DNA from: Spirochaetia bacterium
GTDB lineage: Bacteria; Spirochaetota; Spirochaetia; SZUA-6; Bin103
NCBI GenBank assembly: GCA_965203905.1
Contig: CBDBDQ010000005.1
Coordinates: 5,888,001-5,952,000, forward strand
Length of the DNA: 64,000 bases
Direction: 5' to 3'
Part shown: positions 1 to 64,000 of the stretch, piece by piece
Layout: every line of letters begins with the position of its first letter
Numbering within the stretch: the first letter of the stretch is position 1
Position numbers and translations under genes: made by a program
The notes under the pieces: model-generated
Told to the model about the DNA's origin: nothing
Database searches by the model: none
The model's input: only the letters and a program-made list of their open reading frames with translations

Positions 1-393
1 GAGGTCGTCCGGAGGATGCAGCGTGTACTTGTGATGCGCGGTGTGGCTGGCCCAGAAGTGCACATGGCTGTACCAGCCCCAGAACGCGAACACCCACAGG
101 AACACCCGGTTCAGCCACCTGGTCCTGAACACCGAATCGTGCACCAGTTCATGAAAGCCGTTCACCAGGAAGCTGCTGCAGGTGCCGTGCACCAGGAACA
201 GCAGCAGCACCAGCGGCCAGGTCAGCCTGCCCACCGACCACACGGCGACGCCTCCGGTTACCACCAGCACCGCGAGGTAGCCCAGCGTCTGGACATAGCC
301 CAGCAGGTCGTTGCGCCGGTTCAGCTCGATCAGCGTCTCCCTGCTGACCGGCGACCGGTACCAGGAGATCCGAGGCGCTCGGTGTTCACCCAC
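1..393 (-). CDS. Fatty acid desaturase family protein (MocD-like membrane di-iron enzyme), 3' end runs off window
   Basis: Not in ORF track. Manual translation from GTG 393: ISWYRSPV...hydrophobic segments...HELVH...HTAHHKYT, i.e. histidine boxes 1 and 2 of membrane desaturases; frame open to base 1. Confidence 0.85.
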   Translation of the reverse strand, partial: MGEHRAPRISWYRSPVSRETLIELNRRNDLLGYVQTLGYLAVLVVTGGVAVWSVGRLTWPLVLLLFLVHGTCSSFLVNGFHELVHDSVFRTRWLNRVFLWVFAFWGWYSHVHFWASHTAHHKYTLHPPDDL

Positions 394-458
394 GGGGTTA
401 AACCTATCATTTCCGGTTCTGGCTGTGCCATCGTACAGTCCGCACAGGAGGTGACAGC

Positions 459-1448
459 ATGCGATACCTGGTTCTGGGCGCCGGCGCGATCGGAGGGACG
501 CTCGGCGGCCATCTGTATCGCGCCGGGCGCGAGGTGGTGCTGATCTCACGTCCCGCCCACGTGGCGGCGATTCGGGCCGGAGGTCTGCGCCTGGTCACCG
601 GCGACGGCGACTACCGGATCGACGTGCCGGCGGTCGACTCGGTGGCCGCGGCAACGCCGTTCAGCGGCGAGGACGTGGTGCTGCTCACCTGCAAGGCACA
701 GCACACGGTTGCGGCCCTGGGCGAGCTGCGCGCGGCGGGGGCGTCGCCCACCCTCCCCATCGTCTGCTGTCAGAACGCCATCTGGAACGAGTCCCACGCG
801 CAACGGGTGTTTTCCAGCGTCTACGGCGCCGTGGTGTTCGTCCCGGGGTTCTTTCTCGACCCCGGCGAGGTGATCAACGCGCGCGTCGGCCACTACGGCT
901 ACCTCGAGGTGGGCCGCTACCCCGCGGGTACCGACGCGCTCTGCGCCACCCTGGTGGAGGACCTCGCAGCCGCCGGCTTCGCCGCCGCAGTGAACGGGGC
1001 CGTGATGCGCGCCAAGGGCGCCAAGTGCCTGGGCAACCTGGCCAACGCCGTCGCCGCCATCACCGGCAGCCAGCGCGGCGCCGAAGCCTTCATGGCGCGC
1101 GCCCGCGACGAGGCGCGTCGGGTGTGGCGGGCCGCCGGCATCGACTTCGAGGAGAGCGAGGAGTTCGACGTCCGCCGCAAGGAGCGCTATCTCGGGAGCG
1201 ACCGCTGGCCCCGGGACCACGGCCCGCCGCGCCAGGGCGGATCGTCGTGGCAGAGCCTGCTGCGCGGCGCCGGCAGCATCGAGAGCGAGTTCCTCAACGG
1301 CGAGGTGGTGCGGCTCGGGCGCCTGCTCGGCATTCCCGCGCCCTGCAACGAGGTGCTGTGGCGGCGAGCGGAAGAGATGGCCCGCGACGGCAGCTCACCG
1401 GGCCGCTACTCCATCGCCGAGCTCACCCGCCAAGCCGAATCAGGTTGA
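459..1448 (+). CDS. Ketopantoate reductase (PanE/ApbA) family oxidoreductase
   Basis: N-terminal GAGAIGG Rossmann motif, LTCKAQ, CCQNA, K..N, SSWQSL..G..E.EFLNGEVV. Confidence 0.85.
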   Translation: MRYLVLGAGAIGGTLGGHLYRAGREVVLISRPAHVAAIRAGGLRLVTGDGDYRIDVPAVDSVAAATPFSGEDVVLLTCKAQHTVAALGELRAAGASPTLPIVCCQNAIWNESHAQRVFSSVYGAVVFVPGFFLDPGEVINARVGHYGYLEVGRYPAGTDALCATLVEDLAAAGFAAAVNGAVMRAKGAKCLGNLANAVAAITGSQRGAEAFMARARDEARRVWRAAGIDFEESEEFDVRRKERYLGSDRWPRDHGPPRQGGSSWQSLLRGAGSIESEFLNGEVVRLGRLLGIPAPCNEVLWRRAEEMARDGSSPGRYSIAELTRQAESG

Positions 1449-1456
1449 TGCTTCGG

Positions 1457-1837
1457 TCAGGGGTCGTCAACGCGGAACTGCCATCCGCGGGCTACTGCAC
1501 AGTCTCTGAGTGACGACGACTTGCGCTTGATCTGATTCGTACCGAACTTGCTGAAATCGATGAGTATGTGCTCCAGAAAGGTCTGTGGATCAGGGAGGAC
1601 GGGAAGGTCTTGGGCGCTACATTCGAGCACGGTAACGGCAAGCACTCCGAGCGGCGGATTCTGGTCCTCGCGGGTGTAGTGAGAGCAAGCGTCCTGTGGA
1701 GTGATCTGGTCTCCGTCGTATACCGAGAGTTGCTTGTTATCGCTTGGTCTGGGACGGAAGGCCTGGGAAGATACTGTCCCCGACTGCACCCACATCGTGG
1801 CACTGATGACGCGGTGGAGCAGCGTCTCCTCGTTCAC
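1457..1837 (-). CDS. Hypothetical 126-aa protein, possible ADP-ribosyltransferase-like fold
   Basis: GTG start overlaps upstream stop; lower GC; motif order LHR...SSQAF...LSVY...EHILI resembles small ART-fold proteins (inference). Confidence 0.7.
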   Translation of the reverse strand: MNEETLLHRVISATMWVQSGTVSSQAFRPRPSDNKQLSVYDGDQITPQDACSHYTREDQNPPLGVLAVTVLECSAQDLPVLPDPQTFLEHILIDFSKFGTNQIKRKSSSLRDCAVARGWQFRVDDP

Positions 1838-2958
1838 TTAGCGAGCTCGGCCAACTGACTGATCTTGTCGACAAGCCACGACCATCCCTGGTTCGCATCA
1901 AGACTCAGGGAGCGTGTTTCCTCCTGCGAGTAGCCCCTTTCGTACGATAGCCACTCAGCCTGCCGCGTGGCGAGGTCGATTTCGAGGGTGACTGATTGGA
2001 CCCCTATCGACCACTCCATTTCGATTCCTCCCGTGGGCGTGGGAAACGTATGGGGTAGTGGAAGTTCATCTGGATAGTACTGATCAAAGCTCACTGCTAA
2101 CCAGTCCAGTTGATCATGTTGCGGGGCGACTCCGTCGCCGTCCAACCAGCCCGCCTTCATTCCGCGGAACTCTTCGAGCCGCGCCGGAACGTCGAGCGGA
2201 TCCAGCAGAGCAGTGTGTTCAACGGACTGAACGCGGACCAAGCGATCCTGCCGATCGTACCTGCCAAGCCCTTGTATCAGGACCTTGGTGGCGTCCCTGT
2301 AGCCGTTGAAAGCCTCCATAATCGCATCAAGATGCTGATCAGATACCACACCTGTGACCTTGCGTCCTCCGGCCATCTGCAATTCGAAGGTCATTCGGTC
2401 CTGATCAAGTTCCGGAATCAATCCACGAACCCGTATCTCAGCCGTCAGCTCTTTGATTCGTGATGACGCCAAGACCAGTCTTCGACGAGATTCTCGGGTG
2501 AGTCGTGTTACGCTCGTGCGTGACGGTGTAGTGAACTCGATCGACTCACCAGCGCGCAGACTTCGGCCAATTCTGTCAAAGTATCCCAGACACTTCTCGG
2601 GGAGATAGTCGACGACCGACTGGTTCTGTTCTGCCGCAGCAATGGCTCCAACAATCGCTTCGCGAGCGTGTTCAAAATAGCCTTGGAACGGAGGCGGTAT
2701 CTCAGGTAGCGTAGGAACAGCGGATTCCACACTGATCACTGGGATCGCGCTGCCGTCCTGAAGCCCGGTGAGTTTGAATGAAACGCTATCAGCGAGCCCC
2801 TTTGGCGAGCGAGTACGGCCAGGGTTATGCTTCAGGAAACACCACTTGGCGACTTCAATCGCCATCTCTCCGAGACCGGCAAGATCACCAAGAACATCTA
2901 GCGGGATGGCGCCCCCTTCGAAACGACGCCCCCGTAGACGCGGCCGTAAGAACTCCAT
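1834..2958 (-). CDS. Hypothetical ~374-aa multidomain protein, partner of the downstream small ORF
   Basis: ATG 2958 (GTG 2967 alternative) with upstream TACAAT; lower GC; central beta-rich OB-like segment and C-terminal GWLDGDG..P...PTPTGGIEMEW domain. Confidence 0.8.
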   Translation of the reverse strand: MEFLRPRLRGRRFEGGAIPLDVLGDLAGLGEMAIEVAKWCFLKHNPGRTRSPKGLADSVSFKLTGLQDGSAIPVISVESAVPTLPEIPPPFQGYFEHAREAIVGAIAAAEQNQSVVDYLPEKCLGYFDRIGRSLRAGESIEFTTPSRTSVTRLTRESRRRLVLASSRIKELTAEIRVRGLIPELDQDRMTFELQMAGGRKVTGVVSDQHLDAIMEAFNGYRDATKVLIQGLGRYDRQDRLVRVQSVEHTALLDPLDVPARLEEFRGMKAGWLDGDGVAPQHDQLDWLAVSFDQYYPDELPLPHTFPTPTGGIEMEWSIGVQSVTLEIDLATRQAEWLSYERGYSQEETRSLSLDANQGWSWLVDKISQLAELAK

Positions 2959-2988
2959 GCCTGGCACTTCGTCCCCCGTTCTACTCCT

Positions 2989-2994
2989 ATTGTA
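2989..2994 (-). promoter_or_regulatory. Putative -10 element (TACAAT) for the 2958-1457 cassette
   Basis: attgta on + strand, 30 nt upstream of the ATG; no clear -35. Confidence 0.4.
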
Positions 2995-3048
2995 CCGTAA
3001 TCAACGCACGTAGAGCAGTTTCACGATACATCAGCGGGCTGATCCGAT

Positions 3049-3084
3049 GTTGCGAGGCCGTTCCACGCGGAACGGCCTCGCAAC
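3049..3084 (-). terminator. Stem-loop downstream of the carbohydrate SBP gene (terminator or stabilising hairpin)
   Basis: Perfect 16-bp inverted repeat gttgcgaggccgttcc-acgc-ggaacggcctcgcaac, 25 nt after the stop; no clear U-tract. Confidence 0.7.
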
Positions 3085-3109
3085 GGAAGAAAGAGTGACG
3101 GACGGTCAG

Positions 3110-4750
3110 CTACTGCAGCGCGGCTGCGGCGTCCATCGCCGCCTGGAAGGTGTCCACGTACTCCTGGACGCCCAGGGCATCCAGGCCGGCAACGTAGCCA
3201 TCCCAATCGTTGTCCAGATCCTTCTGGCCGGTGATGAATGCGGCCATGTTCTGGCGCACGTAGGTCTGCACCTCGGCCTGGATCTGGGCGATCCGCTGTG
3301 CGACGTCCTCCGGGAAGTAGAGACCGCCCGAAGTGCCGCGGCCGATCGGCACGCGCATGTCCGGCGCCGGCACGTGCGGGATGTACTTGTCGCTCTCCAG
3401 GACCAGGAACCGCTCATAACCCTCGACCTTGGTGATGTCCTGATCGGCCACCCAGCCGTTGAACAGGTCGAAGTGCCAGAAGATCAGCTCCATCATCCAG
3501 GCGTCCTGGCGCGGCGTGTCGCCCCAGGCATGGGGGGCACCCCACACGATGCCCGGCTGGCCGTTCAGGCCGAGCTCGCCCTCCCGGGCATAGCGCCAGT
3601 TGACGACGCCCTCGGAGTTCTCCTGGATGCCCCAGATCTCCATGATCGTGCCTTCCTCGGTATACGCCCAGTTGGCCATCTCCATCGCCTTGCGTGCCTG
3701 GGCGTCGTTCGCCTTGTCGGTGATGGCGAACTTGCCCCGGTCAACGCCGGACGGCCAGTAGGCGGTCTGCCGCAGACCGGTGGGACCCATCAGCGGCGGT
3801 ACCGCCCGGTACTGCGGCCACAGGTCGTCGTTGCGCGGGAGCATGCGGTTGTGGCCCGCGGTGTAGGAACCCACCACGTAGGGCTCGGTGTTGGTCACCG
3901 CGCGCGCGGCATCGAGGTTCTGGGTGAACGCCTGCGGGTCGATCAGACCCTGCGCGTACAGGCCGCGCATGTAGCGCAGGCCGTCACGCCACTCCGGCTT
4001 GTTGGCGTTGAAGTCCACTTCCTTGTTGTGGTTCATGTACAGGTAGCTGGAACCGTCGTTGTAGATGAACGGGTTCATCGGGTAGTCGTAGACGTCCGCG
4101 GACCAGGTGCCGGTGGCGCCGGTCAACGGAATCTCGTCCGCCTCGCCGTTGCCGTTCGGGTCCTGATCCTTGAATGCCAGCAGCACCGCCTCCAGGTCTT
4201 CGGTGGTGTCCGGCATCTGCAGCCCCAGCGTGTCCAGCCAGGTGGTGTTCATCCACAGCTTCTGCCGCACCGAGCAGTGGTAGCACTCCTCGAAGTGGGG
4301 CAGCGTATAGATGTTGCCGTCCGGGGTGGTGATCTCGGGCCGGAAGTACGGTTTGAACTCGAATGCCGCCAGAATGTCCGGGGCCTGGGCGATCAGGTCG
4401 TTCAACGGTTGCAGGACGCCCTGGCCGCCGTAGCGCATCTGGTCGGCGTTGGTGAAGTGGCCCGACCAGAAGATCTCCGGATAGTCACCGGATGCCAACA
4501 GCAGGCTCTGCTTCTGCTGCGCCTCCTGGCTCGGCACCGCCACCCATTCGATCTTCACGCCGAATTTCTCTTCCATCCAGGCGGTGTACTCGTTCTCCGG
4601 CGAATCCAGGGTAATGATGCGCGGATTCAGTCGGCCGAACATGGTGAGCGGGACCGCGTCGCCCGCGGCCGCTCCCTCGCCCTCGCCCGCGGCGAAGGCC
4701 AATGTGCCGGCCAACAGCAGTACGGCCAGCGTCAATAGAGTCTTTCTCAC
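3110..4750 (-). CDS. Carbohydrate ABC transporter extracellular solute-binding protein (LplA-like)
   Basis: GTG 4750 after AGGAGG RBS; signal peptide MRKTLLTLAVLLLAGTLAFAAGEGE; LLASGDYPE, TPDGNIY.LP, FKDQDPNGNG.ADEIP motifs. Confidence 0.92.
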   Translation of the reverse strand: MRKTLLTLAVLLLAGTLAFAAGEGEGAAAGDAVPLTMFGRLNPRIITLDSPENEYTAWMEEKFGVKIEWVAVPSQEAQQKQSLLLASGDYPEIFWSGHFTNADQMRYGGQGVLQPLNDLIAQAPDILAAFEFKPYFRPEITTPDGNIYTLPHFEECYHCSVRQKLWMNTTWLDTLGLQMPDTTEDLEAVLLAFKDQDPNGNGEADEIPLTGATGTWSADVYDYPMNPFIYNDGSSYLYMNHNKEVDFNANKPEWRDGLRYMRGLYAQGLIDPQAFTQNLDAARAVTNTEPYVVGSYTAGHNRMLPRNDDLWPQYRAVPPLMGPTGLRQTAYWPSGVDRGKFAITDKANDAQARKAMEMANWAYTEEGTIMEIWGIQENSEGVVNWRYAREGELGLNGQPGIVWGAPHAWGDTPRQDAWMMELIFWHFDLFNGWVADQDITKVEGYERFLVLESDKYIPHVPAPDMRVPIGRGTSGGLYFPEDVAQRIAQIQAEVQTYVRQNMAAFITGQKDLDNDWDGYVAGLDALGVQEYVDTFQAAMDAAAALQ

Positions 4751-4812
4751 TTGGAAAGCTCCTCCTTGATAAGTGTTTTCCCGGTGCAACGCACCGTGGT
4801 GGAATCCATGGT

Positions 4813-5733
4813 TTAACCCTTCAGCGACCCGATCATCACGCCCTTTACGAAGTGCTTCTGAGCAAATGGATAGAGTACCATTACGGGCACGCTGGCGATC
4901 ACGATGACCGCGTACTTGAGGATGTCGACCAGGCCCTCGCGGGCGATCTCCTGACTGGCGCGCATGGTGGCGCGGGCAGCGTCGTTGAGAATCAGCACGT
5001 TGCGCAGGATGATCTGCAGCGGAAACAAGTCGGTATCGTGCAGGTAGACCAGCGCATCGAAGTAGGCGTTCCAATGCCCCACGGCGTACATCAGGATCAA
5101 CACCGCGATGATCGGCTTCGACAGCGGCAACACCACCGACCACACGAAGCCCAGGTCGCTGCAGCCGTCGATGTCCGCCGCCTCCACCAGTTCATCGGCA
5201 ATGGTGGACTGGAAGAAGGTTCGTGCGATGATCACCTGCCACACCGCCAGCGCCTGCGGCAGCACCATCGCCAGGCGCGTGTTGAGAATGCCCACGGCGC
5301 GTACCGTCAGGTAGGTGGGGATCAGGCCGCCGTAGAACATGAGCGTGAACACCAGTCCCATCATGATCACCTTGCGGCCGTAGAAGTCGCGCCGCGACAA
5401 CGGGTAGGCGATCAGGATGGTCATCGTGACATTGGTCAGCGTCCCGAAGGTGGTGTAGATGATGCTGTTCTGAAAGCCGCGCAGGATCTGCGGGTACGCG
5501 AACGCCGTCCGATACCCGTGCAACGTCGGCTCGACCGGCAGCAGCCACACCTTGCCGGTGGTCACCGCGCGGCCGGAACTGAACGAGGAGCTGATTACGT
5601 AGATGAGCGGATACAGCACCACGAGCAGGATGATGGTGAGAAACGCGATAACGAAAACCAGGAACACCCGGTCGCCGAACGACTCCCGGATGCGGGTGCC
5701 CGGCAGCGGCGTCGCGGCGGATGCGGTTACCAC
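4813..5733 (-). CDS. Carbohydrate ABC transporter permease (MalG/YtcP-like)
   Basis: GTG 5733 overlaps upstream stop; EAA loop ELVEAADIDG, GGLIPTY, WNAYF, YPFAQKHFVKGVMIGSLKG. Confidence 0.92.
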   Translation of the reverse strand: MVTASAATPLPGTRIRESFGDRVFLVFVIAFLTIILLVVLYPLIYVISSSFSSGRAVTTGKVWLLPVEPTLHGYRTAFAYPQILRGFQNSIIYTTFGTLTNVTMTILIAYPLSRRDFYGRKVIMMGLVFTLMFYGGLIPTYLTVRAVGILNTRLAMVLPQALAVWQVIIARTFFQSTIADELVEAADIDGCSDLGFVWSVVLPLSKPIIAVLILMYAVGHWNAYFDALVYLHDTDLFPLQIILRNVLILNDAARATMRASQEIAREGLVDILKYAVIVIASVPVMVLYPFAQKHFVKGVMIGSLKG

Positions 5734-6698
5734 AGGCTGTGCTCCGAGACGCGCCGCGCAATGGCGTTGATGGCAATGATGAGGGTGAAGTTGATCACCG
5801 AGTTGAACAGGCCGACCGCGGCGCCGAAGCTGAAGCTGGCGTTGATCAGGCCGATCTTGTAGACGTAGGTGGCGATCACCTCGGAGTTGGGCAGGTTGAG
5901 CGGGTTCTGCAGCAGGAACACCTTCTCGAAGCCGAGGTTCATCACCTCCCCCGATTGCAGGATCAGCAGGATGACGATCGTCGGCAGAATGCCGGTCAGG
6001 TCGATGTGGCGGATCTTCTGCAGGCGCGAGGCGCCGTCGATGCGCGCCGCCTCGTACAGCTCCGGGTTGATGCCGGCCAGCGCGGCCATGTAGATGATGG
6101 CACCGAACCCGGAGCGCTGCCAGATCTCCGAGAACACGTAGATCCACGGAAACGCGACCGAAATGCCCATGAAGTCGACGGGATCCATACCCAGGAGGCG
6201 CGCCAGGTTGCCGGTGAATCCGACCCGTGGGTTGAGGAACAGGATGATCATCGACGCCATCACCACGGTGGAGATGAAGTGCGGGAAATAGGTGACCATC
6301 TGCACCGAGCGCTTGAACGTGCCGTTGCGGATCTCGTTGAGCGCCAGCGCCAGGATGATCGGCGACACGAAGCCGAGGGTCATCACCAGCACGTTGATCG
6401 ACACCACGTTGCGGATCAGCGGGACGAAGTTGGGGGACTTGAAGAACAGCAGGAAGTGTTCCAGTCCCACCCACTCGCTGCCCCAGATGCCCTGCACCGG
6501 CGAGTAGTCGCGGAACGCGATCTGGGCTCCCACCATCGGGATGTACTTGAAGATGATGATGTAGGTCAGGGGAAGCGCCACCATCAGGTAGTACTGCCAA
6601 TGGCGGCGGATCTTGATCCACGGCGTACTCCGTCGGGCCCGGGAGTGCGCCGCCGCGGGCTCCACGCGCACGGAGCCCGCCGTTTCGACGTTGCCCAT
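5727..6698 (-). CDS. Carbohydrate ABC transporter permease (LplB-like)
   Basis: GGAGG RBS; SEWVGLEHF, PHFISTVV, ELYEAARIDGASR. Confidence 0.92.
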   Translation of the reverse strand: MGNVETAGSVRVEPAAAHSRARRSTPWIKIRRHWQYYLMVALPLTYIIIFKYIPMVGAQIAFRDYSPVQGIWGSEWVGLEHFLLFFKSPNFVPLIRNVVSINVLVMTLGFVSPIILALALNEIRNGTFKRSVQMVTYFPHFISTVVMASMIILFLNPRVGFTGNLARLLGMDPVDFMGISVAFPWIYVFSEIWQRSGFGAIIYMAALAGINPELYEAARIDGASRLQKIRHIDLTGILPTIVILLILQSGEVMNLGFEKVFLLQNPLNLPNSEVIATYVYKIGLINASFSFGAAVGLFNSVINFTLIIAINAIARRVSEHSLW

Positions 6699-6794
6699 CA
6701 AACCTCCGTTTGGGTTATCGATTGGTGATGAGGATGGGGTGAATCCCTCTATATATACAGATCCTGCGGGCTGCTGTCGACCCCCGGCGCGGGT

Positions 6795-7829
6795 TCAGTC
6801 GGCGAAGGTGCGCAGGGAGAGCTGGCGCTGCAGATGACACGCCACCAGGTGCGACTCGCCTTCGGTGGTCGTCGCCTCCACCAGCTCCGGTTCCTCCACG
6901 CTGCAGCGCGGTTCGCGGTAAGGACAGCGCGTATGGAACGGACAGCCGGTGGGTCGCGTCCCGTAGGAGGGACTCTCGCCGGGCTTGACCAGGTGCAGCT
7001 TGCGCGCGGTGGGATCGGGATTGGGCGACGAGGTGAGCAGCAGCTCGGTGTAGGGGTGCTTCGGATGGGCGAAGATCTCGGCGCGGCTGGCCAGCTCCAC
7101 GATGCGCCCCAGGTACATGATCGCCACCCGGTCGCTCAGGTAGCGCACCACCGCCAGGTTGTGGGCGATGAACAGGTAGCTCATGGCGCGCCGCTCCTGC
7201 AGGCTGCGCATCAGGTTCAGGATCTGCGCCTGCACCGACACGTCGAGCGCCGAGACCGGCTCGTCGGCGATCACCACCCGCGGCTCCAGGATGAACGCGC
7301 GCGCGAACGCCAGCCGCTGCCGCTGCCCGCCCGAGAAGGAGTGCGGGTAGCGGTTCATGTAGACCGGGTCGAGTTGCACCAGGCGCAACATCGCCGCCAC
7401 CCGCTCCTTGAGCTCGGCGCCGCCCTGCGCCAGACGGTTGTTGATCAGCGGCTCGCCGACGATGCGCAGCACGGTCATGCGCGCGTTGAGCGATGCGAAC
7501 GGGTCCTGGAACACCACCCGCACCGCGCGCCGCAGCGCCCGCAGCTCCTCCGCCTCCATCCTGACAATGTCGCGCGCCGGCGCGTCGGGCTCCGCCGTGT
7601 ACCAGATCCGGCCGGCGGTCGGCTCCTCGCTGCGCACCAGGCACAGGCCGGTGGTGGTCTTGCCGCAACCGCTCTCGCCCACCAGCGCCAGCGTCTCGCC
7701 GCGCCCCAGCTCGAACGAGATCCGGTCCACCGCGCGCACCTCGCCCTGGCGGCGGCGCAGCAGCCCCGTCTCCTTGAGGTAGGTCTTGCTGAGCCGCTCG
7801 GCGGCGATGATCGGCCGGTCGTGGATCAC
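6795..7829 (-). CDS. Oligopeptide/dipeptide ABC transporter ATP-binding protein (OppF/DppF-like)
   Basis: Walker A GESGCGKT, VFQDP, FSGGQRQR, ADEPVSALD, HPYT and C-terminal GCPFHTRC. Confidence 0.93.
   Translation of the reverse strand: MIHDRPIIAAERLSKTYLKETGLLRRRQGEVRAVDRISFELGRGETLALVGESGCGKTTTGLCLVRSEEPTAGRIWYTAEPDAPARDIVRMEAEELRALRRAVRVVFQDPFASLNARMTVLRIVGEPLINNRLAQGGAELKERVAAMLRLVQLDPVYMNRYPHSFSGGQRQRLAFARAFILEPRVVIADEPVSALDVSVQAQILNLMRSLQERRAMSYLFIAHNLAVVRYLSDRVAIMYLGRIVELASRAEIFAHPKHPYTELLLTSSPNPDPTARKLHLVKPGESPSYGTRPTGCPFHTRCPYREPRCSVEEPELVEATTTEGESHLVACHLQRQLSLRTFAD
7802..7818. repeat. 17-bp direct repeat, copy 1 (cggcgatgatcggccgg)
   Basis: Identical to 10233-10249; lies in the first codons (RPIIA) of the OppF-like gene. 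Confidence 0.85.
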
Positions 7830-7853
7830 AACGATCGAGCGGCGGCCCTCGTG

Positions 7854-8178
7854 CTACGCCACCGCATCGCAGAACACCATCTCCCAGCCGTGAAACGCAG
7901 GGTGACGTAGCGGCTGCGTTCCGCCGTAGGACGGCGCCCGATGTCGGTGCCGGCGAACCGTGGCGTCGAAGTCGTTCGCCCAAAACGGTCGTAGTAGTTC
8001 TCCAGCAGCGACACCCACAGCGACTTGCCGAACCGCCGCGGGCGGATGAGGAATGCGAAGCGCTCCTGCTCCAGGCGCCGCAGGAAGCGGGCCTTGTCGA
8101 CGTACAGCCACCGGTTCAGGCGAATGCGCCCGAAGTCGCCCTCGCCGGAGGGAAGCGCGGGTAAGCGGTGTCGTCCAC
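7854..8178 (-). pseudogene. AAA-ATPase-like / PD-(D/E)XK family pseudogene (frameshifted, large internal deletion)
   Basis: GEGDF..IR...LYVDK...RPRRFGKSL (Walker A of this family)...F.GTDIG..PT.ERSRY..LRF, joined in another frame to FHGWEMVFCDAVA*, which resembles the family C-terminus; ~325 bp remain. Confidence 0.8.
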
Positions 8179-8433
8179 TGCCGAACCTTGCCGGAATCAC
8201 TGTACCGCGTTCGCACCGGCCCCTCAAACGCTCGGCCGGCGACGGGACGAAGGAACGTGAGACGACCTCTGCACGGTATGCCATCGCACGGACATCGGCG
8301 TCGAGAAGTCACGGACTCCATGGATTCCATCACCCTTCGGGCGCCGGCGCCAGACCGTCGAGGTCGAATCGCGAAGCGATCGACCTGTGCGCCCGAACGG
8401 TGAACACGCGGACACCAGTCACAGGCGAACCGC

Positions 8434-9723
8434 TCAACTGAGAGTATGGCACGCCCCACGAATGCGGTTCCGGTTGCGAATCTGGTCCTCGATCACGTAG
8501 GATGAAACGTTGAATCCGTCCGCTATTTCGTCCGCGTCGTAACCGTCCTCCCACATATCCACGACACTTCCGACCGGAGCAAGGAACTCCGCGGCAAACG
8601 CGCGGCCGGTCGCCTGCCGTTCGGCGTGATGGAGATCGTTTATCACCGACCGCGGAGTGTCGCGAAAGCATACGGCGTCGCCGACTGCCCGAGCGAACGC
8701 GAAATTGTTGGACCTCGTGCCGCCGTCCGCGGATTTGCTGTCCCGCCGATGGTCGCGCAGATGGATTCGGGTTCCGCCGTCAGGACGCGATACCAGCGCC
8801 CGCACACCGCGGAACAACTTGGCGGGCGCGAACGTTGCACCGCCCAGTTTTCTGGCAAGGATCGCGTGCGATGCGAAGCGGTGGTCCGACCCGATGCCCA
8901 AGGCGTCGCGGAACGCGCGAGCCGCTCGGTAACCTGCCGACCACGGACGATCATCCCGATGCTGTCGGATCATGGGTGCAATTTGACTGGCGACGTGAGC
9001 GAGCTCCGGTAGGCTCGATTGCGCTGCCGGCCGGGACTCTACCTGATCCACAAAGTCCGTCACCGTCACCGACCGTTCCTTCCTCGTGAGACCGGCCAGG
9101 AACTCGATCAGAGGTTCTTTCGAGAATACGCTGCCGGCCCGCTCGATGAATAGGGCTTCATCCTCTGCAATGGCGTACGGATCCAACCCCAAGGCTCCTG
9201 CCGCCTCGCAGAAAGCCTGCTCATCGGGATCGTTGCGAGATCCCGCAACACGCGACCAACACAGGGCGACTTCACTGTTCCGAACCCCCTCACCGGCAAG
9301 CCTGTCTACGACGTTCTCGATGAAGCGGGACAGTGTGGACTCGGCCGCCCCTCTCGGAAGCGTCTCATCTCCGGCGAACGGGAAGCGCAGGTGGGGGTTC
9401 TCGCTGTAGAAGGTCCTTCCCGTGACCTCGAACGTCGAGCCGTCGGCCCTGAAGCTCAGATCGGGAAGTGCGAATCCAGTCCGGTAGCGTTGTATGCGAT
9501 ATTCGCGGTCGCGACCGCCGAAAATACGCCACCAGTCGTTCGCGAGGCCTTCGGCAAGGTGGACGGCGGGCACGATGAGTGGCTCCGTGTCGTCGTTGGA
9601 CACGAAGTCGACAAACCGGCAGGCGTTCTGGTCCGAGACGTAGATCCGCAGATCGCACAGCGTCGCGCGTTCCTCAGCCGCGCGATTCAAACCGCCGTCA
9701 ATCCAATCTACGGAAAACCTCAT
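8434..9723 (-). CDS. ImmA/IrrE (metallopeptidase)-like protein with degenerate metal-binding motif
   Basis: NNFAFARAVGD sits where RFTLAHELGH is expected, followed by ERQATGRAFAAEFLAP and HTH-like EIADGFNVS; ATG 9723 (GTG 9732 alternative). Confidence 0.75.
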   Translation of the reverse strand: MRFSVDWIDGGLNRAAEERATLCDLRIYVSDQNACRFVDFVSNDDTEPLIVPAVHLAEGLANDWWRIFGGRDREYRIQRYRTGFALPDLSFRADGSTFEVTGRTFYSENPHLRFPFAGDETLPRGAAESTLSRFIENVVDRLAGEGVRNSEVALCWSRVAGSRNDPDEQAFCEAAGALGLDPYAIAEDEALFIERAGSVFSKEPLIEFLAGLTRKERSVTVTDFVDQVESRPAAQSSLPELAHVASQIAPMIRQHRDDRPWSAGYRAARAFRDALGIGSDHRFASHAILARKLGGATFAPAKLFRGVRALVSRPDGGTRIHLRDHRRDSKSADGGTRSNNFAFARAVGDAVCFRDTPRSVINDLHHAERQATGRAFAAEFLAPVGSVVDMWEDGYDADEIADGFNVSSYVIEDQIRNRNRIRGACHTLS

Positions 9724-10123
9724 CACGTTCACTCTTCGGGATCGGCCAGCCCTTGTAGTGCCCAGCGGCGGTGTTCATGCAGTAGCCACACCAATACTGA
9801 CCGGAAGAATCCCTATACCAAATCCTGTGTGGGTACTTCTGGTCGGACTGCACGAACTGGTAGTTTCCTTCCTCGATCGCCCTCCGGACCCATCCCGTTG
9901 CCCGGACGCGATCTTCATCCTCTGTCAATGGGCAGATCGTTGTCTTCTGCTTGTGAGCGCGTCCGACCCGTCCACCTCGCAGTTGCCGGCCCTTGGGTAA
10001 TCCTCCCCACCACCGGCGAAGCTTGTGCTCGGCGCTGCCCTCATACCGGGCCCCTGCCGCCAAGTCCCGTCGCTCCGCGCGAGACAACGGGGGCCGTACG
10101 GGTCTCTGCATTGGTCGTCTCAT
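9698..10123 (-). CDS. Hypothetical basic ~141-aa protein, possible RNase-type toxin
   Basis: Overlaps start of downstream gene; motifs YEGSAEHK, YP.RIW, GHYKGWP; start could be 10123 or 10111. Confidence 0.65.
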   Translation of the reverse strand: MRRPMQRPVRPPLSRAERRDLAAGARYEGSAEHKLRRWWGGLPKGRQLRGGRVGRAHKQKTTICPLTEDEDRVRATGWVRRAIEEGNYQFVQSDQKYPHRIWYRDSSGQYWCGYCMNTAAGHYKGWPIPKSERDEVFRRLD

Positions 10124-10232
10124 CCCACAGTCCAAGCCTGCATGGGCAAGCAGCGAGCATCAAGGTATCGGCACAACAACCATACAACAACCGCAGGAGG
10201 GACCCGAAGAAACCACATCTGAATCCCCTGCA

Positions 10233-10249
10233 CGGCGATGATCGGCCGG
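10233..10249. repeat. 17-bp direct repeat, copy 2 (cggcgatgatcggccgg)
   Basis: Identical to 7802-7818; lies in a stub ORF (MEARRPIIA...) that starts at the OppD-like stop. Confidence 0.85.
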
Positions 10250-10259
10250 CGTGCCTCCA

Positions 10260-11282
10260 CTACCCCGCTCCCCCGTTCCGCTGCAGGCAGGCCACTTCAT
10301 GCTCAGCCGCGAGCGCCACCGTCGCCGGCATCTCGGCGTCGCAGCGTCCCGGCACGAACTCGTCGCAGCGGGTGTGGAACGCACACCCCGGCGGCATCTC
10401 GTAGGGGCTCGGCACCATGCCCCGGATCGGCGTCAGCGCTTCGAGCGGGCCGGAGAGGCGCGGGATCGACGCCAGCAGCGCCCGCGCATAGGGATGCTCG
10501 GGCCGCGCGAACAGCGCACCGACCGGCGCCGTCTCCACCACCCGCCCGAGGTACATCACGACGACGCGTTCGGTGACCTCGGCGATCACCCCCAGGTCGT
10601 GGGTCACCAGGATCACCGCCATCTGCATGCTGCGCTGCATCTCCAGCATCAGGTTCAGCGCCTGCGCCTGCAGCGTCACGTCCAGCGCGGTGGTGGGCTC
10701 GTCGGCGATCAGGATGCGCGGCTCGCAGGCCACGGCCATGGCGATCATCGCCCGCTGGCGCATGCCGCCGCTGAGGTTGTGCGGGTAGGCGGCCAGGATG
10801 TCGGGATCGGTCAGGCCGACGCGGCCGAGCACTTCGAGCGAGCGCTCGGTCAGCTCCCGGCGCCGGCGCTGCCTGGGGATCTGTTGCGCCTCGTCCATCA
10901 TCGCGATCGCCTCGCCGATCTGGCTGCCGATGGTGTGCACCGGGCTGAACGACGTCATCGGTTCCTGGAAGATCATCGAGATGTCGTTGCGGCGGATCGA
11001 CTTCATGGTCTCGCTCTCGCGCGCTTCATCGGTAATGGTCACCGTCTCGCCCACCGCGTGGTATCGGACCCTCCCGCGCGTGACGCGGGCCACCGGCGGC
11101 AGGATGCCGAGGATCGTCAACGCGGTGACGCTCTTGCCGCAGCCGCTCTCGCCGATGATGCCGAGCACTTCGTTGCGGTTCAGGGTGAAGCTGACGCCGT
11201 TCACCGCCCGCACCGTGCCTTCCTTGGAAGGAAACTCCACGTACAGGTCATCGACCTCCAGCAGCGTCTCGGCCACGATCAC
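10260..11282 (-). CDS. Oligopeptide/dipeptide ABC transporter ATP-binding protein (OppD/DppD-like)
   Basis: GTGA overlap with upstream permease; [39 protein letters not shown]. Confidence 0.93.
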
Positions 11283-12421
11283 ACCTTGGCATAGGGGTCG
11301 GCGGCGTCGCGCATGCCGTCGCCGATGAAGTTGAACGCCAGGATGGCGGCCACCACGAAGAACGCGGGAATGAACAGCCACTGGGCCGCGATCAGGTTGC
11401 GCAGGTGTCTGCACTCCTGCAGCATCACCCCCCAGCTTATTGCCGGCGGCTGCAGCCCGAGGCCGATGAAGCTGAGCGCGGTCTCGCCCAGGATCATGCC
11501 GGGGATGGCCAGGGTCAGCTCGGCGATGGTGTGGCTCAGGAACGAAGGCAGCAGGTAGGAGAAGATCAGCTTGCCGTGGCCGACGTTGTCGAGGCGGGCG
11601 GCGCGGATGTACTCCTCCCGCTTGAGCGCCATGAACTTGCCGCGCACGGTACGGCTGCCACCGGTGACCACCCCGATCAAAGCCAGGATCACCGTAATCA
11701 GCACGAAGCGCTGCACCACCGAGAGCCGCACCGGCAGCGCCGCCGCCAGCGCGATCCACAGCGGCAGCGTGGGCACGCTCATGAAGGTCTCGGTGATGCG
11801 CATGATCACCTTGTCCACCACCCCGCCGAGCAACCCCGCGATGCCGCCGATGAACAGGCTCGGGAAGAAGCCGATCAGAATGCCGACGAAGCCCACGGTC
11901 AGCGAAATGCGCGACCCGTACACGATGCGCGAAAACAGGTCGCGCCCGAGTGAGTCCTTGCCCAGCAGGCTGAAGATGCGGCCGTCGCGCAGGCCGAACA
12001 GGTGCAGGTTGCTGGGAATCAGTCCCCACATGCGGTAGGGGTCGCCGCGCACCAGCAGGTACAGCGGTTGCACGATGGTCGTGTCCACCGAGTAGAGGTA
12101 CTCCCAGGTGTCGGGATCGACGGTCTTGACGATCGGGTGCACGAACGGGCGCGGGTGGAAGCGGCCGGCGGCGTCGAAGAACCTGATCCGCTGCGGCGGC
12201 GCCAGGGTGAACTCCTCGTCGTACGAGCGCGGGTCGTAGGGAGAGATGAACTCGGCGAAGATGACGCCGAGATAGAGGAAGCCGATGAAGCCGAGCGCCA
12301 CCACGGCGACCCGGTGGCGCAGGAAGCGCCAGCGCATGAGCTGCCACTGCGAGGCGTAGGCGTGCTGACCGGTCGCCACCCGCGGATCGCCGAGCTGCAG
12401 CGACGCGCCCGAGGTGCTCAT
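11279..12421 (-). CDS. Peptide/nickel ABC transporter permease (OppC-like)
   Basis: ATGA overlap; LGKDSLGRDLFSRIVYGSRISL, ETALSFIGLG, FNFIGDGMRDAADP. Confidence 0.93.
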   Translation of the reverse strand: MSTSGASLQLGDPRVATGQHAYASQWQLMRWRFLRHRVAVVALGFIGFLYLGVIFAEFISPYDPRSYDEEFTLAPPQRIRFFDAAGRFHPRPFVHPIVKTVDPDTWEYLYSVDTTIVQPLYLLVRGDPYRMWGLIPSNLHLFGLRDGRIFSLLGKDSLGRDLFSRIVYGSRISLTVGFVGILIGFFPSLFIGGIAGLLGGVVDKVIMRITETFMSVPTLPLWIALAAALPVRLSVVQRFVLITVILALIGVVTGGSRTVRGKFMALKREEYIRAARLDNVGHGKLIFSYLLPSFLSHTIAELTLAIPGMILGETALSFIGLGLQPPAISWGVMLQECRHLRNLIAAQWLFIPAFFVVAAILAFNFIGDGMRDAADPYAKV

Positions 12422-13407
12422 ACCGCGTCCCGGATGCGTGGGTCGACGATCCCCAGCAGGATGTCGGAGAGCAGAATGCCCACCACCGTCAGCCCCAGCT
12501 CGATGAACAGGATGCTGCCGGCCAGGAACATGTCCTGCGCCATGGTGGCCTGCAGCATGATCGGCGCCAGCGTGGGCAGGCCCAGGGTGACAGACACCAT
12601 CAGCTCGCCCGACATGAGACTGGCCAGGAGCCATCCCAGGCGCACGATGAACGGGTTCAGGGCCACCCGGAACGGGTACTTCAGCAGCAGCCGCGCGCCG
12701 CTCACCCCCTTGGAGCGGGCCACCATCACGTAGGGCTTCTCCAGCTCGTCGAGCAGGTTGGCGCGCATGATCCGCACCTGCTCCGCGGTACCGGCGGTGG
12801 CCATGACGATGGCCGGGATCCACAGGTGGTTCAGCAGATCGAGGAACTTGGGCAGGCTCCAGGCCGCGTCCAGGTACTGCTGCGACATCAGGCCGATGGT
12901 GGCGGTGCTGCCGGTTAGCGTGAACACCATCCACGCCAGCACCAGGGCGAAGATGAAGTTGGGCACCGCCAGCCCGATGAAGCCGATGAAGGTAATGCAA
13001 TAGTCGAGCCAGGAGTGTTGCCGCACCGCCGACACGATGCCGATCGGGATCGCCATCGCGTTGAGCAGCAGGAACGAGATGAACGACATCAGCGCGGTGA
13101 GTGGCAGGCGCTCCGCCAGGATCACCCCGACCGGCTTGTTGAACAGCATCGAGTAGCTGAAATCGCCGCGCAGGATGTTCCCGAGCCAGAAGAAGTACTG
13201 CACCATGATCGGCTTGTCGAGATCGTACTGGGCGTTCAGCGATGCGATCAGCTCCGGAGTGATGTCGACGCCGCGGTTGCGCATCAGGGCGATCTTGGCG
13301 TCGATCACGTTGCCGGGAGGAAGCTGGATGATGACGAACACGATCACGCTGCCGATCAACAGCACGGGAATCATCATCAGCACGCGCCGCAGCACGTAGA
13401 CGGTCAT
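12418..13407 (-). CDS. Peptide/nickel ABC transporter permease (OppB-like)
   Basis: YVLRR..MIP, LDKP..VQY, GDFSYS, YVMVARSKG, SDILLGIVDPRIR. Confidence 0.93.
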   Translation of the reverse strand: MTVYVLRRVLMMIPVLLIGSVIVFVIIQLPPGNVIDAKIALMRNRGVDITPELIASLNAQYDLDKPIMVQYFFWLGNILRGDFSYSMLFNKPVGVILAERLPLTALMSFISFLLLNAMAIPIGIVSAVRQHSWLDYCITFIGFIGLAVPNFIFALVLAWMVFTLTGSTATIGLMSQQYLDAAWSLPKFLDLLNHLWIPAIVMATAGTAEQVRIMRANLLDELEKPYVMVARSKGVSGARLLLKYPFRVALNPFIVRLGWLLASLMSGELMVSVTLGLPTLAPIMLQATMAQDMFLAGSILFIELGLTVVGILLSDILLGIVDPRIRDAV

Positions 13408-13474
13408 CGGTCAGAAACAGGCCGCCTCCGCCGCCACGCGGTGCGCATGGCGGCGGCCAGCGGCGGGCGCCGGT

Positions 13475-15484
13475 CTACTGGCGCACGAACAGAACGTCGA
13501 AGAACAGGTAGCTGGCCTCGGAGCTCAGCGGCTCGTCCGGCACGTTGCCCACCCTGTTGTGGAAGTAGTAGAAGGAGACCTGCGGGATATCGACCTTCGA
13601 CTCCAGCGGCGAGATCGACCACAGCCCTTCGCTGAAGATCTTCACCACCTCCTGCTCGATCCGCTTCCTGGCGTCGACGCCCATCGCCCGCGGATACTCC
13701 TCGGACAACTCGTACAGCCTCTTCACCCCGTCCGGTGGCTCCACTCCCTCGGCGCCGCCTGAGTGCAGCCAGCGCGCCCACGGGGTGGAGACGTGGTAGC
13801 CCTCCGGATTGCTCGGCACCACGTGCGGAAAACGCGCGATGCTGGCGGTCGGTATGCCGCGTCCGATATCGACGGGGCCAACCAGGATGTCGTAGTCGCC
13901 GGTGGTCAGTTTCTCCCCGTACGCGTCGCCGGCGTAGGGTCGAATCAGGAACTCGATGCCGACCTTCTCGAATTGCTCCTTGTAGATTTCCGACATGGCG
14001 ACCTCTGCGCTCTTGTCGGTCTCGACCAGCCCGATCAGCTCCAACGGCTTGCCGCTCGGAAGGGTGCGCGCGGTGCGGTTCGAGTTCCACGCCAGTCCCA
14101 GCTCGTCGAGCATGCGGTTTGCCGCGTCCGGATCGTGCTCCTTGTAGGGCTCGTCGGCCGGGTGCACGAGGTCACCCGCCACCGGCGTCTGCGACAGCGT
14201 GTACTGACCGCGGAACAGCAGGTCGTTGATTTCCTGACCGTCGATCGCCAGGGCAACGGCGCGCCGGAACTTGATGTCGTTGAACAACTCTCGGCGTTCC
14301 GAGTCCTCGCTCGCAAAGTTGAAGTACACGGTGCCGTGATACATGATGGCCGACATCGCCGCGTGCAGCCTGAAGTTGCCGTCCTCCTCCGCGTTGCGCA
14401 GCACGCTGAAGTTCGAAATGTCGCCGAAGTCGCCGCGCAGGCCGAAGTCGATCTCGCCGGCGAGGCCCTGCAGCAGATAGGCATCGCTGCCCATCCCCAT
14501 CAGCGGAACGCGGATGGCGTCGATGTAGGGAAGTTGATTCCCGGCCACGTCCACCTTGAAGTAATAGGGGTTGCGCTGGAACACGCCCAGCGTGTCGCTC
14601 TTGCTGTCCAGCCGCCACGGGTGGATCACCGGCAGCTCGGTGTTGAAGTTGCTCCAGATCACGTATTCCTTCCAATACGCCATCCAGGTGGTGAAGCCGG
14701 CTTCCTTGGCCACGCTCTCCGCCTTGTCGCGCCCGGCGACGCCGGGATGGAACTGGCCCATGTAGTGTTCCGGCAGAAACGAATCGGGGAACCAGCGCAT
14801 CATGTTGTTGGGCAGGTTCGGGTAGGAGCCGGCGAAGTGGAACTCGAAGGTGACGTCGTCGACCACGTTCAGGGTGGCCATCTCCCCGCCGACCTTGAGG
14901 TTGCCGATGCCGTGCGGGTTGAGCTCGCTGTCGGCGGCGTCGTGGTCGAACCAGAACCGGATGTCCTCGGTATCGAAGGTCTCGCCATCGCTCCAGCGCA
15001 GGCCGTCGCGCAGGCGGATGGTGTACACCGAGGCGTCCGCATTGGGCTCGTACGAGGCGAACACGTTGGGCAGCAGCGTTTCGCCGTTCACCGGTATGGT
15101 GAGGCCCCACTGGCGCATGTACTCGTCGTTGATCCAGCCGGGATCGCCGGGAATCACCAGGGTGCCGCCGTAGACGCCGATCTGATGGGCGGGGGCGATG
15201 ACGATCGGGTCGTTCGGCAGGCGCTCGCCGACCGGCGGCAGGTCGCCGCTGGCCACCAGCGCGGCCAGCACCGGCGCCTCGCCATACTCCAGCGTGCGCC
15301 CCGTGGCCGCCGCGTACTCGGCGGGCGAGTTGTAGAACACCGGCACGCCCGACCCGACGAACCACTCGTTGCCGGCGGCGCCGGCAGGCATGGCATCCGG
15401 CTCCTCCTCCGCCGGGGATGCAAGCAGCGGCAGCGCCGCCGCCAGCAGGGTCATTCGTATCAGAATAGTCCTCAATGTCTTCAT
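13475..15484 (-). CDS. ABC transporter substrate-binding protein, family 5
   Basis: ATG after GGAGG; signal peptide; GDLPPV.ERLP..P, G.YGG, LRWSDG..F..EDI.F, RNPYYFKVD..GNQLPYID. Confidence 0.92.
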   Translation of the reverse strand: MKTLRTILIRMTLLAAALPLLASPAEEEPDAMPAGAAGNEWFVGSGVPVFYNSPAEYAAATGRTLEYGEAPVLAALVASGDLPPVGERLPNDPIVIAPAHQIGVYGGTLVIPGDPGWINDEYMRQWGLTIPVNGETLLPNVFASYEPNADASVYTIRLRDGLRWSDGETFDTEDIRFWFDHDAADSELNPHGIGNLKVGGEMATLNVVDDVTFEFHFAGSYPNLPNNMMRWFPDSFLPEHYMGQFHPGVAGRDKAESVAKEAGFTTWMAYWKEYVIWSNFNTELPVIHPWRLDSKSDTLGVFQRNPYYFKVDVAGNQLPYIDAIRVPLMGMGSDAYLLQGLAGEIDFGLRGDFGDISNFSVLRNAEEDGNFRLHAAMSAIMYHGTVYFNFASEDSERRELFNDIKFRRAVALAIDGQEINDLLFRGQYTLSQTPVAGDLVHPADEPYKEHDPDAANRMLDELGLAWNSNRTARTLPSGKPLELIGLVETDKSAEVAMSEIYKEQFEKVGIEFLIRPYAGDAYGEKLTTGDYDILVGPVDIGRGIPTASIARFPHVVPSNPEGYHVSTPWARWLHSGGAEGVEPPDGVKRLYELSEEYPRAMGVDARKRIEQEVVKIFSEGLWSISPLESKVDIPQVSFYYFHNRVGNVPDEPLSSEASYLFFDVLFVRQ

Positions 15485-15508
15485 GGATACCTCCAGCGCC
15501 GTGGGCCC

Positions 15509-15553
15509 GGCGCAATTTTGCGCCAGTATTGGAAACCGCGCGGGAGGTGTCAA
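15509..15553 (-). promoter_or_regulatory. Sigma70-type promoter with palindromic operator candidate for the peptide ABC operon
   Basis: TTGACA (15548-15553)-17 nt-AATACT (15525-15530), then inverted repeat ggcgcaa-tt-ttgcgcc (15509-15524) over the expected start site. Confidence 0.6.
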
Positions 15554-16908
15554 CTTCCCGCGGGCGGGTGCGGCGGGTGCGTGCGGCCGATCCCGATCGC
15601 TTCTTCAAGGAGAGAGCGCAAGCTGGCCACAGCGTAGAGCGGGACTGAAACTACAGGCCCGTCACGACGATAGCCACCGGAGTAGACGCGCAACGCCAAC
15701 GGCGGCCGATAACGCTCGACGAACGCCGCCAGGCTGCGTAGGCGGCCCACCTTGCCTGACTTGACCTCGACCGGGATCACGCGACCCGCGGCCGCCGTGA
15801 GGTAGTCGACCTCGGCGCTGCTGGAGCTTCTGTGCCGGTGCCAGTAGAACAGCTCCGGCCGTTCGTATGGGCTCCGATGCGCCAGCAGTTCCTGCCCCAC
15901 GAACTGCTCGGCAACCGCGCCGTCGTTGATGCGCATGGGATCGCCGTGCAGGAGCTGCTCGGTTGCCCCGCACAGGTTCTGCATCAGACCGACGTCGACC
16001 ATGACGAGCTTGTAGTGGCGGTCGTCCGCCTCCGCGCCCAGGGGCAGTCCGGCTCCCGAAGTCGAGCAGACGCGGTGCACGATCCCCGCCCGCTGCAACA
16101 GCTCCACCGCCGCGCGCAGATCGCGTGAGCGGCTGTCCGGGTCGACCTTCGAATACATGAACTTGCGCCCGACCAGGCGCGCCGCGTGCAGGAACACCCG
16201 GTCCAGGTGATGGTGGCTGGAGGCCCGTGCGTACTTGCCGAAGTCGTCACGAAGGGTCTGGGTGATGGCGGTCTGAAGCCGGCTGGCGCGAGCCACGCTG
16301 CCGCTCTCCAGGTACTCCGCGACCACGGCCGGCATGCCGCCGAGCAGCAGGTAGGTCCGCAGCAAAGACACCAAGTGCTCGTGGACGGCGCTGGTCGGGG
16401 TGACGGTGCCCACTCTGGACGCCCGCAACGCGGGCTCCTCGCCAACCGCCGTCAAGAACTCCGCGAACGACAGCGGAAACATGAACAGGGGTTGGATGCG
16501 GCCCACCGGAATGCGCAACCGCTCCGCCTCCAGGGCGAATTCGAGGAGCGATCCCGCACCGATCACGTGCAGGTCGGGTACCTGCTCGTAGAAGTAGCGC
16601 AACGCCATGACGGCGGCCGGGCACTCCTGGATCTCGTCGATGAACAGCAGCGTGCGACCGGGATCGACCCGCGTTCCTCGGAGAATCCCGATCTGGTCGA
16701 GAATCGCGCGCGGTTCCAGAGTGTCGAAGCAGCGCCGGTAGCGAGGCTGCTGCTCCAGGTTGATCGAGGCGACATCGGAGAAGCTCCGTTCGCCCAGCGC
16801 CGTAACCGCGTAGGTCTTGCCGACCTGGCGGGCGCCGCGGATCAGCAGGGGCAGCCGGCGGCTGTCCCGCGCCCAGGCGTCCAGCACGTCGTCCACCAGT
16901 CTCTTCAC
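15550..16908 (-). CDS. AAA family ATPase (AAA_14 + DUF4143, C-terminal PD-(D/E)XK-like)
   Basis: GARQVGKT, LFIDEIQ, AGS, GGMPA, D.GL, EVDYL...PVEVKS. Confidence 0.92.
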   Translation of the reverse strand: MKRLVDDVLDAWARDSRRLPLLIRGARQVGKTYAVTALGERSFSDVASINLEQQPRYRRCFDTLEPRAILDQIGILRGTRVDPGRTLLFIDEIQECPAAVMALRYFYEQVPDLHVIGAGSLLEFALEAERLRIPVGRIQPLFMFPLSFAEFLTAVGEEPALRASRVGTVTPTSAVHEHLVSLLRTYLLLGGMPAVVAEYLESGSVARASRLQTAITQTLRDDFGKYARASSHHHLDRVFLHAARLVGRKFMYSKVDPDSRSRDLRAAVELLQRAGIVHRVCSTSGAGLPLGAEADDRHYKLVMVDVGLMQNLCGATEQLLHGDPMRINDGAVAEQFVGQELLAHRSPYERPELFYWHRHRSSSSAEVDYLTAAAGRVIPVEVKSGKVGRLRSLAAFVERYRPPLALRVYSGGYRRDGPVVSVPLYAVASLRSLLEEAIGIGRTHPPHPPAGS

Positions 16909-17216
16909 AACTCCTCCAAGGTGATGCTCCGTACGCGCGTCGGTAGTGCCGACTCACCATACGACAGGTATCGGTAAAAAACAAGGGTAATAAACACCGA
17001 CTAATGGCTATATTACACCCATAAATTAACCAATCACGGATGATAGCGACGATTTGCCGCAGATCCACGACGGACAGTGTGGGCAAGTGGGCGGGGTTAT
17101 GGCAGACTCGCTCGAAGGAGTCCTGCACCCATGCCGGTTTGTTTCTTGAGCTCCACCAGACTTGCCACACGGGCAGGAGCGGCTGCGCCGCGCGCCGCTG
17201 GCGCAGGTGCGGTCGG

Positions 17217-18257
17217 ATGAGCGCCAGCCCGCCGGCGGAGCCGGCCGATCCTGCCGTGCGGTCGGTGATTTGCGTGCACCGGCAGTTCGAACGCAGTTGG
17301 CCCTACACCGCCGATCACTGGCAGGACCGCTGGCGACAGAGCGGCGGCTGTGAGCTGATCCGTACCGACGCCGAAGATGCCTCACCGGCGCAGTTGGTGC
17401 ACGACCCGGCTTCGGTACGGCGGCTGGTGCTGCTGGGATTCTCCGTCGGAGCACACGATCTGGACTCCTTCGCAACGCTGGAGGAGTGCTATCTGGACTG
17501 GCACGGAGGCTCGGAGGCGGCGGTCACCGCTGCCAAGGAGCGCGGCGTGAGCTTCATCCCGCACCGCGTCGACGTCTACTGGGGCCAAACCGTCGCCGAG
17601 TACGCCTTGGCAATGACCATCTGCGGGTTGCGCCGGATTCCGCAGAATCACGGCGCCATGCAGACCAGCCTGGCGCCCTGGGACTACTCGCCGGAGGCCA
17701 GCACCATCGGACCGCGCGGGGGCCAGTTCGGAGACGACCCCCGGTTCTGCAACGGCACCGTGGCCGGCAAGCGGGTGCGCGTGGTCGGGGTCGGCAACAT
17801 CGGCGCCCGGTACGCCTCCTGGTGCGCGGCGCTGGGCGCCGAGGTGGCAGTGTGGGACCCGTTTGCGCCCGATGCCTCGTTCGTGGCGGCCGGGGCCGAG
17901 CGCCGGTTTCACGTCGAGGAGCTGGTCGCCGATGCCGAGATCTTCGCGCCGATGGTGCCGCTCACCGATTCGACCCGCGGCCTGATCACCGCGGAGCTGA
18001 TCGACGCGCTGCCGAGATACGGCCTGGTGGTGCAGGTCACGCGTGCCGCCGTGTGCGACACCGAGGCGCTGTACCGGCGGGTGCTGAACGACGAGCTGGC
18101 GCTGGCCGCCGACGTGTTCGAGGAGGAACCGCTGCCGCTCGACTCGCCCCTGCTCGGCCGTCACAACGTGGTGCACACCCCGCACGCCGCCGGGCGCACG
18201 CGGGACGCCAACCATGCCTTCGCCGCCGACGCGATCGCCCGCTTCCGGCCACGCTGA
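17217..18257 (+). CDS. D-isomer-specific 2-hydroxyacid dehydrogenase family protein
   Basis: TVAEY, GVGNIG, WDPF, PLTDSTRGLI, R in VTRAAV, DVFEEEPLP, TPHAAG. Confidence 0.88.
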   Translation: MSASPPAEPADPAVRSVICVHRQFERSWPYTADHWQDRWRQSGGCELIRTDAEDASPAQLVHDPASVRRLVLLGFSVGAHDLDSFATLEECYLDWHGGSEAAVTAAKERGVSFIPHRVDVYWGQTVAEYALAMTICGLRRIPQNHGAMQTSLAPWDYSPEASTIGPRGGQFGDDPRFCNGTVAGKRVRVVGVGNIGARYASWCAALGAEVAVWDPFAPDASFVAAGAERRFHVEELVADAEIFAPMVPLTDSTRGLITAELIDALPRYGLVVQVTRAAVCDTEALYRRVLNDELALAADVFEEEPLPLDSPLLGRHNVVHTPHAAGRTRDANHAFAADAIARFRPR

Positions 18258-18273
18258 GATCGAGGCTCGGCCT

Positions 18274-19695
18274 GTGGACCGCGCTCGCACCCTGGACCGG
18301 CCCAACGTGCTGCTGCTGTACACCGACCAGCAGCGCCGGGACAGCGTCGGCTGCTATGGATCGCCGTTTGCCGCGACGCCGCATCTCGACGCGCTGGCGG
18401 CGGGCGGGCGCCGCTTCGACCGCTGCTACGTGCAGAGCCCGGTGTGCGTGCCGAGCCGCTTCGCGTTCCTCACCGGGCGCTACTGCTCGTCCACCGGCGT
18501 GGGCGGCAACGGTCCCGAGTTCCCGGCCGACCTGACGCCGGTCAACCGGCTGCTGTCGCCCTACGGCTACCACGGCGCCCAGATCGGCAAGCTGCACTTC
18601 GTGCCTCATTCCAACCGCAATCACCGCGATCCGACCCCCAGCTACGGATTCGATACCTGCATCCTGTCGGACGAGCCGGGCTGCTACGACGATGCCTACA
18701 CCCGCTGGGTGGAGCGGGTGGCTCCCGACCAGTTGGGTCGCGTTCGCACCGCGCTGCCCCCGGCGGCAATCGAGGGTCCGCAGGATCTGCCGGACTACCC
18801 TGCGCCCGGCCGCAACACCCACGAGCCCTACCTGTTCGAGGCCGACGAGGACCTGACCCACAGCGCCTTCGTCGCGGCCGAGACCTGCCGCTTCCTGGAA
18901 GGGATCGGAGATGCGCCGTTTCTGGCGATCGCCGGGTTCTACGCCCCGCATCCGCCGATCAATCCGCCGCGGCGCTGGGTCGAACTGCTCGCGGACCGCG
19001 ACCTGCCGCTGCCGCGGATCGGCGCCGGCGAGCCGGTGTCTCCCGCCATCGCCGGGCTGAGCGACGCCGAGCGGCGCCGCATGGTGCACTACTACCACGC
19101 GCTGGTGAGCCACGTGGACGACCAGATCGGCCGCATCCTGGCGACCCTGGAGGCGGCCGGGCTGGCGCGGCGCACCATCGTCATCTTCACCTCCGATCAC
19201 GGGGAGTACCTGGGCGATCACGGCCGCATCCAGAAGGGAATGCCGCACAGCGTGATCACCAACGTGCCCTGCATCGTGCGCCTGCCCGGCGATCCTCGGG
19301 CCGGGGACGTGGTCACGGAGGTGGTGGAGCAGATCGACCTGACGGCGACGATCCTGGACTACTGCGGGGTGCAGGTGCCGCGCTTCGTGCAGGGCTGCTC
19401 GCTGCGGCCGCTGCTGGACGGCAGCGGCGAGTGGCACAAGGGTTCCGCCCTTACCGAGGCGTTCTCGGAGTACGGCGCTGCCGGCAGCGTCACGCTGCAG
19501 ACGGCCCGCTACCTGTACGGCTGCGACACGCGCGGCCGCGAGCTGCTGTACGACAAGCGGGAGGATCCGGCCGAGCTGTGCGACGTGGTCTCCGACGGAA
19601 GCTACGCGCCGGTACGCGACGAGTTGCGGCACCAGCTCAACGTGCGCCTGCAGCAGGCGCGCTTCAGTGCCCGGCCACGGGTGGCGCGCTACTGA
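18274..19695 (+). CDS. Sulfatase (formylglycine-dependent, Cys type)
   Basis: PNVLLLYTDQQR, CVPSR, GKLH, PHPP, FTSDHG, ELLYD...DP.E. Confidence 0.92.
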   Translation: MDRARTLDRPNVLLLYTDQQRRDSVGCYGSPFAATPHLDALAAGGRRFDRCYVQSPVCVPSRFAFLTGRYCSSTGVGGNGPEFPADLTPVNRLLSPYGYHGAQIGKLHFVPHSNRNHRDPTPSYGFDTCILSDEPGCYDDAYTRWVERVAPDQLGRVRTALPPAAIEGPQDLPDYPAPGRNTHEPYLFEADEDLTHSAFVAAETCRFLEGIGDAPFLAIAGFYAPHPPINPPRRWVELLADRDLPLPRIGAGEPVSPAIAGLSDAERRRMVHYYHALVSHVDDQIGRILATLEAAGLARRTIVIFTSDHGEYLGDHGRIQKGMPHSVITNVPCIVRLPGDPRAGDVVTEVVEQIDLTATILDYCGVQVPRFVQGCSLRPLLDGSGEWHKGSALTEAFSEYGAAGSVTLQTARYLYGCDTRGRELLYDKREDPAELCDVVSDGSYAPVRDELRHQLNVRLQQARFSARPRVARY

Positions 19696-19696
19696 G

Positions 19697-20101
19697 TCAG
19701 GAGCGCAGCCCGCTCCACGGGGACTGCTCGTGGACTTCTTCCAGCTCGTAACCCTCGGCGCCGACGCAGGGGGCGAGAATGGCCAGCACCTTGGCCGGCG
19801 CCGCGGAAACGTTGAAGGAGGCGTGCACCATGGCGGCGGGGATGAAGGCTGAATCGCCGGCGCGCAGGGTGCGCCGGTTGCGGTCCACCCACTGCTCGAT
19901 CTCGCCGTCGAGCACGTAGATCACCTCTTCCTGGTTGGGGTGGCGGTGAAAGTTGTGGCCGCCGCCGGGGTCGAGCTTCACCTCGATCACCACCAGCTGC
20001 TCGGCGGCCGTGGTCTCCGGACGGCTGTGCCAGCCGAGCTCGAACCCCTCCATCGCATCGCGCTCCACCTCGTCGCGCGCAAAGAACCGACCCTGACTCA
20101 T
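19697..20101 (-). CDS. Cupin domain protein
   Basis: H.FH.HP.QEE.IYVL.G and GD..FIP....H cupin motifs. Confidence 0.9.
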   Translation of the reverse strand: MSQGRFFARDEVERDAMEGFELGWHSRPETTAAEQLVVIEVKLDPGGGHNFHRHPNQEEVIYVLDGEIEQWVDRNRRTLRAGDSAFIPAAMVHASFNVSAAPAKVLAILAPCVGAEGYELEEVHEQSPWSGLRS

Positions 20102-20107
20102 GCCCTG

Positions 20108-20136
20108 ACCATAGTGGCAGCCGCGCCGCGTGTCGA
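20108..20136 (-). promoter_or_regulatory. Putative promoter of a leaderless cupin transcript
   Basis: TCGACA-17 nt-TATGGT, then 6 nt, then ATG. Confidence 0.5.
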
Positions 20137-20146
20137 CCCGGCCGCG

Positions 20147-21859
20147 TCAGCCTGCGCGACGGCCCTGGAGTGCCTGCCGGCGGCGCGCGGTGGCGGCGGC
20201 GTCGACCTCGCCGGTCGCGGCATCGAGCACAACGCCGTAGTGCCGTGCCGCGGCCGGCGCGGAGACGTACCCCTGGCGCACGTCTTCCGCCACCGCCGCC
20301 GGATCGCGCCGTTCCGGGGGATGGAAACCGCCGCCGCCGGGGAGGCGCAGGATGAAGCGTTCTCCCGGTTGCAGGGTGTAGCGGAGCTTGGGGTGCAGCG
20401 CGCGGCCGTCGCTGTGCAGGACCGCGCCCGCGGTTCCGGACCGGCCGCCGGCGAGGCCGCGTGCCGCGACCCGGGTGCGGTCGTACATCGGGGAATGCAC
20501 GGCGGGATGGCCGGTGACGACCTCCAGCTCCATCTCCTGGCCCAGTCCGCCGCGAAAGCGGCCCGGCCCGCCGGAGTCGGTCAGCAGCGCGCGCCGGTGC
20601 ATCAGTACCGGTGCGACCGCCTCGATCGCCTCCGCCGGCACCCCGGTGATGCCGCTCGGGAACGCGGTGGCCGAGAGGCCGTCGCGGTCGGCGCCGGCGC
20701 CCATGCCGCCGGCGGAGAAGAAGATGTAGGCGAACACCTCGCCCTGGTCTCCGGAGCGGCCTTCCAGCATGGTGTTCCACAGCCCGGCCGAGCCCTCCGC
20801 GATCACCCGCTCGGGCACCGCCTGCGCCAGCGCCGCCAGGATCGGCTGCGACACGAAGTGCCCGATCAGGTGGCGCGCGCCGACCGCCGCGGGACGCAGA
20901 CAGTTGAGGATCGAGCCTCGCGGCGCGGTTACGGTGAGCGGCCGGAACGAGCCTTCGTTGTTGGGCACCGTCGGTGCGACCACCGCCATCGTCGTGTAGG
21001 TGGAGTACGCCTGCGTGTAGTTCAGCACCACGTTGATGCCGCGCTCCACCTGTGGCGAGCTGCCGGCGTAGTCGATGGCGATGGCGTCGCCCGCCACCCG
21101 CAGGCTGCAGTTGATCTGCAGCGGGTCGTCGAACCCGTCGATGGTCACCGCGCTGCGGTAGGTGCCGTCGGGAATCTCCCGGATCGCCGCCCGCACCGCG
21201 TCCTCGGTACGCTGCAGGAGCAACGGGCCGAGCGTCTCCAGGTCGGGCAGCCGGTACTCGTCCAGCATCTCGACGAGCTTGCGCGCACCGACCACGTTGC
21301 CGGCCTGCTGCGCGTACAGGTCGCCGATCACCATCTCCGGTACCCGCACGTTGGCGCGGATGATCTGCAGCAGCTCGCGGTTGGGCTCGCCGCGGCGGAA
21401 CAGTTTCAGCAGCGGGATGGCGAGCCCTTCCTCGAACACCTCGCGGGCGTCCGCGCCCATGGTCAGCCCGCCGATGTCGGTGGCGTGACAGGTGCTCGCG
21501 AACCAGCCGACGCCACGGCCGCGATGAAACACGGGAGTGACCACGGTCAGATCGAACAGGTGGCCGGCGGAGGCCCACGGATCGTTGGTGACCAGGGTAT
21601 CGCCAGGCTGCAGCGACGCCAGCGGATGGCGCGGCACCACGTAGTCGCGCACGCAGTTGGCCATGGTGTTGATGTGGCCGGGGGTGCCGGTGACGGCCTG
21701 CGCCAACATCCGGCCCTGGGCGTCGAATACCCCGGCCGAGAGGTCGCCCGCCTCGCGCACCACGGTGGTGAACGAGGCATGCATCAGCGCCGCGGCCTGC
21801 TCGTCCACGATCGAGATCAGCCGATTGCGCAGCACCTCCAGGAGAATCGGATCGATCAT
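20147..21859 (-). CDS. Hydantoinase B/oxoprolinase family protein
   Basis: IDPILLEV, TNDPW..GHLFD, H..DIGG, EEGL.IP, DSGGPGRFRGGLG, PGGGGF..P.RD. Confidence 0.92.
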   Translation of the reverse strand: MIDPILLEVLRNRLISIVDEQAAALMHASFTTVVREAGDLSAGVFDAQGRMLAQAVTGTPGHINTMANCVRDYVVPRHPLASLQPGDTLVTNDPWASAGHLFDLTVVTPVFHRGRGVGWFASTCHATDIGGLTMGADAREVFEEGLAIPLLKLFRRGEPNRELLQIIRANVRVPEMVIGDLYAQQAGNVVGARKLVEMLDEYRLPDLETLGPLLLQRTEDAVRAAIREIPDGTYRSAVTIDGFDDPLQINCSLRVAGDAIAIDYAGSSPQVERGINVVLNYTQAYSTYTTMAVVAPTVPNNEGSFRPLTVTAPRGSILNCLRPAAVGARHLIGHFVSQPILAALAQAVPERVIAEGSAGLWNTMLEGRSGDQGEVFAYIFFSAGGMGAGADRDGLSATAFPSGITGVPAEAIEAVAPVLMHRRALLTDSGGPGRFRGGLGQEMELEVVTGHPAVHSPMYDRTRVAARGLAGGRSGTAGAVLHSDGRALHPKLRYTLQPGERFILRLPGGGGFHPPERRDPAAVAEDVRQGYVSAPAAARHYGVVLDAATGEVDAAATARRRQALQGRRAG

Positions 21860-24024
21860 GCGCCGCCTCCCGCCGCCGTGAAGCTCAGCAGCAGGCAGCC
21901 GGCCGCGCCCACGGCGGCGCTCCAGCCCGGCGGCACCACCGTGGTGGATTCCGCCTCCTCGATGATGGCCGGTCCCGCGGCGCCGAAGTCCGCGGCCAGC
22001 AGGTGACGCTGGTATACCGGCGTGCGCAGGAACCCGGCGGCGCCGTCGAACAGCGCGTCGCGAAACTCGAGCCCTGCTCCCGGGTGCGCCTCCGCGGCAG
22101 CGCGGTCAGGTCGGCCTGCTGCCGGGCCGGTTCCGGCGGCCACCGCGTCACCCCGCTGCAGCAGCCGCGCCGGGAGCCGCCCGTGGTCAGGGCGCGGCCC
22201 GGCCACCGAGACGCGCCAGTTCACCACCTCCAGCGGCACGCCCTCGCTGGTCTGGCCGTAGAAGCGCGCGTACTCGCGCTCGAAGCGGCGCTGCACTTCG
22301 TTCAGCAGGGCGCGGTCCGGCATGCCGGACGGCACCGGCACGCGGATCTCGTACCCCTGCCCCACGTAGCGGAGGTCGGCGGAGCGATGCACGGTCATCG
22401 CCTCCTCGGCCACGCCGGCCGCCGCGACGCGATCGCGTCCCTCCCGCTCCATCTCCCTTAGCATGGCGCCCAGAGCCGGCAGGTCGACCCGTTCGAGACG
22501 CGCCAGGTGACTACGCGTCAGGTCGAAAGCGATCGGCGCCAGCAGCAGACCGAAGGCCGATCCAACCCCCGCCAGCGGGGGAATGACCACGCTGTCCAGT
22601 CCCAGGCGGCGCGCCACGCCGCAGGCGTGCACCGGCCCGGCGCCGCCGGTCGCCACCAGGGCATGGCGCCGGGTGTCGAGGCCGCGCTCGGCGGCATGCA
22701 CCCGCGCGGCGGCCGCCATGTTCTCGTTGACCAGTTCATGGATGCCCCAGGCCACCCGCACCGGGTCCATGCGCAGCGCCGCGGCCAGCTCGCCATGGGC
22801 CGCCCGGGCGGCGGCCAGGTCCAGCGTGATCGTGCCCCCGGCGAAGCTCAGCGGATCGAGGTAGCCGAGGAGCAGGTCGGCGTCGGTCACCGTCGGCTCC
22901 CGGCCGCCGCGGCCGTAGCACGCAGGACCCGGCTCCGCACCTGCGCTGTCGGGGCCCACCGTCGGGAGCCCGAGCGGCCCGAGGCGGGCAATGCTGCCGC
23001 CACCGGCGCCGATCTCGATCATCTGCACGGCGGGCACCAGCAGCGGCAGTCCGCTGCCGCGCTTGAAGCGGTGCACCCGTGCCACTTCCGACTCCACGGT
23101 CACCGCAAGCTCGCCGCGGGCGGCGAATACGGCCTTGGCGGTGGTGCCTCCCATGTCGAAGGCGAGCACGTCGTCGTGCCCGCAGCGGCGGCCCCAGAAG
23201 GCGCCGGCCAGGGCGCCGCCGGCGGGTCCGGACTCGACCAGGCGAATGGGGAAATCCGCGGCGGTGTCCACGGTCGCGGTGCCGCCGTTGGAGAGCATGA
23301 TGTGCAACGGCGCGCCGATGCCGGCCGCGCCGAGCCCTTCCTGCAGCCGGCGCAGGTAGCCGGCTGCCAGCGGCTGCACGTAGGCATTGGCGACCGCGGT
23401 GGAGGTGCGTTGGTACTCGCGCAGGGCCGGGGCCACGCGGTGCGAAAGGGTCACCGGCAGATCGGGCAGCCGCTCCCGCAGCACCTCGGCGGTGGCGGCC
23501 TCGTGCGCCGGGTTGGCATAGGAGTGCAGGAAGCACACCGCCACCGCCTCGATCGCCCGCTCCCGCAGCACGGCGCAGATTCGTTTCAGGGCACCGGTTT
23601 CCAGCGGCCGGAGCACGGCCCCAGCGGCGTTCATCCGCTCCGGCACCTCCAGGCGCAGACGCCGCTCCACCAGTGGTGCGGGCTTCACCAGGCCCAGGTC
23701 GTAGATGTCGTAGCGGCCTTCGGTGCCGATCTCCAGGGCATCACGGAACCCCGCGGTGGTCAGCAACGCGGTGCGCGCGCCGCGCCGCTCGATCAGGGCA
23801 TTGGTCACCAGGGTGGTGCCGTGAATGACGCGGGCCACCGTTTCCGGCGCAACCCCGGCCTGCGCCAGCAGCGCACGGGTCCCCTGCAGTACGCCGAGTG
23901 CGGGGTCCGCGGTAGTGAGCACCTTGCCGGCGTGAGACCGCTGGCTGGTGAGATCGAGGAGCAGCAGATCGGTAAAGGTGCCGCCGATGTCGACGGCCAA
24001 CAGCGAGCCCGGTTGGTTGGTCAA
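21856..24024 (-). CDS. Hydantoinase A/oxoprolinase family protein
   Basis: DIGGTFTD, HGTT..TN, ESGPAGG, DMGGTT, IGAGGGS, SAGAEPGPACYGRGG; start uncertain (TTG 24024 or ATG 24084). Confidence 0.92.
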   Translation of the reverse strand: MTNQPGSLLAVDIGGTFTDLLLLDLTSQRSHAGKVLTTADPALGVLQGTRALLAQAGVAPETVARVIHGTTLVTNALIERRGARTALLTTAGFRDALEIGTEGRYDIYDLGLVKPAPLVERRLRLEVPERMNAAGAVLRPLETGALKRICAVLRERAIEAVAVCFLHSYANPAHEAATAEVLRERLPDLPVTLSHRVAPALREYQRTSTAVANAYVQPLAAGYLRRLQEGLGAAGIGAPLHIMLSNGGTATVDTAADFPIRLVESGPAGGALAGAFWGRRCGHDDVLAFDMGGTTAKAVFAARGELAVTVESEVARVHRFKRGSGLPLLVPAVQMIEIGAGGGSIARLGPLGLPTVGPDSAGAEPGPACYGRGGREPTVTDADLLLGYLDPLSFAGGTITLDLAAARAAHGELAAALRMDPVRVAWGIHELVNENMAAAARVHAAERGLDTRRHALVATGGAGPVHACGVARRLGLDSVVIPPLAGVGSAFGLLLAPIAFDLTRSHLARLERVDLPALGAMLREMEREGRDRVAAAGVAEEAMTVHRSADLRYVGQGYEIRVPVPSGMPDRALLNEVQRRFEREYARFYGQTSEGVPLEVVNWRVSVAGPRPDHGRLPARLLQRGDAVAAGTGPAAGRPDRAAAEAHPGAGLEFRDALFDGAAGFLRTPVYQRHLLAADFGAAGPAIIEEAESTTVVPPGWSAAVGAAGCLLLSFTAAGGGA

Positions 24025-24270
24025 GGCAGTTTCCGGCAGCGGCTGGGAGTGAGCGGCCAAAATGATGCATCCTGGCACCACCATAGTGGATCACCCAGCA
24101 CAGGATTTCAGGACCCACAGGGTCCTCGGACAGCGAGCGGGCGCGCAAGTCCCGCGACAGCCGCGGAAACGCGTCGGCTTTGGCCATCGCGGGGACTGTA
24201 CGTGGGCGGCAAGCCGGGACGCAAGGTTGCCGCAACGGCGGCCGCGGCACGCCGCACACGGCAGGTAGCG

Positions 24271-25506
24271 GTGTACCGCGGCTATCCCATCGCGGTGGTG
24301 GTCTTCCTCTCCACCGGGCTCACCATCGGTACCAGCCAGTACGCCTTCGGCGAATTCGCCGCTCCTCTGCGCGACCACTTCGGCTGGAGCCAGACCGAGC
24401 TCAACCTGTCGCTCACCCTGGCGGTGATCTCCGGTGTGCTGGCGCCGCTGATCGGGCGCGCCGCGGACCGCTGGGGCGCGCGTCCGGTGACCGTGATCTC
24501 GCTGCTCCTGGTGGCGGCCGGCTTCCTGCTGCGGCCCCTGATCGACTCGCTGTGGCACTGGTACCTGTTCAGCGCCCTGGTGTACGCCGGCTTTCCCGGC
24601 GCCACCACGTTGCCCGCCGGCAAGCTGGTGGGGTTGTGGTTCCCCGCCACCCGCGGCCGGGTGATGGGGGCGGTGACCGCCGGCAACAACGCCGGCGGCC
24701 TGACCATGCCGCCGCTGGCGGCGGCGATGATCGCGCTCGGCGGCTGGCAGTGGGGATTCCTGGCGTTCGGCGGTGTGCTGCTGCTGCTGGCGCTGGTCGC
24801 CATGGTCATCATTCGCGAGGACGAGACCCTGGTGGCGCGGGAGATGCGTGCGACCGGACGCTCGGGCTCGGTGCATGCCTCGCGCCAGCTCACGCGCAGC
24901 GGCGTGACCCTGCGCCAGGCGCTGCGCAGCCGCCGCTTCTGGTTCCTGCTGTGCGGACTGTTCGGCGCCACCTTCACCTACCAGGGGGTATTGACGCAAC
25001 TCCGCCAGCACTTTGCCGAGCACGGCTTCGCCCCCGCACTCGCCACCACCGGCCTTGCGGTGATCGCGGCCATGGGAATCGGCTCGAAGCTCGCCTTCGG
25101 TCGCGCCAGCGAGCGCTGGAGCGCGCGCCGTGCCTGCGTGGTGAGCGTGGCCTTTCAGACCGTGGGGCTGGTGATCATGGCGCTGGCCGACAGCGTTCCG
25201 CTGATGTGGTGCGGCATCATCGTGTACGGGCTCGGGTTCGGCGGCCTGGGCGCGTTGCTGGCGCTGGTGGTGCAGGAGGCGTTCGGCATGAAGGCGTTCG
25301 GCAGCATCCTCGGCGTGCTGCAAATGGCGATGATCGGCTCCATGGCGGGCGCCCCGGTCCTGGCCGGGGCGATCCACGACCGGACCGGTTCTTTCTCCGG
25401 CGCCTTTCTGATCATTGCCGGCATCTTCGTCGCCGCCATCGTCTCCCTGCTGGCGGCCGGCGACGACACGGCGGCCGAGTCAGAGGGAGGGCTGAACCGA
25501 AAGTGA
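24271..25506 (+). CDS. MFS transporter (monocarboxylate/OFA-like)
   Basis: About 12 hydrophobic segments, GRAADRWGAR and GRASERWSAR motif A, WFP.TRG; start uncertain. Confidence 0.88.
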   Translation: MYRGYPIAVVVFLSTGLTIGTSQYAFGEFAAPLRDHFGWSQTELNLSLTLAVISGVLAPLIGRAADRWGARPVTVISLLLVAAGFLLRPLIDSLWHWYLFSALVYAGFPGATTLPAGKLVGLWFPATRGRVMGAVTAGNNAGGLTMPPLAAAMIALGGWQWGFLAFGGVLLLLALVAMVIIREDETLVAREMRATGRSGSVHASRQLTRSGVTLRQALRSRRFWFLLCGLFGATFTYQGVLTQLRQHFAEHGFAPALATTGLAVIAAMGIGSKLAFGRASERWSARRACVVSVAFQTVGLVIMALADSVPLMWCGIIVYGLGFGGLGALLALVVQEAFGMKAFGSILGVLQMAMIGSMAGAPVLAGAIHDRTGSFSGAFLIIAGIFVAAIVSLLAAGDDTAAESEGGLNRK

Positions 25507-25549
25507 GCAACCGCTTTGCAGTTCGACGGGAGCGTGGTATGGGTGAGGC

Positions 25550-26350
25550 ATGCATCCGTTTACCCAGCTCTCCCTGCCCGCGGGGGCAGCCGCCGTGCAC
25601 TGGTTCGAGCAGGCCAGCTTCGCCCTGACCGACGCACCGGGCACGCTGCTCCTGGTCGACCCGTACGCTCCGCACGAGCGGCCCGCCGAGCGCTTCATCC
25701 ACGCCCGTCCACCGCTGGACGAGACGGAGTGGCCGCCCAACTTCGTGCTGTTCACCCACGCCCACGACGACCATACCAACTCGGAGACGGTAGCCCGCAT
25801 TCACGCGGCGGCGCCGCGGGCGCGCTATCTCGGCCCGCGGGAGTCGATCGACCAGGTAACAGCCGAGACCGGCGTCGAAGCCGGGCAATGCACCGCGGTC
25901 GTTCCCGGCCAGCGGGTGGCGGCCGGCACCATGGCGATCAACGTGGTGTACGCCAAGCCGCCGGCCGGCGATCCTGACGCCGGCATCGCGCCGCCCGACA
26001 CCCCGCACTTCGGTTACGTCGTCGAAGCGGGGGCGCTGCGCATTTACCTGAGCGGAGATCCAATCAACAACTTCGCCGACCATGTGGCGCTCACCGATGC
26101 CGTAGCGGAGCTGCGGCCGGACGTCGGCTTCTTCACCAACCACCCCACCGAGGGCGAGTTCCCCTACTTCGCCGGCAGCGCGAAGATGGCGCGGCGCTGC
26201 GGGGTGCGGCTCGCCTGTCCGGCCCACTACCAGTGCTTCGTGGCGCGCAACTACGACCCGGCCGAATGGGCGGCGGCGCTCGCCGCCGAGGGCGTTGCGA
26301 CCCGCATCCTCCCGCGCAACACCCACCACGTGTTCACCGCCGGAAGCTGA
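25550..26350 (+). CDS. MBL-fold metallo-hydrolase (UlaG-like)
   Basis: LVDPY, THAHDDH, YLSGD, PAHY. Confidence 0.85.
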   Translation: MHPFTQLSLPAGAAAVHWFEQASFALTDAPGTLLLVDPYAPHERPAERFIHARPPLDETEWPPNFVLFTHAHDDHTNSETVARIHAAAPRARYLGPRESIDQVTAETGVEAGQCTAVVPGQRVAAGTMAINVVYAKPPAGDPDAGIAPPDTPHFGYVVEAGALRIYLSGDPINNFADHVALTDAVAELRPDVGFFTNHPTEGEFPYFAGSAKMARRCGVRLACPAHYQCFVARNYDPAEWAAALAAEGVATRILPRNTHHVFTAGS

Positions 26351-26372
26351 CCGCGGCCGGGCGCCGGCCCAA

Positions 26373-27218
26373 CTACCCCCAGGGTTCTTCGGTGCCCGTC
26401 TGCCGCCACAGGCGTTGCAGATAGGCGCTGCTGCGCTCCAGGTTGTGCCACAGCCGCTCGTGGCCGGCCATCTCGAACAGCGCCTGGCCGAACAGGCGAC
26501 GTGCGACGACTGCCGGGATCAGCCGGGGCCAGTCGACGTCGCCGGCATCGACCACGGGCTGGAGGCGGCCGTCGCAGCGCTGCTTGAAGTGCAGCATGCC
26601 GACCTGCTCCGGCGTCAGCGAGGCGAGCACCGCCGCGGGGTCCGTGGGCTCCTGGATGAACGTGAAGTTGCACGGATCGAAGCAGATGCGCAGTCGACCG
26701 GCGGCCGCTCCGAGTTCGGTACGCGCCGCGGCGATCGCGGCCGTCAGCAGCGGCCACGGCTGCCACGCATTTTCCACCGACAGCAGCGCGTTATCGTGCG
26801 CCAGCGCCGCGGTGAGACGGGCGATGGTGCGCCCCGCGGCGGCGGGACCGCTGGCGGATAGCTGATCGGCCGTGGTGCTCAGGTCCACCAGCCGCACGTG
26901 CGGTCGATGGTGCCGCGCCACGGCGCGCGCGACCCCGACGGCCGCTTCGAAGTACCGGTGGCGCGGTCCGGTGTCGGGTTGCAGAAACGGCACCTCGTAC
27001 GCCGCCACGAAACGCATTTCCGGAAACCGCCGGGCAAGCGCTTCCAGTGCCGCCACGTCGGGCAGGTGCTCGGGCGCCGACTCGTAGCCGCCGAGAGACT
27101 TCTGGCGCAACTCGATGACCCGGTAGCCGCGCTCGGCCGCGGCGGCCACCAGATCGGCCAGGTCCGCGCCCGCCGCGAGTTGCACGCTCCATACGTTGGA
27201 CACCAGCCCCAACAGCAT
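26373..27218 (-). CDS. Sugar phosphate isomerase/epimerase (xylose isomerase-like TIM barrel)
   Basis: GY..IEL, SVEN, CFDPCN, LHFK, GDVDW, LFE. Confidence 0.8.
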   Translation of the reverse strand: MLLGLVSNVWSVQLAAGADLADLVAAAAERGYRVIELRQKSLGGYESAPEHLPDVAALEALARRFPEMRFVAAYEVPFLQPDTGPRHRYFEAAVGVARAVARHHRPHVRLVDLSTTADQLSASGPAAAGRTIARLTAALAHDNALLSVENAWQPWPLLTAAIAAARTELGAAAGRLRICFDPCNFTFIQEPTDPAAVLASLTPEQVGMLHFKQRCDGRLQPVVDAGDVDWPRLIPAVVARRLFGQALFEMAGHERLWHNLERSSAYLQRLWRQTGTEEPWG

Positions 27219-27310
27219 CCGTCAGGTTCCCCGGCGGACTGTAGGGCGCGAGCGCGGCGCCGTCAAACCGCGGTTGCGTCGCGTCGTTCGGCAGTAACAA
27301 AGTGAGCGCC

Positions 27311-28669
27311 ATGCCAAAGCGCGCGGCAGACCTCCCCAACGTGGTCTACATCGACTGTCACGACCTGGGTGACTGGCTCGGCTGCTACGACCGGCCCTAC
27401 CTGGAAACACCTCACCTGGATCGGCTGGCCGCGGGCGGCGTGCGGTTCACCCGACACACGGCGACCGCGCCGATCTGCATGCCGAGCCGCGCCTCGATCT
27501 TCACCGGGCTGATGCCACACGAAGTGGGCGTCACCGGCCAGGAGGCGCTGGAGCCCACCGCGACCTGCATGGCGGCGCGGTTCCGGGATGCCGGGTACCG
27601 CACCGTGGCATGCGGGCGCCTGATGATTCTCAATGATCCCCGGTGGGTAGGGTTCTCGGAGCAGCTTCCCGCGGACGATGGCGACAAGCCGGCTGCCGCG
27701 GCGGGCTTCATCGCCGCGGCGTGCGACGACTCCCGGCCGTTCTTTCTGTCGGTGTCGCTGCAGCAGTGTCATCGCCCGTTCGGCACGCGCCACGACCCGG
27801 CGCTGGTGGAGCGGATCGCGGTTCCCCCGTACCTGCCGGACACCATCGCCACGCGTCGCGACCTGGCCACCCTGGCATGGCAGATACGGGACATGGATGC
27901 CCGTGTCGGGCGCATCCTCTCGGCCATCGACGAAGCCGGACTGCGCGACTCGACGCTGGTGGTGTTCACCACCGAGCACGGACCCGCGGTGGCGCGGGCC
28001 AAGCACACCACCTACGACTCCGGGCTGCGCAGCGCGCTGCTGCTGCGCCTGCCCGGCGTGATTCGCTCCGGAAGCGCCGTCGAACACCTGTCCAGCAGCC
28101 TCGACCTGCTGCCTGCCGTAACCGACCTGTGCGACCTGCCGGCGCCGGCCGCCATCCACGGCGTGAGCTGGGCGCCCTACCTGGCCGGCAGGCACGCCGC
28201 CGCCCCCCGCGAGTGGGCGTTCAGCGAATTCAACTGGGGCCGCCGCAGTGGCCGCTGGTACTACACTCCGAGCCGCGCCATCCGCGGCGTACGATACAAG
28301 CTGCTGCGCAGCTACCGGCGGGTTCCGATCTACGTGGACAACGGCTGGCTGGCGCGCTACGCCGGTGACCGGGCCACGGTCGAACGTTGGTATGGCACGC
28401 CGCTGCCGGAGACCCAGCTTTTCGACCTGCAGGCGGATCCGTACGAACTGCACAACCTGGCCGGAAATCCCGCGTTCGCCTCGATCCGGGCCGAGCTGGA
28501 TCGGCGGCTGGACCACCACCTGCGCGCCACGGCCGACCCCATCCTGCACGGCCCGGTACCCAACCGTGCCGGCGAACCGGAGGTGGCACAGTGGCAGGAA
28601 CAGCCGGATGGCAGCTTCTGTCTTGCACCTGACGACCCCGCGGATCCCGGCGAGATCTCTTTCACCTGA
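27311..28669 (+). CDS. Sulfatase (sulfamidase-like, Cys type)
   Basis: PNVVYIDCHDLG, CMPSRASIFTG, HRPF, TTEHG, AK.T.YD.G, LFDL..DPYE..NLA; ATG 27311 (GTG 27302 alternative). Confidence 0.9.
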   Translation: MPKRAADLPNVVYIDCHDLGDWLGCYDRPYLETPHLDRLAAGGVRFTRHTATAPICMPSRASIFTGLMPHEVGVTGQEALEPTATCMAARFRDAGYRTVACGRLMILNDPRWVGFSEQLPADDGDKPAAAAGFIAAACDDSRPFFLSVSLQQCHRPFGTRHDPALVERIAVPPYLPDTIATRRDLATLAWQIRDMDARVGRILSAIDEAGLRDSTLVVFTTEHGPAVARAKHTTYDSGLRSALLLRLPGVIRSGSAVEHLSSSLDLLPAVTDLCDLPAPAAIHGVSWAPYLAGRHAAAPREWAFSEFNWGRRSGRWYYTPSRAIRGVRYKLLRSYRRVPIYVDNGWLARYAGDRATVERWYGTPLPETQLFDLQADPYELHNLAGNPAFASIRAELDRRLDHHLRATADPILHGPVPNRAGEPEVAQWQEQPDGSFCLAPDDPADPGEISFT

Positions 28670-28722
28670 CGTGCCGCAAGGTCACGGTTCACCTTGAGAA
28701 CGAAGCGCAGTACGCTCGCGAC

Positions 28723-29556
28723 ATGAGCAGCGCTCCGTTCGTTACCCGTCTGCGCTTTCCGCTGGACGCCGCCGAGGTCGAGGCCTACCACCGCGACGGC
28801 GTGCTGGGACCGTTCCAACTGGTCCCGCCCGAGCAGATGGCACCGTTGCGGCAGCAGATTCTGCGTGAGGTCATCGCGCCGGCGGAGCGGGGGGATGCCG
28901 ACCTGCACTACCACGACCGCCACCTCGACCACCGCGTGGTGTGCCGCCTGTGCCGTGGGCCGGAGCTGGTGGATCGGATCGCCTCGCTGCTCGGGCCCGA
29001 CCTGATGATCTGGCGCAGCAACTTCCAGGTGAAGTACCCGGCCGCCGAGGCTGCCGGCGGCGACAAGGGCCCCGTCGACGTGCCGTGGCACCAGGACGGG
29101 GCCTACTTCGGCCTGCAGCCGCTGGTCCTGGTGTCGGCCTGGATCGCGATCACCGAGGCCACCGCCGACAACGGCTGCCTGCGCGTGGTTCGCGGCTCGC
29201 ACACCACCACCTTCGCACACCGGAACGACTCGGAGCGCACCACCTTCGGCCGCTCGGTGCCACAGGACGCCATCGACCCTGCCGCGGTGCGCACGCTGGA
29301 GCTGCGCCCCGGCGAGTTCGTGCTGTTCAACGAGAACACGCTGCACGCCTCCGAGCCCAACCGCACCTCCACGCCCCGCATCGGCCTGACGCCGCGCGTA
29401 TCGGTGCCGTTCGTGCGCGTCACCGGCAACCCGCGCGGCGCCGGCCGCGACCGCGCGCGCCACGCTCCCGACGAGCCGCGGGAGGTGGCGATGCTGCGCG
29501 GCCACGACTACACCGGCCGCCAGTGCGTGGTCCCGCTGCCCTGCCCCGCCGGATAG
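28723..29556 (+). CDS. Phytanoyl-CoA dioxygenase (PhyH) family Fe(II)/2OG enzyme
   Basis: PWHQD, NGCLRVVRGSH, H.S.PN....R. Confidence 0.9.
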   Translation: MSSAPFVTRLRFPLDAAEVEAYHRDGVLGPFQLVPPEQMAPLRQQILREVIAPAERGDADLHYHDRHLDHRVVCRLCRGPELVDRIASLLGPDLMIWRSNFQVKYPAAEAAGGDKGPVDVPWHQDGAYFGLQPLVLVSAWIAITEATADNGCLRVVRGSHTTTFAHRNDSERTTFGRSVPQDAIDPAAVRTLELRPGEFVLFNENTLHASEPNRTSTPRIGLTPRVSVPFVRVTGNPRGAGRDRARHAPDEPREVAMLRGHDYTGRQCVVPLPCPAG

Positions 29557-29571
29557 CCCCACCCGGCCAAG

Positions 29572-30300
29572 CTACGCCGAGCGCAGAATCGCGAAGTCGC
29601 TGTCCTTGGCGCTGACCGCGCTGGCCTCCTGGTAGGTGAGAATGAAGGCGCGCCGGTGCCCGGCGGTGTGGTTGCCGAGCGAGGAATGGAACAGCTTGTT
29701 GGAGAACAGCACCGCGGTGCCGGCCGGCACTTCGCAGTACACGGTGCCCTTCAGTTCGCGTTCTCCCGGCAGAAAGCTCAGGCGGCAGGCGCCGTGGTCG
29801 CGCGAGGATCGTGGCTGGTGCGGGATGATGTGGCGCCGGTGGCTGCCGGGCACCACGCGCAGGCAGCCGTTGGCGCGACAGGTGTCCTGCAGCGGCAGCC
29901 AGATCGACATGCGCCGCTCGCAATCTCCGTAGATGTGCCAGTACGCCTCGTCCTGGTGCCAGTGGCAGACGTTGCGCGGCTCGTACGGCCCCTTGCTGAT
30001 CAGCTTGGCCGAGAACACCGCGACGCCCGGATACACCAGGTCCTCGATCAGGCTCAGCATCCGCGGGTCGGCCGCCAGTTCGCGCGAACGATCCGAGTCG
30101 GTACCCAGCCGGTGAATCTGGTTGCGCCGCTGCTCGTCGGCGGCGATTTCCGGATCGGCCAGGCGTTCGCGGTACTGGCGCTCGAACTCGGCGTCGAGCT
30201 CGGCCAGCTCCGCGCGCGGCAGCGCATCGGGCGCCAACAGGTAGCCGTCGCGCGCAAACGCGGCTCGCTGCTCCTCGGTAAGACGGTTCACGAGCAGCAC
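29572..30300 (-). CDS. PhyH family Fe(II)/2OG dioxygenase
   Basis: F.RDGYL, WHQDEAYW, NGCLRVVPGSH, HSSLGN....RR; start GTG 30300 or 30291. Confidence 0.9.
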   Translation of the reverse strand: MLLVNRLTEEQRAAFARDGYLLAPDALPRAELAELDAEFERQYRERLADPEIAADEQRRNQIHRLGTDSDRSRELAADPRMLSLIEDLVYPGVAVFSAKLISKGPYEPRNVCHWHQDEAYWHIYGDCERRMSIWLPLQDTCRANGCLRVVPGSHRRHIIPHQPRSSRDHGACRLSFLPGERELKGTVYCEVPAGTAVLFSNKLFHSSLGNHTAGHRRAFILTYQEASAVSAKDSDFAILRSA

Positions 30301-30307
30301 GCCAAGG

Positions 30308-30934
30308 TCAGACCTGGGCGGAGTCGAAGATGGCCGCAACGTCAGCGGAGAATCCCTGCAACAGGTGGGAGGCCGCGCGCGTCCCCCGCCGATAGGTGCC
30401 GTGCTTCCGGTACTCGTCGCCGGCCAGCACCAGCACCGTCACCGTCGCGGTGTCAGGGTCGACGAGCCAGTATTCGGGAATGCGCGCCGCAGCGTAGTCG
30501 CGGCGCTTGTCGAACCGGTCGCGCTCAGGCCGGTCCGGACCCACCACCTCGACCACCAGATCGGCGCCGGTCCAGAAGCGGTTGCCGCGACGGGGGTCCG
30601 CCGCGTCGCGCACCAGCAGCAGGTCCGGCTCGCGAAACGCGTCGGTGCGCACCCTGAGGCGCAAGGGCGCGTACAGCACCTTGCCGCCGCGAGTCTGCAG
30701 ATGTGCGAGCAACTGGCCGTAGAGATGGGCCGAGATGCACTGATGTTCCTCAGTCGGCATCGGCAGGACCTCGATGCAGCCGTCGGTCAACTCCAGCAGG
30801 CGATGGCCGTGATCGGTCAGCCACAGGTACTCAGCCTCTTGCCACCAACCTTGCCGCGGGAGCGTGTCGAGCACGAACGAGTCGACCGCTTCCTGCGCCG
30901 GAGGCGTGGTCGCGGGGTCTGTTCGGGTCGCCAT
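30308..30934 (-). CDS. Uma2 (DUF820) family endonuclease
   Basis: EL.DG.IEVLPMPT..HQ, REPDL, DLVVEV, DKRRDYA..RIPEYWLVDP. Confidence 0.9.
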   Translation of the reverse strand: MATRTDPATTPPAQEAVDSFVLDTLPRQGWWQEAEYLWLTDHGHRLLELTDGCIEVLPMPTEEHQCISAHLYGQLLAHLQTRGGKVLYAPLRLRVRTDAFREPDLLLVRDAADPRRGNRFWTGADLVVEVVGPDRPERDRFDKRRDYAAARIPEYWLVDPDTATVTVLVLAGDEYRKHGTYRRGTRAASHLLQGFSADVAAIFDSAQV

Positions 30935-30945
30935 GGGAACGCGGC

Positions 30946-31848
30946 TTAGCGCCCCACCTCCTGCCGTTGCCGCAGCGTTGCCGCCTCCCACTCCTCCCAG
31001 GTCGGCAGTGGCGCGGCGCTGAGCACCGGCAATGGTACGCGACCATTTCCCCGCTGGCGCCCGCGAAGCTCCTCGATCGCCTCGCGGGAACTCCCGCTGA
31101 GCACCTCGGGCGGCGCGTGGTAGCGGAAGTCGACGCTCCAGCGCGAGGAGTCGGTGTGATTCATCTTGCTGGTGTGGAAGGTGAGGTTGGTCAGGAACAG
31201 GACATCGCCGGCGGCCATCTCGAGGGGAGTCGGCGTGCCGCGCTGCTCGATCTCCTCGGTGGTGCGCACGTTCATGTCCTCGCCGCGCCCGGCGTCGATC
31301 AACCCCCAACGGTGGCTGCCGGGCAGCACCCATATACAGCCGTTGTCGACCGTGGCGTCCACCAGCGGCACCCACACCGTGACGATGTGGCTGGCCTCGG
31401 AGTAGCCCACCTTCTGGCCCGGACGCGGTTCGTTGTAGTAGTGGCTGTCCTGGTGCCACGGGAAGGCGGTGATCTCCGCCTCCGGAATCTTGGTGCGAAT
31501 GTTCAGGCCGCCCAGCTCGACCACCTCGGGGCCGAGCACGGCGCCGAGCACCCGCAGGATGCCGGGGTGCTTGAACAGGTCGTAGAACACCCTGCCAAAG
31601 CTGGCACCGATCCAGCCGCGCGGCGAGAACTCCATCTCGCGGCAGATGGTTGCAAAGCGGCGCTGGAACGGCAGCTCCTCGTAAGGTGAGGAGATCTTGC
31701 CCTCGGCGTGCAGTCCGGCAGCGTACTCGTCCACTTGCGCGGCGAGGAACTCGCGCACCGGGTCGAGCTCCGCCGGAGCCAGGATGCCGCGCTCCACCAG
31801 GTAACCGTCGCGCTCGTAAGCGGCGCGAATCGCTGAGTCGTCACTCAT
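30946..31848 (-). CDS. PhyH family Fe(II)/2OG dioxygenase
   Basis: YERDGYL, FPWHQDS.Y, NGC.WVLPGSH, FH.S..N....RWS.DFRY. Confidence 0.9.
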   Translation of the reverse strand: MSDDSAIRAAYERDGYLVERGILAPAELDPVREFLAAQVDEYAAGLHAEGKISSPYEELPFQRRFATICREMEFSPRGWIGASFGRVFYDLFKHPGILRVLGAVLGPEVVELGGLNIRTKIPEAEITAFPWHQDSHYYNEPRPGQKVGYSEASHIVTVWVPLVDATVDNGCIWVLPGSHRWGLIDAGRGEDMNVRTTEEIEQRGTPTPLEMAAGDVLFLTNLTFHTSKMNHTDSSRWSVDFRYHAPPEVLSGSSREAIEELRGRQRGNGRVPLPVLSAAPLPTWEEWEAATLRQRQEVGR

Positions 31849-31948
31849 GGCTGTCACTGTACGCTCCGTGGAGCGGCGGCGCAACGCCACGAACGTGCCC
31901 CTTTTCAGCACACGGCGAACGTGATGCTCCCGCGCTGATTCGTAGCGC

Positions 31949-33271
31949 TTACTCCTGGTCCTCCTGGCGATAGAACCTCGAGTAGTAGCCGCCGTAGGTC
32001 AGCCAGGGATGCTGCCCCTGAATATTGGGCGACGGAGGCTCGTTCCACCACCCCGACACCAGGATCCCGCCGTCTCCCATCGGCGCGTAGGCGAATCGCG
32101 CGCCAAGCTCGACAGCCCACCAGTTGGGCTGTGCCTCCCCGAAGTCGGTTGCGGAAATCTCGCTCAGGGGGAGATAGAGGTTACCAGCGTCGTGGCTCCA
32201 CTTCCCCTCCATCACGAAGTCCCACTCACCGTTGTCCACGAGGCTCTGGGGGTTGAGAGAATGATACCGGAACGTGCCATCCGCGCGCAGAGTAATGGTG
32301 AGCTGAATATCGTCCGATGGCCGGATCGGACGTACCCAGGTACCAACCAGGTCAGGCAGCGCGTTCTCCAGGCGCTCGTAGCGAAACAGATCCGGCCGGT
32401 AGTCATACCCCGGGCTCCATGCCCACTCGCTGACGATGAGCACGTCGCCATCGACCAGGTAGTAGTCGTGCTCGTTCGTCGCTTCGACGGGTGGATCACC
32501 ATCGATCCACTTCCGGGTGATCGCGGAGTCGGATACGCCCCAGCCACCTGAATCGGACCAAGAGTTGACGACCGTCCCGTCGAACAGAACCTGCTCAACA
32601 TAACTGATCCACCGCTCCCTGGTGAAGGTCAACGTCGCCCTCGTATCGCCGACCAGCTCATCGTCTTCGCGGTAGCCCTCCGCAAAAGTGGTGCGCCAGG
32701 TTCCGAGGAGGCAGCGAAGCAGTCGTCCACTCACATCGCAACCCTGCACGACGCTCAGGTCGACACCGATCAGATCCGCCATTTGCAGATCGGCGTCCGT
32801 CAGATCGGCACCGTGTAGATCGGCACCAACCAATGTGGCGCCGCGCAGGTTTGCACCGGTCAGGCCAACCCCGCGGAGGATCGCTCCAGACAGGTCCGCG
32901 CTGTCCAGGTTCGCTGCCGCCAGATCGGCGCCGCTCAAGTCAGCGCCGCGCAAGGTAGTAGAGATCAGCGTGGCACCGCGCAAATCTGCGCCTCGCAGGT
33001 TGGCACCGTCCAAGTCACTGTTGCGGAGATCGGCCCCAGCCAAGCTCGCGTAGCTCAGGTTGATCTCGCGCAGATCCACACCGGACAGGCTCGCTCCAAC
33101 CAGGTTTGCGTTGGAACAGTCGGGCATGCACGCAAGCCGACCCTCACCACCAGCAGTCTCGGACGGCACGGCGGTCGGCGTAGTGAGCGGTTCGCAGTTG
33201 GCCAGCACCAACAGGCACGCAGTAGCACAGAGAACCCTCAGCACGTCCCTTCTCTGCAGTATCGTATCCAT
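31949..33271 (-). CDS. Pentapeptide-repeat lipoprotein with duplicated C-terminal beta domains
   Basis: Signal ending in lipobox-like LANC; about 25 A(D/N)Lxx repeats; two similar units starting LLGTW and LVGTW. Confidence 0.85.
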   Translation of the reverse strand: MDTILQRRDVLRVLCATACLLVLANCEPLTTPTAVPSETAGGEGRLACMPDCSNANLVGASLSGVDLREINLSYASLAGADLRNSDLDGANLRGADLRGATLISTTLRGADLSGADLAAANLDSADLSGAILRGVGLTGANLRGATLVGADLHGADLTDADLQMADLIGVDLSVVQGCDVSGRLLRCLLGTWRTTFAEGYREDDELVGDTRATLTFTRERWISYVEQVLFDGTVVNSWSDSGGWGVSDSAITRKWIDGDPPVEATNEHDYYLVDGDVLIVSEWAWSPGYDYRPDLFRYERLENALPDLVGTWVRPIRPSDDIQLTITLRADGTFRYHSLNPQSLVDNGEWDFVMEGKWSHDAGNLYLPLSEISATDFGEAQPNWWAVELGARFAYAPMGDGGILVSGWWNEPPSPNIQGQHPWLTYGGYYSRFYRQEDQE

Positions 33272-33734
33272 AACAATCTCCCGATGGTGGCTCGTCCACC
33301 GTCTATCTATGCTTCCGGTCGTCGAGATTAGTTACGCTTGGCTTGGGCACATCAAATCTCGAGATCCTATCGTGTTGCTGATGCAATGGCAGACGGATAT
33401 TGTCAACCGTTATGAATGAGGCCCTGATCTTCGCCGTCCATTCCATAATTGTGCACAAAGTATTGTGTAGCATGGATTTACATGCGCACGTGTTGTATTG
33501 GACTCAAGAGGATACTCCATCGGTCCGTTCGCGAAATGGCGATCTCTTTGGTTCATGATTTTCGCGCCAATTCGTGAGTTCGCGGATTGGGTTTCTATCT
33601 CATTGCTCTACGATGGCGACTGTTTCCATCAATTCATTTTAGAGAAACGATTTACTCTCGATGGTTTCGCACTGTGCCTAAGGAGTCGCGCCATCGCAAA
33701 ATAGAAAACTACAGAGTAGATTCGGGAACTATTC

Positions 33735-33763
33735 CGCGAATTCGCGAATTCGCGAATTCGCGA
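33735..33763. repeat. Tandem 8-bp repeat (cgcgaatt)x3.6 forming a 28-bp perfect palindrome
   Basis: cgcgaattcgcgaattcgcgaattcgcg read directly at 33735-33762. Confidence 0.9.
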
Positions 33764-33918
33764 GAGAGAATTCGGTACTTGGCGACCGATTCCTGACTTC
33801 TTGCAATACAACGCCCGGCGAGATCGTCAAAACACGACTCGGTACTCCACGTATGTCGGGTCACGGCGCGAACAACCCGCCGGGGGCGAGGGAGTAGCGC
33901 CTCGTGCGAGCCGAGAGC

Positions 33919-33974
33919 GCGGTGGCGGCGGCGCTACCTGGGACCCGGCAAGCAGGTGGGTCGCATGGCCTTGG
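33919..33974 (+). pseudogene. Fragment of a BNR/sialidase-like gene
   Basis: GGATWDPASRWVAWPW matches GGRTWDPASRRVVWPY of the 35340 gene; 19-bp identity between 33935-33953 and 35522-35540. Confidence 0.7.
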
Positions 33975-34122
33975 CCGGCACCGCGCCGTACCACTCCAGG
34001 CGGCCTCCGGGTCGGAACCCGGCTCCGCCGGACGCCGCGTCCTGCGCCGTCATCGCCGCCTACCGCACGCCTTACGACTCGTTGCCGCCGTCCCCACGAG
34101 TCGCGGTGACGCCGGGAACGGC

Positions 34123-34182
34123 GAAGTCGATCCCGAACGGCCGCCGCAACTCCATGTAGGTCCAGTGGTACACCGGGTTGCC
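34123..34182 (-). pseudogene. uxaC: Fragment of uronate (glucuronate) isomerase
   Basis: GNPVYHWTYMELRRPFGIDF matches the conserved UxaC motif GNPLYHWTHLELRRPFGI; only ~20 codons present. Confidence 0.75.
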
Positions 34183-34184
34183 GC

Positions 34185-34279
34185 GGTCGACGTCCTGCTG
34201 AGTACCCGGGTGGCGGCGTCGAACTGCAGGCCGAAGATCTCCGGCTGCAACGTATAGTCGCTTCGCCGGAGCCGCCCGA
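34185..34279 (-). pseudogene. Fragment of a putative Ig (He_PIG/cadherin-like) domain
   Basis: SGGSGEAT / YTLQPEIFGLQFDAATRVLSRTST with one frameshift fits the SGG.G.LTY.L.P..PGL.FD..TR.LSGTPT pattern. Confidence 0.65.
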
Positions 34280-34318
34280 TACGCGCCTCTGCGCGCGCGC
34301 TGCGTGCGATGCTCGGCG

Positions 34319-34347
34319 TTGACACCGCGAGGTGGAGCCCTTAACGT
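34319..34347 (+). promoter_or_regulatory. Sigma70-type promoter of the coiled-coil repeat gene (near-leaderless)
   Basis: TTGACA-17 nt-TAACGT, GTG 9 nt later, no RBS. Confidence 0.6.
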
Positions 34348-34356
34348 TGACGCACC

Positions 34357-35193
34357 GTGGCGATAGTGACCGTACCGCGCCCGTTGCAGGAACAGCTTGG
34401 GGAAGCCGCCACCGATTCTCTGGTGGGGATGTTCGAGCAGTTTCAGGAAGCTCAAATCCAACAACAGGAGACCTCCAAGGAACTTCACTTCGAACTCCTG
34501 GAGGAGCGCTTTCTACGTCACGTAGTGGAGTCCGAGGGTCGACTGCGGGCCGAGATCGCCGAGTTGCGGGCCGAGACGACCGAGTCGGTCGGCCAACTGC
34601 GGGCCGGGATCACCGAGTCGGTCGGCCAACTGCGGGCCGAGATCACCGAGTCGGTCGGCCAACTGCGGGCCGAGATCACCGAGTCCGAGGGTCGACTGCG
34701 GGCCGAGATCACCGAGTCCGAGGGTCGACTGCGGGCCGAGATCGCCGAGTTGCGGGCCGAGACGACCGAGTCGGTCGGTCGACTGCGGGCCGAGATCACC
34801 GAGTCCGAGGGTCGACTGCGGGCCGAGATCGCCGAGTTGCGGGCCGAGACGACCGAGTCGGTCGGCCAATTGCGGGCCGAGATCACCGAGTCCGAGCGCC
34901 GGCTGCGCGCCGAGATGCAGGCCGGATTCGACCGGCAGCAGGAACAACTTGCCAGGCAGCAGGAACAACTTACCGCCCAGCAGGAGCAAATTGCGGGGCT
35001 CGGCAAGGAGATCGGCGCGGTGCGATCGGATCTCGGTAAGCAGATCGGCGCCGTGCACGTCGACGTGAACCGGCAGATCGGAGACGTACACAAGCAGATC
35101 GCACGGCAGACTCGGTGGATCCTGACCGTCCTCGGTGGCGCCGCGGTCCTGTTCCCGATCATTCAGCGGGTGATGGCGGTGTTGCTGCCGTAA
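34357..35193 (+). CDS. Coiled-coil tandem-repeat protein with C-terminal membrane anchor (DUF1640/CCDC90/Bdr-like architecture)
   Basis: Short head VPRPLQEQLGEAATDSLV, long LRAEI repeat stalk, C-terminal TRWILTVLGGAAVLFPII helix. Confidence 0.85.
   Translation: MAIVTVPRPLQEQLGEAATDSLVGMFEQFQEAQIQQQETSKELHFELLEERFLRHVVESEGRLRAEIAELRAETTESVGQLRAGITESVGQLRAEITESVGQLRAEITESEGRLRAEITESEGRLRAEIAELRAETTESVGRLRAEITESEGRLRAEIAELRAETTESVGQLRAEITESERRLRAEMQAGFDRQQEQLARQQEQLTAQQEQIAGLGKEIGAVRSDLGKQIGAVHVDVNRQIGDVHKQIARQTRWILTVLGGAAVLFPIIQRVMAVLLP
34528..34920 (+). repeat. In-frame minisatellite: ten units of 33 bp (x7) and 54 bp (x3)
   Basis: Unit order 54,33,33,33,33,54,33,54,33,33 encoding ES(E/V)G(R/Q)LRAEIT and ESEGRLRAEIAELRAETT. 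Confidence 0.95.
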
Positions 35194-35249
35194 CGGCGTG
35201 CGGCTGAAGGCAGCAACAGCGACAGCGGCATGGACAGCCGCACGCCGTT
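35192..35249 (+). terminator. Long inverted repeat at the 3' end of the repeat gene
   Basis: aacggcgtgcggctg (35192-35206) and cagccgcacgccgtt (35235-35249), 15-bp perfect; 28-nt loop is atypical of a terminator. Confidence 0.45.
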
Positions 35250-35339
35250 GCCGGACTTTCCTGACAGGATTTGGAGAAGCAGGCGTAAACTTCGCGAACC
35301 AACTGTGACACCTGGCGCGACGCTGCGGTAGAGTGCGGC

Positions 35340-36491
35340 GTGGCTCAGATCAGAGAACCCGAACTCGTCCACGTGTACAAGGACCCGGCGCACGCCACCA
35401 ACCAGGTCAGCCTGGTGCAGCTTGCCAATGGCGAGCTGCTGCTCGGCTTCAACGAGGAGCGCGGGCCGATCCACGCCGACAGCGGGCAGTCGTGCCTGAT
35501 CAAGTCCGCGGACGGCGGCCGTACCTGGGACCCGGCAAGCCGGCGCGTCGTCTGGCCCTACACCGAACATGCGGGCAACTGGGACTGCGCATTCGGCCAG
35601 CTCCGTGACGGCAGCATCCTGATGCACACCCGCGTCTGCAGCTTCATCGACTCCGGCGGCGCGGGCGGGCGCGACGACGCCCAGGCGCTTGGTCCCCCGT
35701 CCGCCCGCGCCGAGCGCCTGAAACGGCAGACCGGCTATGCCGTGCTCAGGTCGCTCGACAACGGCGCCACCTGGTCGCCCCCGGTCGAGGTCAACACCTT
35801 CCCCATCACCTCCGCCTCACTGGGCCGCTACGCCTGCGGCAACTCCGGCGCGGGACACGTGATCGAGTTGCCCGACGGCGGCGTGCTGATGCCGTTGTGC
35901 GGGACCATCAGCAACGACGACACCACCAGCCCGGTGGGCGAAACCGGGCGCAGCTTCCTGCTGCGCTCCGACGACTGCGGCGACCACTGGGAGCACTGGG
36001 CCACCATCGCCTACGACCCGGCGCACATCGTCCACTTCCACGAGCCGGGGGTGGCGCGCCTGCGCGACGGCCGCCTCATCGCCCTGCTGCGGGTGTCGCG
36101 CCGGCCCAACCGCTACGACAACCTGTGGTTCGGCTGCTCCGACGACGACGGCGCCAGTTGGAGCCGACCGCGGCGCACCAACATCTGGGGCTACCCCGCC
36201 GACGTGACGCAACTGCAGGATGGCCGCGTGCTGGCGGTATACGGCTACCGGCGTCCGCCCTGGGGGGTGCGCGGCTGCATCTCGGAGGATGGCGTGACCT
36301 GGGACGTGGCCAACGAGTTCGTGATCCGCGAGGGCGGCGCGGCCGCTCCCGAGGTGCCGTTCTTCTGGCACATTGGCTACCCGAGCGTGGCGCAGACGCC
36401 GGACGGCACCATCGTCGCCGCCTACCACGAGCACAGCGACGACCCGCAGCCGGTGCAGTTCATCTGCTGCACCCGATTCCGCCTGGACTGA
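35340..36491 (+). CDS. Exo-alpha-sialidase-like BNR/Asp-box beta-propeller protein
   Basis: Five Asp-boxes (SADGGRTW, SLDNGATW, SDDCGDHW, SDDDGASW, SEDGVTW) and IGYPS. Confidence 0.88.
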   Translation: MAQIREPELVHVYKDPAHATNQVSLVQLANGELLLGFNEERGPIHADSGQSCLIKSADGGRTWDPASRRVVWPYTEHAGNWDCAFGQLRDGSILMHTRVCSFIDSGGAGGRDDAQALGPPSARAERLKRQTGYAVLRSLDNGATWSPPVEVNTFPITSASLGRYACGNSGAGHVIELPDGGVLMPLCGTISNDDTTSPVGETGRSFLLRSDDCGDHWEHWATIAYDPAHIVHFHEPGVARLRDGRLIALLRVSRRPNRYDNLWFGCSDDDGASWSRPRRTNIWGYPADVTQLQDGRVLAVYGYRRPPWGVRGCISEDGVTWDVANEFVIREGGAAAPEVPFFWHIGYPSVAQTPDGTIVAAYHEHSDDPQPVQFICCTRFRLD

Positions 36492-36505
36492 GGAAACACA
36501 GACCG

Positions 36506-38125
36506 ATGAAGATCCCCGAGCACTCCCTTCACCACACCACCTTCGACGTGTGGCGCAGTCCCGGACGCTTCACCAAGAACCCCGACCTGGTCCGCCTGCC
36601 CTCGGGCCGCATGCTGCTGGTGTACGCCGACACCGACCGCCACTGGGCCAGCGACTACGTCATCCTGACGCTGCTGGCCAGCGACGACGGCGGCCGTACC
36701 TGGAGCAAGCAGGCCGAGGTGGCGCGCGCCGACCTGCAGGCCGGTGAAGAGCGGCTGGTCACCCCCCGCCTGAGCCGGCTCGGCGATGGCCGGCTCGTGG
36801 TCCTCTGCGACCGCGACGACGACGGCCACTTCCACCCCGATCAGCCGCCTGCCAACCTGGCCTGGTGGAGCCACGACGACGGCCGCACCTGGGGGCCGGC
36901 GCAGGAGACCGGGATCATGGGCTTCGAGCCGGACCGGATGCTGGAGCTGGGCAACGGGCAACTGGCGGTGCTGTCCCACCTGATGCGCCCCGACAGCCAG
37001 GAGTTCGCCGAGATCCTGTCGCTGTCCGACGACGGCGGAACGACGTGGCGGCAGGCGGCGGAGGTGGCACACGACGGCTACCACCGGTTCTGCGAGGGAG
37101 CGCTGGTGTTTCTCGACGGCGGCCCCGACGGCGGGCCGGGCGCGGGCGGAGAGCTGGCCTGCGTGCTGCGCGAGAACCACTCTGCCGGCATCCCCAGTTT
37201 CGTCGCCTTCTCCAATGACCACGGCGCCACCTGGTCGCCGCCGCAGATGTGCCCGTTCGCGCTGCACCGTCCCTACGCCAAGCGCCTGGCCGACGGCCGC
37301 GTGCTGGTTACCGGCCGCCACGTCAACGGGGGACTGGGCACCTACGCCTGGTGCGGCGACCTGCGCGCCGAGGCGGGCACCTACCAGGTCGGCGGGCCGC
37401 GGCGCAAGTTCGCCGCCGAGCTGCACGGGGATGCCCTGCGCATCGACAACCGTCCGGACCACGAGTGCCGCTTCAGCCTGCTGCCGCCGGAAGGAAGCCA
37501 CAGCGAGATCCTGTTTGAGGCGGAGGTGAAGGTGGATGGTGCCGAGCCGGCGGCGTTCCTCTCGATCTCGCGGCTGCGTTCCAACCGCGGCCCGGTGGAG
37601 CTGTACCTGGCCGCCGACCACCTGTCGCTGGCGGACCGGCGCCCGGCGGCCGTGGACTTTTCCCGTTTCCGCACGGTGCAGATTGCGCACCGCCGCGGAC
37701 TGCTGCAGGTCCGCGTCGATGGCGAGGTGGTGCGGTCGGCATCGGTGTTCCACGAGGAGCTGGTGCTGAGCGAGTTCATGCGCGGCGGCCCGCTGCACGC
37801 GCGCACCATGTTCGGGCAGCTCGGCGACAGCGGCAGGAGCTGGTGGCGCCGGTTGCGCTACGAGACGCGCAACCCCCGGCTCACCGACTGGCGCTGGAGC
37901 TGGGAGGCCGCGGACGGCCGGTGGCCGGACCAGTATCAACGCGACCGCCTGACCCAGGTGCACGGCAACCATCCCGAGCAGCAGCCGGGCCCGGACCACG
38001 GCTACTCCTCCTGGCTGCAACAGAAGGATGGCAGCATAGTGTTCGTCGACTACACCAACCTCGGCGACGCGGACGGCAAGAGCCACCTGGTGGGCGCCTT
38101 CATCGACCCGCAGGACCTGGCCTGA
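36506..38125 (+). CDS. Exo-alpha-sialidase-like BNR/Asp-box protein with inserted beta-sandwich region
   Basis: Asp-boxes SDDGGRTW, SHDDGRTW, SDDGGTTW, SNDHGATW; terminal DHGYS.W; ATG after GAGG. Confidence 0.86.
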   Translation: MKIPEHSLHHTTFDVWRSPGRFTKNPDLVRLPSGRMLLVYADTDRHWASDYVILTLLASDDGGRTWSKQAEVARADLQAGEERLVTPRLSRLGDGRLVVLCDRDDDGHFHPDQPPANLAWWSHDDGRTWGPAQETGIMGFEPDRMLELGNGQLAVLSHLMRPDSQEFAEILSLSDDGGTTWRQAAEVAHDGYHRFCEGALVFLDGGPDGGPGAGGELACVLRENHSAGIPSFVAFSNDHGATWSPPQMCPFALHRPYAKRLADGRVLVTGRHVNGGLGTYAWCGDLRAEAGTYQVGGPRRKFAAELHGDALRIDNRPDHECRFSLLPPEGSHSEILFEAEVKVDGAEPAAFLSISRLRSNRGPVELYLAADHLSLADRRPAAVDFSRFRTVQIAHRRGLLQVRVDGEVVRSASVFHEELVLSEFMRGGPLHARTMFGQLGDSGRSWWRRLRYETRNPRLTDWRWSWEAADGRWPDQYQRDRLTQVHGNHPEQQPGPDHGYSSWLQQKDGSIVFVDYTNLGDADGKSHLVGAFIDPQDLA

Positions 38126-38342
38126 GCACCCCCGCCTCGCGCGCCGGCACCCTGCCCATGCTCCGCAGACGAGGCGCGGCGGCGCGGCGGCACGGCCTGC
38201 CAACTTGGTTACGGCGTGCGGTTCTCGCTATACTCGGTGAGTGCATGGACCCGCCGACCTTCAACGCCGGTCATTCCGCACCTGACCCGCACTCCGGTGA
38301 GCGCGCGGCGAGTGCCCCGGACATGACCCCGGTTCCGACCGG

Positions 38343-39074
38343 ATGCCGGCAGGGGTGCATGCGAGGCCGCACCTGAGCGTGCCGCACGGCGCACCGGTCG
38401 CTGCGACGGCGGCTACCGCCGGGCCGCCTGCGGCAGCCCCCACCGTCGACATCGAAACCCTGGTGACCGAGGACGACACGCCGGTGGACATGCGCTCCGA
38501 GAAGCAGCAACGGCTGCTCACCGAGCCGCTGTACAGTTCGTGGTCCGGGCCGGGGGCCGGGCGCATGTTTCTGGCGGCGGCCAATGTGGGAGTGTTCCCG
38601 GAGCCGCGCAACCCGGCGATCGTGCCGGACGTGTTCGTGAGCCTGGACGTGCAGGTGCACGCGAATTTCTGGGACAAGGCGCACCGGTCGTACTTCGTGT
38701 GGGAGTTCGGCAAGCCGCCGGAGCTGGTGGTGGAGATCGTGTCGAACCAGAAGGGCAACGAGGTGGGGCGCAAGCGGCGGCGGCACGCGGAAATGGGAGT
38801 CGGGTACTACGTGATCCACGATCCGCTGCATCAGGTGATGGACGACGAACTGCGCGTCTACCGGTTGAGCGGCGGGAGCTATGAACGCCAGGAGTCACCG
38901 TGGTTTCCCGAGCTGCGGCTGGAACGCCAGCGTGCGGACGAGGAACGTCAGCGCGCCGAACACGTAGAGCAGTTGCTGGCGGAAGAGCGCCGGCATGCGG
39001 AGCAGGAACATCGCCGGGCCGAACGCTTGGCGGCCTTGCTGCGCCAGTCGGGGATCGACCCCGAGCAGGAGTGA
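38343..39074 (+). CDS. Uma2 (DUF820) family endonuclease with C-terminal coiled coil, possibly degenerate
   Basis: LVTEDDTPVD...EKQQRLL, VPDVF, WEFGKPPELVVEIVS, YYVIHDP, ERQRA tail; start uncertain. Confidence 0.82.
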   Translation: MPAGVHARPHLSVPHGAPVAATAATAGPPAAAPTVDIETLVTEDDTPVDMRSEKQQRLLTEPLYSSWSGPGAGRMFLAAANVGVFPEPRNPAIVPDVFVSLDVQVHANFWDKAHRSYFVWEFGKPPELVVEIVSNQKGNEVGRKRRRHAEMGVGYYVIHDPLHQVMDDELRVYRLSGGSYERQESPWFPELRLERQRADEERQRAEHVEQLLAEERRHAEQEHRRAERLAALLRQSGIDPEQE

Positions 39075-39295
39075 ACGCCCCCGTGCGGCATCGGCGGCAT
39101 GACCTGGACCCTGTCCCCCGCCCTCCGCCACGATCTCGCGCAATCGAGAGGGATTCTCCGCCAGCGGCAGGTACACGCTGCTGCGCAGGAGATTCCGGTC
39201 CAACTCCAGCGGACCGCAGCAGCCATCCATCAGGCACGTTCATTCGCGCGCAGAACGTGGCCTGAGCTCCGCCGGGAGCGGTATTCTTTGCGGCG

Positions 39296-39814
39296 ATGAC
39301 CCTGCGCGAGTTGTTCGCGGCGGTGGATGCCGCCCGCGTGCCGCTGTTGATCGGGCTGGGGGCGGTGGTGGCGCTGACCGCCCTGATCGGCCTGCTGCAC
39401 GGCCGCGGCAACGGCGGGCGGGCGCCGTGGCGCCAGTTGTACGCGTTCCTGGTGTACGCCGCCTGCGTCCCGGGCATCTTCGCCGCGGTGGCGATTGTCT
39501 ACGCCCTGCTGTTCACCGGTGAGAACCTGCTCGATCTCAACGCCGCCTCCTACCTGGCCCCGGTCGTGTCGATGGTGCTGACCCTGGGCCTGATGCGGCG
39601 CAATGTCAGCTTCGACGAGGTGCCGGGGTTCAAGCGTCTCACCGGCCTGATGACGATGATCGGCGTGACCTTCGCCATCCTGCTGGTGCTACGCAGCATG
39701 CGCGTCTGGCTGTTCTTCAGCGCCTCCCTGGGGTGGTTCTTCGTGCTGGCGGCGGCAATGTGCGTCCTGCTGATGTGGGGCAGCCGGGCGCTGTTCGGCC
39801 GCCGGCGGGATTGA
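39296..39814 (+). CDS. Hypothetical integral membrane protein (~5 TM)
   Basis: Five hydrophobic segments, coding-like GC3, TATTCT 8 nt upstream of ATG. Confidence 0.8.
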   Translation: MTLRELFAAVDAARVPLLIGLGAVVALTALIGLLHGRGNGGRAPWRQLYAFLVYAACVPGIFAAVAIVYALLFTGENLLDLNAASYLAPVVSMVLTLGLMRRNVSFDEVPGFKRLTGLMTMIGVTFAILLVLRSMRVWLFFSASLGWFFVLAAAMCVLLMWGSRALFGRRRD

Positions 39815-39905
39815 CTCGCGGCGGGCACCCCGACCTGACTCTACCCGCTTGCCGGTGTGGCGCCGAGCCCGTAGGCTGGTCGGACCCTGTCCGGAGGCAT
39901 GCAAC

Positions 39906-41255
39906 ATGACCAGTGACGCCCAGACCAGCGACTCGCTGTTGCACCGTGATCCGACCCAGCACTACCCCGTGGCGGTGCGTGGGGAGGGCATCTACCTGTA
40001 CGACGACAATGGCCGGCGCTACGTCGACGGCACCGCCGGCGCCACCAACGTGACCCTGGGCCACGGCCGCGGCCGCATCGCGGATGCCATGGCGGAGCAG
40101 GCGCGGCAACTGGCGTACTGCTTTTCCACCCAGTTCACCAATCAGCCGGCACGGCAGCTCGCGCAGCGGCTCGCGGTGCTGGCCCCCGGAGATCTCAACC
40201 ACGTCTACTTCGTCTCCGGCGGCTCGGAGGCGATCGAGACCGCCATCAAGCTGGCGCGCATGTATCACCTGCAGCGCGGTGCCAGCGGCAAGCACAAGGT
40301 GATCGCGCGCTGGCGCAGCTACCACGGCGCCACCCTCGGGGCGCTGTCCCTCACCGGGATCGTGGGCATGCGTACCCCCTACGCCCCGTGGCTGGCTGCC
40401 TTTCCCCACATTGCCACCTGCTACCCCTATCGCTGCGCCTTCGACGGCTGCGGGGAACGTTGCAACCTTACCTGTGCGCACGAGCTGGAGCGCACCATCC
40501 AGCAGGAAGGCGCGGACAATGTGGCCGCGTTCGTGGCCGAGCCGGTGGTGATGGGCGCGCTTGCGGCCGGTGCCGCGCCAGCCGAGTACTTCCAGGAAAT
40601 CCGCGCCATCTGCGACCGCCACGACGTGCTGTTCATCGCCGACGAGATCATCACCGGCATGGGCCGGACGGGGGCGTACTTCGCCATCGAGCACAGCGGG
40701 GTGGTCCCCGACATCATCACCTTTGCCAAGGGCATCAGCAGCGGCTACAGCCCGTTGGGCGGGGTGCTGTTCGCCGACCGCATCCGCGCCGAGCTGACCG
40801 CGCGCGGCGGACCGTTCCCGCATATCTTCACCGCGGTGAACAACCCGGTCTCGGCACGTGCTGGACTCGAAGTCCTCGACATCCTGGAGGAGGAGAAGAT
40901 CCTGCAGCACGTGCAGGAGCTGGGCCGCTACATCGCGCCGCGCTGGGAGCGGCTCGGAGCCCATCCGCTGGTCGGCGAGACGCGCGGCCTGGGGCTGCTG
41001 TGGGGCCTGGAGCTGGTGCGCGACAAGGCCACCCGGGAACCGTTCCCGGCCGCCGAGCGGATCTCCCCGCGCCTGACGAAGCTGCTGCTGGACCAGGGCG
41101 TATCCCTCGCGGTGCAGGCTGGCTGCTACGACTTCGTGCTCGGCGACGACGTGCGTTTCACCCCGCCGCTGATCATCTCCAGGGAGCAGGTGGACGAAGT
41201 GCTCGCCACCCTCGAATCCTGCCTCGACGCGCTGGCCGCCGAGCTGGCCGGCTGA
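39906..41255 (+). CDS. Class III PLP-dependent aminotransferase
   Basis: G.YLYD..GRRY.D, SGGSEA.E.A.K, SYHG.T, ADEIITG.GRTG, FAKG..SGY.P. Confidence 0.93.
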   Translation: MTSDAQTSDSLLHRDPTQHYPVAVRGEGIYLYDDNGRRYVDGTAGATNVTLGHGRGRIADAMAEQARQLAYCFSTQFTNQPARQLAQRLAVLAPGDLNHVYFVSGGSEAIETAIKLARMYHLQRGASGKHKVIARWRSYHGATLGALSLTGIVGMRTPYAPWLAAFPHIATCYPYRCAFDGCGERCNLTCAHELERTIQQEGADNVAAFVAEPVVMGALAAGAAPAEYFQEIRAICDRHDVLFIADEIITGMGRTGAYFAIEHSGVVPDIITFAKGISSGYSPLGGVLFADRIRAELTARGGPFPHIFTAVNNPVSARAGLEVLDILEEEKILQHVQELGRYIAPRWERLGAHPLVGETRGLGLLWGLELVRDKATREPFPAAERISPRLTKLLLDQGVSLAVQAGCYDFVLGDDVRFTPPLIISREQVDEVLATLESCLDALAAELAG

Positions 41256-41346
41256 GAAGCGGAGACGCAGCCGGCGTTGACGCTGCGCCCGCACGGGCGC
41301 ATGCTGGCGGCAGGGGTGACGGCCCATCCGCCGTGCCCGGGGGAGT

Positions 41347-42285
41347 ATGGCAATGCCGCGAGTGGTGTATCTGAATGGCGACTACGTGCCGGAAACGGAG
41401 GCGCGGATCTCCATCTTCGACTGTGCGCTGATGTACGGCGACATGGTGTTCGAGATGACGCGGGCGTTCAATCAGCGCCCGTTTCGACTGGAGCATCACC
41501 TCGACCGGTTGTACGGGTCGCTGCGCTACGCGGGGATCGACTGCGGCCTCGACCAGGCGCAGATGCTGGCCGCCACCCACGAGACCATTGAGCGCAACCT
41601 GCCGGCCGTGGGCGAACTCGACTTCCAGATCATGCACAACGTCACCCGCGGCGGCATGGACCTGTACGCGGAGCTGGTCAAGGAAGGGACCTCTTCGGTG
41701 GTGACCATCAACGTGTTTCCGCTGGTGCGACACATCGGGCGCAGCGCCGCGGTCTACGACACCGGGGCCCACTTCGTGACCCCGCGCCAGCAGTCGGTGC
41801 CGGCGCGCTTCATCGACCCCAAGGCCAAGAACCGCAGCCGCATCTTCTACAAGCTGGCGGAGCTGGAGGCGGAACGGATGGAGCCGGGAGCCATGGCCCT
41901 GCTGACCGACGAGCGCGGCTTCGTGACCGAGGGCACCGGCAACAACTTCTTCATGGCGCGGGGCGGAGAGATCTTCACGCCCAAGCCGCACGACATCCTG
42001 CGCGGCGTGTCGCGCCAGTACTGCATCGAGCTGGCGCAGGAGGCGGGGATCCCGTTGCACGAGGCGGACATCGAGCCGTACGACGTGCGCGAGGCGGACG
42101 AGGCCTGGTACACCAGCACCACCATCTGCATGCTGCCGATCACCCGCTTCGACTTCGGCCCCGTGGGCGACGGCAAGCCGGGGCCGATCTACCGCCGGCT
42201 GCTGGACGCCTGGTCGCGGAACGTGGGCGTCGACATCGAGGCCCAGGCCAAGGCGTACGGCGCGATGGCCGGCTGGCGGCCGTAG
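41347..42285 (+). CDS. Class IV PLP-dependent aminotransferase (BCAT/D-AAT-like)
   Basis: ISIFD....YGD.VFE, H.DRL, KAK.RSR, TEGTGNNFF, L.GVSR, ADEA..TST, VGDGKPGP. Confidence 0.92.
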   Translation: MAMPRVVYLNGDYVPETEARISIFDCALMYGDMVFEMTRAFNQRPFRLEHHLDRLYGSLRYAGIDCGLDQAQMLAATHETIERNLPAVGELDFQIMHNVTRGGMDLYAELVKEGTSSVVTINVFPLVRHIGRSAAVYDTGAHFVTPRQQSVPARFIDPKAKNRSRIFYKLAELEAERMEPGAMALLTDERGFVTEGTGNNFFMARGGEIFTPKPHDILRGVSRQYCIELAQEAGIPLHEADIEPYDVREADEAWYTSTTICMLPITRFDFGPVGDGKPGPIYRRLLDAWSRNVGVDIEAQAKAYGAMAGWRP

Positions 42286-42292
42286 CGCGCTC

Positions 42293-43357
42293 ATGGCAGC
42301 GACTGAGGCACTGCGCGTGGCGATGGCGGGCTGTCACCGCTCGGTGACGCCGCGGCCCGGCTCCCACAACTGGGGCGCCGCGCTGGCCCCGGCGGCAGAG
42401 GTCCGGGTGGTCGCCGCGTACGATCGCGGAGCGGAGACGCGCGCCGAGTTCCAGGCGACCTGGCGCGATACCTGGGGAGAAGTCGCACTCTACGACGACT
42501 ACCAGCGGATGCTGGACGAGGTGCGACCCGACATCGTGTGCATCGCCACCCGGCAGACCCACCACTCCGACCAGATCGTGCGCGCGGTGGCGGCGGGGGT
42601 GCGCGGGATCCTGTGCGACAAGCCGTTCGTGACCAGCCTGGCCGAGGGCGACGCCGCCCTCGAAGCGTGCCGCGGGGCCGGCGTGGCCATCGCCTACGGC
42701 ACCGAGTGGCGCTGGTCCGAGGAGTACCGCTGGCTGGCGCGCCAGGTGCGGGACGGGGCCGTCGGCACGGTACAGGCGATCCTGGCCCACGGGCTGCCCA
42801 ACCTGGTCTTCCACGGCTGCCACTGGTACGACATCGCCCTGATGCTGGTGGGCGACCCGGAGCCGGTGTGGGTCAGCGGCCGCGTCGACGAGGTGAGTCC
42901 GCAGGAACCCGACGAGGGCCGCCGCCTCGACCCTCCGGGACACGCCTGGGTGGGGCTCGCCAACGGCGCCACGCTGGCCCTGTTGCCGGAGGGAGGCGGG
43001 CGTGCCTTCACCGTTCTCGGCAGTGCCGGGCGGCTGGAGATCGTCAACGACGCCCGGCAGGCCTACCTCTGGGAGGCGCGCTCGGGCACCCCCGGCGAGA
43101 ACCTGGCCGCGGCACCGGCCAGCCTGGAGGTGCCACAGCCCACCGCGCCGTGGCCGCGCGGGCCGGCGATCGTGCGCGACCTGGTGCGGGCGGTACGCGG
43201 ATCCTCCACTACCCTGTGCGACGTGCCGCAGATCCGGCGCGCAACGGAGATCGGCTTCGCGGTCCACGAGTCGAGCGTCGCGGGCGGGGCGACCGTCAGC
43301 CTCCCGGTCTCCCACCGTACCCGACGCATCGATCCACGGGCGTGGGGCAACGACTGA
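42293..43357 (+). CDS. Gfo/Idh/MocA family oxidoreductase
   Basis: DYQRML....PDIV.IAT...H, LCDKP, G.VG, HG.H..D. Confidence 0.88.
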   Translation: MAATEALRVAMAGCHRSVTPRPGSHNWGAALAPAAEVRVVAAYDRGAETRAEFQATWRDTWGEVALYDDYQRMLDEVRPDIVCIATRQTHHSDQIVRAVAAGVRGILCDKPFVTSLAEGDAALEACRGAGVAIAYGTEWRWSEEYRWLARQVRDGAVGTVQAILAHGLPNLVFHGCHWYDIALMLVGDPEPVWVSGRVDEVSPQEPDEGRRLDPPGHAWVGLANGATLALLPEGGGRAFTVLGSAGRLEIVNDARQAYLWEARSGTPGENLAAAPASLEVPQPTAPWPRGPAIVRDLVRAVRGSSTTLCDVPQIRRATEIGFAVHESSVAGGATVSLPVSHRTRRIDPRAWGND

Positions 43358-44589
43358 TTTTTTCCTACGACTGTGCCGTGCGGCTGACCGGTACGGCCGC
43401 GACACGCTTGCCGTCCGCCACGGTTCCGTTGCGGGAGGCGGTGGGCCGCGTCACGACGCGCGCGGTGCTGAGTCTCGAGGCCTCGCCCAACGCCGACCTG
43501 GCGGCAATGGACGGCTATGCCGTGCGCGCTGCCGAGCTGTGCGACGCGGCTCCCAAGACCCCGTTCCGGCTGGAAGTGATCGGCTCGGTCGCCGCCGGAG
43601 ACGGTGCGCTGAAGGGGCAGCCGCTCGCGGCCGGAAGCGGCGCGGTGCGGATCGCCACCGGTGCGCTGCTGCCCGCCGGCTACGACACCGTGCTGCCGTT
43701 CGAACAGGTCTCGGAGACGAGCGACGGCATCGAGGTGCCCGCGCCGGCGCCGGCGGGCGCCAACGTGCGCCGCACCGGCGAGGATCACCGGCCCGGAGAC
43801 GTGGTGCTGGAAGCCGGACGCCGCATCGGCCCGTCCCACGTGCTGCTGCTGGCCAACCTGGGATGCTCCGAGGTGGAGGTGGTGCGCCGCCCGCGGGTGG
43901 CGGTCCTGGCAACCGGCAGCGAAGTGGTCGAAGACCTGTCGTTGCCGCTGCGTCCGGGCCAGGTCCGCAATTCGAATGCGCGCTACCTGCTGAGCGCCCT
44001 GGCGGTTGCCGACTGTGAGGCGAGGTCCGCGGGAACCGTCCCGGACCGGCCGGAGGCGGTCGTCGGCGCGCTGCGCCGGTTGCTGGCGGTCGATCCGCCG
44101 CCAGACCTGGTCCTGACGATCGGCGGGGTTTCGCGGGGCGCGGCCGACTTCGTGCCGGCGGCGCTGAATGCGCTGGGCGCCGAGTACCTGTTCCGCGGGG
44201 TGGCGCTGCGTCCCGGCAAGCCGGTGCTGTGGGCGCGCCTGCCCGGCAGCGGCACGCTGCTGTTCGGCCTGCCGGGCAATCCGCTGGCCGTGCTGGCCAC
44301 CTTCCGGGCGCTGGTAGTGCCCTGCCTGCGAACCCTGCAGGGCTTGCCACCGGAGCCGCCGGTTACGGCGGTGCTCGGCACCGACGTGGCCGGGCGACCG
44401 CCGCTTGCCCGGTTGCTGCTGGCCCACCCCGTCGGTTCCGCCGCCGGCGCATCGGAGCGGATCGTCCCGGCGGCCGGCCAGAAGGCGTCGCAGGTGGGTG
44501 CGTTGCGCATCGCCGACCGCTGGCTGGTGGTGCCGGCCGACCGCGCGCAGCTCCTTGCCGGCGCCGGCGTGGCCACCCTGCCCCTGTAG
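43354..44589 (+). CDS. moeA: Molybdopterin molybdotransferase
   Basis: AMDGYAV, RI.TGA.LP.G.D.V, TGSE, NSN, GGVS.G..D, PGKP, GLPGNP; start uncertain (CTG 43354 or GTG 43378). Confidence 0.88.
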   Translation: MIFSYDCAVRLTGTAATRLPSATVPLREAVGRVTTRAVLSLEASPNADLAAMDGYAVRAAELCDAAPKTPFRLEVIGSVAAGDGALKGQPLAAGSGAVRIATGALLPAGYDTVLPFEQVSETSDGIEVPAPAPAGANVRRTGEDHRPGDVVLEAGRRIGPSHVLLLANLGCSEVEVVRRPRVAVLATGSEVVEDLSLPLRPGQVRNSNARYLLSALAVADCEARSAGTVPDRPEAVVGALRRLLAVDPPPDLVLTIGGVSRGAADFVPAALNALGAEYLFRGVALRPGKPVLWARLPGSGTLLFGLPGNPLAVLATFRALVVPCLRTLQGLPPEPPVTAVLGTDVAGRPPLARLLLAHPVGSAAGASERIVPAAGQKASQVGALRIADRWLVVPADRAQLLAGAGVATLPL

Positions 44590-44605
44590 CGGAGAACGGC
44601 GGGAG

Positions 44606-46768
44606 ATGCTCAGAGGTACGGACCTCGCGCCGGGACAGGCGTTGCCGGTGGCTGCCGGTGAGCGCTGCGAATTGGGCGACGGGCTCTCCGGCACCGCCTT
44701 CCTGGTTGACTGGCAGGGAGACGGCGGCCGCGACATCCTCTATTCGCTGCTGCCCAACATGCACGGCGGCGGGGTCTACCTGTACCGCGAACGGCGCGCC
44801 GGCCGCGGCGAGGTGCCGCTGTACGACCCGCCCGCGCCGCTGGCCGAGGTGACCGGCTACCACGCGCTGCCGCTGGTGACCGACGCCGGCCAGCTCCACC
44901 TGCTGGCGTACGGCAACCCGACTCGCGATCCGGCACGCGAGGCGGATCCGGGCTGGCTCAAGCTGTACCGCAACCGCGGCCCGCGCTCGGCCCCTCGGTT
45001 CGCCGGGCCCGCGCAGCGCGTAGCCGTGGACGGCAAGGCGCTGGCCGAGGTGTTCGCGGCGGCCGACCTGTGGAATCTCAATCCCTACCGCGACCGGTCC
45101 GGCGTCACCCACCTGGTCATCTCCTGTCTCTACCAGTACGTGGTGGAGTACTGGCCCGACGTGCGCGGCACCGATCTGCGCGACTACCCCAACATGGGGG
45201 CCGGCCGCGGCTACCGCGCCGACGGCACCTGGATGGGCCGCAAGCCGACCACGCGGGTGTTCCTGCTGCGCAACGTCGGCGCCGACGAACAACCCGAGTT
45301 CGGACCGCCGGAACCGCTGGCCGAATATCGCTCCTGGGACGGCCGCACGGACGCCGCCTTGATCGACATCGACCGCGACGGCGCCCTGGAGCTGCTGGTG
45401 CGGCGCGACGTGGACCGGCTCTACGCCATGCGCCTGACCGCGAGTACGCCGGTAACGGGGCGAGACGTCGCGTCGGATTCGCCGCAGGTGCACTCTGGCA
45501 GTCGGCTCCGGCGCGAGGTCGCGTCGGGACTGCCGCGCCTGACCGCCACAGGAGAGGCCTGGGAGCTGCCCTGCAGCCCGTTGCGCCGCGGCTATTTCGA
45601 GACTTCCCTGTGCTGTTGCGATCTCGACGGCGACGGCGAGCAGGAGATTCTCATCACCGGCAACCCCGGCGTGGTGATCTGGCTGGACTACGAGGACGGC
45701 CAGTGGCGCGAGCGCCCTCCCCTGCTGCGGGTCGGCGGCGCGGCCCGCGTGGAGACGCTCGCGGTACCCTGCCTGGCGGACCTGGACGCCGGCGGCGCCC
45801 CCGACCTGGTGGTGGGCGATTCCTCCGGCTACCTCTGGCGCTTCGCCAATCGTGCGCAGGAGGCGGCGAGCTTCGACCTCGCGGCCGGAACCCGGCTCCA
45901 CGCGGGCGGCGCGGAGATCCACCATCTCGCCGGCCCGACCGGCTCCATCCAGGGCCCCAACGAGGCTCGCTGGGGCTACCTCAACCCGCTGGTCGCCGAC
46001 TGGGACGGCGACGGCCTCCTCGACGTGATCAGCAACGACATCCACGGCCGTTACCTTTGGTACCGCAACGTCGGCAGCCGCGACCGGCCGTGCTTCGCCG
46101 CGGCGCGGGCGCTGTACTGCGGCGGCGCTCCACTTACCGGTGCGTGGCGTTCTCGCCCCGCGGCCTGGGGGCCCGGCTGCCTGCTGCTGCTCAACGGCGA
46201 CGGGTTCCTGCAGCTCTTCCGGTGCACCGGTGCCGATCCGGAGCGCCTGGATGCGGGGCCGCTGTTGCGCTACCGGGACGGCAACCTGGTGCGTGGCTGC
46301 GGTCCCGGCGGCCTGTGGGGCCGCAGCGCGTTCTGCGGCTGCGACTGGGACCTGGACGGCACCCGCGACCTGGTGGCCGGAAGCGCCCGGATGAACACCC
46401 GCGTCATCAACGGCCACTTCCCCGGACTCGCCACTCCCTTCTGGCTGCGCAACGCCGGCAGCGACGCGGAGCCGGTGTTCGAGCGGCCGCGGCTCATCAC
46501 CGAGGCGGACGGCACTCCCATCAACCTGGTGTCCCACAAGTGCGCGCCGTGGTGCCATGACCTCGATGGCGACGGCGCTCCCGACCTGATCTGCGGCTCG
46601 GAGGACGGCAAGGTGTACGCCTGGCGCCGCGCCCAACTGCGCTGGGACTGGGATCCGGCTACCCGCTTCGCCACCGAACCGATCACCACCACTTCCGGCT
46701 ACGGCGTGGACCTCGCGGTCGATCCCGCGCGCGTCGATCCGGCCCGTGCCGCGCCGCCGGCCGGCTGA
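44606..46768 (+). CDS. FG-GAP/VCBS repeat beta-propeller protein
   Basis: Repeated D(W/L/I)DGDG..DL motifs with Y.N.G....P.F; no clear signal peptide. Confidence 0.86.
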   Translation: MLRGTDLAPGQALPVAAGERCELGDGLSGTAFLVDWQGDGGRDILYSLLPNMHGGGVYLYRERRAGRGEVPLYDPPAPLAEVTGYHALPLVTDAGQLHLLAYGNPTRDPAREADPGWLKLYRNRGPRSAPRFAGPAQRVAVDGKALAEVFAAADLWNLNPYRDRSGVTHLVISCLYQYVVEYWPDVRGTDLRDYPNMGAGRGYRADGTWMGRKPTTRVFLLRNVGADEQPEFGPPEPLAEYRSWDGRTDAALIDIDRDGALELLVRRDVDRLYAMRLTASTPVTGRDVASDSPQVHSGSRLRREVASGLPRLTATGEAWELPCSPLRRGYFETSLCCCDLDGDGEQEILITGNPGVVIWLDYEDGQWRERPPLLRVGGAARVETLAVPCLADLDAGGAPDLVVGDSSGYLWRFANRAQEAASFDLAAGTRLHAGGAEIHHLAGPTGSIQGPNEARWGYLNPLVADWDGDGLLDVISNDIHGRYLWYRNVGSRDRPCFAAARALYCGGAPLTGAWRSRPAAWGPGCLLLLNGDGFLQLFRCTGADPERLDAGPLLRYRDGNLVRGCGPGGLWGRSAFCGCDWDLDGTRDLVAGSARMNTRVINGHFPGLATPFWLRNAGSDAEPVFERPRLITEADGTPINLVSHKCAPWCHDLDGDGAPDLICGSEDGKVYAWRRAQLRWDWDPATRFATEPITTTSGYGVDLAVDPARVDPARAAPPAG

Positions 46769-46861
46769 GCTGCCGCGTCATACGACAACCTCACGACAAC
46801 CCCGAGGCAGTTGCAGGGATCAGGCTTTTCCGCAAAGCTCAACTCACGCGGGCGCGCTCGA

Positions 46862-47019
46862 GCAGCCCGTGACGGAACCCAGCGCGTCGCACCGAGAGCG
46901 GCGAGGCCTGGCTGGCAAGGCGCGACGAACGAGCATATCGGCCATATGTGAGCGAGGAGCAACGCAGCCAGCCGGGATGCATCGCCGCTCAATGCAGCCG
47001 GAGTTTCGCCACGGGCTGC
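46862..47019. mobile_element. MITE-like non-autonomous element (~158 bp)
   Basis: Terminal inverted repeats gcagcccgtgacggaac / gtttcgccacgggctgc (15/17); nested internal stems gagcggcga/tcgccgctc and catat/atatg; no coding capacity. Confidence 0.7.
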
Positions 47020-47048
47020 CAGGCCCGCACAATTCAGGGAGGCGATCA

Positions 47049-48038
47049 ATGATGAAGCGCTTACTATTGGCAGCGGGCATCGTCCTGCTGGCGTCCGCCA
47101 CCTTCGCGGACGAGGTCAAGCCCGCCGTGGTGTTCGACATGGGCGGCAAGTTCGACAAGTCCTTCAACGAGGGGATCTACAACGGCGTCGAGAAGTTCCG
47201 CATGGAGACCGGGATCGAGTACGCCGAGTTCGAAGTGGCCAACGAGGCACAGCGCGAGCAGGCCCTGCGCAACTTCGCGCGCCGCGGCTACAACCCGGTC
47301 ATCGCCGTGGGCTTCGGCCAGGCTCCGGCGCTGGAGAAGGTGGCCGCCGAGTACCCCTACACCAATTTCTCGATCATCGACATGGTAGTGGACCTGCCCA
47401 ACGTGCAGTCGATCGTGTTCAAGGAGCACGAGGGCTCGTTCCTGGTGGGCATGATCGCGGCCCTGGCCTCCGAGACCGGCAAGGTGGGCTTCGTCGGTGG
47501 CATGGATATCCCGCTGATCCGCAGGTTCGCCTGCGGCTACGAGCAGGGCGTGAAGCACGTCAATCCCGACGCCGAGGTGTACCAGAACATGACCGGGACC
47601 ACGCCGGCGGCCTGGAACGACCCGGTGAAAGGCGCGGAGCTGGCCAAGTCGCAGTTCGACCGCGGCGCGGACATCGTGTTCGCCGCGGCCGGCGGCACCG
47701 GGCTCGGCGTGCTGCAGGCCGCCGCCGACGGTGGCAAGCTGTCGATCGGCGTCGACTCCAACCAGAACTACCTGCACCCGGGATCGGTGCTGACCTCGAT
47801 GCTGAAACGGGTAGACGTCGCCGCCTACGACGTATTCAAGACCGCCTTGGACCACACCTGGGAGGCGGGCATCCTTGATCTGGGACTGGCCGAGGACGGC
47901 GTCGGCTGGGCGCTGGACGAGCACAACGAGGCGCTGATCAGCGACGAGATGGAGCAGCAGGTGGAAGCCGCGCGCGCGGCGATCGTCGCCGGCGAGCTGG
48001 CGGTGCACGACTACATGGCGACCAACTCCTGTCCGTAG
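47049..48038 (+). CDS. BMP family ABC transporter substrate-binding protein (nucleoside/purine)
   Basis: GGGAGG RBS; signal peptide; GGKFDKSFN, FKEHEGSFLVG, AAGGTG.GV, IGVDSNQ, TSMLKRVD. Confidence 0.93.
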   Translation: MMKRLLLAAGIVLLASATFADEVKPAVVFDMGGKFDKSFNEGIYNGVEKFRMETGIEYAEFEVANEAQREQALRNFARRGYNPVIAVGFGQAPALEKVAAEYPYTNFSIIDMVVDLPNVQSIVFKEHEGSFLVGMIAALASETGKVGFVGGMDIPLIRRFACGYEQGVKHVNPDAEVYQNMTGTTPAAWNDPVKGAELAKSQFDRGADIVFAAAGGTGLGVLQAAADGGKLSIGVDSNQNYLHPGSVLTSMLKRVDVAAYDVFKTALDHTWEAGILDLGLAEDGVGWALDEHNEALISDEMEQQVEAARAAIVAGELAVHDYMATNSCP

Positions 48039-48049
48039 CGCCGCTACCC

Positions 48050-49636
48050 ATGGGCGACCCGCGAACGGCGGTCGCCCTGCGCGGCATCAACAAGCGGTTC
48101 GGCGCCATCCGCGCCAACCGCGACGTCTCGCTGGAGGTGGCGCAGGGATCGATCCACGGCATCATCGGCGAGAACGGCGCCGGCAAGTCGACCTTGATGA
48201 GCATCCTGTACGGCTTCTACCGGCCGGACTCGGGGAGCATCGAGGTCGACGGCCGCGCCACCGAGATAGCGACTCCGGCGGACGCCATAGCGGCCGGGAT
48301 CGGCATGGTGCACCAGCACTTCATGCTGGTGGAGCCGCTCACCGTGCTGGAGAACGTGCTGCTGGGCGCGGAACAGGGACCGTTGCTGCGCCAGGGGCTG
48401 CGCCGGGCGCGGGCGGCCCTGACCCGCCTGGAGCAGGACTACGGACTCGAGGTAGACCTCGAGGCGCCGGTGGGCGAGTTGCCGGTGGGCCTGCAGCAGC
48501 GGGTGGAGATTCTCAAGGCGCTGTACCGCGGCGCCGACATCCTGATCCTCGACGAGCCCACGGGGGTGCTCACGCCGCAGGAGGCGGACGAGCTGTTCCG
48601 CATCCTGGCGGCGCTCAAGCAGCAGGGCCGCACCATGATCCTGATCACCCACAAGCTGCGCGAGATCATGGCGATCACCGACCGCGTCACCGTGATGCGG
48701 CGCGGCGTGGTGGTGGCCAACGTCGCCACCGCCGACACCTCGCGCGAACAGCTCGCGGAGTTGATGGTCGGCCGCAAGGTGCTGCTGCGGGTGGAGAAGC
48801 GGCCGGCCACACCCGGCGAGGTGCTGCTGCAGGCGGAACATCTCGCCTATACCGACGGCGCCGGGGTGCGCCGGGTCAAGGACCTCAGCCTGAGTGCGCG
48901 GCGCGGCGAGATCGTCGGCATCGCCGGAGTGGCCGGCAACGGCCAGTCGGAGTTGCTGGCACTGCTCTCCGGCATCACGCGGCCGGACAGCGGCGCGCTG
49001 ACGGTGAACGGCACCGTGCTGTACGCCTCCGGGGCGGCGGACGCTCGCGGAGCGAGGGACGCCGGGGTTGACGGTGACGCCGCCGCGGAGGCGGCCGATG
49101 CGCGCCGGACGCGGGCCGCCGGCCTGGGGCACGTGCCGGAGGACCGCCAGCGCATGGGGCTGGTGACCAGCTTCGCGGCCAACGAATCCTCCATCCTGGG
49201 GTATCACGACGACCGCGCCTACAACGGCCCGCTGCTGCTGCACCGGCGCCGGATCATCGCCTCCGCGCAGCGGCAGATGGAGGAGTTCGACGTACGCCCG
49301 GCCGATCCTCTCCTCCGTTGCGACGGCTTCTCCGGCGGCAATCAGCAGAAGATCATCGTCGCCCGCGAGCTGGACCGGGACCCCGACGTGCTGCTGATCG
49401 GCCAGCCCACCCGCGGCCTCGACATCGGGGCCATCGAGTTCATCCATCGCCGCCTGGTTGCGCTGCGCGACCAGGGCAAAGCGATCCTGCTGGTGTCGGT
49501 GGAGCTGGACGAGATCATGTCCCTGAGCGATCGCATCCTGGTGATGTTCGACGGCGCCGTGGCCGGCGAGGTAGCCGGGGAGGAGGCGACGGAACAGACC
49601 CTGGGCGCACTGATGGCCGGAGTCGGGGCGGCCTGA
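48050..49636 (+). CDS. Nucleoside/sugar ABC transporter ATP-binding protein (two NBDs)
   Basis: GENGAGKSTLM, HQHFML, LDEPT, THKL, GVAGNGQ, SGGNQQK, QPTRGLD. Confidence 0.94.
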   Translation: MGDPRTAVALRGINKRFGAIRANRDVSLEVAQGSIHGIIGENGAGKSTLMSILYGFYRPDSGSIEVDGRATEIATPADAIAAGIGMVHQHFMLVEPLTVLENVLLGAEQGPLLRQGLRRARAALTRLEQDYGLEVDLEAPVGELPVGLQQRVEILKALYRGADILILDEPTGVLTPQEADELFRILAALKQQGRTMILITHKLREIMAITDRVTVMRRGVVVANVATADTSREQLAELMVGRKVLLRVEKRPATPGEVLLQAEHLAYTDGAGVRRVKDLSLSARRGEIVGIAGVAGNGQSELLALLSGITRPDSGALTVNGTVLYASGAADARGARDAGVDGDAAAEAADARRTRAAGLGHVPEDRQRMGLVTSFAANESSILGYHDDRAYNGPLLLHRRRIIASAQRQMEEFDVRPADPLLRCDGFSGGNQQKIIVARELDRDPDVLLIGQPTRGLDIGAIEFIHRRLVALRDQGKAILLVSVELDEIMSLSDRILVMFDGAVAGEVAGEEATEQTLGALMAGVGAA

Positions 49637-49637
49637 G

Positions 49638-50765
49638 GTGGCGGCCAACGACCCCGGCTCCGGCCTGCCGCGCTGGGCCGTTTCCGCCCTGCTGCCGCTG
49701 ATCAACCTGCTGGCGGCATTCGCGGTTTCCGGGATCGTGATCGTGGTGCTGGGCGAGAGCCCGGTGCAGGCCCTGGTGAGCCTGGTCCGTGGCGCCTTCG
49801 GCTTCCGCGAGGCGTGGGGCTACACCCTGTACTACGCCACCAACTTCATCTTCACCGCGTTGGCGGTCTCGGTGGCTCTGCATTGCGGGCTGTTCAACAT
49901 CGGCGGCGAGGGCCAGGGCTACATCGGCGGTCTCGGCGTCGGCCTGGTATGCCTGTTTCTCGACGGTCTGCCGTTCCTGCTGCTGGTGCCGCTGGCCGTG
50001 CTCGGCGGGGCCGCCTTCGGGGCGTTGTGGGCGTGGGTACCCGGCTACCTGCAGGCACGGCGCGGCTCGCACGTGGTGATCACCACCATCATGTTCAACT
50101 TCATCGCCGCTACCGTGATGGTCTACCTGCTGGTCAACGTGCTGATCGAACCGGGCCAGATGTCGCCGCAGAGCCGCGCCTTCGCCGAGCACGCCACCCT
50201 GCCGGCGATGCACGAACTGCTGGGCCGGATCGGGATCGACTTCCCGCGCACGCCGCTGAACCTGGCGTTCCCGTTCGCGTTGGTGTGCGGGGCCCTGGTG
50301 TGGATCTACATCTGGCACACGCGCTGGGGCTACGAGCTGCGCACGGTCGGCGCCAACCCCGAGGCCGCGGTCTACGCCGGCATCTCTCCGGCGCGCAACA
50401 TCGTCCGGGCGATGGCGATCTCGGGGGCGCTGGCGGCGATGATGGGGCTGAACGAGGTGATGGGGGTGAACCACCGCCTGCTGCTCAACTTCACCGCCGG
50501 CTACGGCTTCGTCGGCATCGCGGTGTCGCTGATGGGGCGCAACCACCCGCTCGGGATCGTGCTGGCCAGCCTGCTGTTCGGGGCGTTGTACCAGGGCGGC
50601 GCCGAGTTGGCGTTCGAGATGCCCAAGGTGACGCGCGACCTGGTGGTGGTGATCCAGGGGCTGGTGATCCTGTTCGTGGGCGCCCTGGAGTACCTGTTCC
50701 TGCCGGCGCTGCGGCCCTGGTTCCGGGCGCGGCGGCAAGCCCCGGCCGCCGCGGGAGAGGCGTAG
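49638..50765 (+). CDS. Nucleoside ABC transporter permease
   Basis: GLFNIGGEGQ, VITTIMFN, GYELR.VG.N..AA.YAG, GYGF.GIAV.L.GRNHP. Confidence 0.92.
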   Translation: MAANDPGSGLPRWAVSALLPLINLLAAFAVSGIVIVVLGESPVQALVSLVRGAFGFREAWGYTLYYATNFIFTALAVSVALHCGLFNIGGEGQGYIGGLGVGLVCLFLDGLPFLLLVPLAVLGGAAFGALWAWVPGYLQARRGSHVVITTIMFNFIAATVMVYLLVNVLIEPGQMSPQSRAFAEHATLPAMHELLGRIGIDFPRTPLNLAFPFALVCGALVWIYIWHTRWGYELRTVGANPEAAVYAGISPARNIVRAMAISGALAAMMGLNEVMGVNHRLLLNFTAGYGFVGIAVSLMGRNHPLGIVLASLLFGALYQGGAELAFEMPKVTRDLVVVIQGLVILFVGALEYLFLPALRPWFRARRQAPAAAGEA

Positions 50766-50772
50766 CATCACC

Positions 50773-51810
50773 GTGGAGGCCGTGGGATTCTTCATCCTGC
50801 TGCTCGACGCCACCCTGCGGGTGTCGGTGCCGCTGGTCCTGGCAGCAATTGCCGGGCTGTTCTCGGAGCGCTCGGGGATCGTCGACATCGGCCTGGAGGG
50901 CAAGATGCTGGGCGCCGCCTTCGCGGCCGCGGCCGCCTCCTACGTCTGCTCCGAGCGACTGGCGGCTGCCGGGCTGACCGGACTGCTGCCGGCGGCGGCC
51001 TGGGTCGGGCTGCTGGCCGGCGTCGCCGCGTCGATGCTGCTGGCGCTGCTGCACGGCGTCGCCTGCATCCGCTACCACGGCAACCAGATCGTGTCCGGGG
51101 TGGCGATCAACATCCTGATCTCGGGGCTCACCGTGCTGCTCGGAATCGCCTGGTTCAGCCAGGGCGGGCGAACGCCGCAACTGCCGCCGGAGGGACGCTT
51201 CCGCCCGGTGGTGTGGCCCGGTGCCGAGGCAGTGCAGGAGGTGCCGCTGGTCGGCCACCTGTACAGCGAGTTGCTGTCGGGCCACAATGTGCTGGTGTAC
51301 CTCGCCTTTCTGGCGGTGCCGCTGGCGTTCTGGGTGGTCTACCGTACTCGCTTCGGCCTGCGCTTGCGCGCCGTGGGCGAGAATCCGGAAGCGGTGGATA
51401 CCGCCGGCATCTCGGTAGCCGGCATGCGTTACCGCGCGGTGCTGCTGTGCGGAGCGCTGTGTGGAGTTGCCGGAGCCTACCTGTCCACGGCGCAGTCGGC
51501 GGCATTCATCAAGGACATGACCGCGGGCAAGGGCTTCATCGCCCTGGCCGCCCTGGTCTTCGGAAAGTGGCGCCCTGTGCCGACGTTGCTCGGCTGCCTG
51601 CTGTTCGGGTTCCTGGAGGCGGTCGCCGCCCGCCTCCAGGGCGCGTTCGACCTGGACGCCAGCTCGGCGCTGGTACGCGAGCTGGTCGACGCGGCGCCGT
51701 TCATCATCGAGGCGCTCCCCTACGCGCTGGTGGTGCTGCTGCTGGCGGGGTTCGTCGGCCGCGCCATCGCGCCGCGGGCCAGCGGCATCCCCTACGTGAA
51801 GTCGGGCTGA
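50773..51810 (+). CDS. Nucleoside ABC transporter permease
   Basis: SERSG.VDIGLEG.ML, NQIVSGVAIN, FGLRLRAVGENP.A..TAG, G.GFIALAA..FGKW.P. Confidence 0.92.
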   Translation: MEAVGFFILLLDATLRVSVPLVLAAIAGLFSERSGIVDIGLEGKMLGAAFAAAAASYVCSERLAAAGLTGLLPAAAWVGLLAGVAASMLLALLHGVACIRYHGNQIVSGVAINILISGLTVLLGIAWFSQGGRTPQLPPEGRFRPVVWPGAEAVQEVPLVGHLYSELLSGHNVLVYLAFLAVPLAFWVVYRTRFGLRLRAVGENPEAVDTAGISVAGMRYRAVLLCGALCGVAGAYLSTAQSAAFIKDMTAGKGFIALAALVFGKWRPVPTLLGCLLFGFLEAVAARLQGAFDLDASSALVRELVDAAPFIIEALPYALVVLLLAGFVGRAIAPRASGIPYVKSG

Positions 51811-51813
51811 CGG

Positions 51814-53037
51814 ATGCAGAGCATTGCACCGACCGGGCAGGCAGCCATCGTGGAGGCGGCGCTGGGCCGCGGCTCGCTGCGGCGTCCCTCGGCCGCGGCG
51901 CCGTCCTTCGTCGACCTGATCTGCGCCGTGCACCGGGGCGCCGGCGTCGCCGTGCCGCCGAGCACGTTTTGCGAAACCGTGTCGAGTCAGCTGTTCGCAC
52001 GCCACCACCTGGCGCTGGTGCTGGTCGACGGCATGGGCATGAGCGCCCTCGCCGATCCCGGCGCGGCCGATCTGCGGGCCCGCGTGCGGCTGGAGCTGGA
52101 CGCGGTGTTCCCGGCGACTACCGCCTGCGCCATGACCACGGTCGCAACCGGCCGCTGGCCGGCGCAGCATGGCGTTCCGGGCTGGTGGGCATATCTTGCC
52201 GAGCACGACTTGTCGGCCACCGTGCTGCCGTTCCTCGAACGCCACTCCGGGCGCCGGCTGCGCCGGTACGGGGTCAGGGCTGCGGAGATCTGGCCGCTGC
52301 CCTCGCGCTTCGCGGAAGTCACCGGCAACATGGAGGTGCACGTTCCGCTGGTGTACCTGTTGAGCACCTTCAACCGTTATTTGAGCGGCCGCTGTCGCAC
52401 GCACGGCCATCTGTCGCTGCGCCAGGCACAGCGCCGCATCGTGCGCCGCCTGCAAGCCGTTTCCCGCCGCCGGGCGCCCCGCACCATCACCTACTGGTAT
52501 ATCCCCGATTACGACAGCGCTTGCCACACCCACGGTGTCGCCAGCCGGCAGGCGCGCGGGACGCTGCAGCAGATACAGGAGCTGTTGCTGGAGCTGGCGG
52601 CAGCGGCGCCGGACGACAGCCTGGTTGCGGTGACCGCCGATCACGGTCTTATCGACCTGAGCGAAGGGGAGCGCGCGCCGCTGTTCCACGGCGACCCGCT
52701 GCTCGACTGCCTGCGCTGCCCTCCGAGCGGCGAGGCTCGCACGCCTCACTTCCACGTACGTCCCGGCAAGGAGGCGGAACTGGTGCGTCGCGTCGGCGAA
52801 CTGGGCGGCGACCGCCTGGCCCTGCTCAGCAAGGGAGAGGCCGAGGAGCTGCGCCTGTTCGGCCCGGAACCGCTCAGCGCTCTCGCCCACCGCCGCTTCG
52901 GCGACTACGTCGGGATCGCGCTCGCTCCCTTCACCCTCGGCTACTACGAGTCTCCCGACGCCACCTCGCTGCACCACATCGGTGTCCACGGCGGCATGTG
53001 CCCGGCCGAGATCCGCATCCCTCTCGCCATACTCTGA
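51814..53037 (+). CDS. Alkaline phosphatase superfamily protein (nucleotide pyrophosphatase/phosphodiesterase type)
   Basis: LVDG.G, FPATT (Thr nucleophile), D...H..G, TADHG, HGG....E..IP. Confidence 0.87.
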   Translation: MQSIAPTGQAAIVEAALGRGSLRRPSAAAPSFVDLICAVHRGAGVAVPPSTFCETVSSQLFARHHLALVLVDGMGMSALADPGAADLRARVRLELDAVFPATTACAMTTVATGRWPAQHGVPGWWAYLAEHDLSATVLPFLERHSGRRLRRYGVRAAEIWPLPSRFAEVTGNMEVHVPLVYLLSTFNRYLSGRCRTHGHLSLRQAQRRIVRRLQAVSRRRAPRTITYWYIPDYDSACHTHGVASRQARGTLQQIQELLLELAAAAPDDSLVAVTADHGLIDLSEGERAPLFHGDPLLDCLRCPPSGEARTPHFHVRPGKEAELVRRVGELGGDRLALLSKGEAEELRLFGPEPLSALAHRRFGDYVGIALAPFTLGYYESPDATSLHHIGVHGGMCPAEIRIPLAIL

Positions 53038-53329
53038 GCTGTTTCCCCTCCGGCGCACATCGCGCCGGCCGGCTGATCTTCGCGGTAGGCGCCAGAAGCG
53101 CGGGGGCATGACGTTGATTCCTGAAAGTCTCCAGGTCGAAGGGTCCGGGATCGCGCCGGATCTTGTCGTGTAACGGTGCCAGGCTCGCGAAGTCGATACG
53201 CTGGGGCCGGATCAGGAACCCGTCAGGCCCTTCGTGCAACTCGAGCCGGTCACCCGGACCGACACCGAGAGCGTCCAACACCGCCGCGGGAAACGTGACT
53301 TGGCGCCTGGCCGTGATCTTGACTACCAT
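52931..53329 (-). pseudogene. AbrB/MazE/SpoVT-family antitoxin with run-on 3' end; cognate toxin absent
   Basis: VKITARRQVTFPAAVLDALGVGPGD.L AbrB motif; frame continues 107 bp into the convergent gene before a stop. Confidence 0.75.
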
Positions 53330-53455
53330 GCCCGTCACCTGCCTTACCATAACGCTAATCCGGTAAGGCCCAGTCGTCAAGAGGTGCACGCTTGCCCGGC
53401 CTGCTGGTAACCGGTAGCCGCGGCCAGCGTACGCCAACGCGAGGAGGACAGGACA

Positions 53456-54691
53456 ATGCGGGTTCCGAGGGCCATCCCGGTCCGGCTGGCGGCGGCGACG
53501 CTGCTGATGGCGTGCGTGGCGGGCGTCTACGGCGAGGAGCGGGCCGGCCCACCGCTGAAGCTCGGCCTGCTGTTCAACTTCAGCGAGGGGGCCACGGCGC
53601 GCGCCCTGGATCGCAAGCGGGCGTTCGACCTGGCGGTGAAGCACCTCAACGCCGCCGGCGGCGTGCTCGGACAGCCGGTAGAGGTGGCGGTGGGAGACTC
53701 CACCCGGGACCCGGCGGCGGCAGTGGCGGAAGCGCGGCGGCTGGTCGAGGAAACCGGCATCCATGCCCTGGTTGGCCCCAACTCCAGCGCCAACACGCTC
53801 CCGGTTGCCGAGCGGGTGACCGGGCCGGCAGGCATCCCCACCATCACTCCATCCGCCTCCTCGCCGCTGCTAACCGACGCCGCCGACCGCGACTTCCTGT
53901 TTCGCACCGTGCTCTCCGACCGCGCGCAGGGACCGGTCCTGGCGCGCGTCACCCGCGAGCGCGGCGTCGACAACGTGGGGGTGATCTACCGCGACGACGC
54001 CTGGGGCGCCGGACTGGCGGCCGCCTTCGCCGACGCCTGGGACGGCGCGATCTCGGCCGTTGGGTTCGGCCCGGCGCAGACCACCTTTCTTGCCGAGTTG
54101 CGGCGGACGGCCGCCGCGGGCGCGGAGGGGCTGGTGGTGATCGCCTTCGAAACGGAGGCCGTGATCATCGTCCGCGAGGCGATCGAGCACCACCTGTACC
54201 GCCAGTTCACGTTCGGTGACGCGGCCAGGAGCCCGGACGTGGTACGCGAAATCGGCGGTCAGCACCTTGGCGGCATGTACGGCACCGCCGGAGCCACGGC
54301 CCCGGACAACCCGGTCGCGGCCGCCTGGGACGCGGCCTTCGTGGCCGAGTACGGTCAGTTGCCGGCGTTCGCCTACGTCAGGGAGACCTACGACGCGACG
54401 ATCGCGCTGGCCCTGGCGGCACAGGCTGCCGGCAGCACGCGTGGTGCGCTGATCCGCGACCAATTGCGCGCCGTGGGCAGCGCGCCCGGCACGGTGGTAA
54501 GCGCGGGGGCCGAAGGCGTCGCCGCGGCGCTGCGCATTCTGGCGGCTGGCGGAGCCGTCGACTACGAAGGCGCCGCGGTGACGCTGGACTGGGATCGGAA
54601 CGGCGATCTGACGCGCGGCCACATCGGCGTCTGGCGCTTCACGGCCGACGAGCGGATCGAAACCCTGGAGGCGGTGCCGTGGCAGCGTTGA
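53456..54691 (+). CDS. ABC transporter substrate-binding protein, branched-chain amino acid/amide type (orphan)
   Basis: AGGAGG upstream; signal peptide; N.AGGVLG, GP.SS, SASSP.LT, FRT..SD..QG, YDA. Confidence 0.9.
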   Translation: MRVPRAIPVRLAAATLLMACVAGVYGEERAGPPLKLGLLFNFSEGATARALDRKRAFDLAVKHLNAAGGVLGQPVEVAVGDSTRDPAAAVAEARRLVEETGIHALVGPNSSANTLPVAERVTGPAGIPTITPSASSPLLTDAADRDFLFRTVLSDRAQGPVLARVTRERGVDNVGVIYRDDAWGAGLAAAFADAWDGAISAVGFGPAQTTFLAELRRTAAAGAEGLVVIAFETEAVIIVREAIEHHLYRQFTFGDAARSPDVVREIGGQHLGGMYGTAGATAPDNPVAAAWDAAFVAEYGQLPAFAYVRETYDATIALALAAQAAGSTRGALIRDQLRAVGSAPGTVVSAGAEGVAAALRILAAGGAVDYEGAAVTLDWDRNGDLTRGHIGVWRFTADERIETLEAVPWQR

Positions 54692-54700
54692 CCGGACGCA

Positions 54701-55855
54701 TCACCAGAGCCGGTCGGTATGCAGGGCTTCCAGGAGGTCGGGCAGCGGCCACACGTCGATGCCGTCCGGGCTCCGCATGCGGCGCGTACCCGTATAGGTC
54801 AGAATCCGGCGCCGAAGGCCGGGCAGCGGGGCGACGGCACGGAGTCCGGCCAGATGACGATCATGGATCCGCGAGGAGGCCTTGGATTCGATGGCGATGG
54901 CGTCGCCGTCGCGCAACAACAGGAAGTCGACCTCCGTGTCCCGCGCGCGCGCCGGCGCCCAGTAGAACATCTCGTCGAACGCTCCGTGGTAGTCGCGATA
55001 GCTTGCGAGCACCGTGGCGATCCAGCCCTCGAACAGGGAGCCTCGTTCGCGCGGGTCGAGTTCTCGAAGGCGCCCGCCCGCGGCGCGCGCCAAGCCAGGA
55101 TCGATCCAGTACAGCTTGGGGTGCTTCCGTTCCCGGACCCGCAACTTCGGGTCATACGCCGGCAGCCGGAACGCCACCAGCGTGTCCTCCAGGATCTCAA
55201 CGTAACCCGCCAACGTCGTGCGGCTGACTTCGGCGTCGCGGGCGGCGGAAGCCAGGTTGAGCGTCTGGCCGTGAAACAGCGCGGCGACCGGCAGGAAGCG
55301 TGCGAACCCGGACAGGTTCCGAACCAGCGCTTCGCCCTTGATCTCTTCCTTCAGGTAGAGCTGCATGTACGACCGCAACGCCGCAACCCGGTCGTCGGCG
55401 TTCCAGATCACCGGCAGGCTGCCGTGCCGGAGCACCGTCTCCAGGTCGAAGTCGGTCCCCAGCTCGTGTGGCAGAAAGGGATACATGCGGGTGTAGATCG
55501 CGCGCCCGCCCAGGAGGTTCACACCGGCCCGCTTCAACTTGCGCGCCGACGATCCGGTGAGGATGAAACGGAGCCCGCCGCCTTCGATGTGACGGTGGAC
55601 CTCGTTGAGCAGACCGGGCAGCCGCTGTATCTCATCCACGAACACCCAGCCGCCGGGGGCAACCGTCCGCAACTCGGCAGCGAATCGTCCTGCGTCTGCC
55701 AGATAGCTCTGATACAGAGCCTCGTCGAGTAGATCGACGCGATACGCTTCCGGGTATTCATGGCGGACCCAGGTGGTCTTGCCGGTTCCGCGCGGGCCGA
55801 ACAGAAAGAAGGACGAACGCGGTGTCGCCAGCGTACGTGATCGAAACACGCTCAT
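54701..55855 (-). CDS. AAA family ATPase (AAA_14 + DUF4143)
   Basis: FGPRGTGKT, VDEIQ, LTGSSARKL, GSLP, PKLY..DPG, EVDFL...AIESK. Confidence 0.92.
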   Translation of the reverse strand: MSVFRSRTLATPRSSFFLFGPRGTGKTTWVRHEYPEAYRVDLLDEALYQSYLADAGRFAAELRTVAPGGWVFVDEIQRLPGLLNEVHRHIEGGGLRFILTGSSARKLKRAGVNLLGGRAIYTRMYPFLPHELGTDFDLETVLRHGSLPVIWNADDRVAALRSYMQLYLKEEIKGEALVRNLSGFARFLPVAALFHGQTLNLASAARDAEVSRTTLAGYVEILEDTLVAFRLPAYDPKLRVRERKHPKLYWIDPGLARAAGGRLRELDPRERGSLFEGWIATVLASYRDYHGAFDEMFYWAPARARDTEVDFLLLRDGDAIAIESKASSRIHDRHLAGLRAVAPLPGLRRRILTYTGTRRMRSPDGIDVWPLPDLLEALHTDRLW

Positions 55856-55899
55856 GCCAACCCGCAACCGGTACGGCGTGATCTGAAATGTGATAGGTG

Positions 55900-55938
55900 T
55901 GTCGTCATTTTGCGTCGCTTTATGACGACATTATAGCA
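55900..55938 (-). promoter_or_regulatory. Extended -10 promoter plus operator-like inverted repeat for the DUF4143 ATPase
   Basis: TGcTATAAT on minus strand (55930-55938) abutting tgtcgtcat-13 nt-atgacgaca (55900-55930). Confidence 0.65.
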
Positions 55939-55987
55939 TTACCGGCGTGGATGATGCTGCTGCGCGGTGCGGCTCCGGGTTGGAACC

Positions 55988-56016
55988 TTGACGTGGGTCA
56001 TGCCACTGCCTAACGT
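55988..56016 (+). promoter_or_regulatory. Sigma70-type promoter for the PhyH gene
   Basis: TTGACG-17 nt-TAACGT, ATG 11 nt later. Confidence 0.55.
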
Positions 56017-56027
56017 GGAGCGGGCCG

Positions 56028-56795
56028 ATGAGCGATTCCAACTCACCTAGTTCGCACGACCGGTTCGGCAGTGACGGCTTCGTACACCTGCAGGGGTTCT
56101 TCTCGTCCGCTCAGGTGGCGGAGGTGCTGGCCAACGTGGAGCGCTACGTGCGCGACGTGATCCCGGCGGCGCCGGACACGGACGTGTTCTACGAGGACAG
56201 GGAGCGGCCGGAGACGCTCAAGCAGCTGATCCGCGTGCATCATCACGATGCGTACTTTCGGAGTCTTCTCGAAGAGGGCATCTTCCCGCAGACCGCGGCC
56301 GACCTGCTCGGCGAGGCGGTGCGTCCGGTCAATGAGCAGGTGTTCATCAAGCCGCCCGGCGGCGCCAGCCGCGCTACCCCGCCGCACCAGGACGGGTACT
56401 ACTTTCGTCTGGAGCCGTGCGCGGCGACGACGCTGTGGCTGGCCCTCGATGACGTGGATGCCGAAAACGGCTGCCTGCGCTACGTGCGCGGCTCGCATCG
56501 GCGCGGCGTGCGGCCGCATCGACGCACCGGCACCCTCGGCTTCTCGCAGGGCGTAAGCGACTTCGGCACGGCGGAAGACGCGGCCAACGAGGTCGCCTGC
56601 GTGGCCCGCGCCGGCGACCTGATCGCCCACCACGCCCTGACCATCCACCGTGCCGACGAGAACCGCGCCCCCGGCCGTCCGCGCCGTGCGTTGGGGCTGG
56701 TCTACTACGGCGCCAGCGCCGAAGAGCGGACCGAGGAAGCCGAGGCGTATCAGCGCCGGCTGGCCAGCGAAATGAGACAGGCCGGCCGTATCTGA
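56028..56795 (+). CDS. PhyH family Fe(II)/2OG dioxygenase
   Basis: F.KPPG...TPPHQDG.YF, NGCLRYVRGSH, TIH.A..N....RR. Confidence 0.9.
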   Translation: MSDSNSPSSHDRFGSDGFVHLQGFFSSAQVAEVLANVERYVRDVIPAAPDTDVFYEDRERPETLKQLIRVHHHDAYFRSLLEEGIFPQTAADLLGEAVRPVNEQVFIKPPGGASRATPPHQDGYYFRLEPCAATTLWLALDDVDAENGCLRYVRGSHRRGVRPHRRTGTLGFSQGVSDFGTAEDAANEVACVARAGDLIAHHALTIHRADENRAPGRPRRALGLVYYGASAEERTEEAEAYQRRLASEMRQAGRI

Positions 56796-56842
56796 TGCCG
56801 GCGCCGCCGGCGACGCGTGACGTTTAGTCGCCCGCACCCAGG

Positions 56843-57679
56843 ATGAAGCTCGCTCTGGTTGCGGACATCCACGCCAACCTGCCGGCGCTGCAGGCTGTTC
56901 TCGCCGACCTCGATCGCTGGCGTCCCGACCTGGTGGTGGTGCTCGGCGACATCGTCAACCGCGGTCCGCATCCGCGCCAGTGTTTCGACCTGATCGGCGA
57001 GTGTGCCGCCTCGCCGGCGTGGCACCTGCTGGCGGGCAACCACGAGGACTACGTCCTGCACCTGCATCGCCACCCGCCACGCGCCGGACCCGAGGCTGTC
57101 GTCCACCAGCACACGGTGTGGACGATCGTACAGCTCTGCGCGGCGCTCGAAGATCTCGCAGCGCTTCCGCCCCGGATCCGGCTCGACCTGCCCGCCCCGG
57201 CCGGCCGCGCCAGCTTCACCCATGCTTCGCTGCTCGGCAACCGCAACGGAATCTTCGCCGATACCGGGTCCCTCGATCTGGCCGCCAAGGTGGATGCCTC
57301 GGCCGCACTGTTCGGAGTCGGCCACACCCACCGGCCGCTGGTACGCAACCACGGCTCCACGATCGTGGTGAACGCAGGTTCCGTGGGTCTGCCGTTCGAC
57401 GGCGACCGACGCGCCGGTTACGCCCGGGCCACGGCGCGGCGCTCCGGCTGGCAGGTCGTAATCAAGCGCCTCGCCTACGATTGGCGGGCCGCCTGGCGCG
57501 ACTGCGTGACGGAGGAATTCGTCACCGGCAGCGGGCCGGTCGCACGGCTGATCAGCCGCGAGCTGGAAGTTGCCCGCCCGCTGCTGACGGAGTGGACCAA
57601 CCGCTACCAGCACCTGGTGCTGGCCGGCCGGATCGGTATGGAGCAGTCGGTGCGCGAGTTCCTGGCCGCGGCAGAGTGA
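56843..57679 (+). CDS. Metallophosphoesterase (calcineurin-like) family protein
   Basis: DIHAN, LGD.V.RG, GNHE, THAS, GHTH, NAGSVG.P.DG. Confidence 0.9.
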   Translation: MKLALVADIHANLPALQAVLADLDRWRPDLVVVLGDIVNRGPHPRQCFDLIGECAASPAWHLLAGNHEDYVLHLHRHPPRAGPEAVVHQHTVWTIVQLCAALEDLAALPPRIRLDLPAPAGRASFTHASLLGNRNGIFADTGSLDLAAKVDASAALFGVGHTHRPLVRNHGSTIVVNAGSVGLPFDGDRRAGYARATARRSGWQVVIKRLAYDWRAAWRDCVTEEFVTGSGPVARLISRELEVARPLLTEWTNRYQHLVLAGRIGMEQSVREFLAAAE

Positions 57680-57692
57680 TAGTGTGAGCTTT

Positions 57693-58805
57693 CTACAGAT
57701 CCAGTGGGGCGTGGGTGATCTGCTCGGCGCCGGTCGCGGAAATGACGAAGTCGTTCTCGAGGCGCATTCCCGCTGCCAGGTCCGGGTGGTAGACACCCGG
57801 TTCCACGGTGATCACGTCCCCCGCGACGAGTTGCTGGTCCCACTCCGGGTTCAGAAAGGGCGCTTCGTGGATCGACAGGCCGATGCCGTGGCCCAGGTGG
57901 TGCGGAAACCCGCCCGGATATACGGCATGAATAGTCGCTTCCGTGTCGCGAAACAGCCGCAGACAACTCAATCCCGGGCGCAGGCGGTCGGCCGCCGCCC
58001 GTAAGGCACCCGTCACCAGCTCCCAGGCATCCTGCTGCGCGTCACTGGGGCGCCCCGACACCGCGAACGTGCGCGAAGCATCGGCGCCGTAGCCGCGGTA
58101 CTCGACGCCCAGGTCGAGAATCCACAGTTCACCCGCTTGCGCCTTGCGGTCCCGCGCCGGGCCTCCGGGCGAGGCGCACTGAAAGTCCTGGCCGAACCGT
58201 CCCACCTCCTCGCCTGCCGTCTCCACCGCGGTACGCAACAGCTCGCCGTACAGGGTGAGCTCGTTCAGCCCGGGCTCGATGCGTTCACGGGCGTAGCGGT
58301 AGCAGGCATCGACGCAGCCGGCGGCGACGCGCAGCAGCGCCACCTCGTCCGGATCCTTGCACCGGCGCTGGTCCAGGATCCCGGCGCTGAGGTCTGCCGG
58401 CTCTCCGCGCAACAGCCGCAGCAGCAGCGCCGGGCAGGTACTCAGATCGCAACCCACCCGCCCGTCGAGCGCCACCCGGCTCACGAGACCGGCCAGCAGC
58501 TCCTCCTGGTTGGGACGGATGGTGCTCTGGTGGGCGTTGCCGGTGAAGGTGCGCACGGCGCTGACCGCAAGGCCATCCGCCTCCGCGTCCGGGGCGGCTC
58601 CCAGGGTGCCGGTCATCAGTATTGAGTCGCGCCCGCTGACGACCAGTGCGGATCGGGTCGCCACCGGCGTCAGGTATCCCGAGTAGTAGTAGACGTGCTT
58701 GCGGTCGGTGATGAGAGCGCTCTCGACCCCCTGCGCTTCCATCAGCTCGCGCAACCGCTGCAGGCGGGTGCGGCACCCTTCGACGGTGAGCCCGTGGCTG
58801 TCCAT
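57693..58805 (-). CDS. Xaa-Pro peptidase (M24) family protein
   Basis: Creatinase-type N-terminus; metal ligands in LDLG...Y.AD.SRT, HHLGHGIG..HE.P, TVEPG, RLEND. Confidence 0.9.
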   Translation of the reverse strand: MDSHGLTVEGCRTRLQRLRELMEAQGVESALITDRKHVYYYSGYLTPVATRSALVVSGRDSILMTGTLGAAPDAEADGLAVSAVRTFTGNAHQSTIRPNQEELLAGLVSRVALDGRVGCDLSTCPALLLRLLRGEPADLSAGILDQRRCKDPDEVALLRVAAGCVDACYRYARERIEPGLNELTLYGELLRTAVETAGEEVGRFGQDFQCASPGGPARDRKAQAGELWILDLGVEYRGYGADASRTFAVSGRPSDAQQDAWELVTGALRAAADRLRPGLSCLRLFRDTEATIHAVYPGGFPHHLGHGIGLSIHEAPFLNPEWDQQLVAGDVITVEPGVYHPDLAAGMRLENDFVISATGAEQITHAPLDL

Positions 58806-58869
58806 GGCGCCGATGGTACGCCGTCGCGTGTGCGCAGTCTACGGCGGCCAGGAACGATGGGGCGGCGTA

Positions 58870-59649
58870 TCAGGAGTCAAGGAACCCAGCCACCAGGCGG
58901 GCCAGGGACTGCGGCGCGTCCAGGTCGACCAGATGCCCGGAGCCGGCGACCACATCCAGCCGCGCCTGCGGCAGTTTGCTCCGGAAACGCTGGCGGTAGG
59001 AGGCCGGCAGCACCCGGTCCTCCGCGCCGAACACCAGCAGGACGGGCTGGGTGACGCGATGCAGGCGCCGCGCCAGGCGCGTATCGCCCACCGGCCACAG
59101 CAGGCGTGCCGCGGCCTCCTGGGCCCGTACCTGCTGCACCGTCCACTCCACCCGGTCGGCGCCTTCGGGCAGCGCCACGTGGGCGTCGAAGCGGGCCGGA
59201 TCGCTGCACAGCAGCGCGCCCAACCCGTCCGCCGGCTGGGCGAAGATGTCGGCGCTGGGGTCGGCCGCGTCGAACAGCCCCAGCGGCGACACCAGCACCA
59301 GCCGCCGCACCGCGTCCGGCCACACCGCCGCCACGTCGGCGGCCAGTGCGGCCCCCACCGAAACCGCGACCAGGTCTCGGTCCGCCCCGCCGGCCGCACG
59401 CAGCAGATCGTGGGTCGCAAGCAGCCATTCGAGCTGGTCGTCCAGTTCGGGCAACGCCGCCGCCCCCGGGAATCCGGGCAGGCTCGGGGCCACCACCTGC
59501 CGCCCCTGCGCCAGCAGCTCCAGAAAGGAGCTCCAGCGCGGCAGTCCGCCGATCCCCGGCAGGAACGTGACCGGCCGCCCCTCCCCTCGTTCCCACACCC
59601 GGCAGTCCACGCCGGCCACGGTGACCGTGCGTTCCCGCGGCGGGCTCAC
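58870..59649 (-). CDS. Alpha/beta fold hydrolase
   Basis: GTGA overlap; LPG, PSLPGF, AVSVG nucleophile elbow, G.ED, GH. Confidence 0.85.
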   Translation of the reverse strand: MSPPRERTVTVAGVDCRVWERGEGRPVTFLPGIGGLPRWSSFLELLAQGRQVVAPSLPGFPGAAALPELDDQLEWLLATHDLLRAAGGADRDLVAVSVGAALAADVAAVWPDAVRRLVLVSPLGLFDAADPSADIFAQPADGLGALLCSDPARFDAHVALPEGADRVEWTVQQVRAQEAAARLLWPVGDTRLARRLHRVTQPVLLVFGAEDRVLPASYRQRFRSKLPQARLDVVAGSGHLVDLDAPQSLARLVAGFLDS

Positions 59650-60857
59650 GTATCCCTCGCCGCCGCGGCAGGCCACCAGTGGTCTTCCCACTGGTCGGTA
59701 AACAGGTCACGGACCTGGGGCAGCACGCCCTGGGCGAACAGCTCGGTGTTGCTGCGCGTCAGCTCGCGGTCCATGTTGCCGAAGTGCAGCAGCAGCATGA
59801 GCTGGCCGATGTTCAGGTCCACCGCGATCTGCCGCAGCCGCTCGGCCACCTCGTCGGGGGTGCCGACCACCAGGTAGCCGCGCTCCAGGATCTGCTCGTA
59901 GCTGGGCGCGGTGGTGAACTGGGCCACCGGGTTGCCGGAGTTGGCCTGGCGCGCGCGGAACCGTACCGACTCCTCGGTGGCGTAGCCGGGCGGCACCGCG
60001 AAGCGGGGGTTGGTGTGCAGGCAGTTGCGGTAGAAATACTCCGCCGGCGCGCGGTACAGCTCCAGGGCCTCGCGCTTGGTTTCGGCTACGCCGACGAGCT
60101 GCAGGTAGCCGGCCTGGAACGGGTTGGGATCCCGGCCCTGGCGCTCCAGCTCGGCCCAGTAGCCCTTGAGCACCCCGCGCGCGGTGTGATAGCCGAAGTA
60201 GGAGAGCGCCGCGTACACGTAGCCGCGTTCGCCGCACATGCGCCAGGTATCCGGCGCGCCGCCCCCCGGCACCCAGATCGGCGGCCGCGGCGACTGTATC
60301 GGCCGCGGCCAGATGTTGACGTAGCGCTGCTGGTAGAAGCGGCCGGCGAAGGGAAACGGATCCCGCTCCTGCCAGGCGCGCACGATCAGGTCGCACGCCT
60401 CCAGGTAGCGGTCGCGTACCATGCTGGGATTCTGGCCGTAGGCGTAGCAGGTATCCATCGGCGTCCCCAGCGGCAGCCCGGCAATCAGCCGGCCGCCGGA
60501 GATGCAGTCCAGCATCGCCATCTCCTCCGCCACGCGGGTCGGCGGATCGTACAGCGCCACCGCGTTCCCCATCACGCAGATCGCTCCCTGCCCGGTGCCG
60601 CGCGCCAGGATCGAGGCCATCAGGTTGGGCGACGGCATCATGCCGTAACCGTTGGCGTGGTGCTCGTTCACGCACACCCCGTCGAAGCCCAGCCGCGCCG
60701 CATCCTCCAGCTCGTCCAGGTACTCGTTGTAGATCGTCCCGCCGCGCACCGGATCGAACAGGCGCGAATCGATGTCCACCCAGATCGACGGATGCCGTTC
60801 CCGGAAGTCGGCGGGCAACTCCGGATAGGGCATCAGGTGAAAGAACAGCACGTTCAT
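59646..60857 (-). CDS. LLM class flavin-dependent oxidoreductase
   Basis: ATGA overlap; FHLMPY, GFDG...NEHH, PSPN, RVAEE.AMLD.ISGGR, WPRP.Q.P.PP.W.PG. Confidence 0.92.
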   Translation of the reverse strand: MNVLFFHLMPYPELPADFRERHPSIWVDIDSRLFDPVRGGTIYNEYLDELEDAARLGFDGVCVNEHHANGYGMMPSPNLMASILARGTGQGAICVMGNAVALYDPPTRVAEEMAMLDCISGGRLIAGLPLGTPMDTCYAYGQNPSMVRDRYLEACDLIVRAWQERDPFPFAGRFYQQRYVNIWPRPIQSPRPPIWVPGGGAPDTWRMCGERGYVYAALSYFGYHTARGVLKGYWAELERQGRDPNPFQAGYLQLVGVAETKREALELYRAPAEYFYRNCLHTNPRFAVPPGYATEESVRFRARQANSGNPVAQFTTAPSYEQILERGYLVVGTPDEVAERLRQIAVDLNIGQLMLLLHFGNMDRELTRSNTELFAQGVLPQVRDLFTDQWEDHWWPAAAARDT

Positions 60858-62737
60858 TCGGGGCCGTCCGTGACGCTGACCAGGGCCTCGGCGATGGGGC
60901 CGAGCGGTTCCCCGTCGACCGCGATTTGCGCGGTCAGCAGGCGGCGGACGCCGTCGCCGGTGGCCGGTGCGGTGGCCTGCAGCGGGAGCTCGCCGCGTTC
61001 GCCGGGAGCGAGTGGCAGGGACCCGGCCGCGGCCGTGTGCCAGCCCGGCGGCGGCTGCAGCTGCGCCGTGAAGGTGACCGGCCGTTCCCAGTTGTTGCGC
61101 AGCATGAGGCGGTACTCGATGCTGCCGCCGGGAGCCACGGAGGCCAGGTAAGGCCGCAGCCGGGCCCAGAACAGGTCGACATAGTGGTCGGCCGGCTCCG
61201 CCACCAGGTTGCGGAACACCCGTTCCTTGCGCGCGATGAAGTCCGCGTACTCGTCGAGCTGCTGCTTCGAGCAGTCGATCACGTCGCGGTGGCCGGGACA
61301 GATCAGCTCGGGATCGAGCCGTCGCATCACCTCCACGCAGCGGCGGTGCATGGCAAGCTGGAAGCTGTTGCGCAGCACCGTGGTCTGGTACGGCTTGCTG
61401 AGGGTGGCACCGGCCCGCACCACGTCTCCCAGGAAGAAGTTGTCGCCGGTGAACGCCACCCGCCGCCCGTCGATGCGCCCGGCGTAGACGGAGTGGAACT
61501 CGGTCTGGCCCGGCGCGTGGCAGATGTCGAACGTGTACTCCTCCCAGGTGAAACGGTCGCCGTCCTGCAGCCGGCGATCGATCCGGATCGGCTTCGGCAT
61601 GGTGCAGGGAGTGCTGGCCCAGGCGGCGGGGTCCTCCAGCACCTGCGCCACCTCGTGCAGCGCCCAGCAGCGGGTGCCGTGGTGGCGCTGCAGGTAAGGA
61701 ATGCCGCAGGTGTGGTCGTCGTGGATGTGGGTCGGCACCACCAGGTCGAAGTCGGTCACCCCGTAGTCGTCGCGCAACTCGTCGAGGTGGTGGACCACGA
61801 AGCGCATGCTCTCGAACCCGCTGTGGTCGGGTCCCGTGTGCATGTGGGTGCTCAGGGAGTGTCCGTAGTCGACGAACATCGCCTTGCCCGAGTCGCTGAG
61901 CACCACGTAGAAGTTGCTGCACGCCCACGGGCCGCTCCACAGCAGGTGGCGCGACAGGGGCTGCAGCCGCAGATCGGGCAGGAAGGAGGCGCCCGGGAGA
62001 TCGGCCCGCACCACGTGCATCCCCTCCCCCAGGTCGACGCAGTCGCACAGCCGGCGCCGCAGCCGCGCGACGTCTCCGGCCACGTCGGTGATCGGCTCGC
62101 CGTGGGAGGGATAGGCCACCGCCACCGGCCGGCGGGCCAGAGCGTCGATCGACTCTATGGTGTAGGCGATGCCCTCCATGCCGCCGTACGCGTACTCCAT
62201 CGCGTGCAGTTGGTAGAGCCGGCCGCCAGCGGTCATCAGGTCGCCGACGAATGCCACTTCCCGCCCGTCGATCCGGGCGATCAGCATGGAGGAGCCGCGG
62301 GTATGGCCCTTCGCCGGGACCACCTCGAAGCGATAGCTGCGCCAGGTGAAGGTCTCGTAGTCCTCCAGGCTGGCGTGCACCGGCAGGTCGCGCGCCGCGC
62401 TGAAGAAGGTGTTGCGGTCGTCGTAGTTGTCGTAGACGCGGCGGGTGCGCCAGAACAGCTCCGCGTCCTCGAACAGGTAGCGCTCGTGCTCCGGCACGGC
62501 GACCCGCGCGCCGGCCGCGGCCAGGGCCGGGGTGCCCGCGCACTGGTCACGGTGGTGATGGGTGTGCAGCACCCAGTCCACCGAGCGCGCGCCGGTGGCT
62601 GCCAGTGCCTCGGCCACGGCACCCGAGCCGGAGTCGATCAGCAGCGCCTGGCTGCCGTCGACCAGCACGTAGACGTTGCAGATGTCGCGGAATCGGTAGA
62701 GGTGCTCGCTCAGCCGCGTGAGACGCGTATCAGCCAT
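60854..62737 (-). CDS. Tandem (two-domain) MBL-fold metallo-hydrolase with C-terminal Ig-like region
   Basis: THHHRDQ...GHT...GD...PSHG and THIHDDH...PGQT...TGD...PGH. Confidence 0.88.
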   Translation of the reverse strand: MADTRLTRLSEHLYRFRDICNVYVLVDGSQALLIDSGSGAVAEALAATGARSVDWVLHTHHHRDQCAGTPALAAAGARVAVPEHERYLFEDAELFWRTRRVYDNYDDRNTFFSAARDLPVHASLEDYETFTWRSYRFEVVPAKGHTRGSSMLIARIDGREVAFVGDLMTAGGRLYQLHAMEYAYGGMEGIAYTIESIDALARRPVAVAYPSHGEPITDVAGDVARLRRRLCDCVDLGEGMHVVRADLPGASFLPDLRLQPLSRHLLWSGPWACSNFYVVLSDSGKAMFVDYGHSLSTHMHTGPDHSGFESMRFVVHHLDELRDDYGVTDFDLVVPTHIHDDHTCGIPYLQRHHGTRCWALHEVAQVLEDPAAWASTPCTMPKPIRIDRRLQDGDRFTWEEYTFDICHAPGQTEFHSVYAGRIDGRRVAFTGDNFFLGDVVRAGATLSKPYQTTVLRNSFQLAMHRRCVEVMRRLDPELICPGHRDVIDCSKQQLDEYADFIARKERVFRNLVAEPADHYVDLFWARLRPYLASVAPGGSIEYRLMLRNNWERPVTFTAQLQPPPGWHTAAAGSLPLAPGERGELPLQATAPATGDGVRRLLTAQIAVDGEPLGPIAEALVSVTDGPE

Positions 62738-62747
62738 GTTTGCTGCG

Positions 62748-62776
62748 ACCTTATACCCGTCAGCGGATATGGTCAA
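62748..62776 (-). promoter_or_regulatory. Putative promoter of the MBL-LLM-hydrolase operon
   Basis: TTGACC-17 nt-TAAGGT overlapping the hemerythrin stop, ATG 10 nt later. Confidence 0.5.
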
Positions 62777-63251
62777 AATGAGCTGGTGCGTGGCAGGCGC
62801 CCGGACGGTGCTCGCGCGCGAGGTAGCGGCCGACCTGGGCCAGCTCCGTCTCGCTCAGCAGCCGCTGCAACTCCTGAAACAGCTCGCGCTCCTGCTCCCT
62901 GACGTAGCCGTGCAGGGACTCCCCCAACTGCACCAGCTCCGTACCGGTCACGCTGTCGCAGCGCACGGCGGCGAGCATCCGTTCCAGGTGGCGGTGTGCG
63001 CGGGCGGCCGCCCGCAGCAGTTCGCCGGCGCGCGGTTCACCGTTGTCCGCCGCCACCCGCAACGCCCCTTCCTCCACCCGGAAGTGGGCGCGCAACCCAT
63101 CCCCGAACTGCCGCACCACCTGGCACTGCCGGAGCTCATCCATGGGGCGCCCGCCGGCCACGGACGCGCCCCGCCGGCGCAACAGCCGGGCGACCAGCAG
63201 GATCTCATGGTGGTCGTGCGACAGCGCCACCAGCGCCGGATGCCGTTTCAT
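62760..63251 (-). CDS. Hemerythrin (HHE cation-binding) domain protein
   Basis: MKRHPAL..LSHDHH, HFRVEE, H..L, then YVREQE in place of H..xEE. Confidence 0.8.
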   Translation of the reverse strand: MKRHPALVALSHDHHEILLVARLLRRRGASVAGGRPMDELRQCQVVRQFGDGLRAHFRVEEGALRVAADNGEPRAGELLRAAARAHRHLERMLAAVRCDSVTGTELVQLGESLHGYVREQERELFQELQRLLSETELAQVGRYLAREHRPGACHAPAHFDHIR

Positions 63252-63279
63252 GCCGGAGTCTGCACCTTCCCCGTGGCCA

Positions 63280-64000
63280 TCACTCGCGGCGTCCGACCAC
63301 GTCCAGCGCATGCGCCGGCAGCCAGGCGCGGCGGCTGTCCGCCAGTCTCACGTGGAACCAGTCGTTGCGCTCCTCGAGCACCAGCAACTCGGTACCAGAG
63401 TGCAGGGGGGTGACAAAGCTGGGCTCGTAGGCATCGCTGTCGCCGCGCCGCGCCGTGACTTCGGACGCCACGATCACGGCTGCTTCCGGGCCGGGGCTCA
63501 GCAACTCCGTGGCTACCGACCCTCCAGCAGCGGCCGCCACTACGCCGGCACCCGCCAGCAGCGCGGCAGCGACCCGCCGTCTGAGGTACCGCCCCGTGCC
63601 CGTTGCGGCCAGCCACTCCCGGACTCGGGCGAGCGGCTTCGGCAGCGCCGTGACAGTGCCCAGGACGCCGCCCAGCGCACTCAGCAGAGCCAGGAACCAG
63701 AGCAAATTGGCGGCAGCCAGGAACAACGTGACCCGGAGCTGCAGCGGCCAGGCGTGGTGCCAGAAGAACAGCAGCCGCAGCACGCTGCCGGCGGCATCCG
63801 TGTCGATTCGATCGCGGCGCAGCGAGCGGGCGTGGCGCAGGCTCTGCCTCAGGTTGGGATCTGACGGGATGAACCGCTGCGCCTCGCGGTAGTGCAGGAT
63901 GGCGCGGCCCACGTCGCCGAGCCGCAGGTAGGTGTTGCCGATGTTGTACAGCAGGAAGCCGTTGCTGCGCCCGAGCGCTTCGGCGGCACCCTCGTAGCGC
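63280..64000 (-). CDS. TPR + SH3 domain protein (BatE-like), 5' end outside window
   Basis: YNIGNTYLRLGDVGRAILHY..A....P.D, two TM segments, C-terminal LHSGTEL.VLE....W..VRL.D...AWLP SH3b-like domain. Confidence 0.85.
   Translation of the reverse strand, partial: RYEGAAEALGRSNGFLLYNIGNTYLRLGDVGRAILHYREAQRFIPSDPNLRQSLRHARSLRRDRIDTDAAGSVLRLLFFWHHAWPLQLRVTLFLAAANLLWFLALLSALGGVLGTVTALPKPLARVREWLAATGTGRYLRRRVAAALLAGAGVVAAAAGGSVATELLSPGPEAAVIVASEVTARRGDSDAYEPSFVTPLHSGTELLVLEERNDWFHVRLADSRRAWLPAHALDVVGRRE

What the first reader, a model, noticed from the sequence alone, without database searches (positions are those of the whole stretch)
8434..10123. Candidate novel TA/defence pair: RNase-like small protein plus ImmA/IrrE pseudo-protease
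Seen: a basic ~141-aa ORF (YEGSAEHK...YPHRIW...GHYKGWP) overlaps a ~430-aa ORF whose C-terminus follows the ImmA/IrrE layout (F.FA----G, A.AFAAEFLAP, HTH) but has RAVGD where HExxH should be, behind a ~250-aa unrecognised N-terminal region. Known: ImmA/IrrE zinc peptidases need HExxH and serve as regulators or antitoxins in stress and defence loci (e.g. RosmerTA). Inference: a catalytically dead peptidase fold reused as binding antitoxin or phage sensor, controlling a nuclease whose HK and terminal G(W/Y)P motifs recall RNase toxins. This is my best candidate for an undescribed system in the window.
Basis: partly seen in the sequence, partly recalled or inferred. Interest (0 to 1): 0.78.

Follow-up and report, generated by a model that had tools for sequence, protein, structure and literature searches.

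The report
Toxin-antitoxin-like pair with dead peptidase
A small basic protein and a large partner built on a zinc-peptidase fold that has lost its catalytic residues form a widespread, horizontally acquired two-gene cassette that looks like an undescribed toxin-antitoxin or phage-defence module.

Summary
On the minus strand a 141-aa basic ORF (10123..9698) overlaps by 26 nt a 429-aa acidic ORF (9723..8434). Neither matches any Pfam, NCBIfam, PADLOC or PHROGs family. The large protein's C-terminal third is a remote ImmA/IrrE (Peptidase_M78) relative. HExxH is replaced by R-[AG]-x-G-D in 196 of 196 alignable homologues, and also in three plasmid relatives at 22-28% identity. This is a conserved pseudo-peptidase, not local decay. 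The two genes are linked: 71 of 80 genomic loci carry the small gene directly upstream, and all 54 intact pairs overlap. The pairing persists in a plasmid pair only about 22% identical. The small gene is deleted, IS-split or frameshifted far more often than the large one. A distant homologue of the large protein follows a Pfam TumE toxin gene. In the window the cassette lies in a 2431-bp insert with foreign codon usage. The insert is flanked by perfect 17-nt direct repeats and splits an ABC-transporter operon. Best reading: an unnamed toxin-first TA or defence module with a pseudo-ImmA antitoxin. The nuclease idea has no support, and protein-protein binding could not be tested because the complex tool never ran.

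The parts
9698..10123 (-). Small gene (141 aa from ATG 10123; an upstream TTG at 10135 would give 145 aa). It is basic and tryptophan-rich. Residues nearly invariant across the wider family are Y-x-G-S-x-x-H-K, C-P, F-P-x-x-x-W and G-x-Y-[KH]-G-[WY]-P. Putative toxin or effector.
   Evidence: AF2 model pLDDT 75.8. pI 10.3.
8434..9723 (-). Big gene (429 aa from ATG 9723; GTG 9732 would give 432 aa). Acidic, multi-domain. Putative antitoxin or sensor.
   Evidence: AF2 model pLDDT 89.7, pTM 0.88. pI 5.7.
9698..9723 (-). 26-nt overlap of the small gene's end with the big gene's start, suggesting translational coupling.
   Evidence: All 54 intact pairs in other genomes overlap: 17 nt in 34, 26 nt in 9, 4 nt in 6, 29 nt in 3, 11 nt in 1, 5 nt in 1.
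8839..9723 (-). N-terminal about 295 residues of the big protein: a beta-rich domain (about 1-123) and a helical domain (about 124-292). Conserved motifs are PAVHLAEG..DWW.IFGGRD, FCEAAGALG.DPY and GYRAARA.R. No family assigned.
8671..8703 (-). FAFARAVGDAV (residues 341-351): the position where ImmA/IrrE proteins carry HExxH. Here it reads R-A-V-G-D.
   Evidence: R in 196 of 196, A or G next, G in 196 of 196, D in most; the motif is kept in relatives at 22-28% identity.
8575..8625 (-). AERQATGRAFAAEFLAP (residues 367-383): counterpart of the ImmA/IrrE E...FA..LL.P helix. R-Q and RAFAAE are near-invariant. The Glu at the place of the third zinc ligand varies.
8464..8574 (-). C-terminal helical tail with an HTH-like signature.
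   Evidence: weak profile matches to GerE, SsrB, gamma-delta resolvase HTH and DesR (E 0.17-1.7); 6 of 22 members hit DUF433. HTH_DeoR in a distant relative.
10233..10249 (.). Right copy of a perfect 17-nt direct repeat, CGGCGATGATCGGCCGG, just after the stop of the upstream ABC ATPase gene.
   Evidence: only 2 copies in 64 kb; 0 of 100 shuffles reach 2.
7802..7818 (.). Left copy of the 17-nt direct repeat, inside codons 5-10 of the downstream ABC ATPase gene. The two copies bound a 2431-bp insert.
7826..8284 (-). Truncated N-terminal fragment of an AAA-ATPase_like (PF09820) gene. It matches profile positions 3-86 of 201 and was carried in with the cassette.

Best explanation
The pair is a horizontally acquired, toxin-first, type II toxin-antitoxin-like cassette of a family that has no name.

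- The small basic protein is the growth-inhibiting effector. Its target is unknown.
- The large acidic protein is its neutralising partner. Its ImmA/IrrE-derived domain no longer binds zinc or cleaves, and is inferred to hold the small protein non-catalytically. The inference is that it does so through the conserved R-x-x-G-D / RQ..RAFAAE groove, and perhaps by grasping the conserved but unstructured RWWGGLP...KQ.TTICPL segment of the small protein.
- The C-terminal HTH-like tail could autoregulate the operon.
- The roughly 295-residue N-terminal region could act as a sensor that releases the toxin on stress or phage infection.

Shown: gene anatomy, conservation of the dead motif, linkage, overlap, mobility, decay asymmetry.
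Inferred: toxicity, direct binding, DNA binding, trigger.
For: 1. Linkage. 71 of 80 loci have the small gene directly upstream on the same strand. All 54 intact pairs overlap. Pairwise identities of the two proteins correlate (r = 0.85, Mantel 0 of 999). A Rhizobium sp. Pop5 plasmid carries a pair at about 22% identity with a 4-nt overlap (hhalign prob 98.0 and 95.9).

2. Polarity.
- Among the 80 loci the small gene is absent in 4 and partial in 12 where the big gene is intact. The reverse holds in 3.
- After removing contig-edge cases the count is 13 against 2-3, which gives binomial p of about 1e-6 for the gene lengths.
- Clear cases: L066 has the small gene split by a 1.2-kb insertion; L002 and L006 keep only its last codons.
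- The small protein is basic (family median pI 9.7) and the big one acidic (5.4).
- A distant big homologue on an R. etli plasmid (hhalign prob 99.8) sits directly after a TumE toxin gene (PF20126, E 9e-7). TumE is an experimentally validated toxin (PMC10584680, section 8 read).

3. ImmA domains as antitoxin hubs. These are known from NetFlax and RosmerTA, with 58% toxin-first order (PMC10440598, passages read).

4. Dead peptidase. 0 of 196 homologues have HExxH at the motif.

5. Mobility.
- GC3 is 0.67 and 0.71 for the pair against 0.92-0.94 in flanking genes.
- 17-nt direct repeats bound the insert.
- DNA similarity to relatives stops at the cassette ends.
- One MAG record holds 3 loci, another holds 2, and one SAR202 bin holds 2 on separate contigs.
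- The pair occurs on plasmids.
- On Agrobacterium pAt2 the pair lies about 3.3 kb from repC. A gene with nSTAND3 and Mrr_cat domains lies between them, and an Mrr-type restriction gene follows the pair.
Against: - No toxicity, binding or DNA-binding data exist. The complex prediction could not be run.
- The small protein has no recognisable toxin fold or family.
- A 429-aa, four-module antitoxin is unusually large.
- Several 'broken' genes come from MAG assemblies, and I suspect but did not test that some frameshifts are assembly errors. The deletion and IS cases do not depend on this.
- In 3 loci the small gene is intact while the big gene is frameshifted or cut. That would be lethal for a strict TA unless these are errors.
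- The big-protein tree is largely clustered by phylum (6 label changes, minimum 5). The family is therefore less promiscuous than many TA modules.
- No promoter-like site was found upstream.
Confidence: 0.6

Rival explanations
1. It is a dedicated anti-phage abortive-infection system rather than an addiction module. The big protein is a phage sensor built on CapP/IrrE-type sensing without cleavage. It keeps the small effector inactive until infection.
For: A subset of loci lie among defence genes:
- Agrobacterium pAt2: between an nSTAND3+Mrr gene and an Mrr-type gene, with an integrase further downstream.
- Massilia plasmid: beside dptH, a patatin-like gene and a PD-(D/E)XK gene.
- L066: between an Mrr gene and an OLD-type AAA_15/TOPRIM gene.
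- L067: between an integrase and a GmrSD/Schlafen gene.
- L002: next to GmrSD.

NetFlax reports that the ImmA zone of its network is enriched in defence systems (PMC10440598, passages read). The large N-terminal region has no other obvious role.
Against: - Most of the 133 nearest-neighbour ORFs are housekeeping or unknown, and no baseline for enrichment was computed.
- PADLOC gave 0 hits.
- The phage collection gave no homologue by tblastn.
- In the window the cassette sits in a transporter operon, not a defence island.
Confidence: 0.3
2. It is not a toxin system. The big protein is a ligand-sensing transcription factor of the PrpR/RamB type (an IrrE-like fold without HExxH, plus an HTH). The small protein is a co-regulator or a regulated product.
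For: - PrpR structures 6cz6 and 6cyy are among the Foldseek matches (prob 0.51-0.54).
- PrpR has an IrrE-like domain whose HExxH residues are not conserved, and it senses CoA and an Fe-S cluster (PMC6765138, passages read).
- The big protein has an HTH-like tail.
- The R. etli relative has an added wHTH.
Against: - The overlapping two-gene cassette moves as a unit between unrelated contexts.
- The decay asymmetry and the pairing with a TumE toxin are not expected for a metabolic regulator.
- No conserved target genes lie nearby.
Confidence: 0.12
3. The polarity is reversed. The big protein is the effector, for example a non-canonical hydrolase using R, D and Q residues. The small basic protein is its inhibitor or regulator.
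For: - The R-x-x-G-D and R-Q residues are under very strong constraint, as expected of an active site.
- Gene order in ImmA-type pairs is variable (PMC10440598, passage read).
Against: - The small gene is the one repeatedly lost while the big gene survives alone.
- TumE, a validated toxin, occupies the small gene's place in a relative.
- No zinc ligands remain.
Confidence: 0.08

Closest known systems
RosmerTA and the NetFlax D25 'ImmA protease antitoxin hub' (Ernits et al. 2023, PMC10440598; passages read)
   Same: It is a two-gene module. An ImmA/IrrE-type domain protein plays the antitoxin role opposite interchangeable, unrelated small toxins. Toxin-first order is common. There is some association with defence loci. 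Here the big family is seen with at least three different upstream partners: the small family, TumE, and an 80-aa ORF.
   Different: - There is no HExxH (0 of 196), so a cleavage-based mechanism is excluded.
- There is no N-terminal Xre HTH.
- About 295 extra N-terminal residues have no assigned family.
- The HTH-like element is C-terminal.
- No PADLOC model matches.
- The toxin family is new.
- NetFlax Dataset S1 and its unpruned network were not examined, so a node there could correspond to this family.
ImmA, IrrE/PprI and CapP metallopeptidases (Peptidase_M78, PF06114, COG2856)
   Same: The fold and helix layout around the motif are shared. Evidence is sub-threshold PF06114 hits in 11 of 22 members and a best structural match to CapP 7t5t, with IrrE 3dte and PprI 8slm also listed.
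   Different: - The zinc ligands are replaced: His to Arg, Glu to Ala or Gly, His to Asp, and the third-ligand Glu is variable.
- No Xre-type repressor substrate is encoded next to it.
- Matches are below the curated and E<=1e-3 thresholds.
M. tuberculosis PrpR/RamB transcription factors (PDB 6CZ6, 6CYY; PMC6765138, passages read)
   Same: This is a precedent for an IrrE-like fold that has lost HExxH and serves as a non-catalytic sensing or binding module joined to an HTH. It appears among the Foldseek matches.
   Different: PrpR has an N-terminal HTH, a GAF-like domain, an Fe-S cluster and CoA. It regulates methylcitrate genes and has no small overlapping partner. Similarity here is weak (prob about 0.5).
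TumE-TumA toxin-antitoxin superfamily (Durairaj et al. 2023, PMC10584680; abstract, section 8 and passages read)
   Same: It is a recently recognised 'dark' TA family in which one toxin is neutralised by diverse unrelated antitoxins. One such partner, on an R. etli plasmid, is a distant homologue of the big protein fused to a wHTH.
   Different: The window's small protein is not a TumE. hhalign prob is 0.1 and there is no PF20126 hit. Its predicted fold has 3 strands, whereas the paper describes 7.

Membership tests
ImmA/IrrE (Peptidase_M78, PF06114) | Sequence or fold similarity to the family model | tested here: inconclusive
   The window protein has no Pfam hit at E<=1. 11 of 22 family members hit PF06114, best E 1.6e-4. 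One member scanned separately scored 20.2 bits against the 22-bit cut-off. Foldseek's best match is CapP 7t5t (E 0.055, prob 1.00, TM 0.24/0.35), but 0 matches reach E<=1e-3. PDB sequence profiles give no IrrE hit.
ImmA/IrrE (Peptidase_M78, PF06114) | HExxH zinc-binding catalytic motif | tested here: not met
   The motif is R-[AG]-x-G-[D...] in 196 of 196 aligned homologues; 2 further sequences are gapped. The same holds in three plasmid relatives at 22-28% identity.
ImmA/IrrE (Peptidase_M78, PF06114) | Third zinc ligand Glu in the downstream E...FA..LL.P helix | tested here: inconclusive
   The helix motif RAFAAE[FL]LAP is conserved. The Glu at the ligand position is E in most sequences but Y, F, A, D, V or G in dozens. 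The assignment of this Glu as the ligand rests on my recollection of IrrE.
ImmA/IrrE (Peptidase_M78, PF06114) | Adjacent Xre/cI-type HTH repressor that is the cleavage substrate | tested here: not met
   The conserved neighbour is the small protein, which has no HTH family hit. No other conserved neighbour was found across the 80 loci.
RosmerTA (RmrT/RmrA) | Match to the system's detection models | tested here: not met
   PADLOC-DB v2 gave 0 families for both proteins at E<=1. That Rosmer models are in that release is my recollection. DefenseFinder was not available.
RosmerTA (RmrT/RmrA) | Antitoxin made of an HTH plus an active ImmA peptidase domain | tested here: not met
   There is no N-terminal HTH and no HExxH.
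Type II toxin-antitoxin module (generic) | Conserved, co-oriented, overlapping two-gene operon that moves as a unit | tested here: met
   Distant plasmid pair.
Type II toxin-antitoxin module (generic) | Toxin arrests growth and the cognate antitoxin neutralises it by direct binding | not testable with these tools
Only indirect support exists: decay asymmetry and charge complementarity.
TumE toxin (PF20126) | Similarity of the small protein to TumE | tested here: not met
   hhalign of A3 against the R. etli TumE gave prob 0.1. There is no PF20126 hit in 40 members.
RNase toxins (RelE/barnase-type or polymorphic Ntox) | Recognisable nuclease fold or family match for the small protein | tested here: not met
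   Foldseek against PDB and BFVD gave 0 matches at E<=1e-3. The PDB profile search gave none. A search for longer proteins found only small+big fusions and over-extended gene calls, and no polymorphic-toxin fusion. The Atlas's nearest named clusters, DUF6972/Ntox50, score only 0.78.

The most novel reading that the evidence does not exclude
The big protein founds a widespread, unnamed hub family of pseudo-peptidase antitoxin-sensors. In this reading a dead ImmA/IrrE active-site groove holds a partner's loop like an uncleavable substrate. An N-terminal sensor region of about 295 residues releases the partner on a phage or stress cue. The small protein is a toxin with a fold not represented in the PDB. 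The hub has swapped partners at least three times: the small family, TumE, and an 80-aa ORF.
Probability: 0.3. Interest if true: 0.75.

Novelty: new variant of a known kind. Interest (0 to 1): 0.6.

Why it matters
ImmA/IrrE-domain antitoxins (RosmerTA, the NetFlax D25 hub) are thought to work through proteolysis of an HTH. This family keeps the fold under strong selection but has replaced every zinc ligand. If it neutralises a toxin, it must do so by binding.

That would show a second, non-catalytic way to use this fold in TA and defence biology. The fold is already known to be repurposed in the PrpR transcription factor.

The small protein would add a toxin family with no Pfam model and no structural relative. 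Both families are large, spread over at least eight phyla by record title, and occur on plasmids, so annotation of many genomes would benefit.

The window also gives a clean natural example of a TA-like cassette dropped into a transporter operon, with the junctions still readable.

Tried and rejected
- **Complex prediction of small plus big (A2 + A1).** Every time the queue was full or the machine gave no usable answer, so no result exists and binding stays untested.
- **Structure searches for the small protein.** PDB and BFVD gave nothing at E<=1e-3. The best PDB rows are PAS/LOV and a CDI-complex chain (5t87_F, prob 0.35), which I judged to be noise.
- **Sequence searches against PDB.** Profiles A1 and A3 returned only noise (interleukin-4, PqqL). 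The A4 'CAP repeat' hit at 1e-6 is a designed repeat that matches the HTH-like tail five times; I do not count it as homology.
- **DUF1707/SHOCT hits.** These occur in 8 of 40 small proteins, best E 0.0012. I attribute them to the charged N-terminal helix and reject them.
- **Atlas.** For the small protein, its own unnamed clusters score 0.94-0.96 and DUF6972/Ntox50 only 0.78. For the big N-terminal region nothing scores above 0.78.
- **Search for longer fused forms of the small domain.** It found only small+big fusions, which look like frameshifts, and two over-extended gene calls. No polymorphic-toxin context was found. The tool itself says this is weak evidence.
- **PHROGs and phage tblastn.** No relatives were found.
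- **Conserved third gene.** Neighbour clustering found only order-level synteny in Vicinamibacterales: DUF1552, DUF1592-type and ankyrin genes.
- **Promoter and terminator scan.** There was no sigma-70-like site, and terminator-like sites were at the chance level.
- **Whirly-like or CdiI-like matches to the big N-terminal domain.** These have prob <=0.3 and were not used.
Full report
**1. The observation**

Both ORFs are on the minus strand.
- The small ORF runs 10135..9698 from a TTG. Its relatives begin M[KR]RP, which puts the start at ATG 10123 and the length at 141 aa.
- The large ORF runs 9732..8434 from a GTG. Its relatives are 429 aa and begin MRFSV, which puts the start at ATG 9723.
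- The two genes overlap by 26 nt.
RAVGD is at residues 345-349, within FAFARAVGDAV.
- The small protein is basic (pI 10.3) and the large one acidic (pI 5.7). Family medians are 9.7 and 5.4.

**2. These are real, conserved genes without a family name**

- The large protein has at least 786 homologues at E<=1e-3 among 8000 scored candidates. The 120 listed are 52-100% identical.
- The small protein has 45 homologues in the word-indexed search. The exhaustive profile search found 248 clusters at 50% identity at E<=1e-3, 95 of them at E<=1e-10.
- Neither window protein hits Pfam, NCBIfam or PADLOC at E<=1, or PHROGs at E<=0.1.
- Of 64 relatives of the small protein scanned, mostly distant ones, none has a Pfam family covering the domain.
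- One relative of the large protein carries the NCBI name 'ImmA/IrrE family metallo-endopeptidase', as does the Tistrella plasmid copy.

**3. The large protein**

The AlphaFold2 model is confident (pLDDT 89.7, pTM 0.88). It shows four parts:
- a beta-rich domain (about 1-123);
- a helical domain (about 124-292);
- an alpha/beta unit (about 300-383), whose long helix 332-352 carries RAVGD;
- a C-terminal helical tail.

Foldseek against the PDB gives no match at E<=1e-3. The best match is the CBASS-associated protease CapP (7t5t; E 0.055, prob 1.00). IrrE (3dte, 3dti), PprI (8slm) and M. tuberculosis PrpR (6cz6, 6cyy) also appear.

When each family member is scanned separately, 11 of 22 hit Peptidase_M78 (best E 1.6e-4) and 6 of 22 hit DUF433. 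I conclude that the C-terminal third is a remote ImmA/IrrE relative. The evidence is consistent but below threshold.

A profile of the C-terminal domain (A4, 32 sequences) gives weak matches to the HTH of GerE, SsrB, gamma-delta resolvase and DesR, to the last 35 or so residues only (E 0.17-1.7).

**4. The dead motif is conserved**

I aligned 120 proteins and 78 locus ORFs. Of these 198 sequences, 196 are alignable at the motif and 2 are gapped.
- The position of the first His is Arg in 196 of 196.
- The Glu position is Ala or Gly.
- The Gly is invariant.
- The second His position is Asp in most, and G, N, T, S, H or Q in a few.
- No sequence has HExxH there. One has an HExxH elsewhere.
- The downstream helix RQ..GRAFAAE[FL]LAP is near-invariant. 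The Glu I take, from memory of IrrE, to be the third zinc ligand is replaced in dozens of sequences.

Three plasmid relatives at 22-28% identity keep aR..GD and RQ..RAFA..L.P. This is a selected, repurposed site and not decay. There is a precedent for an IrrE-like fold without HExxH serving as a sensing module: PrpR (PMC6765138, passages read).

**5. The small protein**

The model (pLDDT 75.8) has these elements:
- a helix at 19-28;
- a poorly predicted stretch at about 40-65, although that stretch is highly conserved (RWWGGLP...KQ.TTICPL);
- a helix at 73-88;
- three strands at 104-132;
- a short C-terminal helix.

Across the wider family (A3, 54 sequences down to 21% identity) the near-invariant residues are Y27, G29, S30, H33, K34, C64, P98, W102, G121, Y123 and G125.

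No structural or sequence relative was found in PDB or BFVD. The Atlas offers only a weak lead to DUF6972/Ntox50 at 0.78. A search for longer proteins found only small+big fusions and over-extended gene calls, and no polymorphic-toxin fusion. The nuclease proposal therefore has no support beyond the motifs themselves.

**6. Linkage**

The genome collection returned 80 loci. An HMM of the small protein finds it directly upstream, on the same strand, in 71 of them.

| State in the 80 loci | Loci |
|---|---|
| Both genes intact | 54 |
| Big intact, small partial | 12 |
| Big intact, small absent | 4 |
| Big broken, small intact | 3 |
| Both broken | 2 |
| Big broken, small absent | 5 |

- All 54 intact pairs overlap: 17 nt in 34, 26 nt in 9, 4 nt in 6, 29 nt in 3, 11 nt in 1 and 5 nt in 1.
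- Pairwise identities of the two proteins correlate (r = 0.85 over 1485 pairs; Mantel 0 of 999). This shows co-inheritance, not necessarily co-evolution.
- A far more distant pair lies on a Rhizobium sp. Pop5 plasmid, with a 4-nt overlap. hhalign gives prob 98.0 for the small and 95.9 for the big protein, at about 22% identity.

**7. Which one is the toxin**

There are three indirect lines of evidence.

(a) Decay asymmetry.
- I set aside the contig-edge cases L017, L061 and L073, and the N-terminally short L041.
- The small gene is then lost or broken beside an intact big gene in 13 loci. The reverse holds in 2 or 3.
- Given the gene lengths, binomial p is about 1e-6.
- Clear cases: L066 has the small gene split by a 1.2-kb insertion holding a 399-aa ORF. 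I read that ORF by eye as a transposase and did not test it. L002 and L006 retain only the last codons of the small gene.
- Some frameshifts could be assembly errors; this was not tested.

(b) Charge pattern.

(c) Partner exchange.
- On an R. etli plasmid, a 529-aa homologue of the big protein follows a TumE gene. The homologue scores hhalign prob 99.8 over 368 columns and has an added HVO_A0114/ArsR-type wHTH. The TumE gene hits PF20126 at E 9e-7, above the cut-off.
- TumE is an experimentally validated, translation-inhibiting toxin neutralised by diverse antitoxins (PMC10584680, section 8 read).
- On a Massilia plasmid, another homologue (prob 99.3) follows an unrelated 80-aa ORF with a 4-nt overlap.
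- The window's small protein is not itself a TumE.

**8. Mobility and context**

- DNA similarity to the closest relative (L010, 83.6%) runs from window 8431 to 10123 and stops there.
- GC3 is 0.67 (small) and 0.71 (big) against 0.92-0.94 for the flanking ABC genes.
- A perfect 17-nt direct repeat at 7802-7818 and 10233-10249 is found only twice in the window; 0 of 100 shuffles reach 2.
- The repeat bounds a 2431-bp insert holding the pair and a truncated PF09820 gene fragment.
- The insert sits exactly at the junction of two oligopeptide-type ABC ATPase genes.
- The right repeat copy is preceded by TAG/GTG and reads in frame ...RRPIIA. This matches the ...DRPIIAAERL now found at the start of the downstream gene, so the old junction is still legible.
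- Nearest neighbours in other genomes are heterogeneous (133 ORFs from 70 loci). About 15 of those loci show a defence-, TA- or MGE-type domain next door: GmrSD, Mrr, OLD-type ATPase, integrase, resolvase, MazF, PIN, Uma2, ArdC, NERD. No baseline was computed.
- On Agrobacterium pAt2 the pair lies between an nSTAND3+Mrr gene and an Mrr-type gene, downstream of repB and repC, with an integrase gene a little further on.
- Multiple copies occur. One MAG record holds three loci and another holds two. One SAR202 bin holds two on separate contigs.
- The quick tree of 55 big proteins places the window next to a record titled 'Spirochaetia bacterium' (support 99). It is mostly clustered by phylum, needing 6 label changes against a minimum of 5. 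A few placements cross phyla (the careful tree search did not finish).

**9. Mechanism proposed**

Most likely (0.6) this is a toxin-first, type II TA-like cassette. The small protein is the effector. The big protein neutralises it by binding, using the dead peptidase groove. The HTH-like tail would autoregulate, and the N-terminal region would sense a trigger.

The steps from 'binds' onward are inferred. The complex prediction that would have tested binding never ran (see Tried and rejected).

An abortive-infection role (0.3) is compatible and not exclusive. A PrpR-like regulatory role (0.12) and reversed polarity (0.08) are less likely.

**10. Comparison and novelty**

The module works like RosmerTA and the NetFlax D25 ImmA-hub systems (PMC10440598, passages read). 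It fails their defining features, which are an active HExxH peptidase, an Xre HTH and a model match.

It is not a member of ImmA/IrrE in the enzymatic sense. It is not TumE-TumA, although its antitoxin-side family overlaps with TumE partners.

Full-text searches found no description of an HExxH-less ImmA-type antitoxin or of the small family. The NetFlax supplementary datasets were not examined and might list it as an unnamed node.

I rate it a new variant of a known kind, with interest 0.6.

Noticed in passing
window 7802-7818 and 10233-10249: A perfect 17-nt direct repeat bounds a 2431-bp insert placed exactly at the stop/start junction of two oligopeptide-type ABC ATPase genes. The former in-frame start (GTG 10260-10258...RRPIIA) is still readable upstream of the insert.
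   Followed up: yes
window 7826-8284 (-): A 152-aa ORF is only the N-terminal fragment of an AAA-ATPase_like (PF09820) protein (profile positions 3-86 of 201). It ends in a 4-nt overlap with the GTG start of the downstream ABC ATPase gene, and looks like donor DNA dragged in with the cassette.
   Followed up: partly
window 6795-7829, 8434-10123, 10260-11291: There is a strong codon-usage contrast. GC3 is 0.67-0.71 in the pair and 0.92-0.94 in the flanking transporter genes.
   Followed up: yes
window 15553-16953 (-) and 54704-55930 (-): There are two paralogous AAA_14 + DUF4143 ATPase genes. The first lies directly after the ABC operon's substrate-binding protein gene.
   Followed up: no
window 30311-33331 and 33001-34000: A Uma2-family putative restriction endonuclease domain sits at the end of a 510-aa ORF, next to a pentapeptide-repeat gene. 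A low-GC stretch follows (0.557, against a window mean of 0.684), and another lies at 2001-3000 (0.563).
   Followed up: no
L066 4337-6014: The small gene is split by a 1.2-kb insertion carrying a 399-aa ORF on the opposite strand that reads like a transposase (by eye, not tested). The big gene is intact. The locus lies between an Mrr-type gene and an OLD-type AAA_15/TOPRIM gene.
   Followed up: partly
L082 4132-6095 (R. etli plasmid NZ_CP006988.1): A TumE toxin gene is followed by a 529-aa fusion of an HVO_A0114/ArsR-type wHTH with a homologue of the big protein. This is a TumE partner type I did not see mentioned in the parts of the TumE paper I read.
   Followed up: partly
L003, L010, L035 (record OZ244929.1): One MAG chromosome holds three copies of the cassette. 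Two of them are less than 10 kb apart. All three have a frameshifted or missing small gene, or a broken big gene.
   Followed up: no
L005, L008, L011, L014, L032, L034, L078 and other Vicinamibacterales loci: In this order the pair keeps a constant neighbourhood: DUF1552 (HXXSHH) and DUF1592-type genes upstream, and a large ankyrin-repeat gene downstream. This suggests vertical inheritance there.
   Followed up: partly
L085 (Tistrella mobilis pTM2, NC_017966.1): The small gene is detectable by tblastn directly upstream of the annotated 'ImmA/IrrE family metallo-endopeptidase'. It is absent from the gene table at hand, which is stated to be incomplete.
   Followed up: no
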